64,000 bases of DNA. Origin: Ascidiella aspersa. Taxonomy: Eukaryota. The notes below the pieces were generated by a model that was not told the origin of the DNA, searched no databases, and worked only from the letters and a program-made list of their open reading frames with translations. The translations under genes were made by a program, and so were the position numbers. Positions 1-64,000 of this stretch are shown piece after piece. The stretch covers positions 11,098,001 to 11,162,000 of the forward strand of contig OZ004609.1 of assembly GCA_963924565.1 (NCBI GenBank), in the 5' to 3' direction. The number at the start of each line of letters is the position of its first letter. The stretch's first letter is position 1.

Positions 1-75
1 ATTTGAACCTTTAAATTACTAGCTTATTTTATTGTTCAGATATCACACATTGGCGTATGTTGGGTTACTTAAAGG

Positions 76-211
76 CTAGGTAAACAGCATACCAGTTGAC
101 ATATCTCCAGATTCGAAATATTCTGGGTTGTGAAGATTGTTTTGATTTCGATTATAACTTGCAACAGTTGCAGAATACTTTGGTGCCTTGCTTGTAGTTT
201 CGTTACCATTT
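76..211 (-). CDS. probable last MET-like exon (NPEY motif)
   Basis: TGTTTCAG acceptor; ...[21 protein letters not shown]; AATAAA on minus at 28-33. A donor at 92 could extend the gene beyond the window. Confidence 0.55.
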
Positions 212-3200
212 CTGAAACAGATTTTGACAGTGATGTTTTCTTGTATTAAACTGTATTTTTTTGTTATCCCAATCGTTAAATAATCATCCTTGCAGAATCG
301 ATATACACTACTTCTACAGTTAATTGTATAATAATTGCTCTTTAATTACGTACTGAACAGTGGGTGCACAGATAAAAAAACTTCAGAGATGATATATTTA
401 TTTTGAAATTTTTTCAAAAAATGTGACATATGCCGTAGAACACAAACCTTTGCAAAAGTGGCAGTTCATCATGTTTTTCAATGGATTGCTGTGGTAGTAA
501 ATATCCATCTTCATCAAGGCTTTCGGTTTGATTTAAATGAGGATGGTTGCGAAGTTTGGCGATAGGCGGTTTGGCACTCTTAGCTTTGTTGGTTGGATCT
601 TTTCGAATGGATTGAGATGGAAGCAGGTATCCTTCTTCATCTACGTAAACCAAACCACCATTTTATCATAAATATATAATTCAAAATATTTTATGTTTCT
701 TGGTGTGGGTATTGATTCCCTGTTGATGAGACATACAAGGCCTGAAACCATGTTCTGGACTTATAATGTTTAGGACACTGTGTTAAATTATTTTCAGTTG
801 ACGTAGTCCGGCAAACTTCTACCATTACAAATCTACTTAAGATTACATTTTATATTTAAAAAAATATCAAAATAACAAATGAAATTGTGAGTTGCATATA
901 TTGATTTTACTACCATCTAATTATTAAGATTGCTTGGCCCAGTGAAACAACCTTATACCATATTAGGTTTATTATGAGAAAAATAGACGAAAACAACTAA
1001 ATTTGGGCTGAATGCAGTATGCAACAACTATTACATTCATGTAACGCTCAATAAACCTCTTTTTTCGTTAGTAATCAAATTTTATGCACAATATGAAGAG
1101 CTTAGCCCGGGATGTAATGTATATACAAAATAGACTGACCTGTTGCACTGTCCATGGAGTTGTGAATGGATTGATTAGATGAGTTATGGGCTGAAGAACG
1201 GTCGGCAACAGATGCTGCAAATTATAAATCATTTTCATTCAAAGATGGTACTTTGATAATCTTAAAGATTAGTCAATAATTAATTGACAGTGCAATCGTG
1301 AGCATGGCCTATCCAAAACTTATATTTGTCCTATTGTAGCTGGATTTTAAGAGGGACATTTTAGATAACAACACAGAAAAGAGTGTCTAAATATGATGCC
1401 AGAGGCACATCAACCCATCGAACCATTGTTCGCCTGGAAGTTCATTTAACTGTTTATTAATTCATGATGTAATTAATGCCTGAATTAGAAACCCCTGCTT
1501 TATGTTCATTACTGTATCACAAATTACTTTGAGGGTTACCATAAATTTTACATAGAAGCAGGTTTTTATCATTGGCTAGTGTTTAAGTTTAACAATTTAC
1601 ACAGTTGTCAAAAACTTGTACTATATGCCTACATCTACCCAAAATTTTCTGTTTTCACATATTTATAGATATAAAATTTCAAGGTAAAAATCGTTATTAT
1701 GATAATTTGTGTATCACATATATTTCTCTATGTTACTGCTTAGAATGGTAACAAAGTATGGTGTTTTCGAATATTTTCCAAAAAAATATGTATTTCAATT
1801 AAAGGGTGTCTCTTGGTAGTTGGCATCTTATTATTGAATAATACTATTAAGGAGCAATCATTCGGGTTTACGTGGATAATGCAAGATGACATCCGGTGAG
1901 TTTTGATCGAAAGACATTCCCTTGTTTCTAGGAGGCGGAACTGGTGAGCTGGACTCTCCATTGAAACTTGCTTTCTGCACTGGGGTTAAAGGCCCTGGAA
2001 ACATAACAATGTATTTAGGCTGACAAAGACATGCATAACACAAATAGATGGTGGCTTGTAAAAAACATGAGAAAATAGTTTTTAATAGTGAGAAAATATG
2101 GGTGTAATATTATTTAACATTAGGTGAATGTAGTAAACATGTATTTTAGGACAAAAAACAAACCAAGGCACCAGGAGAAATCTTACTGCAATTTCTAACC
2201 TGGGTGTAATGATATTCAACATTTATTTAATGCAGTAATGCATTTTAGGACAAAAACAAATCAAAGCACCCCTTTAAAAGAAGAAATGATCATGCAAACA
2301 ATCCAATATTCATCTTCCTTCAAATAAATTATCAATAGTTTTGATTCTAACATACCAAACTAAAATAAACAACACTTAACTTTACAATTTAAATTTCTTA
2401 CACGTACAAAAACACGAAACCGATAAGTTTTACTAGTTTTGAATAAAAAGATAGCTAGGCAGTTCATGCTTTTATTGTAAGCCCAGTTACCTGGAGTAAA
2501 AACTGCTGCAAACGAGCCACCAGTACTTCTGCTTTCCGACGAGCGAACCAGAGAGGGGTAGGGGTGCAAATCACTCACATTGACATAACTCACATCAATT
2601 GCTGTACACAAAGATGGATACAAAAGGGACATACAAACAACTGACATATCATTACAGTTATATTTACAAAAAAGCGAACATAAAGTTAAAGTTATGAGAT
2701 GCAATGCCAACTACGAAACAAGAAGATGTAACAGACAATTTAGCCACATGCTTATTATATTCAATGCTAAAGATGGCAAAACTGAAAATAAAACATACAA
2801 GGATAATGGACACCATGGATGCTGCTGTGAATGACTTCGATTTCTTCAACCAGCTGCTTAAATTCCGGTCGAGAGTCTTCGTTTGGATGCCAGCAAGACA
2901 TCATGATTTTGTAGAGAGCATTCGGACAATACTGAGGCTGCCGCAATCTGCGACCCTCTAACAGGTAACTGCACAATAAAGCATTTTTTAATAGGAATTT
3001 TTTATCGAATAGAGAAATTCTCATCTTTTGTTTGCAGTCTACTTAATTCAATGGACATGTATATGTGATAGATATATATTACCTACAGGCACTGTAGGCA
3101 GTTTATGAAATGTTTGTCTTTACGCACCAAAGAACAATATACACTGTAAGCCCAAGTTTGTTTACACTGGCTTATCACACACTGTCAATTTTACTGCCAC

Positions 3201-6200
3201 GCAAATCTGATTTGGTTGAAACATTACAACTGCATAATATAGTCTTGGGTCGTAAACTAAGATACTTGCCAATGTCCCTAGGGCCCTTTGCCTTTCAAGA
3301 AGTATATTAATAAATAATAACCTTTGTTCTTGGGCGTTTTATGGTCCCTTAAGTGTAGTCACATTATGCTACAAGCATGCAGCATAATAAAACCAAATAA
3401 GCTTCCAAAGAAAATATTATTGGATGAAGTTAACCACTAGGCTCACCTATTATTATCCATACAAAGATATTTTATTATAGATTTTAAAATATCTGGCAGT
3501 GCTTTGAACTGTTTGGTTTGCTTTCTTAAACATTTTAACCTTTCAAACTTGAAAATGAGTAACCTATAAAAGGGAAGCTTATGAGATTTGGTTCATGAAA
3601 TTGATTAAATAAACCATCTACAAAATAATGACTAATTTATTTACATTTTAAAGCAAATAATATAAATCAATCTGCCAAGATCAATTGTGGTATAAAGGGT
3701 CGTAACTGACTCTATGGTTGGTAGAATGGACAAAAAATTTTTGTCCCCTAGGTTTTTAACCATCGATGATGCTATTGTGGTGGCATTTTTAGTTTCTCAG
3801 TCTAAACAAAGAATATAATACCATTTGGTCAGAACAACTTGTGAGTGATTTTTACAATCTGAGAAGCATAGGCTGTGCTAAATAATATAAAAATTAGGAC
3901 AAAATTATTTGCCATTCAAATTTTTAGGAAATAAATAGCGATTTAAATAAATTGATTGTGAATAATTAAATGTAATTGTACTTTAAATTTTGGTTTCAAC
4001 ATAATTCGGCAATAGAAATTATAATCTAATTTTAAAAAGCTAAAATAAATCTAGTTGTCTGCTCTAATATTCTGAGACCAATCACATATGTAACAACGAA
4101 ATTAATTCTTCCAAGAACAAACAAATGTTCTTGTTCTTACTTTAAAACATTGAAGGCGTCCACATCAGGGTATGGAGTAACACCTCTGGTAACCAGCTCC
4201 CACATTAGGATGGCAAAAGACCAGACATCAGTCTTGGTAGTGAACTTTTGCTGTTGTAAGCTTTCAAGGGCCATCCATTTCACAGGCATGCGGCCACCAT
4301 TTTCATGAGGCCTATAGTACTCCTTCTCATAAACATCTCTCGCCAGGCCAAAGTCCGCAACCTAAAAGGTTTGAACGATAACATATAACAACTTTAACTG
4401 AAATAAAATTTCATCATAAAATGCATACTTGGGTCTTGGGTACACTATGCACAGATGTGTAAAGCAGCTTGATAATGAATTGCAATGCCAAAAAGGTTGA
4501 ATATATCGACACCATCTTGATTAGGACATTTTGTTACGAGCTTGTATCATCTTCAATTAAGGTGAAACATCTTAATCAAGATAATGGCAATCTACCGGAC
4601 CTTTTTGGCTTTGCAATTCATTATCAAAATGCATATAAGATCTCGCCTTGTTGGGAATAAAAAGATTAAATCAATAAAAAACTTGCCAATGGCATTATAG
4701 CTATTAAAATGTCAACAAAATTGGCACCTAGGTGGTTTTAAACGGTCCTTGATGGCTTACATTTAGGACATTTAACTGGTAGTTAAGTGACAAAATATGC
4801 CTTATCTTTGACAGAAAATCGAAAGTTAATATAATTAAAAATTAGGCCAAATGAAACAAATCTAAAGTGGTATGAAAAAAAAACACAACATAAAAAACCT
4901 TACAAAAAATGAATATGAGGTACATAACAAAACATAGCCAAAACCGTTTTTAGGTTTTAAGAAAAAATAATAGTTACACACTTTTACAGTGTTTGTTTCA
5001 TCTAACATGCAGTTTCTAGCTGCCAAGTCCCTGTGGACGAATCGTTGAGATGAAAGGTATTCCATGCCTTTGCATGCTTGTAATCCGAATCCAACCAAGT
5101 CTTTTACAGTTGGTCTGTACATTTAAAATTAGGATGTCTGAAAGCTAACAAAAATTTGAACAAACAAATAAAAACACACACAACATGCAAAATTTAAACT
5201 AAAAACATTATTACATGAGTTCCTACTTGGTAAGTATAAATAAAAGTTGAACTAAAGGAAAAATATGGTAACATGTAAATGGTGTAAATCAGGGGCGTGC
5301 AACCTGCGGCCAGCGGAACCAAAATATGTGGCCCGCGGGTGCTTTAGTTTTTGGCCCGCACAACTCAAATTTCAGGTGTTAAAATATTGAAACTTCCTGA
5401 CTGTTTCCTAGTCTAGGTAGCCTTATATAGCATGTAAATTTTTAGTTTATTAGAATTAGAATAGAATGTGACCTGCTAACAAAATAAAACTACAAAATGT
5501 GTTTTGGATGCCATTGCGGAAAGTGTACAACTTTGTGTGAAAGTGAATTGCACTGAGCTCTGCGTGTTTTTTGTTCTTGAAATGCTTTCGAATAGCTACT
5601 TATGGCCATGTAAAGAAAGCATATTAAAAATGTCCGTTTAACCATGTTCGCTCATTTAAAATGTAATTGTTTTATATTCAATTTCAATGTTCATGTGAGT
5701 TGTAAAAAAAAGAAACAATTTCTCTCTGCGCAGCTAAAAAATGAGTTTTTTACCGCGAACATCTTGATCTAAATAAGTTTCCACAGCTGAGGAAATTTGT
5801 CGCTTTTAAGGTGGCATTGTTCGGTTCAACGTACGTGTGTAAGCAATTTTTTTGTCGTAGTCACTAACACAGTGGTAGGCCAACTGTGGACCGCGAGTTA
5901 TATTTTAATAGCTTGGTGTTATCATGACTTTATTTTAACAATTGGTATGGCATATAATGTTTGAAATTGGCTCAGCTTGGAAAGACCCACGTGCCAAATG
6001 TGGCCTTGTGAGCCTGTAAAACTATATTTTTTGCCAACTTTAACTCTATGTAAACGCAAACTTTTCATAATTTTTATATTATAGCCTGAATGCGCCACTG
6101 TTTTCGTAGTGGTTTTACGTAGTGAGCCTTTAAGTAGCTCTGAAAAGACTACTTTGGGCCGCAACAAAAAGTTGGCCGACCACTGCACTAACAGGTAGAC

Positions 6201-9200
6201 GACGAGATATGCAAGTGGCCCGTGGTCTAATCCGAATACACATATTTGGCCAGGCAGTATGAAAGGTTGCACGCCCCTGTTGTAAATAATAAATAAAATA
6301 CATTAAAACATCTTACTCACAGTAAAACAGCATATCTTTTTATTAAAAAAAAATTAAAAGACAAACATAGTAAAAACATTTCTTTTAGATTTTACAAGAT
6401 AAACTTAATGAATGAAGTACCTAATTTTTAAAGTGTTTATTTCCTTTAAAAGTTATCATGAAAGTAAATAAAATATGATGTGATTAAAACCAAATTCAAA
6501 GAATTTTATTACATGTATTACAAACAAAAGATTTTTTGTTTAAAAATTATTGTTGTTGAGAAGAGAAATAAAAAAATCATAACAATGAATGGCAAGGTAT
6601 ATCACATGTTCATAAGTTGTGTGTCATTAAATCAACAAAGCCTTTTTGTTAGAAAGCCTGTACAATCTGCCAGTCTGCTACATTTTGTGTGTTCACTCCC
6701 ACTTACTCATTGGTTGGTTCCCTCACAAAATTAAGCAAATCGCCGTGCTTCATGTAAGGTAAAACAACCATTGGAGGCTCTTGTCCATCCATACAAATCC
6801 CAATAAGGGTAAGCACATTTGTGTGTCCAAACTGGCTCATCATTAGACCTAAATTATGCATAAATACATTTAAAAGCACAGAAATCCCTTCATTATTTAC
6901 CATGTCCAGCAGATTGGCCTTAGCCAAACTTGTGAAGGTATAAATTTTAATTTTAATCTAAAATAAGGTTTTGCAGGTATTTTCTTAAAGCTGTTGAACT
7001 CTAGATGTAATTTTCATAAAACAGGCAATGGATTTTTATAAAATGCAATTTTTTATGAAACGCAATAAATACAACATTTAGATATCAGATATCCTTAGTT
7101 GATAAAACTTTCATTGTTATAGTTGCAGAAAACGATTTACACACAATGCAAACATTATTAGATGTAGTAGGAATACGCTTTCAGATGCTTCAGAAAAAAA
7201 TGATTCATTAACATAGTTAAATAGGAAAAAAAATGGGAATTATCTTTTGCCTTATTTTGAAAAAAAGAGACACAGGTCGGATGATATATATTGGAGTGCC
7301 AGAGTAAACCAACATTACATATTATTATTGCTGGCCTGATATAAATATTGACTACTTCTTGTGTAACCAAAGAGCCAAAGGCACCATAAGATAAAAGCGA
7401 TTTTTCAGCAAAGTTTAAAAAAGGCTTTATTCAGTAAAAGATGTTACTGTAGTGCATTATATTATTCCCTGGATGTTAGTGTAGTGTGCTATATGCCATG
7501 CAAGCACTGCCAAAATGAAAATTGTAAAAGTGTGTTATTCCCATTTCACACCTTCTCTGAGGAAATGTGCCACAGAATCCCTGTTTTCAATCCTTGACAA
7601 CGTTTTTACAGCAACTTTTGTCTCAATAGGTGAACTGCCCTCATTCGATGCCTTGTATATTCCATGATAAACAGTGCCAAAATGTCCCTTTCCTGATAAA
7701 GACAAAAACTGTTTTGAAAACAAGAATTTTAAATTTACATTGTTATTTGTAAGTCAATGGAAAATTAAAGTATAGATATATATAAATATTAGGGTTGTTC
7801 AAAAAAACACTTTTTTGTCAAATATCAGTGGGGACCCCCTGGAATTGTTAGGTTGCGTCTAAAAACCCCACAAACCAAATCTGAGCACGTTTGGTTCAGT
7901 ATTGACCGTGCTACGTCTATTTAAAAATTCAGGTTTGGGCTAAAATTAAAAAAAATATAAGGTGCAAACCTGTAACAATTACAACTTCCTATTGTCTACT
8001 ATAATAGTACAATATGTTTGGCATGGCTAACCAATTATTTGATCTTTGTCCACCAGAAGTTTATCAGGTGATATCATGACAGCCTGCACCTCAATCAGCA
8101 ACTCATCTGTAACTAGTGAAGCGGGTTGAAGTAAAAGATGTTGATCTGCGCCGCCACTGGACACAAAAAACTTGAATTACTTTATATCAACAAATTATAC
8201 AGATACTTTCATTCAAATATTTAGTTGAATATAACCTTTAATAGCTACCGCAAAACAAATTTTACACTGACAAAACAGTTAAGTCTATCTGTTCAGAATG
8301 TGGAGCGGTAAATGTTTAGTTCAAAGTTATAAAAATGTTAACGAAGCTAAATAATTTTGGTTTTATTTTTAAGTGACAAAGCCTATAGTTAAACATATAT
8401 ACATATTAAACAAATTAAATCAACTGTTTCAATTTCTGTTTAGGTATAGACACAACTTACAATGCGCTGTAACGTGATTCTTCGTTGTTAGGGTCAGCAT
8501 GAAACACCACTGTTGCATCTGTGGAAGGTTTTCGCTTATTTTTTTTGATGATGCACACCAAGGCAACAATAAATACAACAAGCACCTGAAAGTAGGAATA
8601 TGTTTTTGTTGTTATTGTATGTAAATTTATGCAGTATTACAGGTTAACTTTGAGATTTTCTAAATGAAGAATCGAAATTTCAGCTCAATAGTAGACATTA
8701 ATGCTTTACGGATGTGGTTTTATGTGGCGAGTTTTCCTCTGCTAACAAGTATAATATAACCCAAATTGAAGTTACTTCTATATTGTTAATATTTTAACCT
8801 AATAACTTAAGCTTGTTTCAACAACCAATTAAACACAGAAATATTTTATTACCACTGCTACTATTGGTGCTACAATGGCGGCAGTTGAAGTAGGCTCAGA
8901 AATATCAATGGATCCAAGTTCTTGAACAAACACTGTACCCAAAAACACTGTCACATTAAACACGGTTCCAAGGGCTTCAAGGTCATTAAACGGAACTGAA
9001 ATATAATTTACAAGATTACAAATCAGTTTATAAAAAGCAAAATGGATAAAAGGAATACTTACTGTGGCAGTAAAGAACGTCGTTCGGAAACATTTTTTTT
9101 ATGTCACAATCAGTGCAGGTGTATGAATTTCCGAGACGAACAACATAATCACTTTTGATACATCCTTGAGAAAGATCTGAACCTACAAAAAGAGGGATAT

Positions 9201-12200
9201 AGTTTACAGCTCAATCCCACTTGTACTTTAGCAAACTTGTCTAATCATCTCTACACCACTGTACAGTACTATAGATTTCCCCATTTCAAATATCTACATC
9301 TTGGTACATATGACTTTGCTATATGAGTGTGCAAATTGCGAAGTAGGTTGACTCAACACTTACTAACCAGCATCGCTGTTAAGTTGAACAATAAATTTGT
9401 CCACTAAAAAGTGATTATGTGTTCAAAATACAGTTTCTTTTGAACCGATTTGTTCAAATATAAATAGCATAAATCTAAACATATATAGTCAAGCGGGGTA
9501 AAAAAAAACAATTTTAGCTAACTTTTGTTTTTCGCAACAGAAGTGTAATTTTTCATTCTTATTGAGCTGATGGGTCTACCTTCCCAATCACATAAAGAAT
9601 TTTTAATTTTATTATGAAATAAAAAAATTATTTTACAAAATCTGTTTTTTTTTTTACCCTGATGAAAGGGCAAAGAAAAACAATGCCGGGGTAAAAAAAA
9701 AACAAGTGTACATTAGGACCATTTATAATAATTTAGCAGGTTTGACTTTATTTGAAGTAAATAGACCAAAAATGCTCTTTTAAAGCCACAACAACACACA
9801 AATTTCATGAACACCTTTATTGTAAAGAGAATTTAAGTAAAAAAAATTTTTTATGATTACATTATGGTACCTGAATTTGCACCTGTTTAAAATCTTTTTA
9901 GCAACTAATTTCTCCCTGGTAAACTAAAACTGTGCCATTCCACAGTTAGCACTGGTCATCAGTGGTATTTCTTGGCCCCAGAAGAAGTAAATTACCTCAA
10001 CAACATGAGTTTTTAGATTTGTGGGCCAGTTCGAGGACAACCTGGAATTATTAGATTTTTCTTCTTTTTTTGGAAAAAAATTGCTAAGTTGGCTTTATTT
10101 TATCCTAATCATTACAAAAAACGTTCATATTTTCCCCCTATGTTATGGGACAAGTCTAAATTGCTCAAGTCTACCTCTGTGATCTGCACTTGTTTAGGTT
10201 CTGGGCCACTTGTTATATTTTATAAAAATAAGTTTTCTACTTTTTCTACTAAGGTAAATTTATAGAAGTTTAACATCTCAAGGTAATTACTTCCTACTGT
10301 TAAGGCAAATTTTGATCAATTAACCTGAAGAAAATAACTCTAGAAGTTTGAATTTATTCTATTTTGCCTGTTTGAGCATAATAATACCTTCATGTGGTAT
10401 TGATTTGGATCGCGATACACTTAGTTAAAAATATCGGGTATCGCATCGGTATCAGAATAATTTTTTTTCAAGTCCCTATTCGTGACTGATTAATTTCATC
10501 AAATGTTTCACTTTCTCTGGCACTTATATTATTCATTCATTTTGGTGTATAGCTTTAAATTTTTATGAAGCTTTGGTATTGGACCATTGGTACATATTTG
10601 CTAGGCATATTTAGTTTACTTTTTAAACCTAAAAATTACAAAAAAAAATTATGGGGTAAAAAAAATTACATTGCGGGAATAAAAAACACTGTTTTTTTTA
10701 CCCAGTTCCCATAGAATCGATCGGGGTAAAAAACAACAACAAAATATCTAAAAAAATAAAACAGCTAGGAAAATAAGGTATTTTTTGTTTAACAGATCTA
10801 TGTTATGACACAACACAGAATAAAGGCCGTTGCCACAAACTTGGTTGTATACGAATTACACAAACGTTTCTAATGGTCTTACAAACCTTTTTAAGATACG
10901 TATTTAACAACTGTTGTTTAAAGGCATAACTTTACTCAGAGAACAAAATTTAGGATGCTTGAGGGGTAATTGGTTAGGCCAAGAAACTAATTTTTACCTT
11001 AAAAAAGAAATTATATATACATTAGGTGTGATGGCATTGTTTTTTTTACCCCAACTTTAGCAAAAATTTTTTTACCTCAAGTGACTATACATGTACATAA
11101 GTTTTGTTTGATTAAAAGTCTGGCTATACATTCACACAAGAAGTATTACCAAACCTGTAATATTTAAAGTAAAGTTTCCATTTCTTTTTGTCCAGCTGCT
11201 ACCTTGCTGGACTTTATCAAGTTTGGGATTTGGCACTATTTTAAAGGGGATAATTTCTTTGATTCCATCCAAGACAAAATTGAGTTCACCAGAAGACTGC
11301 CTCACTGTCTCTTTAAATAAGAATTTTGTCAGTATATAAACATGATTTAAAGAATAGGCTACTTAAAAGCAGATAAATATATTTGTTTCCCAAAACAACA
11401 TATTCACTTATAATGTGAAGTTGTGATTGATTACTGACCCATTGGTGGCACACTAAAAAATAAGGTATCCCCAGATATATCAGGAGTGCATTTGATTTTA
11501 AAGGCAAGATTCCCAATTGTTAGATTAACATAGGGATTAGATACAGAATTGAAGTTTCCACCGCTGACCCTTCTAGTTACTCCTCCACTGAAACACAAGG
11601 AAAACACCATCTATTTTATCGTGGTAGGTAACTTAAAACAAACAACAAATTATGGAAAAAATTTGTCAAAGAAGTTTGGTAACCATTGTCAAATTAAAAA
11701 AAATTTTTGCTCCTACCTTTTTATACATTTCACTTGACGTCTCCCGCTAAACCAGGGGTCTTCAAGGTAGTAAAATTTTGAGGATGCATTGAGGTGTGCA
11801 CCATCAACAGAAATGACAACTTGTTCTTTTTCTGGATTGAGGTGAGTTTCCAATTCCAACGGAGATGTGGTACAATGGATTTTGTCACTAGAGATGGAAA
11901 ATATCTTGCAAATAGAACCTGAAACATTAACAACAGCTTCGGAGCCAACATTCAAATTTTCACCCAAAACTGTAAGATTTGTTCCACCACTTTTCGGCCC
12001 GAATGTTGGAGAAAATGACCTTATTGAAGTTTGAACAAATGTGAAATTGGATTGGGATGTGTCAGTGCCATTTATGCTGTAAAGGTCGTTGAAGTATTGG
12101 GGCAACCTGGTCGGAGTAAATGAGTGAACAGATATTTGAAGAGGGGCAGATACAGGAGGATTTTTAAAATATTTAGAACTTTGGTTCACTGAAGTTGTTA

Positions 12201-14046
12201 AACATTCAAGATAACTGTAGCTGCTAATACCGACAGGAATGCAAGATGCAATATTACCAATCTTGATTATTTGAATTTGCCTTGCAGAACTAATTGTGTG
12301 ACCAAGAGCGTCACCTTGTATCTTAATTAGAGTATTTCCTTGAAGTGGACCTGACTTTGGTGTGAAACCTGATATCTTAATTGGGCATGTTGTGTCTGAC
12401 CAAACATCCTTGCAAGCTTCTCTGGCAGAACAGATGCGTGATGAATAACAAAATCCACAGTTAAGAAAGCGAATGTGCATGCACTCAGCACATGTTTTAG
12501 CTGCCCCGCATGCAGCAACTGTAGGAATCTTGTAGAAAGAACTTTCACCGATAGCAAAAATGGAGTCGTTGTTTTGGGAAACCTTCAGATTAGTTAGTGG
12601 TTTGTTTGTGACTTCCACTGAAGCCTCCTGTACTCCAGTAGGTTGGTATGAATTAAGATTGAATAATCGCAGTTGGCCGTCAAGGGTTCCGATTGCAGCA
12701 ACTGTTGTGTCTTTGTAGATAAATGTTGTCAGTGAAATGAGCGTGGAAGAATTTTTTAAGTCCGTTTCTTCATTTTGAACTAAAATGTTTTCATAACAAG
12801 CTGGAATGTTTGCTTCAATATAATGATTTTTGTTCGTAGCAGTTGAACCTGGGCAACTTACAGCAGGCTGATCTGGGTTTGGTGCATCGCAATTCCTTCC
12901 TTTAGGAAATTGACCCTTCTGAAACAAAAATTCCAAACCAGGATCAAATTGCTTCTGATTATTACAGGTCTGTATTGCCATGTCGAATCGTGCTACAATA
13001 TCCTTCATTGGAAATGCACACAAAACTGTTCCCTGTGATAGATCCAGTTGATCAGGAGTGTTATCCATAGGGGTGCCTGCCAGGACAAACAGCATCGCAG
13101 CTGTGTTGGTCACAGGTTTGTTTGAGTTGCATTTGTAAGTAGTGAATCTATTATTTACAACATATGAAAAGTGTGCGTCAATAGTAAGGTTGTATTTCTT
13201 TTTTGCCTTGCTCCGACATTGCAGAATTAGCTCAGTATAACTGTAAAATGCCTGATCGTTGTTGCAAACCCGTGCAAGTTTAATGTTGAGTTTCGAACTT
13301 GTCTTTACAGTTCTTCGTTGTCTAGTCAAAAAATATGTAAAACCACTGTACGTAAAAGCATAGATATAATCAATTTTGTAGGATTTCAAATAACTTTTGT
13401 GCACAGAAATTTCTGAAAAAATTTCCAAATCTGTACGATTAGTTACTAACTGGAAACCACCATTAAGCAACTTTTTTCTTGATAGCGATTGTTGCATGTT
13501 CACCGGTATGGTAGAATCCAAAGTGCGTGCAAAATAGAACACATTGTCTTCTGTTGGATCCGTTGACAAAATTCCAACTGTACTACCAGTCTGACTTACT
13601 ATATAATCAGAGTTAATAGAGTTTTGGTTAAGTGTAGTAAATGATGTTATGTTTGAAGTTGAATGCATTCGACATATTCCGTTATTTAATGTACCACAAG
13701 CAATGAAATGTTGTCTGTTAGTATCAAACAGCAACAACTTAACTTGATTGTCCAAAGTAGTTTCTGTTGGCAATGTGTTGCTATTAGAAATGTTGCAGAC
13801 ACACTGAAGTCTGCTTTTATCATAACAAGATGTGCTAAGAAGTTTTAAGTCTTTAGTAAGGCTATACACTTTGTTATTTCCTCCAATAAAGATTTTTTCA
13901 TTGGTGGGATCAATCACATAGGAAAAAATTGAAGATCTGCTACAATCAGAAAAAGTCTGTATTTGACTGTTGACTTGTGATAAACAGGGTGGAACGTACA
14001 TCAGTATGACTGAAAACAAGATCCATACCAGAACATAAACAGACAT
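76..14046 (-). CDS. MET: MET/RON-family (HGF receptor-like) receptor tyrosine kinase, 17 coding exons, ~1530 aa
   Basis: Exons (minus): 14046-11717, 11587-11439, 11310-11155, 9182-9063, 8995-8853, 8585-8461, 8156-8032, 7692-7552, 6848-6707, 5114-4982, 4361-4141, 2968-2799, 2601-2491, 1994-1872, 1214-1140, 640-448, 211-76; all GT-AG and phase-compatible. Signal peptide, SEMA, PSI, 4 IPT, TM, then kinase ([32 protein letters not shown]) and the YVNV docking site. The last four exons are less certain. Confidence 0.9.
448..640 (-). CDS. MET-like tail exon with two D-E-x-G-Y-L-L-P motifs
   Basis: [11 protein letters not shown] and [11 protein letters not shown]; phase-compatible. Confidence 0.7.
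1140..1214 (-). CDS. MET-like tail exon (Ser-rich)
   Basis: TTTGCAG / GTCAGT, 75 nt, open, phase 1-1. Confidence 0.6.
1872..1994 (-). CDS. MET-like tail exon (PVPPPR)
   Basis: TTTCCAG acceptor in phase 1; alternatively this exon reads on to a stop at 1858. Confidence 0.7.
2100..2270. repeat. two diverged ~70 bp direct repeats ~100 bp apart
   Basis: GGGTGTAAT...TTTTAGGACAAAAA(A)CAAA.CAA.GCACC at ~2100 and ~2202. Confidence 0.6.
2491..2601 (-). CDS. MET: MET-like docking-site exon
   Basis: [14 protein letters not shown] matches MET YVNVKCVAPYPSL. Confidence 0.88.
2799..2968 (-). CDS. MET: MET-like kinase C-lobe exon
   Basis: [28 protein letters not shown]...RPEFKQLV...HY. Confidence 0.92.
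4141..4361 (-). CDS. MET: MET-like kinase exon (DFG, activation loop)
   Basis: [16 protein letters not shown]...[12 protein letters not shown]...DVWSF...WELVTRG; not in the ORF track, translated by hand. Confidence 0.94.
4982..5114 (-). CDS. MET: MET-like kinase exon (catalytic loop)
   Basis: [39 protein letters not shown]. Confidence 0.94.
5290..6279. mobile_element. non-autonomous hAT element (deletion derivative) in a MET intron
   Basis: 16 bp perfect TIR CAGGGGCGTGCAACCT; TSD GTGTAAAT/TTGTAAAT; transposase remnant ALFGSTYVC at ~5814-5840. Confidence 0.85.
5870..6185. mobile_element. hAT MITE nested in the previous element
   Basis: TIR CAGTGGT(A/C)GGCCAACT; perfect 8 bp TSD CACTAACA. 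Confidence 0.9.
6707..6848 (-). CDS. MET: MET-like kinase exon
   Basis: [17 protein letters not shown]...[16 protein letters not shown]. Confidence 0.92.
7552..7692 (-). CDS. MET: MET-like kinase exon (Gly loop, VAVK)
   Basis: [11 protein letters not shown]...VAVKTLSRI...FLREG. Confidence 0.92.
8032..8156 (-). CDS. MET: MET-like exon (juxtamembrane to kinase start)
   Basis: [25 protein letters not shown] resembles MET [25 protein letters not shown]. Confidence 0.85.
8461..8585 (-). CDS. MET: MET-like exon (TM end, juxtamembrane)
   Basis: [13 protein letters not shown] followed by the basic stop-transfer KKNKRK. Confidence 0.85.
8853..8995 (-). CDS. MET: MET-like exon (IPT4 end, start of TM)
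   Basis: FNVTVFLG...ELGSIDI...AIVAPIVAV. Confidence 0.8.
9063..9182 (-). CDS. MET: MET-like exon (IPT4)
   Basis: [23 protein letters not shown]...LYCH; TTTTGTAG / GTAAGT. Confidence 0.8.
9486..11087. mobile_element. non-autonomous DNA transposon-like element with internal GGGGTAAAAAAA repeats
   Basis: Ends TAGTCA...GGTAAAAAAA / TTTTTTACC...TGACTA, flanked by TA; motif repeated in both orientations (~9494, 9650, 9687, 10653, 10692, 10722, 11041). Confidence 0.65.
11155..11310 (-). CDS. MET: MET-like exon (IPT3/4)
   Basis: GELNFVLDG...VPNPK...LNITG; phase 1-1. Confidence 0.8.
11439..11587 (-). CDS. MET: MET-like exon (IPT3)
   Basis: [21 protein letters not shown]; TTTCAG acceptor, GTCAGT donor. 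Confidence 0.8.
11717..14046 (-). CDS. MET: MET-like coding exon 1: signal peptide, SEMA, PSI, IPT1-2
   Basis: ATG 14046 ([16 protein letters not shown], hydrophobic leader); SEMA motifs ([22 protein letters not shown]); PSI CxxCxxC; [13 protein letters not shown] and [10 protein letters not shown]; donor AG|GTAGGA. Confidence 0.93.
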
Positions 14047-14071
14047 TATGTAATACCAGTTTAACAAACAT

Positions 14072-14275
14072 CTAAAAAAATATAAACATACATTTTTGTA
14101 CTTCAACCGATAATGGATTTTTTGCTAGTACACCATAATCGGTTAATTCAACCTTTTAGCAAAAATATATTCATGGATGTGTAGGATTCGCACAGGTCAA
14201 AATAAACAAGATGACTAAAGTGTCAAGATTAATAGCGACACAATAAACTATAACTCACAACTGTACAGTACTTAC
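14072..14275 (-). other. probable 5'UTR intron of the MET-like gene
   Basis: GTAAGT donor at 14275 and TTTTTTTAG acceptor at 14072, 25 nt before the ATG. Confidence 0.5.
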
Positions 14276-17200
14276 TTTGCCAGTTAACAAAACAACATCA
14301 GACGTTACTTTACAGAAGTTAAGGGCAAATTAGGTTGCCTAACAACCATCCCAGGTTGGAAACTATAGCCTGCGCAGTTTCTTGCTCAGCCGCGGTCATA
14401 GCCACGCATTTCATGTAAAATTCGGTGAGTCGTGTGAAGTCACTCAAACGCACATAACTTATGTCGCGCTAACAGTTTTCAGTATAGTACTCCATTTTTA
14501 GCCATATAAATTTCACAAATAACATTATGACAGCCGCACAAATTTGGGCGGAAATGTTATTACAGCCGCGCAATTTCAAGCTGCAAAAATGCGTCCCTAC
14601 GCAAAATTAAAGTTTCCAATATTCCAGAAGTAGTACACGGATACAGCCTTTACATAGGACACAGCCCGACGGGATCCACCCAGTCTGAATTCTGTTGCTG
14701 GTGAACTACCTATATATATTCCAAATTGGACACTTTGGCACAGAGGGGATTTTTATGCAACTTAAAATTGGGCGGCTGTAATACATTTATAAATAATATT
14801 GTGTGCACACCTGAATTAGCAAAATTTAAATTTCATATTAGATTTTTGGCCGTTCGGGTTTGGTCTGTTGAAAAACAATCGGGGGTGCACTTGTCACACA
14901 GGTAGAAGTTATAAGGCTTGCAAGATATAGGGGCACTGCTTTTTGGGTGCACATACCAATATTTGCAAATTTGTGTGCACACTTGAACTGGTAAAACTGG
15001 CACACCTAAATAAAACTGGTACACTTCCATTTTAATTTTTTCATAAGAGTCTTACTGCTGAGTGCTGATTAAGTTAGATTACTTTAAGTAATGTTAAACA
15101 TGTTTTAACAATGTATTTTAAGATATTACACAATGAAATTTCGAGCTGCGTTATTTCCTTTGGTTACAGACTACACACGTCTGAAAATAATAATACGATT
15201 TTGCAGTAATATTAAATAACATGACCCACCCTCACCCAAACACTATTCGACACTCTAATCAAAATATTGTGCGTTGCTTTAATAATTGTTTCAACGCTGT
15301 GATAGAATTCTATACCAGCGCTATAATACGCAATTCTAACTTTTTTTTTTTTGGTTCAACTGACAACCGGGTCAAGTTTGCACCTAGCTGAAAACCTACC
15401 TTCACTTTAAAGCAGTGATTCTCAACCGCGGCTCTCACTAACTCATTGAAAAATTAATTACTTGTACCAGAATTGCCACGAAGTAAGTAAAACATATTAA
15501 GAATTATTGTCTCAGCAAGGATCCGGTGTACGAAGTACTAATCTTACCAGGGGACTACCTTGCTGTGTACAATCATTTTGTGGATTGTGACGTCATAATA
15601 TATTTTGTCTTGATCGACAAGCTATGGCAATAAGAGATAGCTATTTTAGCAGTGTTAATTAGTTAGCCTAGCCTAGCGTTATGTCAGAGCAGCCTACTGA
15701 GAAAGCTCGCACTCTTCAGCAAGAAAATCGGACTTTCAAAAGGGATTAGGAAGAGAAACATTTTCAAATTGAATTAGATAACAAAGCTCATTGCCTTTTG
15801 TGTCCTGTGGTGAATAGTAGTGTAAAAGCTTTTAACGTTGAGAGGCACTACAAAAGTCATTCTGCAAAGTATGATGCCTACGAAGGTGAATCAAGGAAAC
15901 AGAAGTTAGAATTACTAAAGTAAGCACGTAACAAGCAAACGAATATGTTTAAGTGTAATAGCGAACCTGAAGAAATAACCATGGCATCATATAAGGTTAG
16001 CCATTTACTAGCCCGCAACATGAAGCCATATTCAGATGGTGACATTATGAAGCAGGCTATTGTTATGTTTGCTGAAGAATGTTGTCCTACTAGCATTCAA
16101 CTTAAAGCAAAGAAATTACAGCTTAGTAATGACACAGTAACTCAACGCGTTGAATGCATATCTAATGACCAGCATGAACAGTTTCTTAACCAGTCAAAAA
16201 AATTTGTTTACTACTCGGTGGCACTTGATACCTCAAAAGACTTCACCGATATAGAGCAACTAGCTGTGTTTTTCAGGGGAGTCATGGCAAACTTTAATAT
16301 TTATGAGGAATACCTCACTTTGCGCTCCATTCATGGCACAACAAAAGGAATGGATATATTTCATGAATTTCAAGCTGCTCTTCAAGAAGCACATTTGGAT
16401 CCAAAGTTGTTTTCAGTGGCAACTGATGGGTGTCCTTCTATGCTTGGTGCAAATCAAGGACTTCAAGGACTCATCAACAAATGGCGTGAAGAAGATAACC
16501 TAGCTCCCGTGACATAGCATCACTGCATTTTACACAAAGAAAGTCTCGCTGCTAAGTCTTTGAACATGCCTAGTGTAACAAACGTATGAACAACAACAGT
16601 AGATTGGATTGGAACAAATGCACTTAACCATCGTAAGTTTAAAAAGTTTCTCGCAGATATTGATGCTGATTATGGTGACGTTGTCATGTTCACTGCTGTA
16701 AGATGGTTAAGCCGAGCTAAATGCCTCAAGAGATTTTATGATCTACCAGAGATTAAACTGTTTGCCGAAGGGAAGAAAGACATCCCACAACTCGACAATG
16801 AACAATGGATAGCTGATTTTGCATTTATGGTTGATATCACTACCCACCTTTCATCCCTAAATCGCACCCTGCAAGGAAATATGAAGTTTTGTAATGATTT
16901 GTATGGCACAACATCTGCCTTCATTAAAAAGCTTTGCATTTGGAACACGCAACTTTAAAGTGGTGTTACAACGCATTTTCCTACTCTTTCAAATCATTTT
17001 CCTACTCTTTCAAACGAGACAGCGGATCACTTGATACGTATAACAGACCCATTAGCAACTTGATTGAGGAATTCGAACGTCGCATTAACGGAATGCATTC
17101 TTTTTTGCCTTTGATGAAAACATTTGCTACACGTACACCTATGGCAATAGAGGCAGCCACCGCTCCTGATAAGTTTCAGTTGGAGCTACTTGACATGCAG

Positions 17201-17336
17201 TCCGATGTCGAGCTGAAACAAGCATTTCAAAGTGAAGGTCTACTCGACTTTTGGGGTCGAGTCCCAGAGAAAAATATCCCAACTTAATAAGTAATGCCCT
17301 TAAGTATGCCTCTGTATTTGGTTCAACTTACGTATG

Positions 17337-17469
17337 TGTGGTAAATTTGTGCCATGTACCTTATTCTATGTTATGTATTACGCTGTGTTTATTTGTGACA
17401 TGTTGTGTTGCAGGTAATGTTTAGTTTAAATTCAGTTCATAAAAACCTAGCAATCCCTAGGTCACCACA
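17337..17469 (+). repeat. 5' LTR (133 bp, TG...CA)
   Basis: TGTGGT...ACCACA inverted termini; identical to 20096-20227. Confidence 0.95.
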
Positions 17470-17470
17470 A

Positions 17471-17482
17471 TTTTATGAACTG
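17471..17482 (+). other. self-complementary primer-binding site
   Basis: TTTTATGAACTG is the exact reverse complement of LTR 17433-17444 CAGTTCATAAAA; no TGG tRNA-type PBS. Confidence 0.75.
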
Positions 17483-17518
17483 CTTTGTTAACATTGACCT
17501 TGTGCTTTACCAATCGCC

Positions 17519-18280
17519 ATGGAGAGACTGATGAGGCCAGACCGTCTGGAACTTGATCCCAATGACCCAGAGGCCATTAAAATGTATAAACATTGGTGGC
17601 GTTCATTTGATGGTTTTATTCGAGCCATTGAGAAAACACAAAATAGCCATCGGAGTGGAACCAGCCAAGAAACAGGTGGTGTTATTACTTTATCATCAGA
17701 AGAAAAATTAGACCTCCTTGTCAATGGCATATCACATAAACTCTACTCCTATGTAGAATCCTGTGAAACCTTTCAATCTGCTAAAGAGACTCTTAACAAA
17801 GTTTTTCTGAAAGAAAATAACATCACAGTAGCTCGTCATTTATTGATGGTGAGAAAACAGAAACCGGATGAGAACCTAACTGATTTCATGTATGCTTTGC
17901 ATGAGCTTTCTAAATCCTGTGATTTTCAGGATGTCGATGCAGATACTTATCGACAAGAAATGGTTCGCGACTCCTTTATTAGTGGCATGGTAGCCCCCGA
18001 CATCCGACAAAGACTTCTTGAGAAAAATAAGGTTACCTGTAAAGAAGCCTTCGATCAAGCCTTGGTGTTAGAACGAGCAAGGAATGAGGCCGTGACCTTT
18101 ATTAAGGAAACTACAAATGTGACCATTGCAGCCGCAGAGACTCCTGAGTCCACTGTTTTTGCAATAGCTAAGAAAGATTGTTTCTACTGTGGAGGTATGC
18201 AAATAGACCCACAGCGCGTCGGAGTTCAGCAAGTGTTTGAAGCCACTCTTGGACATGCCCGTGCCTCAAACACTTGCTGA
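17519..18280 (+). CDS. gag: retrotransposon Gag, truncated in its zinc knuckle
   Basis: RPDRLELDPN...HW, RHLLMVRKQKPDE, VRDSFISG...IRQRLLE; only CFYC of the CCHC knuckle remains. Confidence 0.85.
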   Translation: MERLMRPDRLELDPNDPEAIKMYKHWWRSFDGFIRAIEKTQNSHRSGTSQETGGVITLSSEEKLDLLVNGISHKLYSYVESCETFQSAKETLNKVFLKENNITVARHLLMVRKQKPDENLTDFMYALHELSKSCDFQDVDADTYRQEMVRDSFISGMVAPDIRQRLLEKNKVTCKEAFDQALVLERARNEAVTFIKETTNVTIAAAETPESTVFAIAKKDCFYCGGMQIDPQRVGVQQVFEATLGHARASNTC

Positions 18281-20012
18281 ACTCCGACGCGCTGTGGGTC
18301 TATTTGCATACTATGCCCGTTGGGTTCATCAGTTTTCAGATAAGGTTCGACCCCTTGTCAAAGCCATTCAGGAAAAGGCTCTCCCATTGGCTAAACCACA
18401 AGCTATGGCTTTTGCAGAGCTTAGAAAAAGTTTGGCTTCCGCCTGTCTGAAAAATATTGATCCTTATCAACCCTTTACTGTGGAGTGTGATGCCTCCCAA
18501 TTTGCACTGGCCGCTACCCTGAACCAATGTGGTCGCCCTGTCGCTTTTTACTCCCAGACCTTTACAAAAAGCGAACTCAACTACCCTATCGTGGAGAAGG
18601 AGGCTACAGCTATTATGGAGGCTACGAGAAAATGGAGTCATTTCTTGCATGGTAACACCTTTACATTATTGACTGACCAGCGTGCTCTTTCTTATATGTT
18701 TGATCCTGTCCGCCCAGGTAAAATTAAAAATGCTAAGTTCCAGCTGTGGCGAGCTGAACTGGGGGCCTTTTCATATCGCGTTCACCACCGTCCTGGTAAA
18801 CTAAACACTGCTCCGGATGCCCTTTCAAGAATTTCTTCTCTATGTTTCATGGGAAATGCTGGACTAGTCCAAATCCATAGGCAATTGGGGCACCCTGGGG
18901 TAACACGCCTACTTCATTTTATAAAAGCGCGCAACTTACCTTACTCTATTAATGAGGTTCGGCAAACATGTGCAGAATGTAAAGTTTGTGCCGAAGTAAA
19001 ACCTCGTTTTCACCGCAAGTCTAATGAGTCTTTAATCAAAGCTTCTGCTCCATGGGAAAGAATTAGCATTGATTTTAAAGGACCTGTCAGGGGTAGAAGA
19101 CATTACATTCTCTTTGTGGTGGATGAGTTTTCCCGTTTTCCTTTTGCAATTCCCTGTTCTGACATGACTACGAAAACCGTCATAGCTTCGCTAACTTCAC
19201 TTTTTGCTCTTTTTGGTCTACCCTCTTTCGTCCACAGTGACCGGGGCACAGCCTTTGCTTCTGGTGAATTTAAAAAGTTTTTGACCGATAGAGGAGTGGT
19301 ACCAAGTCGGACTACTCCCTATCATCCTACTGGTAACAGCCAATGTGAAAGAGTGAACCAAACCATATGGCGAACAGTTAAACTCCTTTTAAAGGACAGG
19401 GGTCTGGGAGAAGATAGATGGGAAGAAATCTTAGTGGAGGCCCTTCATTCCGTAAGATCTCTGCTTTGCACCTCAACAAACCAAACCCCTCATGAGCGTT
19501 TCTTAAACTTCGGACGAAGAACTATGCTGGGAAGATCATTACCATCATGGCTGCTCCAGCCTGGAAAAGTTTTGATGAGACGATTTGTGCGAAATAAAGG
19601 AGATCCCTTAGTTGATGAGGTAGACTTGCTGGAAGCCAATCAAAGTTTTGCACATATTCGGCTTCCAGGGGGGCGTGAATCGACAGTGTCTGTGCAGGAT
19701 TTAGCTCCTTGCCCTGAAGACCATGAAGTCCCTCCACTGCCAGATGCAGAATCCTTTGGCGAGTCTCTTGAAAATGGAGTCCCAATTTCTACCAATTCGC
19801 CTCCCCATACTACTAGGCCATCTACAGGTACTACACCAGAATCTGCATTGGACAGATCATCGGTAGAAGATTTGGCTCATGGTACAGATGAGTTACCTCC
19901 TACTTCACCTTCTCCTTTTGCGTTTCCACCTGCTTCGCCTACTGGTTTGCAAGTGAGGCGTTCATCCAGAATTCATAAACCCCCTTCACGGTTTGGGGAT
20001 TGGACTCATTAA
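18237..20012 (+). CDS. pol: partial Pol: RT connection, RNase H and integrase
   Basis: RNase H CDAS/EKE/TDQ/DALSR; integrase HHCC (H..LGH...C..C), IDFKGP, SDRG, SQCER; first in-frame ATG 18255. Confidence 0.92.
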   Translation: MKPLLDMPVPQTLAELRRAVGLFAYYARWVHQFSDKVRPLVKAIQEKALPLAKPQAMAFAELRKSLASACLKNIDPYQPFTVECDASQFALAATLNQCGRPVAFYSQTFTKSELNYPIVEKEATAIMEATRKWSHFLHGNTFTLLTDQRALSYMFDPVRPGKIKNAKFQLWRAELGAFSYRVHHRPGKLNTAPDALSRISSLCFMGNAGLVQIHRQLGHPGVTRLLHFIKARNLPYSINEVRQTCAECKVCAEVKPRFHRKSNESLIKASAPWERISIDFKGPVRGRRHYILFVVDEFSRFPFAIPCSDMTTKTVIASLTSLFALFGLPSFVHSDRGTAFASGEFKKFLTDRGVVPSRTTPYHPTGNSQCERVNQTIWRTVKLLLKDRGLGEDRWEEILVEALHSVRSLLCTSTNQTPHERFLNFGRRTMLGRSLPSWLLQPGKVLMRRFVRNKGDPLVDEVDLLEANQSFAHIRLPGGRESTVSVQDLAPCPEDHEVPPLPDAESFGESLENGVPISTNSPPHTTRPSTGTTPESALDRSSVEDLAHGTDELPPTSPSPFAFPPASPTGLQVRRSSRIHKPPSRFGDWTH

Positions 20013-20083
20013 AAATGAACCCTTAAAATTGTTTAAATGAAACAATGTTTTTTTGTTGGGTGTACAGTGTACTTTCATTATTT

Positions 20084-20095
20084 AGAGGGGAAAAA
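20084..20095 (+). other. polypurine tract
   Basis: AGAGGGGAAAAA directly before the 3' LTR. Confidence 0.85.
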
Positions 20096-20227
20096 TGTGG
20101 TAAATTTGTGCCATGTACCTTATTCTATGTTATGTATTACGCTGTGTTTATTTGTGACATGTTGTGTTGCAGGTAATGTTTAGTTTAAATTCAGTTCATA
20201 AAAACCTAGCAATCCCTAGGTCACCAC
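20096..20227 (+). repeat. 3' LTR (terminal base and right TSD not recognisable)
   Basis: 132/132 identical to the 5' LTR, then interrupted by a foldback repeat. Confidence 0.95.
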
Positions 20228-20351
20228 GTTAGGGTTAGCATTTGGGTGAGGATGGGTCAAGTAATATTATGTTTATTATTAATAATAACTTGACCCACCC
20301 TTAACCAAACGCTAACCCTAACCCACACAATATGCGTTGTGGTATGCGGCA
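20228..20351. repeat. foldback repeat with telomere-like GTTAGGGTTAG arms
   Basis: ~40 bp imperfect inverted arms (20228-20270 / 20282-20322); related sequences at ~15215-15350, ~23900-23940, ~35980-36058. Confidence 0.7.
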
Positions 20352-21399
20352 TTTAAAGAAAGCTTTTTTTTTATTAATTTTCACGTACATAAGTGAAAGA
20401 GCGCCGCTTCTCCTTACTGCACCCTCTCCTATTATGCCTCGTTTTGACACACTTGTAAAAAATCAAAATCAGTGTCAAACTTCACATTAAACAAATTTGC
20501 ATATTTTTTGTGCTGTTGTGACTTGTTGTTGCTTTCTTAAGTAATGTTTCTATTTAGAATTAGACAGTTGTTTTCCATGCGGCTCCTTGCACACCGTAGG
20601 TTCGAAATTTGGCTCTGGCCGTAAAAAAGGTTGAGAACCACTGGTCTAAAGTCTAAACTAAAAAAAAAATCCTGTTATGCGATTAGTCACAATCTGCGAC
20701 CAGAGGTTAGTACAAATTCAGTTAGTAGCTTAATACTATTTTCATTAAGCAGAAGGTTCTTAATTGTGGTCATCTACTCTATTTCTCGTGCTTCTTTACA
20801 GTTTTTCTTTACTTTTTCGATAACAAATCCTTAAATCGCCTCACTTGTTCGCTGGGCGTCGGTCGCGCATGAGTGATCACCTGAAGCTAAAAATATATTT
20901 AATTGTACTTTGTGGAAATACAGTTGTTTTCCCTTATTTCGCTCCATAATCCTTTGTCTTAGAGTATTCGAAAGCGAGTTTACTTTCACAAACCAGAACA
21001 CTTAGCTTTAATCCGGACAAAAATAAATGTCAGAGATCTTTTTACGCCAACGTAAAATACCCACACCCAAGGGCGGATTCAGGGGGAACAATTAATGTAA
21101 ATCATCCGGCTAGCCACTTTTGTCTATAAACTGGGCACAGGCTATTTCTCATATTTTTGTGGCTATTTGTACTGCGCAAATATAGCCTACCAGTACCACT
21201 TTTTCTCGCTTGGTGCAAATCTTGTTCCCGCATCTATTCTATACGCAGTAAGCCTAGTAGGCCCTATGCTTTGCGTTTGGAGGATATCTTTAAGTTAAAC
21301 CTCGATTGGAACCACCAAAATTAAAAGTTTCGCAAACTTTTTGGATCTGAATGCATTTTTTTGCACTTCACACGAATCCACTGTGTTAGGCCTATAGAC

Positions 21400-21702
21400 C
21401 AGTGGTTCTCAACCGCGAGAGGCACAATTTTTAGAATGCCGCCTAAACAAAAATACTGAAGCCACCCCTGCGCTGCACATAGGCCTAACATACAGCGATG
21501 CCAAAACAACTTTCGAAGAAAGCTTGCCTTCTTTAGGAAGAAAATAGGACGTTTCATAATAAATGGGAAGAGAAACATTTTGCCTTCTTCGATGTGGTTT
21601 GTTGCAATAATTAAAATTTATTTTTAATAAACTAATTAATCTTTCTGCGGCTCTTTTCTGTTGAAATCTGGCTGAGATGCTTACAAAAGTTGAGAACAAC
21701 TG
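21400..21702. mobile_element. hAT MITE
   Basis: TIR CAGT(G/T)GTTCTCAAC; flanks CTATAGAC / CTATATAGAC. Confidence 0.75.
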
Positions 21703-21892
21703 CTATATAGACATTGTACCTGTTAAAGGCTTTCTTTTAACCAAGGGGTGGGGCATATAAATTTTCTACGATGTCGTCACCAACGTTATATTCTGACGTG
21801 ATGTTAGGCATAGGATAAACCTTAGGGAGCTTGTTACCGGTGCAACTTTGGTCTAAACGTCTTTAAAATGCGTTCGAAAACAATTGCGTATA

Positions 21893-23037
21893 GGGGAAGG
21901 CGGGGCAAAACGGACCCCTTAAAGGATAAATGCTATATTACGAGTTTCACAAAATGTTTTTTGATGAATAGGGTATCAACTGAAAGGTCTTACTGAAAGT
22001 TACTCCTAAGCTAAAAAAAACAACTGAAATAAGCATACCTTCTGAATAAATTAACTTTTGTTGTCGATTTTTAAACGGGGCAAAACGGACCCCACTTATA
22101 AAATATCATTTATGTGCCTTGTTCTGTGGAAATGCCGGATCAAGGATTTGTGTTCAAGTGACGAGAAGAAATTTTCAGAGATATTGTCACAAGTTACGTC
22201 ACAACGTGACGTAATAATTTAAGTAATGGTATACATGGTGCCTTTATTGCTTGAAAATATTTTACTAAAGTAAGCCAAAACATACAAAAAGCAAACAAAA
22301 TAGCACTATACTAAGTACTGGTAGTCACTCTTTATAAGTCACTCTTTATAAGTGACATGGTTATAAATAGGCCGTACCGTACGTAAACTGCTTTATATTT
22401 ATCTTAATGTATAATTTGTATACCAACTCATAAGTATTAAAACAAATAGCAATAGAGTTTTTTACAACAGATTGGTAAAATTTCTGATGGTTTGGCCTTC
22501 CTACAAAACTGATCTAAACATATAAAATAATGATCTATTATTTAATTTTATTCAATTTCCAAAATGTCTTACTGAAAGGCTAATCAAAAATACAAACAGT
22601 GCAGTTTTAGGCTAGAAATAACAGATTAACTTGTGATGGGCCCGTTTTGCCCCGCTTGGGGGTCCGTTTTGCCCCAACACTATCAATCGCATGAAAACCT
22701 GGTTTCTTTAAAATCGTTCAACTTAAAACGCCAACTGTTTCGGATTATTAAACACATCCTTACCTACAAATTATTTATCAAAAAAAGTAACTCCGTTTTA
22801 CTTGAACTTTACTAATAAACGCATCATTTTACTGCGCTATCCTTATATCAATATCCACCAAACACATTTTCTCCCCTCCCTGGTTTGTGCGAAATCGAAT
22901 CAGTCCGATTTTTGTCGACAAACGTTTTTTCGACGATGTCACCGTTCAGAAAACAAATATTGACGCTGGCGATTTTCGTTAACGAGAAAGGTGAGGGGTC
23001 CGTTTTGCCCCGGGGTTCATTTTGCCCCGCTTTTCCC
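21893..23037. mobile_element. non-autonomous Tc1/mariner-pogo-like element
   Basis: TA flanks; imperfect TIR GGG.AA.GCGGGGCAAAA; repeated GGGGCAAAACGGACCC direct (~21902, ~22077) and inverted (~22640, ~22659, ~22995). Confidence 0.8.
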
Positions 23038-26000
23038 TACATTTAATTTAAATTTACAAATAGTTTAATTTAGAATGATACCGTTAATTAAAATCGTGGG
23101 CACATTATCAATTTTTACACATTATTGGATATAAAAGCATATCTCAAGGTAATTTGGGCAATAGGTTGTGAGGACCATCGATCAATACCATGTCAAAAGT
23201 TTGTGCGAAATGAAAAAAAAAACATACAGTTAGTGCAGCAGAATGTGCAATACAAATTGTTTCTAAAAGTTCTCCAAATTTTATCGTTTATTTAGTTTGG
23301 GTTGGCTGAAATTGTAATTTGAAACGGGATATGTACTTTTAATAAATTTAGCAAAAAATATAGTTTTTCATTAGGGTTAGCCTCGGTTAGCAATGTTAAA
23401 ATTGGGTTTATATAGCTTTGATGGAGATTACTCACGTTATCTGACTTAAGTCAATCTTAACCATAAAATTAGTTTCATTTTAGTCCTTAGGCCAAAGAGA
23501 GGTGAAATTAATTGAAAAAGTTACGTTAACAACTGACTCGGATTAAAGTTCAGAATATATGCAAATGACTTGACTTAATCATAAGTGTTTTAATCGATTT
23601 TATTTTATAAAAAGCAGTTAGTCACCTTAGTATTTGGACGTAAAAAATTAGACTGATAATTGCTTCGTTTTTGCTGTTTGCTATGTGAAATATGGCTTAT
23701 ATATGTTGGAATGAACGCTACACCAGGAAAGTTTAATCATAAATTCACCCGATCCGTCAGAAATTAGTGCAATTCTAAGCAAAAATATCTACGACATTAA
23801 GGACATCAAAAGGTCGAAAATGTGACCTTTAGAGATTGAGGACATCGTTTTTCATTAGAACATTAAATTTACGAATTACATGACCTACCAGAACACATAC
23901 GCTAACCAGCACCCTAACCCAAATAATTACGCGTTGATTTAATAATTATATAAGCGCTTTGATCCGTAATACATCACTGTGTAACGCAAGAATGCTATCA
24001 ACACTTGACGAAGCTATTTTCCCAGCAAATGTCTCACTTTCAAGACTTTGGTCGACCTGGTAACTACATCATTAAGCGAAATATTTCTGTGTTTGCTGTT
24101 TCTAAATTATTCCTAAAAGGTTGGTGTAATAAAACTATACTTAAAATACATCATTTCTTTCAACGTTCTTTCCACATTTTCTGACAAGGAATCCTTGAAG
24201 ACAAAATAAGAACCAGTTATGACTTGAAATTTTATTGCGTCATATGTTACATATGATTGTGACGGGCGACTGTCGATTGTTGACCGTTTTAAAGCAATTG
24301 TGATGGGCTTTGCGAGAGAGATCAATTACTTTAGGTGTTTCGAAATGCAGGGGCCGATGTAAGGCGGGTTATTTACAAAGTGGGGGCGAAAAGCGGTTTG
24401 GGATGAGGGGGCGTTTTTTGTTCCGATTTTTTCGAGCACGACACAAGTAAAACGCTAACGACACATTTGTACATTTTCTACAGCGCAACGCGTAATAAAC
24501 ACGAAAATTTTGAATACGCGATGCGAACCGAACAGAGAAAATAAAAAAGCTTGATTTTATAAACAGATTGTTACACAAAAAGATTGTATGATGTTGGCAA
24601 AATTGTAAAATCGGAGAATTTTTCAAAACTTTATTTAAATCAGAAATGTTACAGAGTACAGAGGAAACAGTCACGGTCTTAATTATATTTCTCTCTGGGG
24701 TCAAACGGATTCGGTCGATTCCAAAGGCCATTTCACTTCTTAAAAATCAAACAAAAAGGCGGAGTTCGAAATGCGAAAAGACGATCACGAAGAGAAAAAA
24801 ACAATGAGAGACGTTGACATGCATTGGCATTTTGGCTTTTCAACAGTAAATATATAGATAAATGGGTAGCAGCGTTTCGACTGAGGGGAGGCGCACAACA
24901 TAATATTATAATAATAATAATCGTTCTGTAAAAACCTTGCTAACAGTTCGTAAATATATTATTGTCATTTACATAAAGGGGGCGTAAATGGGGGCGGGCA
25001 CAGCAGGCAGAAGAAGCAGCAGCAGCATTTCGACGAGGCGATAGTAGAAGCGCATGTAGAACAAGTTATAAAAACACGACATCCTAGCAACGGCGGCGAC
25101 TCTGGCAAAAGCAATCCTCCGCGGATTTGAAAACGACTCCCTCTGTGGGATTCTTCCGCACTAGGCAAACAAAAGGACCGAGGCGAACGCATCCGCATCG
25201 AAAAGCACAAACACGCACACACTCACGCGTACGTACGTACGAACTTATATACACATACACAAAACGCCCGCGTGCGTATAGCTGCGTGTTCGACAAGGCA
25301 AATACGTGTCCAAGGCGGCGGCCGCAGCATTTTACTGAGGCACTCTCCAAGGAACCTTTAAAACGTAAAATCTCGCTATGCTTTTGTTGTGTCGGCGAAA
25401 TCTCGTCGAACCGCGAAAGTTCTGATATTTTGAACCTGCCCCCATAAATCGAAGGTGAGATAAGCGAATGGGTAAAATCGACGCACTAAGAGAAAATTAG
25501 GTTTAAAAACAGTCGACACGTGTGTTAAGACGACGGCAGCGGCAGCTTAATTTGGTGTTTATAAGGTTAATGCACCTATATATATATATTCTGTTGAGTT
25601 GAGGAAGTTAAGGCGGCGCTCAGTTTACGAGTCAAATAATTTCAAAAGAAACAATAAACACGACTTGGGTGAAAGAAGACCGAACAATTGTACGCATCAG
25701 CGAACACGCGATCGACGCGTGTCATCGATACTATATTTTATTCTTCTACTGACATAAAAAATATTGTTCTCGTTAGTTTTGGGGTTAGTCGTTAGAAAGC
25801 GAAAAAAATGCGACGTAACTTAAAGGTGATGTTAGGGGTTAGAATTGCACGTGAGTTATGCCAATTCATTAGCAGCCAGTATTAGTCCGTGCGAAAACTG
25901 GCACGTAACAACACAAAAAACAACGACAATAATAATCATAATAAAACGATAGGTCAGTCGCTTGAAAGATAAAAACTTTCCAAAAATATATTTGTCGGTT

Positions 26001-27103
26001 CCTAGCACAAGGACGTGATTCTGGCACCTTCCGAAACGCGGCTCAAAATAAAGTCGGCTGAACCTCGTTTGAAAACACGAACGTTACAAGCGGAAAAGTT
26101 TGTAGTGAATTGGTGTAATGGCAGCGGGTGTTTATGGCAGTCATACTGGTCAAAAGTTTTGGCAGCACTTGAAAAAAACAAACAGAAGGCAGCGTTTTGA
26201 GCGGAACAGGACAAAATACGTGTGCGTCTGTGTAGCTGTGAAGTATGTATCGAAAAAACGTCAAAGGCACGAAACACACAAAGGCCGATCAGTGTGAAAG
26301 AAATATAAGGCGGTTGTTGGCAGTGGCTTTCCGGCAGTTTGTTTTTTTGTTATTCTGGCAGTGTTTGTGTGGGTTAAGAGGGGCACGACGAGCGGCGAGC
26401 GGACGAAAAAGAACAACACGCACGAGACACCAGCAGCAAAGACAGAAGGATCATCCCGCGACACTTTCAACGTAAAAACTTAAAAGTTGGTCGAACACGG
26501 TTTGGCACTCGAGCCCGTTTGCAAAGAAGCAAACGAACGAACAACAACAGTAGACAGAGTAGAGTTATATTTTTTTTCTGTAGAAAGGCGAAGTAGAAAG
26601 CGGGCTACGAATTTAAAAAGGCTAAAAAAGGGTGTTCGAAGAAAATAAAACTAAAACATCCGGGTGTTTCCTTGGAAATGCGACGCGCGTGTAAAAATAG
26701 GTTGTTGCTCGAGCACCCGCGGCAAACTCAGAAGGGTGATTTACTAAAAACAACCCACAAGAAAAATGTTTGGCTTGGAGCTTCGCCATTTTCTCATCCG
26801 TTTAGCCGCAAGGTAGCGCGAGAGATCAGTTGCCGAGCGACACTGGCGGATCGCGGGCGACACCTCGCGGATAATGGAAAGATGAGCTCAGATGTTCGTC
26901 TCTATTGCGTCTTTTCGTTGGTTTTTCATTAAACACGGCAGAAGATGTATAATCCGACAATTGAAGAGAGGGTTAAAGGCAATAAAAACAGTGCAGGGAG
27001 CAGTAGTGGTGGCGGACCGGGAATCAGAGCGGAATTTTTTTTCGGCGTGCATCGGCTTTATCAGCGCGTGCGGAAAAGCGGCGAGACATCGGTTGGGGGT
27101 GAA

Positions 27104-27331
27104 TCAGTAGACCATATCGACGTCGGTGGGGGTGTTGTCGACCTCTCTTCCGTCGCTACCGGCGGCGGACAGCAGCTCGGCGTCGTGTGCTGTCAGTTCC
27201 CCACCCACCACCCCACAATCCTGGGCCCCGTCGGCATGCTCAGTGCGCTTGCTGTTTGGGTGGTGGGAGCCGTTAAGCAGACTTGACCGTATTGCGCCCT
27301 CGACCTGTTCCAAGCACTGGCGAAGGATGTC
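27104..27331 (-). CDS. CCND: cyclin D exon 6 (last coding exon)
   Basis: [11 protein letters not shown]...[10 protein letters not shown]. Confidence 0.93.
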   Translation of the reverse strand, partial: DILRQCLEQVEGAIRSSLLNGSHHPNSKRTEHADGAQDCGVVGGELTAHDAELLSAAGSDGREVDNTPTDVDMVY

Positions 27332-30300
27332 CTGAAACGGAACACAAAACCTGGTTAGTCGGGTTATATACGTCGAAAAGATTTAGTTATTTTATGCTTG
27401 AGTTTTAAAAGTACAGCAGATAACTATCAACATAAGAGTCCAGTTAGATTCAAGTAGGTACACCTGAATAGCCTCAGGTCGTGATAATTAAGAATATGGT
27501 AAACAATTACCAAAGGTTCGGCTGAAGATCTGAACATTATCAATATCGCAAACATTAACCTTAATGCCACAATATTCTTAAATGTCGCCTTTATTGTTTT
27601 TTAACTCAGTATTTAAACTGTGCTTCAAATTTATGATTAAAAAGGTTTAGTTTTACAATTTGGGAAGAATTGAAATTGGCTATTAGTTTGTTATATTCTA
27701 CCATAAAGGCAAAATTGTAAAAAAAATGATATAAAGTTAGTATCGCTGTTATGGCCCTATTCTACACGAAACAGTTCGACTTCTGGCCAATTCGAAGACG
27801 TGTTTTGTGGGCGTTTGTTTTTCTTTGGGTTTTTTACCGACTTTTTTCCGAAAGCCGCGCGCGGCGTTTCCCAGAACTGACGAAGGACTAAACGCGCACC
27901 TACAGTGTGTACGGATCTCGTTGGGCGTTTTAGTAAAGTAGAGTGTTATCCATCTACAACAAGTGTAGGGGCCACACGTCTCCACGCTAAACCTTTATTT
28001 TTTTTAAAAGGTTTGAAGTCGTGCAACGCTTAAAAAGTCGGCGACTTTGTGTTGCGAAAAGCTAGGTATTTCAGCTCGGTTTGTTTTGGGAGAAAAATAC
28101 CGACGGCCGTCGACAAAGAAAAGTGAACTCGGGCAAACCAGAAGAGGGGGCACAGCACACAAACGCATACGATCGGCCCCCGCTAAAGCCACAAAATGTC
28201 AGCTTTGTGTGGATTCCGAGCGTGAAATGGGGTTTACACAAGGCCAGGAATAAATCGAAAGCGTTGAAAGCTGTCGACGCTAAGATATGCGGCGGCACCG
28301 CCCTCGACAAAAATATTCGTTTAGTAAAAAAAGCTAAATTTGCAGATCGACAAGCAACAACTTGGTGCGCGGGCGGTCCTATAGATTCCAAATAGCAAGC
28401 ATACATAAGGCCATTTCTGCGAATAGCGGCAAAGAAAGAGTCGTCGTATTTTTGTCAATAGTTATGTAAAAAAAAAACTGGACATACTAACGGTAGAATT
28501 AATAAGCTAAGTTTTTAGAATAATTGGTGTATAGGCGAAGTTAGATTGTCTCAATCTGTAAGGGTATTCCTGCCAAATTCGAATTGCGACCAAACAAATA
28601 AAACAATCGAGTTGAAACGCCCTCAACATAAATTGGCGTGGAAAAAATAGCAATGGTCGCAGAAAGGCTAAACACGTTTGTTGATGACTTTCGGTTTGCG
28701 GAAACCTAGAATGTATTTCCGCAAACGCGGAAAAAAACGGCAGTCGTTAATTACTACCCAGAAAATAAAACAATATTCCCGAGCAAATAGAAAAGCGTAC
28801 AACGATTACGAGAAAATGCCCTTTTTCGTTTTCTCACACAAAGGCCGATGGCTTCAAAACAATGTGGCGTTGCATTGAAACCAGCTACACACTCAGGCAG
28901 CTGGTGGGTGGCGCGCGTAAAGCCATTGCGCTCCAAAACGACACGTCAGCTGACGGATGGCGCGAAAAATGCATCCTTCCTTGCGGCTGACAGGATCGAC
29001 TTGCATTAAACCGCGCATTGTTTGCAAACAAGTGCCGTGCCTGTCCGCGTTTTGGCGCGAACGGCTGCAAATTGTCGATGCGCGAGGGTGCCGCTGTTTC
29101 ACTGTGACAGTGCTTTTTAACCTTTAAAACTGGGGGTTCTTAAACTTTTTAAACCACGAAACCCTTAACATTTTTAGCTAGGCGAGAAGTTAAAAAAATG
29201 ACGTCATAAATTGACGCCACAATTCAAATAGACTTTAGAAATCTGCTGATTTCGGTCCAAAAAAAGTGAAATAGAGTCTAAGAACAGTCAGTGCAAAACC
29301 ATTTTCCTTTTTATTAAACTTTTTTTATTTAAAAAATGAATTATTTCTTAAATAAACACTAATATTTCATTTCGGCCTTCACGGACCCCCAAGGGGTTCA
29401 TGGACCCGTTTAAGAATCCCTGCTTTAAAAGAAGCATTCGCGCGAAATTTTTTATTTTTTTTTTTTTTTTTTTTTACGCACGAAACAAGCACAGTATGCA
29501 ACCTTTAGGTTTTCCCTATTTGTAAAAAAAATTAAGGGTTGTTGTATTAAAACCGTGAGCCTACAATTTTTTTCATCCGAACAAGTGCGTACCATCCAAC
29601 GGGTTGAAATGTTCTGCACTGTGAAAGGTTACACTCGCAGGGCTGTAGCGTTTTGCTTTGTCAATATTAGGGCGCGTTTAATGCAACGGAGAAATAAAAG
29701 CAATGTCACTGTCTCTCACTTTGAGAAGTCGCTGATTTTAGTTAGGTCAGCAAATTGAAACGGAAACCAAATGACGACTGAAATTCACTACTTTTCGTTC
29801 ACTTTCTTAACCCATTTAAAACTTCCGTATTGTCGTTGAAGGGTGATCCAAAATAAATACCAGGGTTTCTTAACTTAGTGAGAGTTGACACATTAATAGG
29901 CTAGTATATTCGATTGACAACTGGGTTTATTAACATATTTAAAGTTTTACGTTGCTGTAAACCGCTCATCTCTGTATTTGGGCAAGAAGCTTTTACGATT
30001 GGGCTTCGTTTACCTACTTGGAAGCACAAAACGCTAATTATTCGTCGAACAAACAGCGCAGAGCAAACGTCGACACTTTATCGACGAAAAAAAAGTGCTT
30101 CATCGTTTAGGCGGCGAGCAAATTCTGAAAGCGCTAACACAAAAGACCGTATACAACGTCCGGAATTTTAAGACCGGGCCCGCTTTGTTTAGCAGCTTTC
30201 AAGGCATTGTTTAGGGCCCGCGAGAGCGAATTCCCTCGGCGCTTTCTTCCCTGCAAGGCCCGGCCCCGTTCTAAACCGCGCTCCCCGGGCAGCAGCGAAG

Positions 30301-33300
30301 AGACAAAAACGGCGCGGCAAAAGTAAGAGCGCGCGGAAACGCTTTTCGCCCGACATTCTCACCGTCAAGTTTAGCCGCAGCCTCGCAGGCATGTGGGCGA
30401 GCGAAGGTGGAAGTTGACACAATGCCTCCCGCGCTTACCTCGCCGAGAGAGGCGATCGTCGAAGGCAAACAGCGATTTTATACGTGTTCGATGACAGGAA
30501 AAATGCTGCGTGTCAACACATGAAAGACAAGCGAGCGTGATCGCGACGGAAGGGGAGGAGGAGATCTCACGAAATCATACAAACGGGGCGATTTGGTGAA
30601 GCGCAGTACATCTATTCTCTACATATCCACGGTTTGTCACCGACCCCCAAAATGTAAAAATCGTCGTTTTTAAGCGATAAATGCTGTCCTACTTGTAAAA
30701 TAGAATTCACATAAAAGCTGCAGTTTTTACAACATATTTAAGAATTCCGTTTTCGTCAACGTGCAGACAAATTCTATTTCAAAAAGTCAAATAAGTTTTA
30801 ACAAGCAAACTACGGAAGCAATTTCACACATTTATGCCAATCAACTGCAAAGGTGTATTTATGCAGTGGCAGCAGTAGCCCTAGCAGCAACCACAGTAGC
30901 CAGCAAACGAGCGAGCGAGAGCGCATGGCAACTTGGGTCGACACAGCACTTTGGCGATATAAAGCACAGCACTCGATACGAGTGCTTCCTCTCGGGCGTG
31001 TGTGTTCAAAGGGGTCGCGTTTGTTCGCCGGCCGCCACTCGACGTGCCTGGGCCGCTCTTCACGCCGAGCGCTCGGCATGCCTGTGGCTTGGAGAGGCGG
31101 ACGGGCGGCTTGCACATGCGCGGCACGAACGGCGATTAGTGTCGCGACGCGGCGAGCGGGACGTGTTCTGTGGCTGCTGCTGCTGGCCTCAGCTGGGGCA
31201 AGTTTGAAGCTGTCAGGAGCGTCGGCTGAGCACCTCGCCATCGTGATTGATATTCGCCCTCGTCGCGCCGTTTGATGTTGAGGACCGCGTATGCGCGCGC
31301 CAACATTCCGCAATTAGTCGTCCTGGGGCAAGACTTTTACTCCCCACCTCGTGTGACACTGAAATCGCCGCGAGAAATGTCCGAGCGCCACTCGACCGGC
31401 CGCCGACAGATGACGACTTAATCCGAACTGTTTCGAGCGCTTCACGCGCAGTTGACCGATCGGCGTTGCTGGTGGCAGTGGCCGGTCTTAAGTTCGTGCG
31501 CTAAACGCTGACGGTTTAACACGCCGTAACGGACCTCCGCTGTTGCGCTGCTAAGAATACAAGGGCGGCATAAGACAATAAATAAGACGGGAGCGAGCGA
31601 GCGGGTTCCCACGGCCCTCGGGGCGGCTCGAGACATCAAAAGTAGAGTTCATCGCGATTTTTATGCCGTCCATCGCGCGAGACATTGGCCTTTTCTCCGT
31701 GGCGGAGACGGAGACGGCCTATTAGAGGCGACACGCCGAGCCGCTCTGCAAGGGAGACGACCTTGACGCGGGCCCGGGCGCTTTGAAGATGCGACTAGGC
31801 CGGATCCCAGCTGCCATAAATTGAGATCGAATTCGCGCGCGTTTAAAGACGAGGCAGCAGCGACAACTACGGCGCATTTTCGGGTACGCTACGCTGCGGG
31901 CCAGGCCACGGCGCCGACAGGCCTTGCGCCGTTTTGCTTTTCGGGACGCGGCGATTTCGCGGCCGGTCGGACAGCTGCCACCGACGTTGTACCGCTTTTT
32001 TCTCTCTCTCTGGAGCGAAGACGACGAGATTAACGCGATATAATACGGTCGTAAAAAAATACCGCGCGCTGCGAAAACAATGGACGGACAACCGGAGGCT
32101 CCGGCTGCCGGTATATGCCAACTGTACAGACGACAGTGCTTTGACATCTCCGGCGTTTGAACTGTCAATTTCAGCCTTCCACCGACGGCACACAGGATAC
32201 GCCGCAGCAAGCGACTTTACCGCGAAAGGATCTCGCACAACGCATAATCCAACCTGTACTTAATCGGACGCATTAGATTTCCACGAGTAGGTGCCGTGCC
32301 GGATCGTTACATCATCGCAAAACAGACAACCGCAACAAGCAAAAAGTAAGCGGAACAGAAAAGCAACGCCGCTGCCGCCGCCGAGGAATGTTCGGCGGAA
32401 TAACTTTCCCACGCCGGCAACAGCAACAAGCGTCGGGGTCGGCCGGCATTCCACGGGCCTTTTCACTCCCAACAGGTTGTGGAAATGAGTAGCTAGGCAA
32501 CTGCCTGTGCTGCCTCGTCGAGATTGGCACGAGCTAATGGCCCGCGCCCTTCAGCAGACCAGAATGGCCTACATACATGGCCGCTTTAATGCAGTCGGCC
32601 TTCTTTTTTGTCTCGATTTTCTAACGTGCAGTTTACGGTTTTTTTTTTCGTAATTTTCCGTAAATTGTTTTTATTTCTGTTGGCGGTTAGTTTACATCAC
32701 ATATAATTAAATAAAGGTTTACTTTGAGGAAAACATTATTGAAAGTAAAGCGCACGTCTGCCTCAAAGTAATCGGTTATCTTTGTTTGTCCAGTTGTTAT
32801 TCTGATTTTGTAACCGGCTTGGAAGAGCTCATTCAGTGATTCTCAACCTTCAATAGCTTACGAAATAAATAGATCTTCGGTCCCCCGACTGGAAATTTCG
32901 TTTGGAGTGTTTTACTGAAATATCACCATAAATGAAACAGGAATAAATTTAAAACATGTAGGAAAATGTCATCTCATATAATTGTCTCTAATCGTACACA
33001 AATAGTTGTATCAAGAAGCTTACCAATTAAGCAAAAATCAGATTCTTAAAAATTCTCAAATACCTATTGGCACCCTTGAGCATCAGCAATGGCACGCCAG
33101 GGCGCTGTGGCATCCCAGTTTAGAACCACTGGGCTAATGCAACAAGTAAACCGTGCGATTAACGGACAATCGCAAAAGTTCACTTGCCACGTCTCAGCGC
33201 ATAGCAGCGGCAAAAACAACCTACAGTCCGCCCCCGCTTTTTCCGCGTGTGGGCCCCGGCTCACCCTTCGTGACTTTCTAACCGTAAAGCGTTAACCCGT

Positions 33301-36300
33301 CGGGGGTAGGCAAGCGGGGTCTTGCATGACCGCGCGCCATCCTGTTGTGATTGGTCGGCCTCGAAAAGGGTCCGATGTTAAACCAAACAAGCGAATCGAG
33401 CCCGAAAAGCCGTTGATTGCATGCTGGTATAAAAATAGGCCACCGGTGATTATTACCTGTATGGAAGGCCGAATTGCGCGTTTAACATGGCAAAGCATAG
33501 GGATGCTGCAAGGCGTCAGGTTACGCAAGCAAGCGGCCCATATCTGGCTTGTTTTAGGCACCGCTGTCTAAACAGGCCGGCCCTGGTCGACTGCAGGTGC
33601 GTAGGATTTGTCAAGAAGCCCGTCTCGGTTCCCACGAGAAAATGAACTTGAGGAATCCCGAGCTAAGGGGCGCCGTAGCGCGCACTTATTTCCAACGGAG
33701 GCGATTATTAAGGTATTTGCACGATTAGTGAGATCACAGAACTGGGGACAGGGTTGGGGTTTTCTTTTATCTTCGGAGTCTTGTTGATGCCGTCAAAAAT
33801 AAACAGTATATTGAGACGAAAGAGGTTGCTGTTTAGTATGAAAGGCTAAAACAATCATCTTTTGTAATCTTGTGAAACTTATCTTTTGTAATCTCGTAAA
33901 AAAATCACAAACGTTCGACGATTTACTTTCGGATTGGGTGCAGGCCGGTTCACGATGACCTCATACCGTCGAATATCCGCTTCGGCTTCGGTTAGACGCG
34001 GTGAGAGTGGCTTTCGCGTGTGCGCCGATCGCCGCTCGACCGGCGCAAATGGCGGCACGCGATTGGTCGAGACGCGATGACGTAGCCGCTTGCGCACGTC
34101 GGGCCGAAAAAGAAGTGCCTGGCTTCTCGCCCACGCACTCTGTTATTAGGTGTCGCCGGAATGCGAAACGGACAGCCCTCAACTTACCCGGCACCTGACT
34201 GAATCGAAGCGAAAAGCCAGCAGAAAAATATCACTGCACACATTCTCGCCCGATTTTTCGCCCATCGTCGTTCAAGCGATTTCGCCAGTGTGCGTGTGTT
34301 TTTTCGGCTTTTCCCCCCCGGTTTGGTACACGCTGAAATCGACGCCGCAAAAATGGCGGCGTAATTGCGGATCGACGCTTTTCGGTCATTACGTCATTGG
34401 AATGGCGCTCTGCTCTTCAGCCTTCTCACTCTTGCTCGAGAGAGAGATAGGAAAGAGCCAGAGCGGTCGGCTGACGGCTTTCGCGACCGCGCCGCTTGGA
34501 TTGAATGGGCCGGGCAACGCTTTATGCCTTTTGTACCGGTCGGTCCGTCGCAGGCCCCCCGATTGTTGCGGCAAGAAAATTCCGCGACGTAATTGCGAGA
34601 GTTTTTGAAAGCGAAGGATTACTGTAAGCAGCTAATGGAGGGCACCGGCCCGGTTCCCAAGCCGGCATAAAGCGCAATACGTTTACCCCGTGTGTCAATT
34701 GGACAATGCCATGCGCCGCAACGCCGGCTCTGTAGGCCGCATAAGTGAGCCTCGGGTAACGACGGGGTTTATTTTTTAACGACGTGAAATGATGACACAA
34801 TATTCGTTGTTGTAAAGCGAATTCCTGAAGATTATCTCAAAGAGACCAACACCCAACAACCTTCAGCTGGCCTAAGTTTCTTTACTGTTTACACTGGATT
34901 AAACGCGACGAGCTTGACATTTTAAGTGCCACATTTGCACCTAAGTTAAAGTATATGGAGAGGTAAAAAAGCAGACCAATCTTAGCAAGGATTAATTAAA
35001 ACATTCAAAGCCATATTTAAAAATGGGCATAACTTTTAGAGCTGGTTAATTGCAACGGCTTGACTTCGCAAGCAAACCGGAAAGTTGTCCAGATTTATTT
35101 AGCTTCTAAGTGAATACACGCCTGGCTTTGTGGGTGTATGAATGACGAAATAACGGCAAGAATGCAGATTAGAGCTCGCGAGACGAACTGCAGTTGGTGG
35201 CGCATAGCTCGACATTTTATGCCAAATTTTATCGCTTTTACGATTCCGGACCTCCGCACGTCGATTTTTTCGCCCAAAGAGCGTTGAGGAGAATTTTGCG
35301 CCGGCAAAAAAAGGGAAGACTGTGTTTGTTGATAACTAACACGGCAAAGAGTTTGCCGAACGGCCGGCGCCAATATTTGCCGAAGCCGGGCGAGAAACGA
35401 GCGCGCCGGCAAAAGATTAATTCATCTCCCTTTCTTCGCCGTTCCAGTGAAAGGCGGGTGCGTTCTGCTGTTTGCCTCAATATAACGCGAATTCCTGGAC
35501 CTTTAGAGGAGCAATAACTCGGGCCGCGTTTGAAGGTCTAGCCGCGGGTGGGAGGTTAGGTGGGCCGGGCGTGTATGCAGAGGGTGGGCGGGTGCCGGTG
35601 ACATTACCACCTGCCGTCGCTGCCAACTGTCAAATAGATTTCGCGCTCGCCAACACGAAGTTTTCCCGTTCAATCCACACTGATTCGCAGCAGCGCTCTT
35701 GTTTCGGCCAATTTCGGTCGCTCCCACATCCGATGCTGCCTCAATTTTTGGTCACGTGGAGGCGGTCGTGCGCGACAGAGCTACGTCACGCCGCTGTGCG
35801 TATGATTATGTGTAATAGAGGCGAACCTGGAGAGCAAAAACCCGTAACGACCCGGCAGGGGTAAAAAACGGCCCACGCAAAACCTACAGAGAAATGTTTT
35901 TTAGCGTGTAAGAAAAATGGGCGCTCCATCGATTTGGTACGTAGAATGTAAAAAAAAAACGATCTACAAATAATAAATGCAATATTACTTGATCAAACAC
36001 ACCCTAACCGAAATAATGTGCGTTGCGGTATGCTGTATTTGTAGACCGTCTTTTTTTTGAGTTACTTTTAGGTACCAAATAGAAAGACCCCGAAAAATGG
36101 CTGAGCTAAATAGCTAAGGCGTTTAACAAGGAAACAACAAAGGCGCTAGATCTAAGGGCAGAGCGGCGATCGGTATCAACGCCCGCGCATAGCCGCGCTC
36201 CGCATTTCTAATTCGATACTGTGAATTGCGCGACCTTAACCACGAGTGCACGAGGCAAAAACGCCGGGAATGTTAAAGACCTCGGTGGAGAGGAAAGATT

Positions 36301-39300
36301 GCGAATCGACGAGACGACCGCCCAAGGCTGCTGGTGTTGTGGGCGGCGGCGCGTTGTTCGGTAAGTCGACTGGATCTTTCTTTGCTTTTCTTGGTAAATC
36401 GAGCGGGCGATTTACCTTTGTCGAACCCTAATTGACAGCCTGCATAAGCTAGGTCCCCGGATCAGGGTCGAATCCGGGATTTGCGCCCAGGGTAAACACT
36501 TGGTCCAAGTTAATAAATTCCTCTCGCGCGCAAACTTTAACCGGGCGCCGCGCGGCATGTCGCGTTCAGTTTGCTGAAGATAACTCTTCGCCGACGTTTA
36601 ATGGCGTCCCCTGACCGCACCGACAGCCTAATTAGCATACAACGATCACGCTGGAAAAATGAAGGCTGTGAGCCATTTGTTTTGTGGTGCGCCCCTTCCC
36701 TCCTGTTTGTTGCCTTTTTTTATATAAGTAAAATGACTGTGGTAGTCGCTATGGTGTTTTAGTGCTGAGCGAACAGGGCTCCTTTGAAGCGTCGCGTCGC
36801 GTGACCGTACAACTGCCAAGACGGAAGGAAACGCGCCCTTGGGATTCGTCATATAATGCGGTAAAAAAGAAGGAAAACGCGGGAGCGACTCGCTCGGGTG
36901 TAAATTGTTTTAGGACGGTTGAGATCGCGGTGACCTGATGTGACCCGAACGCCACACGATCTCTGTTCAAACAAGGCGCGATATATTTCAGGCCAATGCA
37001 CCACAGGGCCCAGGGTAAGCGACCTATTTTCCCTTTTTCTGTGTAAGATGCAGCCTTTGATACCATGTGGGGAGCGCCTATTGATTGATCTGACCTATTT
37101 ACCGCATTTGCGCTCGAGCGCTCTGCTTCTTTCGTCGCGACGACGACGACATGTCTATTTTTTTCTTTGTGTGCACTTTTCAACTCTTCTGCGCGCTCGG
37201 GCCGTTAAGTTAAGTGTGGGCGTGGGTCAATACGCCGCTTAAAGCTGTTTATCGCAGCAAAAGTAAAAACGCGACATATAGGCAATAGCGAAGCAATTGT
37301 CGCCGGCCAAAGCCTTTCACCGGCCTCAATTAAATCGGATGTTGGCGCGCGACAAACGGGAAAGGTGTCCCGCGGCAAAGTCGGACTCGTTTCATCCCCT
37401 CGTCCGTCAAAAGAAAAGCGACGAAACTTGATCGTGTCGCTAAACCGTCTAAATGAGGCCTCGATCGCCAGAAGTCCAATCCCGTTTTTTAAAAGCGCGC
37501 GACGAACAAAAGGCCAAATCGGCGTAATTGTGAAAAGTGCTTGGCCGCGCTAATTGCGTGGCGCGTTTAAAGAAGACATTCGATACGACTTGGTTGGCGA
37601 GCGCTCCCCATCCAATCACCGTTCTTCAAACTCCGACAAAGCGTCAAAAGCCTTTGTCGGGACCTGGGGGGTTAGGCCTCAACAACACACTCGACGAGGG
37701 CGCGGAAAAAAATTCCGTCGGACTCCTCTGATGGCGCTCTGAGAGCTTAGCAAACACGCAGCACAGTTTGGGTAAAAGTAAAGGGGCACACACAACAGGT
37801 CTTATGTGCGACGCGTCGTGTGTAAACTTGCGCACGCCAAAAACGACCAACGTAGAACTCTCAGCAACCAGCCGACTTACCGAGTCCACGTGGATGACGT
37901 CTTGGAGCTTTTCCAGGAGCCGATGACGCGAGAGCGGAAGGCCGGAAGTGACGTGCAGGCCGGAAATCGCCGCTCCCACGCTGCCAGCAGCGATCATCGA
38001 CGGGGTGTAGACGGAGAACTTGTGATCTGCGAAGAAAAGGGCCCAATTACGCCAAAGAAAAGAAAACATATTCACTAAACCAGTGTTTGGCAACTTTTTT
38101 AGGCTTGCGGCACTCTACAGAAATTATAAATAGTTCGCGGCACCCTTTCTCGCATTTTTGCTGAGTGGTTAACTGTAACAATACAATAAACGAGATTAAT
38201 ACAGCACACTAACAAGGTTGAAAAAAAAATTTGGCACTTTATCGTACACAAAAAAGTTGCATCAAGAAGCTTACCAATAGTGCAAAAATTGGAATCCCTA
38301 AAGAATTTGAAATATCTCTCGGCACGCTGGAGCATCAAAAATGGCACCTAGAGTGCCGCAGCACCCCGGTTGAGAATCACTGCACTAAATGTTCAGGAGC
38401 GCAGCTTTGCAAGTCACATTCCTGCACAAGCCTTGCTCGATTTGAAAGCAGTACTTTTGCATATTACACATGATTGGGAAGCATAAAAACACTGAAGATT
38501 CCACATCGCCAAATTAACAAGGCTCAGAACCGCGCGACTAGAGAGAATACATTGAGAGTGCCTTTTATCACGAGACACCAAGACGACCTCAAAGCGGCTT
38601 TTAAGGGACCACGCCACTTCCTCTACGCCAGATTTTGACCTCTTTGCAATGCCGACATACCGCCAGCATAAAACTGGAAAATTAAATAGCAATATTTTTA
38701 GGAGTTTAGTATGGCGCTATAGACTAAGCTTTCACGATTTGAGAACCTTTTTTTCGAAATGTTAAATTGCGGTGTTGAGCGGTGATTCGTGACTAAAAGG
38801 CAATCGGTGTTTTTTGGACTCTGTCATACGAATCGAAAACGGTAAGCTTGTTAGTGGCGAACACTGTGCTATACGTAACAGGTTGTTAACATAATATGGC
38901 GTCAGATACTTGCTAGCGACCAGACGCCCATCGTATTTTACGAGTAAACTGTTATGGTGGGTTTAATGGCGACTGTGCGGCCAGTGTGCCAACCCCGATC
39001 CAGTTATTTGAACTGCATACGTTCAATAGAGGGTTGGCAAAGTTCGTAACCCCGGATAATAACAATCGAGACCTCCCAGAAAAAGGCGACAGAAACAGCA
39101 GCAGCAGCCCTTCCTGGGCGCACTTTTAGAGAAAATAAACACGCGCAGATATAGCGCGGAATGTGGTGCCACGGCGTCCGTGCGCCGACGTTGGCCTTCC
39201 GCTTTGCACCCGGCGCTCAAAGGGCCCGGGCTCCTATCGCAACCAGATCACCAGCCGAGTGTTTGGCATTCGCTGAAGCTATTCGCGTCATGCGACCCAG

Positions 39301-42300
39301 GCCCGGGCTAATGTGGAAAACCTTGGCCCAAAAAAAAGACACAACGACGACGACGACGATTATTAGCTGCCGGGCGCGCTAAAGGTGACGCAACTAAAAA
39401 GCACACGCCGCCGGCTAACTGAGCGCTAGCAGTCATCACAATGGCACTTTGACGGGCGGAGCCAAGTATGCGAACAATTTATTTGGCGCCTTTGCCGATG
39501 GAGAGCAGCGTATATTTTTGAGGCAGGTGCCACTTGCTCGCGATAACGACCTCGTAATATTCCAACGCATGTCGGTCAAAGATAAAAACCTGAAAAATAG
39601 TGGATACAATGGTGACTGGCATCAATAAAATGTCGACGGTGCTGGGATCAAAACGCAGCCAAATGCTGTTAACAGTAAACTTGGAGCATTTTATTCCTGG
39701 TATTTTTGCGGCGAACTCGAACAAAGTTCGACGTTTGCTGCTAATGTTCCCGCTACCCACTCAGGTACATAAGAATGTGCACACCATAGGCGCCCACGCA
39801 GTTTACCAGCAGAGATTTGGCTTGCACGGCGAGCGGAAAAGGCCGTTTCGTCGGTAATTTAGATAGGATTTGGCAAAACAAACATGAGCGGTACCGCACA
39901 GGGCGGAGCGTCGCAAAAATGGCAACAACAGACCCGGCCTTTACTCGGGCGTCCACTTTTCACACAAACAGAAAAGCGACGTGCGATGACAGGCGGAGGG
40001 GTTCGCTTTTCCTAGATGGACGCTGTCTTAAAAACGACAATCACCTCGAATCTTTCAAGCGACGACCGAACGCCGAATTTTTTACTGCAAACTGCTGAAA
40101 AGACGCGTGTATATTTATCGTGTAGCAAGCGTGGCGTTCATGGAAGTGCTCCGCGCGACCGCACAGCCGACCCGACACAGTGTTGAACTCTCGCGCGTCT
40201 ATAGAGAGTCTCTGCAATCTGGAGGGATTGCGTTGATCCGCGATAAAGGCGCACAAGGCGAAAGATCAAGTACGGATAGCGGATAGCACCGCCACCATAG
40301 ACAACAATCCGCCGCGGCTGACATTTTAGCGCCGCGCGATTTGACAAGCGTCCAGGTAAAGGGCGCCCGGGCGATCTTAAGCCCGGGCGATTTCGGGCAG
40401 CGTTACATAATGGGGAGCTTTGCGCGAGATGTTTGACAGCTAAAACGGCAGGGACGCGTCAAACCCACGCACAGCTCGCTGGAGGACAACAAAAGACGTG
40501 CACACGCCCACCTTTGCATGGAACGCGCGCATGGGCGCGTTGAGCAAGAGGGCAATCTGAGCGTTGAGCAAGAGGGCAATTTGCGCTGCTCCAATACTCT
40601 ATAAAGGCACCAAATGACGTGCCACCTTTGGATGGGACGCGCGCATTGGTGATCCTGATACAGCAAGAGGACAGCAATTTGCGATGCTCCAAACTCTATA
40701 AAGAAAAAATGATGTGCCACCTTTGAATGGAACGCGCGCAAAGGCGACCCTGATACAGGCGTTGAGCAAGGGGGCAATTTGCGCTGCTCCAGACTCTTTA
40801 AAGGCACCAAATGACGCCACCTTTGGACAGGACGCGCGCATTGGCGATCGTGATACAGCAAGAGGACAGCGATTTGCGCTTCTCCAGACGCGACAATAAA
40901 GAGTGATCTACCGTTTGGGAAGTAGCGGTCGGGCTCTTCCAGTCTACCGATCACCACCGGTCGACGAAAGTAATCGAAACGGTTTCGGATTACGTCGCTG
41001 TCGCTATGCTTCTTCCGCTTCGGTCGCCGCGAAGCCGTGGACAAATTGACAGGCGACGGATGCGTCGACGGAGCGTGATGCGACGCGTCCGTTTCGTCAC
41101 GGGACGCCGGCGGAGCGCGACAAACATCGGCGAGGTTGACAGAACGCCAAAAGGCCCTAATCGGTGCAAGCTATGTGGCGCGTATAGGAAGCGAGTCGCT
41201 GTGTTTCAGCCAGTTTACATGGACGGCTCGGCGTGGGGTTTATTTTATTTCATAATCTTAAAAACACAGAGAGCATTTAGAAAGGCAAATAAAATCAGTA
41301 GACAGTTAGGTTTAAGCAAAACTTTAGACCTAGCCATATAGAGCCTTTGCCTTGTCGATTTAAGCTACTACGACTCAAATTTAGGCCAGATAGAGGGGAC
41401 CAATAAATAAGAGACCACACTATGGAAGTTTAAATCACTTGTGTCTTTGCATGAGTAAACTACAACGAGCTTCATCGAGCTCTTAAACGCGGCATTATAA
41501 TCTAAACATCAGTCGAGAGAGGAAAATACGATCCCTGGGCAAAATCTAACACGGAGTTTGTTTGTGTTAGACTGCGTGTGAAGAACAACCAACTGAAACT
41601 GCAGACCGAAACCTTAATGCACGGGAGAGACGCCGCCTATGATTTTTTGATGATGGGCGATGGAAATTCCGAAAGCACGGCTTCTGGCAGGGCGCTGCAC
41701 AGAAAAAGAAAGAGAGGCCTTCCACAGCACAGCAGAACACTGCAGCGCGCTGCACATGGGCGTGTGCGTCATGGAAATCCAGGAAAGCACGAGCCACTTT
41801 GATGGGGATCGAATTTCAGCGCGCCACGGAATTGTTCCAGTCTCAACATATGCGATGTTGAGCGCCTATAATATGATTAGATCCAGAGTCGGTGAAAAGC
41901 GCAAGACAGGATGTTCCACCATCGCGACTTCCTACCTCACTTCACACAATTTCAACCGAAACGTAAATAGGACTTTTTGCACAAGAACTGTCACAGGGGT
42001 GTGGAAGCCGACGCGCGCAGTGGGTGGGAAGCACAGTCGCACGCAATGCACGCTAATGTCAATTCATTTCGGATATTTTCGAAGGAAGACACGTCCAATT
42101 CAACTTATATGAACACAACTCGAACGATTAGCATTGGCAGTGGAATCATCAGTGACGCATGTCGATCTAGTGTCTGATCAACGCGCATCCGTTCTTCGCA
42201 CTATATATACATGCCCAAGCTGCAGACATAACAAACCTCTCACTGCAGCTTTTTTAAACTAAACACCGCAGGCTTGCAGCCTTCAACGCCTGCTTTTATA

Positions 42301-45300
42301 TGTGCAAAAATAAATAAACCAACGAGACTGTCCACCTTTTATTTATTGAATAAAATTTAGAAGTATAGGAGTCTCACTAAACGCGAATTCTCCTTTCTCT
42401 CGTTAATTCCAACCCGTTTTAACCCACTTGGGCCCAGTTTAATTTGTTCTAGGGATTACGTAAAGTAGAACTTTTCAAGACTGTCCACAACCAAGAGTTT
42501 CAAAAAAATACCCCTCACATTTATTAATTAAAACTATCCGTCAAATGCAATAGTTCAGTCGAATAACAAAGAAAAAAAACTCAAACATAAACGTTCGAAT
42601 AAAACTATTTTGTTCTACATTAAAATAAGCTCTTCAATGCATTAGAAACCTCCAAAAATCTCGTAACGAACGCATTTGGTTTGCGTTGCGCCTGGTTTGG
42701 GACCAATGACCTATCGAAACCGTTTTGTGATAGAGATCTGTGCAAGTAGCTGATCGCGGACTTTCATGCTGCTTGAGGAAACGATACTTACAGGTTTTGT
42801 GTTTTGACGAAAAAAATCGAACAAATGCCGGAAAAAATAGGGCAGAAAATTTGAAGCGATTACGCTGGGGACCTGATTCCTTCGGGCAAGTCAAAGTCTC
42901 GCCAGATGGGATTCCAGCGGCGCGGCGGCAAAAATATATTGGTAAGTCTTGTATTGTTATGTCGTGTTGGCAAACCGATCCCTTCGTGCATGCGGGCGCG
43001 GTTGCGAATTTACCGCGAAAAAAGGATATCCCGTAATACGAGACATCTATGCCAGGCCGCACGCACGCCCGCACGGCAGAGGGACCGTACGCGGCGCGGC
43101 AGAAAAGCGCCACAAACTGAAACAACGACGACGCAACAAGAACTTGCTGCCGTCCCAGATTTGGGCCCCTCGAGCGACTGTCTTTGCCCTGACCCACTTT
43201 GAAACGCGCTGTAACATGCATGAACAAGTGGCGCGCGAAACAGCGTCGAATTAAACAAAAACGACAGGGGCTAATAGGCATCACTAGAAACGGAAATTCG
43301 GGCAGCTTCGCTCGACAGAGTATCTCATTTTTAAATTGGTGTCGTTTCAATGTTTGGAGCACGACGTGTAGCTTAAAAATAAAAGTTGCCAGTTTCTGCT
43401 TACATCGTATTTTGCACATTACAATTGTGTCCGCAAAATATGAAAATAGTCCCAAATAAATTTCCGAAACGGATTGGCTGACAAAATTAATTACCTTTAC
43501 AATTTACTTGGTCTTTCGTTTTAAATAAAAGCAAATATCTCTACAGCATGGGTGAAGGTTTAGGCATTATTAAGAACGCATGGATTTAGCTTCTATTTTA
43601 CAAAAGCGTGTTTTTTAGGTCAATTTTTTAGTGAGAGAACACAAGTGGGAGACTACAAGTGCAACGCAAAAGCGTTTTTCCAGTACTCTGCCATTACTTA
43701 CAAAACTAGGCAAGTTACTGCACAAATGTCGGTATCCGTACCAACACGCAACCAATTTACACAGTTAAGATAGCCAAAGCAGGCAAAATTATATTTTTAA
43801 CTCACCGGTGCAGCAGAGGTGGATGAAGGTGTTGGCGTGTTTCCTTGCGATCATGGCGATCTCCGGACTGCTGATGTTGACGTGGTGCAGGATGTGCTCG
43901 ACAAAGTCGACTGCGGTTACGGCGAGAAGGTCCCACTTCAACTTCATCAGCAGTAGAAGCTCAAAGTCCTGCGGGCGACCACAAGAAGAGGCAGTTGTCA
44001 GGAGGAGGACAACTTTGTTTTCTGCGCCGCGTCGTTTTTAACTGGTTCGCGGAACGGCCGTAAAAAAGTAAGCGCGGCGAAAACACGACGTTCGGTGTTA
44101 TTAAACAAGTGTGACGCGCGGACTGTAGGGTGCAGTGCTGCTAGAAAAGCGAAAGGGTGCGCGTTTTTATCGGGGGAAACCAAAGTGCAGGCGCTTCTGC
44201 GGGCGCATTGGTTAAGTTCCGCGGATTCCAGTCATTCTCACGCACAGCAGGGGGCGGGGGCACGTTTTCTCGGCTTACCCGGCGAACCATTGTCCTGCGC
44301 CCGCCATTGCAACACTCTCAAGGTAAGGTTTCGCTTTGCAAACTTGAGGCTGGATTTAGGGGTACTCTGGGGGGCGGCGGCGAATGCCCCTATCGATCAT
44401 CGTCGCCACTGGCACGATTTGTACCCAATCGGGCAACGCATGGAAGAGCTGGGCGAGCATATATGTGACACGGCGAATCGGCGGCAGGGTTTATTTTTAG
44501 CGGGATTGATGGGGCAGGGGGCTTCACAGCGAAATCATTAACGCAACACGCACTCTAATCGTTGTCGGTATTACCGAATTACCATAATAGCCCGACTCCG
44601 GTTTCTCTATCGCGCGCCCATGAACACTGAACAGAGGCGTCTGCTCGTGTTGTTCGCGCCGCGTCGGGTTTTCGACGAGAGTTGGTGCTCGACCATTATC
44701 GATCAGCGTTGCAAGATCAAAGGGCGGACGGACGAGCATCGCTGATTGTTGTCGACAATGCGACGCCGCGGCATCGCGTCGCAAAAAAAATGGCCGGCCA
44801 CCACAAGGACGAAACAGGGCCAGCGAAAAAACTCGAGCCAGAAATGGGGCCAGTTTAAAAAACTGGGCTAGTGAGTGAGATCGAATCGAATAAGCCTCTT
44901 TGAAACGCTTTGTTTGAAGCGCCAGACTATTGATAAACAAGCGCCTTGTCTGGGAGAAGACAAAATCGGGTGCGCTTCATTCTCAGTCGTGCAAAGTAAA
45001 ACGTGAACGCAAGTTTTCTTTGAAGCAATCTGTCAAGGCGATACAAGCAACAGAAACTTACGAAATCCGGCATTTTAACTGTTCGTAACTAACAACGTAC
45101 AGCTAAAAAAACGTGTCCGCTCCAAACTTGTCGTGTTGTCGTGTTTCTCCCCCCGGGGGTTGGCGTGATGTCACTAAAGTCGGAGGCAGATGGCAGCCAG
45201 GAAATTGCAAAAGAACGACTGCGGCATATTGTCGAAGGGCGTGCAAGAAAGAAAAACTTTACAGCGCAACGCTCTTGCAGCGGGCGGCGGCATCTGCCAG

Positions 45301-47112
45301 ACGGCGCGGTGTCGAGAGAAGGGCAAACTAATCAAACACCGGCGATGAAATCCGATCTGATAACTTCGGTGGTCTTTTAGAAGCGCGTATCCAGGCGAAT
45401 GCATGCCCGTTCGCGGCGAACAGGGGGAAAACGGAAGAGAAACACGACTTTTGCGGCTGATGAAAGAGCTACAGTTGTGCGAGTCGACTGAGATCAGCGA
45501 TGTGTAAAGGCGGTCGGCTGCAAGGGTTGGGGTTTTCGGGCGCTTTATGACGAACAAACGAGGCGAAATTAAGTCGGAACGCCACCGGATTACCCGCATC
45601 GTAATGGCGGAACGGCAGGATGTTAAGTATCGCGAATAGTGACGTCAAGCGTGGACCTCCCGTGCGAGCGCCCGAAACAGTTCTCCCGCGATTAGGAATG
45701 GCACGTCGGGCGATTGAAAAATATCCAGCCGTGACACGTATAAAAGCTGCACTGTGAGAGCTCCTTTCAGAACGTGTTTCGCGAGCTATTTCAGTCGGTG
45801 ACGTCAAGGAAAAAAGTGCCCGAGGAATGTGTGCGCGCGCCGTTCCACAGAACCAACCAACTGCTGCTGGTAACTGGCGCGAGAAGCCTAGGCGGTTGGA
45901 CTAGATTCACGCGTAATTTTGAGGGATTTCGGATAAAAAAGGGTACAGGGGTTCACTTAAATAGCTACTTAGCGTCAACGAATGTCACTTTTCACAATAG
46001 CAAGCGCTCACCAGCAATTCTTCCTGCTTAACGGAGTGATCGGTGTAAATTACCAGCTTTTCAGTCGTCAGCGGGAGGGTTTCCTTTACCTAAAAACAAC
46101 AACAGGGTCTTCTATTTACATTCATGTAATGTTGGTTGCATTTAAACGTACATTTGCTCCGGCAGAAAAAACACACATAAAAATAATTAATCATAAATTA
46201 CCTTTGAGGCGACAAGCATACAGGCGGAGCCTAACGATTGCAACTGGGTCCTTCTGATTGGTTGCACGCTGAGGAAGCGATCGAGGTAGTTCATCGACAA
46301 AGGAAAAACATCTTCTTCGCAACGCTGCTCTTCGCAAACCTGAGAGAATAAAAAGTTACACGCTGAAGGTTACGGCGAACTGAACAAGACAGATAGACAG
46401 AGAGTGCAGCGCCACCGCGTGACGGAAACACAGAGCACGTGTTTGGGCGACACACTGTCTGCAAGTTTTCGATCAAAACCACTAGATGTGGTTGTTATAT
46501 TCAAAAGTCGTATTTTAATGAAAAGTTTATGGGATGCTGCTCTCCGCGTAAAGGCCGTTTATTTAACCATCTACGCATTACAAATAAAAGCTACTAAAAA
46601 ATGGTTTAAATGCATTTTTAATTATATTAAACTTGGAAGCCGTTGTTGTATTTCGCTTATCCACTGCACTTCGAGATAACTTGCGAAACAAACCGCCGCT
46701 TAATCAGATATTTTAGATGCCAGAGCAGTGTGCAGCAGACCACAAACCGGAAACTTGGGCCAGTTACTTATTAACTGGAGCATGAGATTAATGGGACTGT
46801 CAGCTAAGCGGGGTGCTGCCAACGCTCGTCTTGTATGTGTTCTGCAAACGGAGACCAGTTTACTTTTAAACAGTTAATTTAGGAGAGATTTACGGTCCGT
46901 GGGCATACCTGCATCATCCAAGTTGCCACGATCTTTCGCATGTATGGTAGTACGTCTTCTTGCACGCAATCGAAGTACGTGGTTGCAACCAAATACCTTT
47001 CCTCGAGTTTGAGTAGATTTCCCAAGACACGGCGGTCTTCTAAAAGGGCCGGGTCTTTGCGTGCGCGAATTACGCGCTCGCCAACGCAAGTCTCTGGGCA
47101 CCCTAGGCTCAT
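27104..47112 (-). CDS. CCND: G1/S-specific cyclin D, 6 coding exons, ~318 aa
   Basis: Exons (minus): 47112-46909, 46339-46202, 46089-46012, 43968-43806, 38026-37881, 27331-27104. LxCxE (LGCPE), [47 protein letters not shown]-terminal TPTDV degron. Confidence 0.95.
29130..29422. mobile_element. hAT MITE
   Basis: Imperfect TIR C.GGG..TTCTTAAAC; perfect TSD CTTTAAAA. Confidence 0.85.
31606..33636. promoter_or_regulatory. cluster of three CGTGGGAA Su(H)/RBPJ sites in cyclin D intron 5
   Basis: TTCCCACG at 31606, 32406 and 33629. Confidence 0.45.
32834..33131. mobile_element. degenerate hAT MITE
   Basis: CAGTGATTCTCAAC ... GTTTAGAACCACTG; shares internal sequence with 38081-38382; TSD decayed. 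Confidence 0.6.
37881..38026 (-). CDS. CCND: cyclin D exon 5
   Basis: [24 protein letters not shown]...VIHVDS. Confidence 0.93.
38081..38382. mobile_element. hAT MITE
   Basis: CAGTG...CAAC / GTTGAGAATCACTG; TSD CACTAAAC/CACTAAAT. Confidence 0.8.
40500..40890. repeat. tandem repeat, four ~95-115 bp units
   Basis: CCACCTTTG...ACGCGCGCA...GCAATTTGCG.TGCTCCA units starting at 40508, 40622, 40717, 40817. Confidence 0.85.
43806..43968 (-). CDS. CCND: cyclin D exon 4
   Basis: [27 protein letters not shown]...[13 protein letters not shown]. Confidence 0.95.
44714..45024. promoter_or_regulatory. TCF/LEF motif cluster in cyclin D intron 3
   Basis: AGATCAAAGGG 44714; CTTTGAA 44898; CTTTGTT 44908; CTTTGAA 45018. 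Confidence 0.4.
46012..46089 (-). CDS. CCND: cyclin D exon 3
   Basis: [26 protein letters not shown]. Confidence 0.95.
46202..46339 (-). CDS. CCND: cyclin D exon 2
   Basis: [24 protein letters not shown]...[11 protein letters not shown]. Confidence 0.95.
46909..47112 (-). CDS. CCND: cyclin D exon 1
   Basis: MSLGCPE...[18 protein letters not shown]...[13 protein letters not shown]; CAG|GTATGC. Confidence 0.95.
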
Positions 47113-48591
47113 GTTGCTTCTTGTTCAGTGAAAAGGGTTACAGTAGGTTGCCTTCTTGCCAAACTGCGGAATTCCTGGTGATCGGACGAGAAAACTTGCT
47201 AATGAACTGCTTCCTGGTGTAATTTGCGTAAGACGGGTTGCCCAACTTTATAATAACTTACGCGCTGCCATCACTCCCACTCGCTATTGGCGCTGGGAAA
47301 GACCAAACACAAGACAGACCGACTCCTGTCTGATTCCAAACTTGCTTGTAAATGTGTTTGACAAGGTTTGCTATGATGTCATAATCTTGATAAGAACTGG
47401 TGAAGAATGAAAGCGATGCCGATTATTATTAGTTTAGTATACAGTAGGTTTACCGGCAATCACCTGAATAAAACAAAACCACATTTTGAAACAACTCTTC
47501 TTGCGAAGTACAATTTACCAAACAAAAAATAGGTATAAAAACAAAATACATAAAGTTATGCCATGCGAAGGGAAGAAATTGGTTTCTTCAGAAAAAAGCA
47601 GACTTTTTCTCTACCACGTGGCTGTCTACAACAAAGAAATTTGCTCGTGGCACCAAAGCACCGCTATACTAGAACGGTTTAAACAATTTATGTGGAAATT
47701 TACACTTAAACATTTCCTAACTAAACTATCGACAACATAATAATAAATCTGAATAGCCTAGTACGTGTCGCGACGCATGTCAATACCGATATGTATTGTA
47801 TGTCGCGCACTAATATCGCTCAAAAGCGATATAAAATATATAGCGAAACACCAAAGTATAGGTTAAGCGACTGCTGCTGATTAAGTAAAGTGACCAGAAG
47901 AACTAAACAAACCAAAAGACTAATGACCATTTAATTGTAATTGGCTGGCAAAGGATTAACAGGTAAACTTGTTTGACTGCGTGTAGCTCCAGGCTTGCGT
48001 TTTTCACTTCGCGTTCCATTCAACGTAATCTGACTGTGCAAACAACGGGACCCTTACCTTGCAGTTACCAACTCGATCAGCATTTGCTCATAATTGTGTA
48101 GAAATAATATTGCCTATTTTGTAGAATTGCGACAATGGAAAAGAAAAACGATTTTCTTCTTGACCTAAATAAACGTTTCAACTAAGAAATAAACAAAATG
48201 TTCTATAATTTTTACGAATCACAACAAAACATCTTATCTAGTACTCCGTATGTTGAACTGTATATCTTTAAATGCTCAATTCAAACGCTTATTAGCTGTT
48301 TAATTTCGAATTTTTTAAGCCGCCGATATTGTCTTTTACACCGCAGAATCTCCAATAGACTGTGGGCCATCGACCAACAGCGAGAAGGCTTGACTGCGAT
48401 CAGCTGATTTGTCCTTTTTCTTTTCCATCGCACATCGTCACGTTCTCTCGTTTTTCTCAGCCCAACCACAAGCATTTGTAATATCATGATTTTTCTGAAT
48501 GGATGCCAACAATTACTAGTTGGTATCCATAGATAAATCAATACAGCACAGAATTTTCATCGGCCGTTGAAATAACAAAGTTTCCAAAGAT

Positions 48592-48622
48592 ACACACATA
48601 CCAACACACACACACACACACA
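48592..48622. repeat. (CA)n microsatellite
   Basis: Interrupted AC run. Confidence 0.8.
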
Positions 48623-49067
48623 CCGACATGGTTTTGCACCCACAAATCAACCCACATTTTTTAAGCAAATCAGCTATTTTGTTACACAAATGCTTAATGT
48701 CACGCGAATACTAAATTTCTGCTTAACGCTATTAGCGAACAAAAAAAAACAAATAACAGAATAACACAAAGGATACTAAGGTAGGAATTTAGTTAGGTCA
48801 GTCTATTTTGTATTGTTTCTACAAATTGTCAATTTTTTAAAGCTATCTTGCTCGATTATAAATTACATAAATCGGAATATGTAAACTCATACACTCAGCT
48901 ACCAAAATAAATCAAATTGTGATCAAAAAGTTAAACTATAGAAGGATCGCTTCGTTAGACATTAAACCAGTTACAACCAACGTGAGGCAAATGCGCCACC
49001 ATTAGGCCATGCGCAACTTTGATTTGCAGTATTACAACAAAGGTGGTTTGTGTTTATTACACTAAGC

Positions 49068-49562
49068 CAGTGGTTCTCAACCTGTGGTACGCGTACCACT
49101 AGTGGTACGCGAAGTCATTTTTGGTGGTACGCCATACGCTGTATGTTTTTAAGCAAAATTACAGTTTTATCAAAAGGTTAAGCATTTATTTTATTGTAAT
49201 AAGCTATACATTCATCATAATGATTGTATAGTTAAATATTTTATGCTTCTTTAACGATAGGAACTATTATCTTTCTGGAACATCTATGCAAATTTATTTT
49301 ATGACATCATAGCAAAAGAACAAAGAATCGCAAAACTTGACCAGTATCTTGCAAGTTAAAAAAGGGAAACTTTTTTGAGAGTAGAGGGCCGCATTTGTTT
49401 TCAAATTTCCGGCCTAACTATAATTAGCTAATCCACTCCTTTTAATAATCCTATATAGCCTACATTTTGAGTAAAGTTGATTTTTTCGACAATTTGTTGG
49501 TACGCAACAAGATCATAGAAGCTTGAGGTGGTACGCAGTGAAAAAAAGGTTGAGAACCACTG
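49068..49562. mobile_element. hAT MITE upstream of cyclin D
   Basis: Perfect TIR CAGTGGTTCTCAACCT; perfect TSD CACTAAGC; subterminal GTGGTACGC repeats. Confidence 0.92.
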
Positions 49563-52500
49563 CACTAAGCCTTCATGCAAATTTGCTATACTACTGTCTT
49601 TCAGTATTCTATAGTACGGTTTCAAACCATATTTATTTACCGTTATTGTTTTAATACTGCTCTATTATCAGGCGCCACGTCTTTGAAGGTTGTTTGAAGA
49701 CCGAATTAATGACCTTTAAAGCTTCCTTTGTGTGATTTGCAGTAAAATTGTAATTATGTAGGAATTTCATTTTACTGAGGGCATCAGATGTAGCGTAATA
49801 AAAGTGGTGTATGGCAGAAAATTTGATTGGAATCTTTGCAGGACTTAGGTTGGTATGTGGACAATTTAGGCAGAATACCATCGTTGGTGAGCAATATGTA
49901 GTTTATTATTATCAATATTCTTCTTACGTGAAATAAATTCAAATAAAACAAACGGGAATTCAATTAACTTGACCAGCATAACGTGTTTAATACTATCGTT
50001 TGCTATATTTTTTCGCAAATCGAAAAAGAAAACACTGGCTGCAGGTTTTCTACTGACAAACTCATATAGAGCCACCATGATTTTTATTTTCTAAGGGTTT
50101 TATTTTCTTAGGTAGGCCTACGTCAGGAAACGATGTTTCAACCCGGACCGGAATGCTAAATATAACAATAACTGAACGCGGGGCCGCCAGAACGGCGACA
50201 GTATATTCAGGCGTCATCATGCTTGTTGCCAAGTTAAGGGAACAAGGCTGTATCACGTGAGACAAATAGTTTGTCTATCTCGAGCAAACACAACTTCGCC
50301 GTCGCAACAACTGTTAAGGTGGCTCACCTTTTGCGAAGGCCTTTTTGGCGGTTGTTACCTCTACAGGTTGCTGATGCTGCTGCTGCTGCTACAAGGTGCA
50401 TATCTGCCAAAGGGCCGGTGCCGATGTCTTGGTGGGTTTCCGCGCTGTACGAATCGGCGAGGCAATTGTGGAAAGCGCCGGACAATCGTCGGTGAATACA
50501 TTTTCAGTACGTCAGCGCGTTCCCAAAATAACGCGGGCCGAGTGCCCGGGAGCGTGGATTGCAATGTGGCGAACCGACAAAGACAGTTTGTTCCCTGTTT
50601 TCTGTTTACACCCTAGTCTCACCCGTTTAGAACATAGCCAAAATCAACATGCCGCAAGTTTTAAAGTTAAACCCGCTGCATTTTTATGAACGTAAATTCA
50701 GTATTAAGTTCCAAAGCATGGTAGGAAACTCATGTTTTGAAAAACTTGTGGACCTATTTGAATTATTTAAAGTTAATCAGAGCGATTAAACAGTTAAGTT
50801 AGGTAGGCTATTTATACCGTTAGCGATGCCGTTTAACAGCTTACAAAATTGAAAATAATTCTGTTAAAAGAAAAAGAATAAAGTATGTGTATTTCAACCT
50901 AGTTTAAATATGCTTTTTTTACCAAAACACACCATTTATCAAATTTAAGGTGGCGCATAAAAGTCAAATAGTCGTATATAATTTTCATAACTTGAAAACG
51001 GCATCCTGTTTTAGTTCACATTTTAATGTTTAGTTGGGTGGATGTGATTTTTCCTATCCTCATTGCAATCAATCACGTCAAGTGTTCCGCCACACCATAG
51101 TTTCGAGTTTTTCCTACTTCCATGTCTGCATGTTTAATAGCAAGCATGTCCTATAGGCCTATTGCACGATTTGGGATGTTAAAACAACACATATATCTAC
51201 CGTAGTTTTACCAAAATATTTTCCAGTGCGACCAATGTCGTATCAATAGTATGGCATTTTATGCCAATTTGGTCCAAGTTCTTTGAAAACATTGGCTAAA
51301 CCAGATGTTGTTTGCCAACAAAAACAAAGCGCAGAGCCACACATTTCCCAGCCGAATTGCGCGGAAACGAAGAGGCAAGAGAAGCTTCTGGGCTGACAGG
51401 CGGCGAGCGAATCGGCCAGCGTTCACCGGCCGGCAATTGCAATCCTGTTCTGGAGTTGCAAAGGTCAGGCTCCCAATTTCTGAATGAAAACTTCGTGTGA
51501 ATTACATCAAGCTTCGCAGCCCGCGCCGCCCAACCGGGATTTGTGAATGGGAAAAGCGGCCGCGAGCACTCGGTGCTGTTTCCCTTGTTTGGGCGTCGGC
51601 GTTTCCTTTTGCAGCGAGGCCGCGCGCCCTTGCCGTGAACTTGGAACGTTGATTTGAGTGCTTCTAGCGACAGCATGTCGAGGAAACGTGGAACTGTTGC
51701 CGAATTGTTGCTGGATTCGGTGGTAACGCGTGTAGACTATACACGCAGTACAATGAATCGGTTATACATCTAAGTTCATTTACTACTTGTGCGCGGATGA
51801 TTTATTCTTGTTGGCGTATGGCGCGATGTATTGGCTTACCAACTAATCACAAGCGTATTTTCGTACAAACTGTTTGGCAAAACTTTGCAGGAAGTAGACA
51901 AACTTTTGCAGGAATCTTCCCCGTCTAACTTTACACCCGGGGTCGTCGGTGTTCATAAGAGGGCATGGACCTTTAGCTGCACGCCACCCCCACGCGGATG
52001 CCCGCCTTCCAGATTTGTGAATGACCCGCGAGGACGCGTTATTTACGGGCAAATGTCAGCAGGAAACCTTCGACGAATGGGCGGAGGGAAGGATGGACCA
52101 GTGAATAGATGATGACGACACGCTTCGGTATGCCGACTGCAAAACGAGCTTTTCGGGCAGAATGCAGAGCACAACCCAACAAAGGCGTTGCACAAAAGCG
52201 TCACTTTGCATTGCTCGAAAGCAAACCGTTTTGTTTAAATTTGAAACATGATTTTGTGTGTAGCTAATCGCAGGACGTATTTCGGTGATAAATGACAAAA
52301 AATCTACAAGCACGCTGCTGTTCGCAGTGATGTCATGCTAAATCAGCGGCCAAAGCACTTGCTCAAGCTGGTGAATTTTACACAACAACAGTGTTAACGA
52401 TTTACCTTTTTTTTGAAACGATTTACCTTTTTTTTGGACAAACACCTTGATTTGGGTGATTTTAGGCCACGTTGAGAAATAAGTGTTTTAATGTAATACA

Positions 52501-52904
52501 TTTTGGGTTAAAATTCAGTTATTTACTACTTTTTTTAGCGTATTATAACAGTTTAGTTGTTATGGTTTTGTTTGTTTGTAATATGATAAAATGCTTAAAT
52601 GAAATAAGATTAGGCTAACTATTTTATTGTTTCACAACATTTATTAGTAATTCTAATGGCTAATTGACTTTGAATTGACTGCATGAGGGCGTGAGGGGCC
52701 TTGTTATTTCTTAAAATTAAATTAAGTTTTTTTGCGATTTCACTCGACTGGTATATCTAATCAACACAACTTGTTTAACACTCTCCAAAACGCCGTGATT
52801 TTGAGCGAATCATCTGAAAAACTTGGGCTGAGATTGTTAAAGAAGATAAGGAGAACGTGTGGTCAGTCGCGGTCAAGTCAAATCTCTGCACAAAATCGTA
52901 TATC

Positions 52905-53372
52905 CAGGGGTGGCCAACCTGCGGCTCTTCACCCAGTTATAAGCGGCTCTTACGTTCATGTTGTATTTATAATTTGTTTTCGATTTCCTTTGGTTAAGTT
53001 ATGGATTATTGTCGGCTTCGATTTCGAATCAGACTGTTTGTCGAAGGCCATTGTATTTTCAGTTTTAAAACAAGATAAAACAGTTTTAAAGCAAGATAAA
53101 CGCAAAAAATATGCCCAAATAATATTGATATACGACAATATATCTAAATGTGTATTTTTTCATTCAACGCGTCGCGTTCATTCTAAATTAAAATTTTGTC
53201 TATTTAACGAAATAAATGCACTTTTTTTAGCGCTTCGCGCGATCGCTTTGTGGGGTTCGTAAAAATGGAGTGATAGGCCATTCATTCCGTTCCATGTGTG
53301 TATGGTTTGGCTCTTTACGGTTAACCAAGTAACAAATGCGGCTCTTGGTATTTCATTGGTTGGCCACCCCTG
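52905..53372. mobile_element. hAT MITE
   Basis: TIR CAGGGGTGGCCAACC at both ends; subterminal GCGGCTC; TSD decayed. Confidence 0.8.
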
Positions 53373-53811
53373 ATATACCAATTGAGCCTAGCTTGCCTCC
53401 GAGAAACAAGAACTACAACGTCAAAACATACATGAACCATTATTTAAACATGTATGCTGTGAACCCGATTGTCCATTAAGTCACTTGTTCGCTACGCCAA
53501 TTAACTATGTTTTTTAGCAGGGGTGGATCAATTAAATTTTGTTAGGGTGGGGGTATAAAGTTACGTCATAACGCGACCTCCTAAATCGAGTAATTTTATT
53601 AAGCCTTTTGTTCTCGAGTGATTGGGCTTATAAAATAGTTTAACACATTGTTCTATCTAATAGAATTTATCAATGTTGCACTGAATATGTGAATAATGGA
53701 AATCACCTTGACCCTTGCAAGATAAATGTCGACCTTAATTCCTGATCCGTAACAGCAAACTACTTTAGCAAAGCTAGCAATTCAGGTCAGACACAATAAA
53801 CAGATCTTAAA

Positions 53812-53855
53812 AGATATATATATATTTCGCCAACCAAGGCATCGTCAGTATATCT
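53812..53855 (-). ncRNA. minimal type I hammerhead ribozyme motif
   Basis: AGAUAUA-CUGACGA-U-GCC-uugguu-GGC-GAAA-UAUA-UA-UAUAUCU: 7 bp stem I, full core, palindromic minimal helix III. Confidence 0.7.
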
Positions 53856-54095
53856 GAATAAAAACAAACGCAACAGTAATAAGTCAGAAACATTAATAAT
53901 TGAATAAAACAAAGTGAAATAACTAAAATATAAAACACTTTTAAATTGCACGTGCTTATTGTTTCTGTTCAGGGTTTGCACACATTGGCTGTCACTACAA
54001 ATTCATAGTTTTTTATATTTTAGTTATTTTACTTTGTTTAATTTAATTATTAATGTTTCTGACTTATTCGTATACTGTTGCGTTTGTTTTAATTC

Positions 54096-54137
54096 ATATA
54101 TACTGACGATGCCTTGATTGGCGAAATATATATATCT
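54096..54137 (+). ncRNA. minimal hammerhead ribozyme motif (weaker stem I)
   Basis: AUA-CUGACGA-U-GCC-uugauu-GGC-GAAA-UAUA-UA-UAU. Confidence 0.6.
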
Positions 54138-57100
54138 TTTAAGATCTGTTTATTGTGTCTGACCTGAATTGCTAGCTTTGCTAGAGTATTTTGCTGTGTA
54201 GAATTTATCAAGTTAATTTTTGCCAGTAAAGTGTGAGGGCAATGACTTCAAAGCTGCTTTATTAAATATAAACGGGGAAAAAAGATTGCGCGAAGGACAT
54301 AAATCAAACAATACGTTTATTTTTTTGTGATAAAAGTTTTAGAGATGTTATTCACGATACAATATACATATATGAAAACTTTATAAATTCGTGCAAACGA
54401 AAATAAATTAGTTGACTAAATTATATTGGCAGAAATTACATTTTATAGAAAGTCGCCACAAATAATTTGCGTTAATTAAAAAAAGAAAATACTTCCCTAA
54501 AGCGGACTGATTTTTATCGTTTATCTAATTTAGGTTGACAGAAATTGTTATTTGAATAGCGCTCGTTATATTTTCGATGTTTTGTTTCAAACCTACAGGT
54601 GGAAACATATCACCAACGTTGAAAATATTTCACAAAATTGGCCAAGCACGATTTTTTTGCATTTACAATTTTTACATAGTTGAAGTTGACAAACATATAA
54701 TTTGAGGTGGGGTTTAATAGTCTGTTATTGTATCCTATACCCTGGTCTAGCTGTGTTCACGAAGCCTACAGTTGGTATATATAATAAAAAACAAAGTTTA
54801 ACCCCGATTTTGCTTTTCTCATTTTTTACCGTTTTAGGCCTTGGTAATCCCATATCAGGAGCCTGAGAGAAATTCGATTGTTGCTTTACTCATCAATTCA
54901 GATAACCTTTGGCGCCCTTAACCGCAATTAACTAATTGAGAAATGTTCTGTGTTCAAGTCCGCTGACTCCAGACTAAAGCATCATGGGAGGAGGTGTTTT
55001 GTTAATTACTGAAAAGCGTTTGTTAATCTTACATTGATTGTTTAATTGTTAGAAAATTCTTTGGGTAAAGTTTTTTTAGAAAAATATTTTACATAATAAG
55101 TTATGAATAAAACAAACACCCACTGCTTTCTCCGAAGCTGACAATTTATAGATATTAAACATCTAGTCAAGATTGTTCACGTACAACATTAGCAAAAAAT
55201 AGTTTCCCACTGGCCCATAGACCATGTGTGGCATATTTATGGATTCGTATTTTTTATCTGGGAATTTAGATTTTTAAACATGGATAGGGCATCCCTTCAA
55301 GCAAAGCAGGGCATGGTAATTATCGCTCGGTAATAATACATAACTAAAGAAAACCAGACACAATATATCGGCGTGTTTTAATTAATGGTTAATTCGCCGA
55401 GAGGTAATGGCTAATGACTCAACTGTGAATACGAAGTAGTCATTGCTAGAAACGTTCTTAAATTTCTCCGTCGGAAACATTTCTAATTTTTTTTTACGAT
55501 GTGTCAATGTCCCAGTGCTGCAGGAAAGAGTTAAGGTCAAACTTTGTGCAGCAAATTTAATGTAAGATGATTTTCAAACCACATACCTATAATCATATCG
55601 TGGTTCAATTGAATACAAACAGTTTGATGTTAGGGCTGCCATATTTTCAGCACCCAAAAAAAACATTTTTTGCCTGCAAGTAGAATTGTTACATATAACG
55701 GAGTGTTGCTCTTCCAGCAGTATATATAATAGATCGACCTTTCGACGGGCTATACAGCACGTCTTTGTCTAGAATTGTTACGTTTAAGACAAACGTGCCG
55801 TATCCACAAGTATTGCATTCAGCTTCAACATTAATACGTCCTTTTCTGAAACATGGACACTTCTGGTGTAGCTCATCAGTAAACAGAGTTCCCTCTTCGG
55901 CTTTATAATTTATAGCTTATTTTGTTTTATGGTTATCTAAATTTAAAGAATAATAAAGAAAAATGAAAGCATCTGTTGAGAACCACCTGTATGCGATAGA
56001 GCAGTGGTTCTTAACCTTTGTTCAGCCGCGCCCCTTTGGTAAGTTTCTTGCGCCCCCCACGAAACGCCTTGGGCCTCCCACGAAACGCAATTCAGCATTT
56101 TCAATAAATTATCACTGAGACAACAAGAAGTAGTGAGATTCTTTGTCGGTCACGCGCGGGAAAAAAATTGAGTTCAATTGGTTGAATTAGCGCTAAACTG
56201 TAAATTCAGGAGGCTTTTCTCATTGAGCACACAACAAATTGCTTGTGCACGAGCTGATTTTGACAAACGTGAAAAATACTTTTATCCTATATTTATAATT
56301 TTTTATAAAAAAAATAATTTTATAAAATTATCAAATGTCGTTGTGATAGGCTGTAGTCATACGAAAGGTGGAGAAAACCACTTTTGAAAAGCGCGACGAA
56401 AATATTGTTTACCTACCGGTATAGTTAAAAGTGGCAAAATGTTTATAGTTTAAAAATATGTCCCATTTAAGATTTGCAGTTTAAAGAACGAGTGTTTAAC
56501 ATATATTGAAACGACGACCCTCGAGTATATCGTGAATAAACGCAATTATATCGTTTAATTTGCCAAAACTTTCATTTATGAATTTTCGTAGTTAAAGTAC
56601 GGTAGGTCAAAATTAGTATTTGACTGTCTTTATTTTTCTTACAGCCGCCAGTGGATATTTTTAAAGATGACGTCAGAAAGTTAAGTCATAACGTGACGCC
56701 CTCAAACAACTATCTTAGGAAAACATACTCTAGCGAGCTCGTGCGAAAATGTGCAACTGAATCCAGGCTAATCGCGCAAAGCGGGAAAAAATGCGTTTAT
56801 TGTGTTTAAATTGGCAAACCTTTAATTTAAAACAAAATGGGCTTAGGTACATAAAACGAATCGCATATTTGCTAAAAATACCTTCACATGTCCTAAATTA
56901 ACAGAAATTGCACTTACAGATTTGGTTATTTTAGCGGCGCAACATTCTATAATATACAGGGCGCCCTGGATATGAGCGGATTTATTTAAAATGGATAAAA
57001 CATAAGAATTAAGGCAGATAGAAGTTCGCGTGAAGCGCAATAAAATGGTAGGCATATTAGGCCTACTTGATTAGGCGAAGTTGGCAAAAAATATAGTGTT

Positions 57101-57620
57101 TGGGGTGCATGGCCAGGTGCTCTCCTGGGTTCACCCTTGCTCACATAATGCTGTTTACCAATTTGATGACCAGCAATGGTAGACAAGTGTCTGCATGGCC
57201 TGTAACAAAAAAACCCTGCCTAATTTTGGACGAGTTTCAAAATTCCTTTTTTACCATTAAATAAACACAAGTTTGTATCAACATACGGCCGCCAACACAT
57301 AGTGTAAGACACGTGTGGCCGCAGGTTGTGCACCCCTAATGTAACGCAACTTATATTCTTTCCGAAACGAAACAGTTTTGAAAATAAATTTAGTCGAATC
57401 GGAGCTGACCCGAAAAAGCGGTTTGACTTCCTAGGTCCTATATTTATTCATTTAGGTACTCACTGTTGATTCACAGCGCATGACTGTGCTATGACGAATT
57501 TTTGAGAAATTTTATGTGTGATATTTTTTTTATATTCCTTTTCTGAATCTCTAACTATAAACAAACCAGTTCCCTTTTCTTTCTTTCTTTTCTTCCATTC
57601 TGAGTGCCATCACTGTATTG

Positions 57621-58145
57621 CAGGGGTTCCCAACCTTTTTTACACCGTGGCCCCCTTTGAAAATTTTGAGAAATCAATGGCCCCCCTATTTTCCCAACCT
57701 TTTTAAAAAAATCAAGGAACGTCATTTCAATTGAAAAACTGGTTTAGATAGTAACCGGCAATTAGAATGATAAAATAATATAACTACAACACACAGTAAA
57801 CATGATAGTACACTAATTAGTTGTTAGCCTACATATTCCGTTAATGTGATGGTTGGGCTCGTTTTTGCTCTGACAATGTCTAAATTGCTGGTTTACTGGT
57901 GGAAAGAGCCAGCAGCATATTATATTGAATATCCAAGACACTACGCTGCTTGGTCTTCAGAAGTAACGTTGTTGAAAACCCACATTCACAATGATAGGTT
58001 GATGGCAAAGGAAACAGCAATGACATGACAAATTTCATTGAGCTGGGTACAAATCGCTTAGTTTGCCCAAAATGTGTTCAAACTATCTTTCTCAAAGCGA
58101 ACTGGATAAATAAAAACTCTTTGGGCCACAGGTTGGGAACCCCTG
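57621..58145. mobile_element. hAT MITE upstream of PSMA1
   Basis: TIR CAGGGGTTCCCAACCT; TSD CTGTATTG/CTGTAATG. Confidence 0.88.
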
Positions 58146-58489
58146 CTGTAATGGATAAAATTAGTGTAAAAGCATACACTGACCCGGATTAGGCATTACC
58201 GGCAAAATGCTTGGTAATGTTGTTGAATTGAATGTGAAACAAGAAAAGTTGTTAAATGGGATATAAAATTTCGTTATTTATGGTATTACAATAGACAATA
58301 AAATAAGTTGGCTTAGATGTTTCAATAAGCGTTTTAAATCTGAAAATTGCCGGTAGTTAATTATTTAACATAACGTTTGTGCCTTACTTTTAAAAAATCT
58401 ATGTTTCTTCTTTATACGTATCTTTTACAAAAAAGTAACTTATCTTTTTTTTGTAGATTTTTAGGTTACAGAATACAATAATTGTAAGA

Positions 58490-63398
<4,909 letters not shown>

Positions 63399-63532
63399 AA
63401 AAAGACACCACTCATTTCGGCCACTGATTTTGCTGCAAGTTCATTCCTTCGCAACGCGTGTTCAGTGCGGGTTTATACGGACGCCGGATATCAACTAAGT
63501 TCACTTCTCCTTTTTGTTGTTTGCGTTCGTCA

Positions 63533-63538
63533 AATAAA
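63533..63538 (+). terminator. probable PSMA1 polyadenylation signal
   Basis: AATAAA 135 nt after the stop codon. Confidence 0.5.
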
Positions 63539-63742
63539 GTAAGCTGCTTAGCATCCCCGTGTTTTGCATGAGATCGTTATCGAAAAAAAAAATGTTTTAG
63601 AGAGGCAGAACGCGTTAAGTACGGTTATAACGCTAGGGTTATATTGCGGCGTAATTACTCTTTGCGGCAACATTTTTTTTTATTCGTTTGTATTTTAAGG
63701 CAACTAAAAAAACAGCTTCATAAAAAAGAGATCGTTATAGAC

Positions 63743-64000
63743 CAGCGGTTCCCAAACTAGGGTCCGCGGACCAAATGGGGTCCCAGAGGGCCCGCAATAA
63801 GAATTAGGCTTTAGCGAATGTTTTTAAACACTATCTGTCATTAGTATTAGTCTTTATTTATACTTTCATATTCCATAATATAGCGTGTTTTATCATGTAT
63901 CTTGTGACATTATAAAACATCTATTATGCTGTACTACCTGCTATCAGCGAATCGTCCGCATTAGTTAGAAAGTTGTTACATCAGATAAGAGAATGGTGAC
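63743..64000. mobile_element. left end of a hAT element running off the window
   Basis: CAGCGGTTCCCAAAC preceded by TTATAGAC; GGTCCGCGGACC subterminal palindrome. Confidence 0.6.

Follow-up and report, generated by a model that had tools for sequence, protein, structure and literature searches.

A probable fold-back scar in an internally deleted, probably dead copy of a young Ty3/gypsy element of Ascidiella aspersa, whose parent clade is predicted to self-prime

The 2.9-kb LTR element at positions 17337..20227 of the window (the whole stretch of 64,000 nucleotides analysed here) appears to be a lone and probably dead copy of a young 4.17-kb Ty3/gypsy element that has lost part of its interior, protease and reverse transcriptase (RT) having likely gone together in one fold-back event; we put the probability of this reading at roughly 0.86. 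Ty3/gypsy LTR retrotransposons with internal deletions that leave them defective are well known, and the window copy is a defective copy of a known kind of element that adds only the presumed scar of a fold-back. As posed, the finding matters little, being one more broken retrotransposon copy, and it neatly illustrates how a deletion can carry a templated fold-back insert. The self-priming predicted for the parent clade is more interesting than the deleted copy itself.

Structure of the deleted copy

Most of what an earlier note had described from the letters of this element stands. The two LTR copies are identical over 132 nt (17337-17468 and 20096-20227), although the true LTR is 133 bp long and the 3' copy lacks the last A. 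The polypurine tract is intact at 20084-20095, and Gag is open from Met 17519 until it is severed after CFYCGG, in the first half of a zinc knuckle as had been claimed. The RNase H-integrase frame has the 591 native codons reported for it, counted from 18237, and is refined to 601 codons from stop to stop. Protease and RT are indeed absent: Pfam finds RT_RNaseH, rve and Integrase_H2C2 in the window copy and neither a protease nor RVT_1, unlike in a full-length copy, where protease, RVT_1, RT_RNaseH, rve and Integrase_H2C2 are all found. Other details change. A missing YxDD motif, read as a sign of lost RT, is not diagnostic, since the full-length parent itself has YLDN; and the junction is not a clean deletion, because 18197-18236 is an inverted copy of downstream sequence. 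As to cis signals, 5' LTR, primer site and polypurine tract are intact and the 3' LTR is short of its last base. The features of the element are as follows.

17337..17469, plus strand: 5' LTR of 133 bp, TG...CA, identical to both LTRs of the full-length copy L031 and of the deleted copy L040
17433..17444, plus strand: predicted self-primer, an LTR stretch complementary to the primer-binding site (sequence complementarity, fold)
17471..17482, plus strand: primer-binding site of 12 nt, complementary to the LTR, without a leading TGG (fold z -5.3; shuffles)
17519..18196, plus strand: native gag, 226 codons, cut within the first of two zinc knuckles (open reading frame and translation)
18197..18236, minus strand: 40-nt inverted copy of downstream pol sequence, standing for 1,320 lost nt
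18237..20012, plus strand: native end of RT (thumb/connection), RNase H, integrase and low-complexity tail, 591 codons (open reading frame, Pfam)
20084..20095, plus strand: polypurine tract, the same in other copies
20096..20227, plus strand: 3' LTR of 132 bp, its final base missing by comparison with the LTRs of other copies

Full-length relatives

Eleven other two-LTR copies were fetched from the genome, which also contains solo LTRs and fragments; a whole-element search scored 40 of 67 candidates and an LTR search 40 of 61. Five of the eleven are full length at 4.16-4.17 kb, and the full-length partners that the earlier note had proposed to look for exist, as autonomous copies with identical LTRs. 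One of them, L031, is a single frame of 1,264 codons that comprises Gag, two zinc knuckles, protease (DSGA), RT, RNase H and integrase; its Pfam domains (protease 320-407, RVT_1 517-660, RNase H 748-851, rve 944-1037) stand in the Ty3/gypsy order PR-RT-RH-IN. The family has TG...CA LTRs, a polypurine tract and a target duplication of 4-6 bp (5 bp around most other copies and solo LTRs), whereas the window copy is without the duplication and without its last base. The parent is thus a young 4.17-kb single-ORF Ty3/gypsy element, and its full-length copies are the nearest relatives of the window copy, which differs from L031 at 6 positions in 2,851 shared nt. The parent has YLDN, and among scored relatives YxDN or FxDN occurs in 75 of 93 and YxDD in 18 (27 of 120 were unscored), so that RT could not have been called missing from the lack of YxDD alone.

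Damage is common in the family. The six other two-LTR copies (L036-L041) are each broken at a place of their own, L037 to L041 by private deletions of 70 nt or more and L036 by rearrangement. L040 has lost about 2.56 kb, yet its LTRs are identical, it is flanked by a 5-bp target duplication and it shows a single private change, so that young age and large loss coincide in this family. L040 is a second example in this genome of a defective, internally deleted Ty3/gypsy copy, and the window copy resembles such copies in its single locus, private breakpoints, near-identity to full-length elements and leftover frames; it differs in that its break holds a 40-nt fold-back inversion rather than a plain join.

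Three of the other copies have peculiarities of their own. L036 (G000:C4:3142064-3149753) spans 7.7 kb; most of its pol is duplicated internally, some 780 nt are of other sequence, and a target duplication is absent. L034 and L035, 65 kb apart on G000:C5, have common flanks and represent either a segmental duplication or an uncollapsed haplotype.

A junction found at one locus

Parent positions 861-2180 (1,320 nt, covering the rest of the nucleocapsid, protease and RT) are absent from the window copy, and the 40 inverted nucleotides of 18197-18236 stand in their place. The result is a hairpin with arms at 18195-18243 and 18263-18311, complementary at 48 of 49 positions around a 19-nt loop, with a predicted fold of -100.2 kcal/mol (z -14.4). 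When the junction was searched in the genome, as had been proposed, a 121-nt query matched over its full length at one locus only (22 of 22 candidates scored), and at the gag-side break all 10 other loci that reach it continue past, towards protease and RT; L034 and L035 are among these 10 and, sharing flanks, may be a single insertion. Both results support the one-off deletion that had been offered as one of two readings.

The other reading was a non-autonomous, RT-less subfamily, mobilised in trans and itself supplying Gag, RNase H and integrase, whose further copies would now have to lie in unsampled individuals. It draws some credit from the intact LTRs, primer site and polypurine tract, from the open frames of the Gag capsid region and of RNase H-integrase, and from the existence of non-autonomous partners that keep one gene, such as RLG_Quinta, which keeps Gag according to excerpts of PMC11302176. 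Like RLG_Quinta with RLG_Cereba as described in those excerpts, the window copy lacks RT and keeps cis signals and some coding sequence; those, however, are multi-copy families with a history of their own, whereas here there is one locus and no sign of selection. Uniqueness was judged in one assembly, and sister insertions may exist in other individuals, but instead of two or more independent insertions with the same junction there is one locus; the nucleocapsid knuckles are gone; RNase H-integrase is not in the Gag frame and follows a 49-bp hairpin; all private changes alter amino acids; and the nearest relatives are full length. We consider this subfamily very unlikely, and the window element is probably one damaged copy.

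The open RNase H-integrase frame fits one damaged copy equally well. It lies +1 relative to Gag. Past the cut, the Gag frame continues through 27 foreign codons to a stop at 18278-18280, the first Met of the RNase H-integrase frame (18255) sits in the hairpin loop, and the remaining Gag has no intact nucleocapsid knuckles. Parent-type elements package RNase H and integrase as part of one Gag-Pol frame, and in the parent both domains are found within one such frame. With L036 left out of the alignment, 3 substitutions in 2,851 nt are private to the window copy. All 3 change an amino acid, and one of them substitutes an RNase H Arg that 105 of 108 scored relatives have (12 of 120 were unscored). 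The frame itself has 2 private changes, too few for dN/dS, and shows no sign of constraint. Since only 3 private substitutions have accumulated, the frame is expected to be open without selection; at a divergence of only 0.1%, an open frame is uninformative about function. We infer that the frame is a leftover that would be neither translated nor packaged, and that the copy would supply nothing in trans. A programmed frameshift from Gag into RNase H-integrase, for which a +1 shift would be required, was considered and rejected, no basis for it having been found.

The probable fold-back scar and the insertion site

In the parent, the right break falls precisely on an already existing imperfect inverted repeat of 7 bp that encloses the 19-nt loop and includes one bottom-strand G-T pair. 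At the left break there are 2 nt of exact microhomology, or 7 nt if a 3-nt bulge is allowed. These features suggest a sequence of steps in which the bottom-strand 3' end would have folded back onto the 7-bp inverted repeat, copied about 42 nt of itself, and then rejoined in gag. The hallmarks of snap-back SD-MMEJ are present (an inverted primer repeat at the break, a templated insert and microhomology at the rejoining point), but the same would be expected from an RT fold-back, and the geometry of the break is compatible with both snap-back repair and RT folding back during minus-strand synthesis. Snap-back end joining yields longer inverted repeats of this form according to excerpts of PMC5728401, and the window copy matches that description in its short inverted primer repeat, in a templated insertion that extends the inverted repeat and in a short microhomology on the far side; it departs from it in that its deletion is 1.3 kb with an insert of 40 nt.

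What tips the balance slightly is a second lesion at the 3' end of the element, which is inserted in a decayed DNA transposon.

15405..17336, plus strand: left part of the decayed DNA-transposon copy that hosts the LTR element (inverted ends 15404-15427 and 20629-20652; broken ORFs)
17332..17336, plus strand: GTATG, the left half of a 5-bp target-site duplication as would be expected here, without a right partner after the 3' LTR
20228..20405, no strand: right-hand 178 bp of a high-copy palindromic MITE of 262-267 bp whose left ~85-90 bp are gone
20406..20652, plus strand: right end of the host DNA transposon (inverted ends, empty-site copies)

The host transposon gives no Pfam match at E<=0.01, and we take it to be hAT-like from its terminal-repeat and C-terminal motifs. 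Its empty-site copies L052-L055 run past the insertion point, and against them the left insertion edge is exact. At the 3' end a second deletion has taken the last LTR base, the target duplication, about 75 bp of host transposon and about 85-90 bp of the MITE. The locus was most likely damaged at least once after insertion, and because it took this second, post-insertion deletion, for the inner break as well we lean modestly towards snap-back end joining of a chromosome break that arose after insertion, rather than RT slippage in minus-strand synthesis. The hairpin arms have no new differences and the LTRs are identical, which makes both lesions recent.

That recency could also be read as the trace of one faulty cDNA, integrated abnormally, which would account at once for the inner deletion, the missing 3' base and the loss of the target duplication. 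The 3' lesion, however, extends through about 75 bp of the host and some 87 bp of the neighbouring MITE and so reads, in the single allele available, as a chromosomal deletion, and we regard a common origin in one cDNA as the least credible of the alternatives. The MITE behind the remnant at 20228-20405 is itself very abundant, with 1,972 candidates in a genome search.

Reads and library artefacts

The junction is supported by the assembly only. Fold-back chimeras, in which an inversion accompanies an intervening deletion, are products of amplified or long-read libraries, and the junction could be such a library or assembly artefact, the real allele being full length. In favour of this, the junction was seen in none of five read and contig runs (X14, X15, X1, X2 and X3, none of them shown to contain this locus), while the X2 contigs recovered a single-locus deletion of another copy, from 19178 to 19711, which is that of L039. 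X1 and X3 have zero depth across 18197-18236 (X2 is ambiguous), and an X3 contig carries 1,320 letters of the full-length form between 18196 and 18237. In the raw DNA of X14, of which about 1 in 100 of the run was read and in which a joint was listed only at 3 reads or more, the two breaks show 21 and 16 loose ends that belong to the full-length form, and no joint was listed.

The same raw reads, however, are without the private letters of the window copy (30 of 30 reads at 18134, 43 of 43 at 19828), so X14 does not sample this copy and neither confirms nor refutes the junction; contigs, for their part, drop rare variants. At 18556, 5 of 45 X14 reads deviate from the majority letter, and that change may therefore not be private. 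The RNA run X15 has 104 reads on the family, 0 of them assignable to the junction. Further against an artefact, the break coincides with a pre-existing inverted repeat and microhomology, large private deletions are frequent in the family, and the left edge of the insertion is exact against the empty-site copies. Taken together, we judge an artefact to be improbable, though less so than an RT-less subfamily.

Predicted self-priming in the parent clade

The earlier note had alluded to a self-primer, and as a sequence signature of the parent family it holds, priming itself being a prediction. The 12 nt behind the 5' LTR are complementary to 17433-17444, a complementarity equalled in 1 of 20,000 shuffles, and the fold has a z of -5.3. 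The LTR stretch overlaps an initiator-like TCAGT and a CATAAA/AATAAA poly(A) signal; across copies the paired stretch holds CATAAA or AATAAA and is compatible with either RNA end as primer. Among 12 copies, primer site and LTR stretch have the same version on both sides in 8 and a paired change on both sides in 3 (possibly one event; in L039 only the 3' LTR retains the stretch), and L038 is mismatched. Rewriting of the primer site from the LTR in each cycle would explain such paired changes. Read by eye, the complementarity reaches 16-17 nt in L033, L036 and L040 versus 12 nt in the window copy, as expected if primer sites were rewritten from primers of varying length.

The signature recurs in two relatives. 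In a sister family with 58% RT-RH identity, a 308-bp LTR and YLDD (L075-L081, L084), the primer site is complementary to the family's own LTR: of 11 fetched loci, 7 gave 11-12 nt, one rearranged locus 25 nt, and 3 had no LTR pair. A metagenome relative, L095 (55% identity, YMDN), has 14 nt of primer site complementary to its own LTR, so that the three families, with unrelated LTR sequences, show 12, 12 and 14 nt. As controls, 9 loci of other gypsy families gave 6 LTR pairs; each has a TGG-type site, so called without matching to tRNAs, and complementarity never exceeds 6 nt. The sister-family loci L082, L083 and L085 and the controls L086, L089 and L092 gave no LTR pair and are outside the primer-site counts. 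Within the sister family, L084 has a paired change on both sides, and in L079 a 25-nt segment that can pair with a more upstream part of the LTR takes the place of the primer site, a second case of fold-back-like copying.

All three self-complementary families fall in one clade of 17 rows, chosen as best hits, with support of 100/100 in a tree of elements other than named references; an uncharacterised Ciona protein, P0025 (55% identity), falls within the same 100/100 clade. Of the 10 loci from a metagenome scan only 1 belongs to the clade, and 78 pattern matches in viral contigs include 0 relatives. Tf1/sushi chromoviruses have a chromodomain and a GPY/F motif after integrase, and obtain their primer when RNase H cuts the 5' end of their RNA. 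Pfam finds no chromodomain in the parent at E<=0.01, and GPY/F is absent from the parent and from all relatives (0 of 102). Self-priming has been tied to Tf1/sushi, Tcn1 and some plant copia lineages (excerpts of PMC7175516, PMC4600332 and PMC6317226). As these excerpts describe Tf1/Tf2/Tj1 and the Tf1/sushi group, the parent is similar in having a primer site that pairs with its own LTR over 11-12 nt, a small stem-loop between the two and no TGG tRNA site; it differs in lacking chromodomain and GPY/F, in its two zinc knuckles and mostly YxDN RT, and in that its self-priming is predicted.

These observations make it rather likely that a chromodomain-less, YxDN-rich Ty3/gypsy clade of tunicates, echinoderms, nematodes, insects and cartilaginous fish would prime with its own RNA, separately from Tf1/sushi, and would rewrite its primer site from the LTR in each cycle. 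A literature search, mostly of freely available papers and of their main texts, turned up neither self-priming nor YxDN as reported features of this clade. Cigr-1 reportedly has a 4.2-kb single-ORF layout. The parent shares that size and single ORF and has Ciona protein P0025 in its clade, a likeness by description to the Cigr-1 clade, of which it may be a member. The Cigr-1 clade of Ciona intestinalis is named in the parts of PMC6238403 and PMC8556966 that deal with it, while excerpts of PMC2774666, PMC3670739, PMC2678813, PMC12471100, PMC13524379 and PMC3601003 do not settle the naming of the parent clade. If the clade truly self-primes, tRNA-independent priming in animals would extend far beyond the Tf1/sushi group, and this genome would offer a young family whose LTR and primer-site variants are paired, in which RNA ends could put the idea to the test.

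Rest of the window

Rfam gave 0 matches over the whole window. At 11713-14124 on the minus strand, an open frame of 803 codons with Sema and IPT/TIG domains resembles an exon of a plexin- or MET-like receptor. A GC-rich block (0.42-0.55 versus about 0.33) extends over 26000-48000; it contains two frames of 255-289 codons without Pfam matches and a 95-bp tandem repeat at 40576-40886.

What the first reader, a model, noticed from the sequence alone, without database searches (positions are those of the whole stretch)
17431..17482. tRNA-independent self-priming signature in a Gypsy element with no chromodomain
Seen: one base after the 5' LTR there is no TGG (tRNA-CCA complement). Instead, TTTTATGAACTG (17471-17482) is the perfect reverse complement of CAGTTCATAAAA inside the LTR (17433-17444). 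That LTR segment overlaps an Inr-like TCAGTT, so a transcript starting at A17434 would pair its first 11 nt with the PBS. The intervening RNA folds into an ACCTAG/CTAGGT hairpin (17445-17462). Established: S. pombe Tf1 primes reverse transcription with the first 11 nt of its own RNA, released by RNase H, and this was proposed for the Tf1/sushi chromovirus group. Inference: this integrase ends in a Pro/Ser-rich tail with no chromodomain, so this may be self-priming in a different Gypsy lineage.
Basis: partly seen in the sequence, partly recalled or inferred. Interest (0 to 1): 0.85.

Follow-up and report, generated by a model that had tools for sequence, protein, structure and literature searches.

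The report
Self-priming signature in Gypsy retrotransposon
A broken copy of a small animal Gypsy retrotransposon has, two bases after its left repeat, 12 bases that pair exactly with a piece of that repeat; the same pairing, spelt differently, recurs in relatives from insects, snails, worms and sea anemones, so this lineage probably starts copying its RNA from its own RNA, not from a host tRNA.

Summary
The 12 nt at 17471-17482, two bases after the 133-bp 5' LTR, are the exact reverse complement of LTR bases 17433-17444 (0 of 20,000 shuffles). There is no TGG-type tRNA site.

The element (17337-20227) is a defective copy. 1,320 bp (end of gag, protease, most of RT) are replaced by a 40-nt inverted filler. 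It has no target-site duplication. Full-length relatives are 4,172 bp with one gag-PR-RT-RH-IN frame and no chromodomain.

The decisive evidence is comparative. Fourteen families keep an 11-17-nt LTR segment complementary to the site one spacer A after the LTR, each with different letters. They come from two families and a sub-lineage of this genome, a leafhopper, a snail, a whipworm, a sea anemone and environmental contigs. Pairing is 96.6%, with compensatory changes at 7 of 13 pairs. A distant Gypsy family in the same genome has a normal TGG site.

In 13 of the 14 families the segment ends in a poly(A)-signal-type hexamer (AATAAA, ATTAAA or CATAAA), followed directly by a hairpin.

Best reading (about 0.7): Tf1-type self-priming in a non-chromoviral, pan-metazoan Gypsy lineage. 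The transcription start, the RNase H cut and the named clade remain untested.

The parts
17337..17469 (+). 5' LTR, 133 bp, TGTGG...CCACA
   Evidence: Direct repeat with 20096-20227, 100% over 132 nt. The end was fixed by comparing nine copies with 5-bp target duplications.
17433..17444 (+). Proposed self-primer segment in the LTR (start of R), exact complement of the PBS
   Evidence: It covaries with the PBS within the family and across families.
17438..17443 (+). CATAAA hexamer at the poly(A)-signal position, at the 3' end of the primer segment
   Evidence: AATAAA in the older sister subfamily. AATAAA or ATTAAA in 11 of the other families and AATAGA, with a compensated PBS, in one. Its use as a poly(A) signal is inferred.
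17445..17462 (+). Hairpin directly 3' of the primer segment (6-bp stem, 6-nt loop)
   Evidence: Fold. A hairpin abuts the hexamer in the folded relatives too.
17470..17470 (+). Single spacer A between LTR and PBS
   Evidence: The same ACA + A + PBS layout occurs in all 14 families.
17471..17482 (+). Primer-binding site, complementary to 17433-17444, not to a tRNA 3' end
17519..18196 (+). gag, intact up to the first zinc knuckle (element positions 183-860)
   Evidence: 99.9% identical to a full-length copy; translation.
18197..18236 (+). 40-nt filler at the deletion junction, an inverted copy of element positions 2214-2253
   Evidence: It replaces element positions 861-2180 (about residues 227-666: second knuckle, protease, RT core).
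18237..20012 (+). pol remnant: RT connection, RNase H, integrase with a Pro/Ser-rich tail, in another frame than gag
   Evidence: Pfam RT_RNaseH 2.4e-26, rve 1.8e-18, no Chromo.
20084..20095 (+). Polypurine tract AGAGGGGAAAAA abutting the 3' LTR
   Evidence: identical in all copies.
20096..20227 (+). 3' LTR, 132 bp; the terminal A is replaced by G of the flank. It holds the second copy of the segment at 20192-20203.

Best explanation
The window holds a defective copy of a compact Ty3/Gypsy retrotransposon. Intact relatives are 4,172 bp with one gag-PR-RT-RH-IN frame and no chromodomain. This lineage most likely primes minus-strand DNA synthesis with its own RNA, as Tf1/Tf2 of fission yeast do. 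A stretch near the 5' end of the transcript (17433-17444 in the LTR) folds back onto the primer-binding site that begins two bases after the LTR (17471-17482). The adjacent hairpin helps to shape the substrate. The element's RNase H cuts just 3' of the paired stretch, and the new 3'-OH is extended through U5 and the rest of R before the jump to the 3' R. Copying of the primer during plus-strand synthesis would keep the PBS matched to the LTR, which explains the concerted changes. The paired stretch ends in the LTR's poly(A)-signal hexamer. The same letters therefore probably direct 3'-end formation at the 3' LTR and are masked by pairing at the 5' end. Shown: the complementarity, its fixed position, its conservation and covariation, the lack of a tRNA-type site, and the lack of a chromodomain. 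Inferred: the transcription start, the RNase H cut, the use of the hexamer, and the trans-mobilisation needed by this deleted copy.
For: 1. The 12-nt exact complement starts one spacer base after the LTR, with 0/20000 shuffles and a fold z of -8.7.
2. Within the family, all 8 loci with the C-type LTR segment carry the G-type PBS. The 3 with the older A-type segment carry the T-type PBS. One decayed copy is discordant, and a 77%-identical relative keeps 11 pairs through a G-U.
3. A second family in this genome (57% protein identity) has an unrelated 12-mer in the same arrangement.
4. The same layout occurs in a leafhopper, a sea anemone, a snail, a whipworm and six environmental or Logan contigs, with 11-17 nt each. 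These families are only 50-69% identical in RT-IN.
5. In the 12 families tabulated, pairs 1-11 are Watson-Crick apart from one G-U and one A-C. Own-family runs beyond the hexamer average 6.9 pairs against 1.3 for cross-family pairings.
6. 96.6% of cells are paired against 75.4% shuffled. Seven of 13 pairs change on both sides, and slid controls give 29-50%.
7. In L084 the hexamer itself is altered and the PBS compensates.
8. Negative control: a distant Gypsy family here has TGGTGACCCC after its LTR and no self-complement.
9. The Tf1/Tf2 mechanism is described in PMC7175516 and PMC5341516.
Against: The transcription start is not mapped: the one RNA-seq run gave about 1-6x coverage on both strands and no start peak. 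The TCAGTT initiator-like motif is not conserved in relatives, and no TATA box sits at a consistent distance. After the cut only about 10-25 nt of R would remain for the strand transfer. No biochemical evidence exists for this lineage. The window copy lacks protease and RT, so it could only be copied in trans.
Confidence: 0.7

Rival explanations
1. The LTR-PBS duplex is a conserved RNA structure with another job, such as masking the promoter-proximal poly(A) signal, packaging or dimerisation. Reverse transcription is then primed by some other, unidentified primer.
For: In 13 of 14 families the paired stretch ends in a poly(A)-signal-type hexamer, and the fourteenth has a compensated AATAGA, so masking is plausible. 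The start site is unmapped.
Against: The complement sits exactly where a primer-binding site must be, one base after the LTR in all 14 families, and no other candidate site follows: the start codon comes within 1-100 nt. Masking and priming are not mutually exclusive.
Confidence: 0.12
2. Self-derived priming takes a different route: the primer comes from the 3' LTR copy of the segment, or from a second co-packaged RNA, not from the 5' end of the same molecule.
For: The same segment is present in the 3' LTR (20192-20203). Sequence alone cannot tell cis from trans.
Against: The fold-back in cis is strongly favoured, and it is the mechanism shown for Tf1/Tf2.
Confidence: 0.08
3. A host tRNA, tRNA half or other small RNA is the primer, and the match to the LTR is incidental.
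For: Half-tRNA priming exists in Ty1/copia lineages (PMC6317226).
Against: There is no TGG. The site differs in every family, even within one genome, yet always matches that family's own LTR. The 16-mer around the segment occurs only in this family's LTRs, 17 hits. The bare 12-mer is rarer genome-wide than its reversed control. There is no tRNA in the window.
Confidence: 0.03
4. Chance inverted repeat, or a neutral by-product of LTR formation, with no function.
For: The sequence is AT-rich and low in complexity, so shuffles reach 11-15 nt in some LTRs.
Against: Fourteen independent occurrences lie at the same position with compensatory changes.
Confidence: 0.02

Closest known systems
Tf1 / Tf2 of Schizosaccharomyces pombe and the Tf1/sushi group (self-priming chromoviruses)
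   Same: A stretch at the start of the transcript is complementary to the site just after the 5' LTR. The minimal duplex of 11 nt equals Tf1's 11 bases. A stem-loop lies beside the duplex. gag-pol is a single frame. There is no tRNA site. (Tf1 facts: PMC7175516, PMC5341516; the U5-IR-like stem-loop is known only from the title of Lin and Levin 1998, cited there.)
   Different: No chromodomain and no Tf2-type SH3 hit. Atlas neighbours are named K02A2.6-like, not Tf2-like. LTRs are far shorter (133-390 bp). The primer ends in a poly(A)-signal-type hexamer in 13 of 14 families. Nothing has been shown experimentally.
Tcn1-like chromoviruses (fungi, mosses) and the TAR lineage of plant Ty1/copia (Houba, Osr-1), for which self-priming is predicted
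   Same: Predicted from sequence alone in the same way; they show the mechanism is not confined to Tf1 (PMC6317226).
   Different: Different superfamily or clade and different hosts. No metazoan non-chromoviral Gypsy lineage is mentioned in the papers I could read.
Mag lineage C-clade (SURL-like) or the Cigr-1 clade of metazoan Gypsy elements
   Same: Compact size, single frame, short LTRs near the 174-bp mean reported for Mag C, a conserved AATAAA, TGT...ACA ends and a wide metazoan spread (PMC3601003, PMC6238403). A Ciona protein is 69% identical to the second family here.
   Different: Assignment was not tested with reference sequences. I found no statement on how these clades prime.

Membership tests
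Ty3/Gypsy (Metaviridae) LTR retrotransposons | LTRs, PBS and PPT, with pol order PR-RT-RNase H-IN | tested here: met
   Full-length relative: gag-asp_proteas, RVT_1, RT_RNaseH and rve in that order. Best solved relative is Ty3 Gag-Pol, E 4.5e-67. The window copy keeps only RNase H and IN.
Tf1/sushi group | LTR-internal stretch complementary to the site next to the 5' LTR (self-primer) | tested here: met
Tf1/sushi group | Chromodomain at the integrase C-terminus | tested here: not met
   No PF00385 at E<=0.01, and none in the 120 best homologues.
Tf1/sushi group | Placement inside the clade in an RT/RH/IN tree | not testable with these tools
   No named Tf1, sushi, Mag or Cigr-1 sequence could be fetched. 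Indirect signs point outside the clade.
Tf1/sushi group | Transcript begins at the first base of the primer; RNase H cuts after it | tested here: inconclusive
   RNA-seq coverage was too low and gave no start peak. The cut cannot be tested in silico.
tRNA-primed LTR retrotransposons | Site beginning TGG, complementary to a tRNA 3' end | tested here: not met
   Absent here. Present in the control family L080.
Mag C-clade / Cigr-1 clade | Short LTRs with TGTNATRT...AYANAACA ends and AATAAA; single gag-pol frame | tested here: inconclusive
   LTR lengths and hexamer fit. The end motifs fit some families (leafhopper, second family) but not the window family.

The most novel reading that the evidence does not exclude
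An old, pan-metazoan Gypsy lineage outside the chromoviruses relies throughout on self-priming with an 11-nt minimal duplex. Its primer 3' end is usually the poly(A) signal itself, so one short motif serves 3'-end formation at the 3' LTR, is masked at the 5' end, and becomes the primer. Self-priming would then either be ancestral in Gypsy elements or have arisen at least twice. These elements would also be blind to host defences aimed at tRNA-type primer sites.
Probability: 0.4. Interest if true: 0.75.

Novelty: new variant of a known kind. Interest (0 to 1): 0.6.

Why it matters
Self-priming has been shown only for Tf1/Tf2. By sequence it has been extended to their chromoviral kin and to one plant copia lineage. 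A second, chromodomain-less Gypsy lineage spread over cnidarians, molluscs, nematodes, insects and probably tunicates would make the mechanism common in animals.

It bears on whether hairpin priming preceded tRNA priming, which PMC3601003 raises as an open issue. It also matters for annotation: LTR finders that require a tRNA site will miss or misjudge these elements.

Elements that need no tRNA would escape silencing by 3' tRNA fragments, which exploits tRNA dependence (abstract of PMC7472051). The overlap of primer and poly(A) signal offers a simple, testable link between RNA 3'-end formation and priming.

Tried and rejected
- Mapping the start site with reads: one RNA-seq run of the species gave 142 reads on both strands and no start or end peak. 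The other runs are DNA.
- tRNA primer: rejected.
- Chromovirus comparison within this genome: the chromodomain hits next to an integrase proved to be a Polinton-like element, not an LTR element.
- More distant families in this genome (47%, 46% and 40% identity; L066, L075, L076) are truncated or degraded, so their LTR/PBS could not be read.
- The catshark locus had no DNA available.
- A tree against Tf1, sushi, Mag, SURL or Cigr-1 was not possible, because no named reference sequence is reachable and typing one from memory is not acceptable.
- Key papers (Levin 1995, Lin and Levin 1997, Springer 1991, Volff 2001, Simmen and Bird 2000, mag 1990) are not held.
- MAFFT put the window family out of register. 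The formal pair count therefore used the nine other families available at that stage, and the 12-family count was done by script.
- The search of earlier findings returned nothing.

Full report
**Observation.**
The element in the window runs from 17337 to 20227. Its LTRs are 17337-17469 and 20096-20227, identical over 132 nt. The LTR end (…CCACA, 133 bp) was fixed by comparison with nine other copies, most of which have clean 5-bp target duplications.

One spacer A follows the LTR (17470). Then comes TTTTATGAACTG (17471-17482), the exact reverse complement of CAGTTCATAAAA at 17433-17444 inside the LTR. There is no TGG.

The bases in between form the ACCTAG/CTAGGT hairpin. The 50-nt RNA folds into the predicted two stacked helices at -17.5 kcal/mol, z = -8.7. 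None of 20,000 shuffles of the LTR gives a 12-nt match starting within 5 nt of the LTR end.

**What the element is.**
The window copy encodes gag up to its first zinc knuckle. In another frame it encodes the RT connection, RNase H and integrase.

Alignment to a full-length copy shows that element positions 861-2180 are missing. They are replaced by 40 nt (18197-18236), an inverted copy of positions 2214-2253. Protease and the RT core are therefore gone, and this copy cannot copy itself.

It also lacks a target-site duplication (GTATG against TTAGG). Its 3' LTR has lost the terminal A and abuts a truncated palindromic MITE-like repeat. The locus has therefore been rearranged since insertion.

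Elsewhere in the 308-Mb genome the family has about a dozen copies plus solo LTRs. Full length is 4,172 bp. At least one copy carries a single 1,257-codon frame with gag, protease, RT, RNase H and integrase and no chromodomain. It was used here only as a protein query. The best solved relative is Ty3 Gag-Pol.

**Covariation within the family.**
All eight loci with the younger LTR type (segment with C at its sixth base) have the matching G in the PBS. Two of these loci are one insertion copied by a segmental duplication.

The older type has A there, giving a canonical AATAAA. It is found in diverged copies and solo LTRs, and all three copies that retain a PBS have the matching T. A 77%-identical relative keeps eleven pairs through one G-U. 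One decayed copy is discordant.

**Covariation between families.**
- A second family in the same genome is 57% identical in RT-IN and has about 310-bp LTRs. Its LTR carries TTGTTGATTAAA, and the exact complement follows the LTR after one spacer A.
- Homologues are very numerous: 2,333 at E<=1e-30 among the 8,000 candidates scored. They are typically 1,200-1,240 residues on 4.0-4.2-kb contigs. None of the best 120 has a chromodomain.
The same design was found in a leafhopper (L070), a sea anemone (L071, L079), a snail (L077), a whipworm (L078), two ENA assemblies (L072, L073), two Logan contigs (L082, L083) and two JGI contigs (L084, L085).
- In each, the LTR ends in ACA and one A follows. Then comes an 11-17-nt site complementary to a segment 23-61 nt before the LTR end.
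- These families are only 50-69% identical to one another in RT-IN, and their segments differ in sequence.
- Counted from the primer's 3' end across the 12 families tabulated, pairs 1-11 are always Watson-Crick apart from one G-U and one A-C. Pairing decays after position 11-13.
- Beyond the hexamer, own-family runs average 6.9 pairs against 1.3 for cross-family pairings.
- The formal count on nine non-window families gives 96.6% paired cells (75.4 ± 2.6 shuffled, 0/500). Seven of 13 pairs change on both sides, and partners slid by 1-3 columns give 29-50%.
- In L084 even the hexamer is altered, to AATAGA, and the PBS compensates.
- As a control, a distant Gypsy family of this genome (about 32% identity) has TGGTGACCCC two bases after its LTR and no self-complement.

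**Further anatomy.**
In 13 of the 14 families the segment ends in AATAAA, ATTAAA or (window family) CATAAA; L084 has AATAGA. The hexamer is usually followed by GCC or ACC, which opens a hairpin abutting the duplex.

The remaining 23-61 nt to the LTR end are mostly GT- or T-rich. This is the usual look of a poly(A) signal with its downstream element. Conserved AATAAA near the 3' end of animal Metaviridae LTRs is described in PMC3601003.

I infer that the hexamer is the poly(A) signal. R would then be short (roughly 30-40 nt) and U5 would be the GT-rich tail.

**Mechanism.**
[quoted passage not shown] In Tf2 a transcript that starts downstream of the self-primer cannot support reverse transcription (PMC5341516).

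The lineage found here has the same geometry, the same minimal duplex length and a flanking stem-loop. Tf1-type self-priming is therefore the best reading (about 0.7).

Copying of the retained primer during plus-strand synthesis would transmit a change in the LTR segment to the PBS. That fits the clean concerted change inside the window family. Pairing would also hide the 5' copy of the poly(A) signal while leaving the 3' copy free. This is an inference, compatible with priming and not a rival to it.

**What is not shown.**
- The start site is unmapped. The only RNA-seq run gave thin coverage on both strands and no peak.
- No biochemical data exist for this lineage.

**Relation to known families.**
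It works like Tf1/sushi elements but fails one defining feature, the chromodomain. It lacks a Tf2-type SH3 hit, and its Atlas neighbours are labelled K02A2.6-like.

Size, single frame, LTR length and spread fit the Mag C-clade (SURL) or the Cigr-1 clade. I could not test this with reference sequences.

In the papers I could search, self-priming is reported for Tf1/sushi, for Tcn1-like elements and for the plant copia lineage TAR. I found no report for a metazoan non-chromoviral Gypsy lineage. Several older key papers are not held, so prior description cannot be excluded.

**Verdict.**
I rate it a new variant of a known kind, with interest 0.6.

One genetic test is listed under referred steps.

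Noticed in passing
window 20228-20322 (arms 20228-20265 / 20285-20322), outer part to about 20380: A palindromic MITE-like repeat directly abuts the 3' LTR, and its left outer arm is missing. A fuller member of the same repeat family is inserted in the 3' region of a degraded Gypsy copy (L066).
   Followed up: partly
window 17332-17336 and 20228-20232: The window copy has no target-site duplication (GTATG against TTAGG) and its 3' LTR lacks the terminal A, although the LTRs are otherwise identical. This suggests recombination between copies or a flanking deletion after insertion.
   Followed up: partly
window 18197-18236: The deletion junction holds a 40-nt inverted copy of a nearby part of the element (RT connection region), the kind of scar left by template switching.
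   Followed up: yes
L032:275 (equals LTR position 121): Four RNA-seq reads join the U5-PBS-leader to unknown upstream sequence, with the hairpin loop inverted. The unknown part resembles the same inverted RT-connection stretch that forms the window's filler. It may be a transcribed rearranged copy; it remains unexplained.
   Followed up: no
G000:C5:15007105-15011266 and C5:15072078-15076238 (L005/L014, L004/L013): Two copies about 65 kb apart share identical flanks on both sides, so one insertion was copied by a segmental duplication.
   Followed up: partly
L074 (G000:C2:7088000-7094500): An integrase with a C-terminal chromodomain lies beside an adenovirus IVa2-like packaging ATPase. The element is Polinton/Maverick-like and has several copies in the genome.
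   Followed up: partly
window 11713-14106 (-): A long open frame with Sema and IPT/TIG domains, probably a plexin-like exon of the host.
   Followed up: no
L080/L081 (G000:C8:14949600-14955400) and L071:1-1301, 5267-5904: Both the tRNA-primed control element in this genome and one sea-anemone element sit inside long tandem-repeat arrays (53-bp period in the sea anemone).
   Followed up: no
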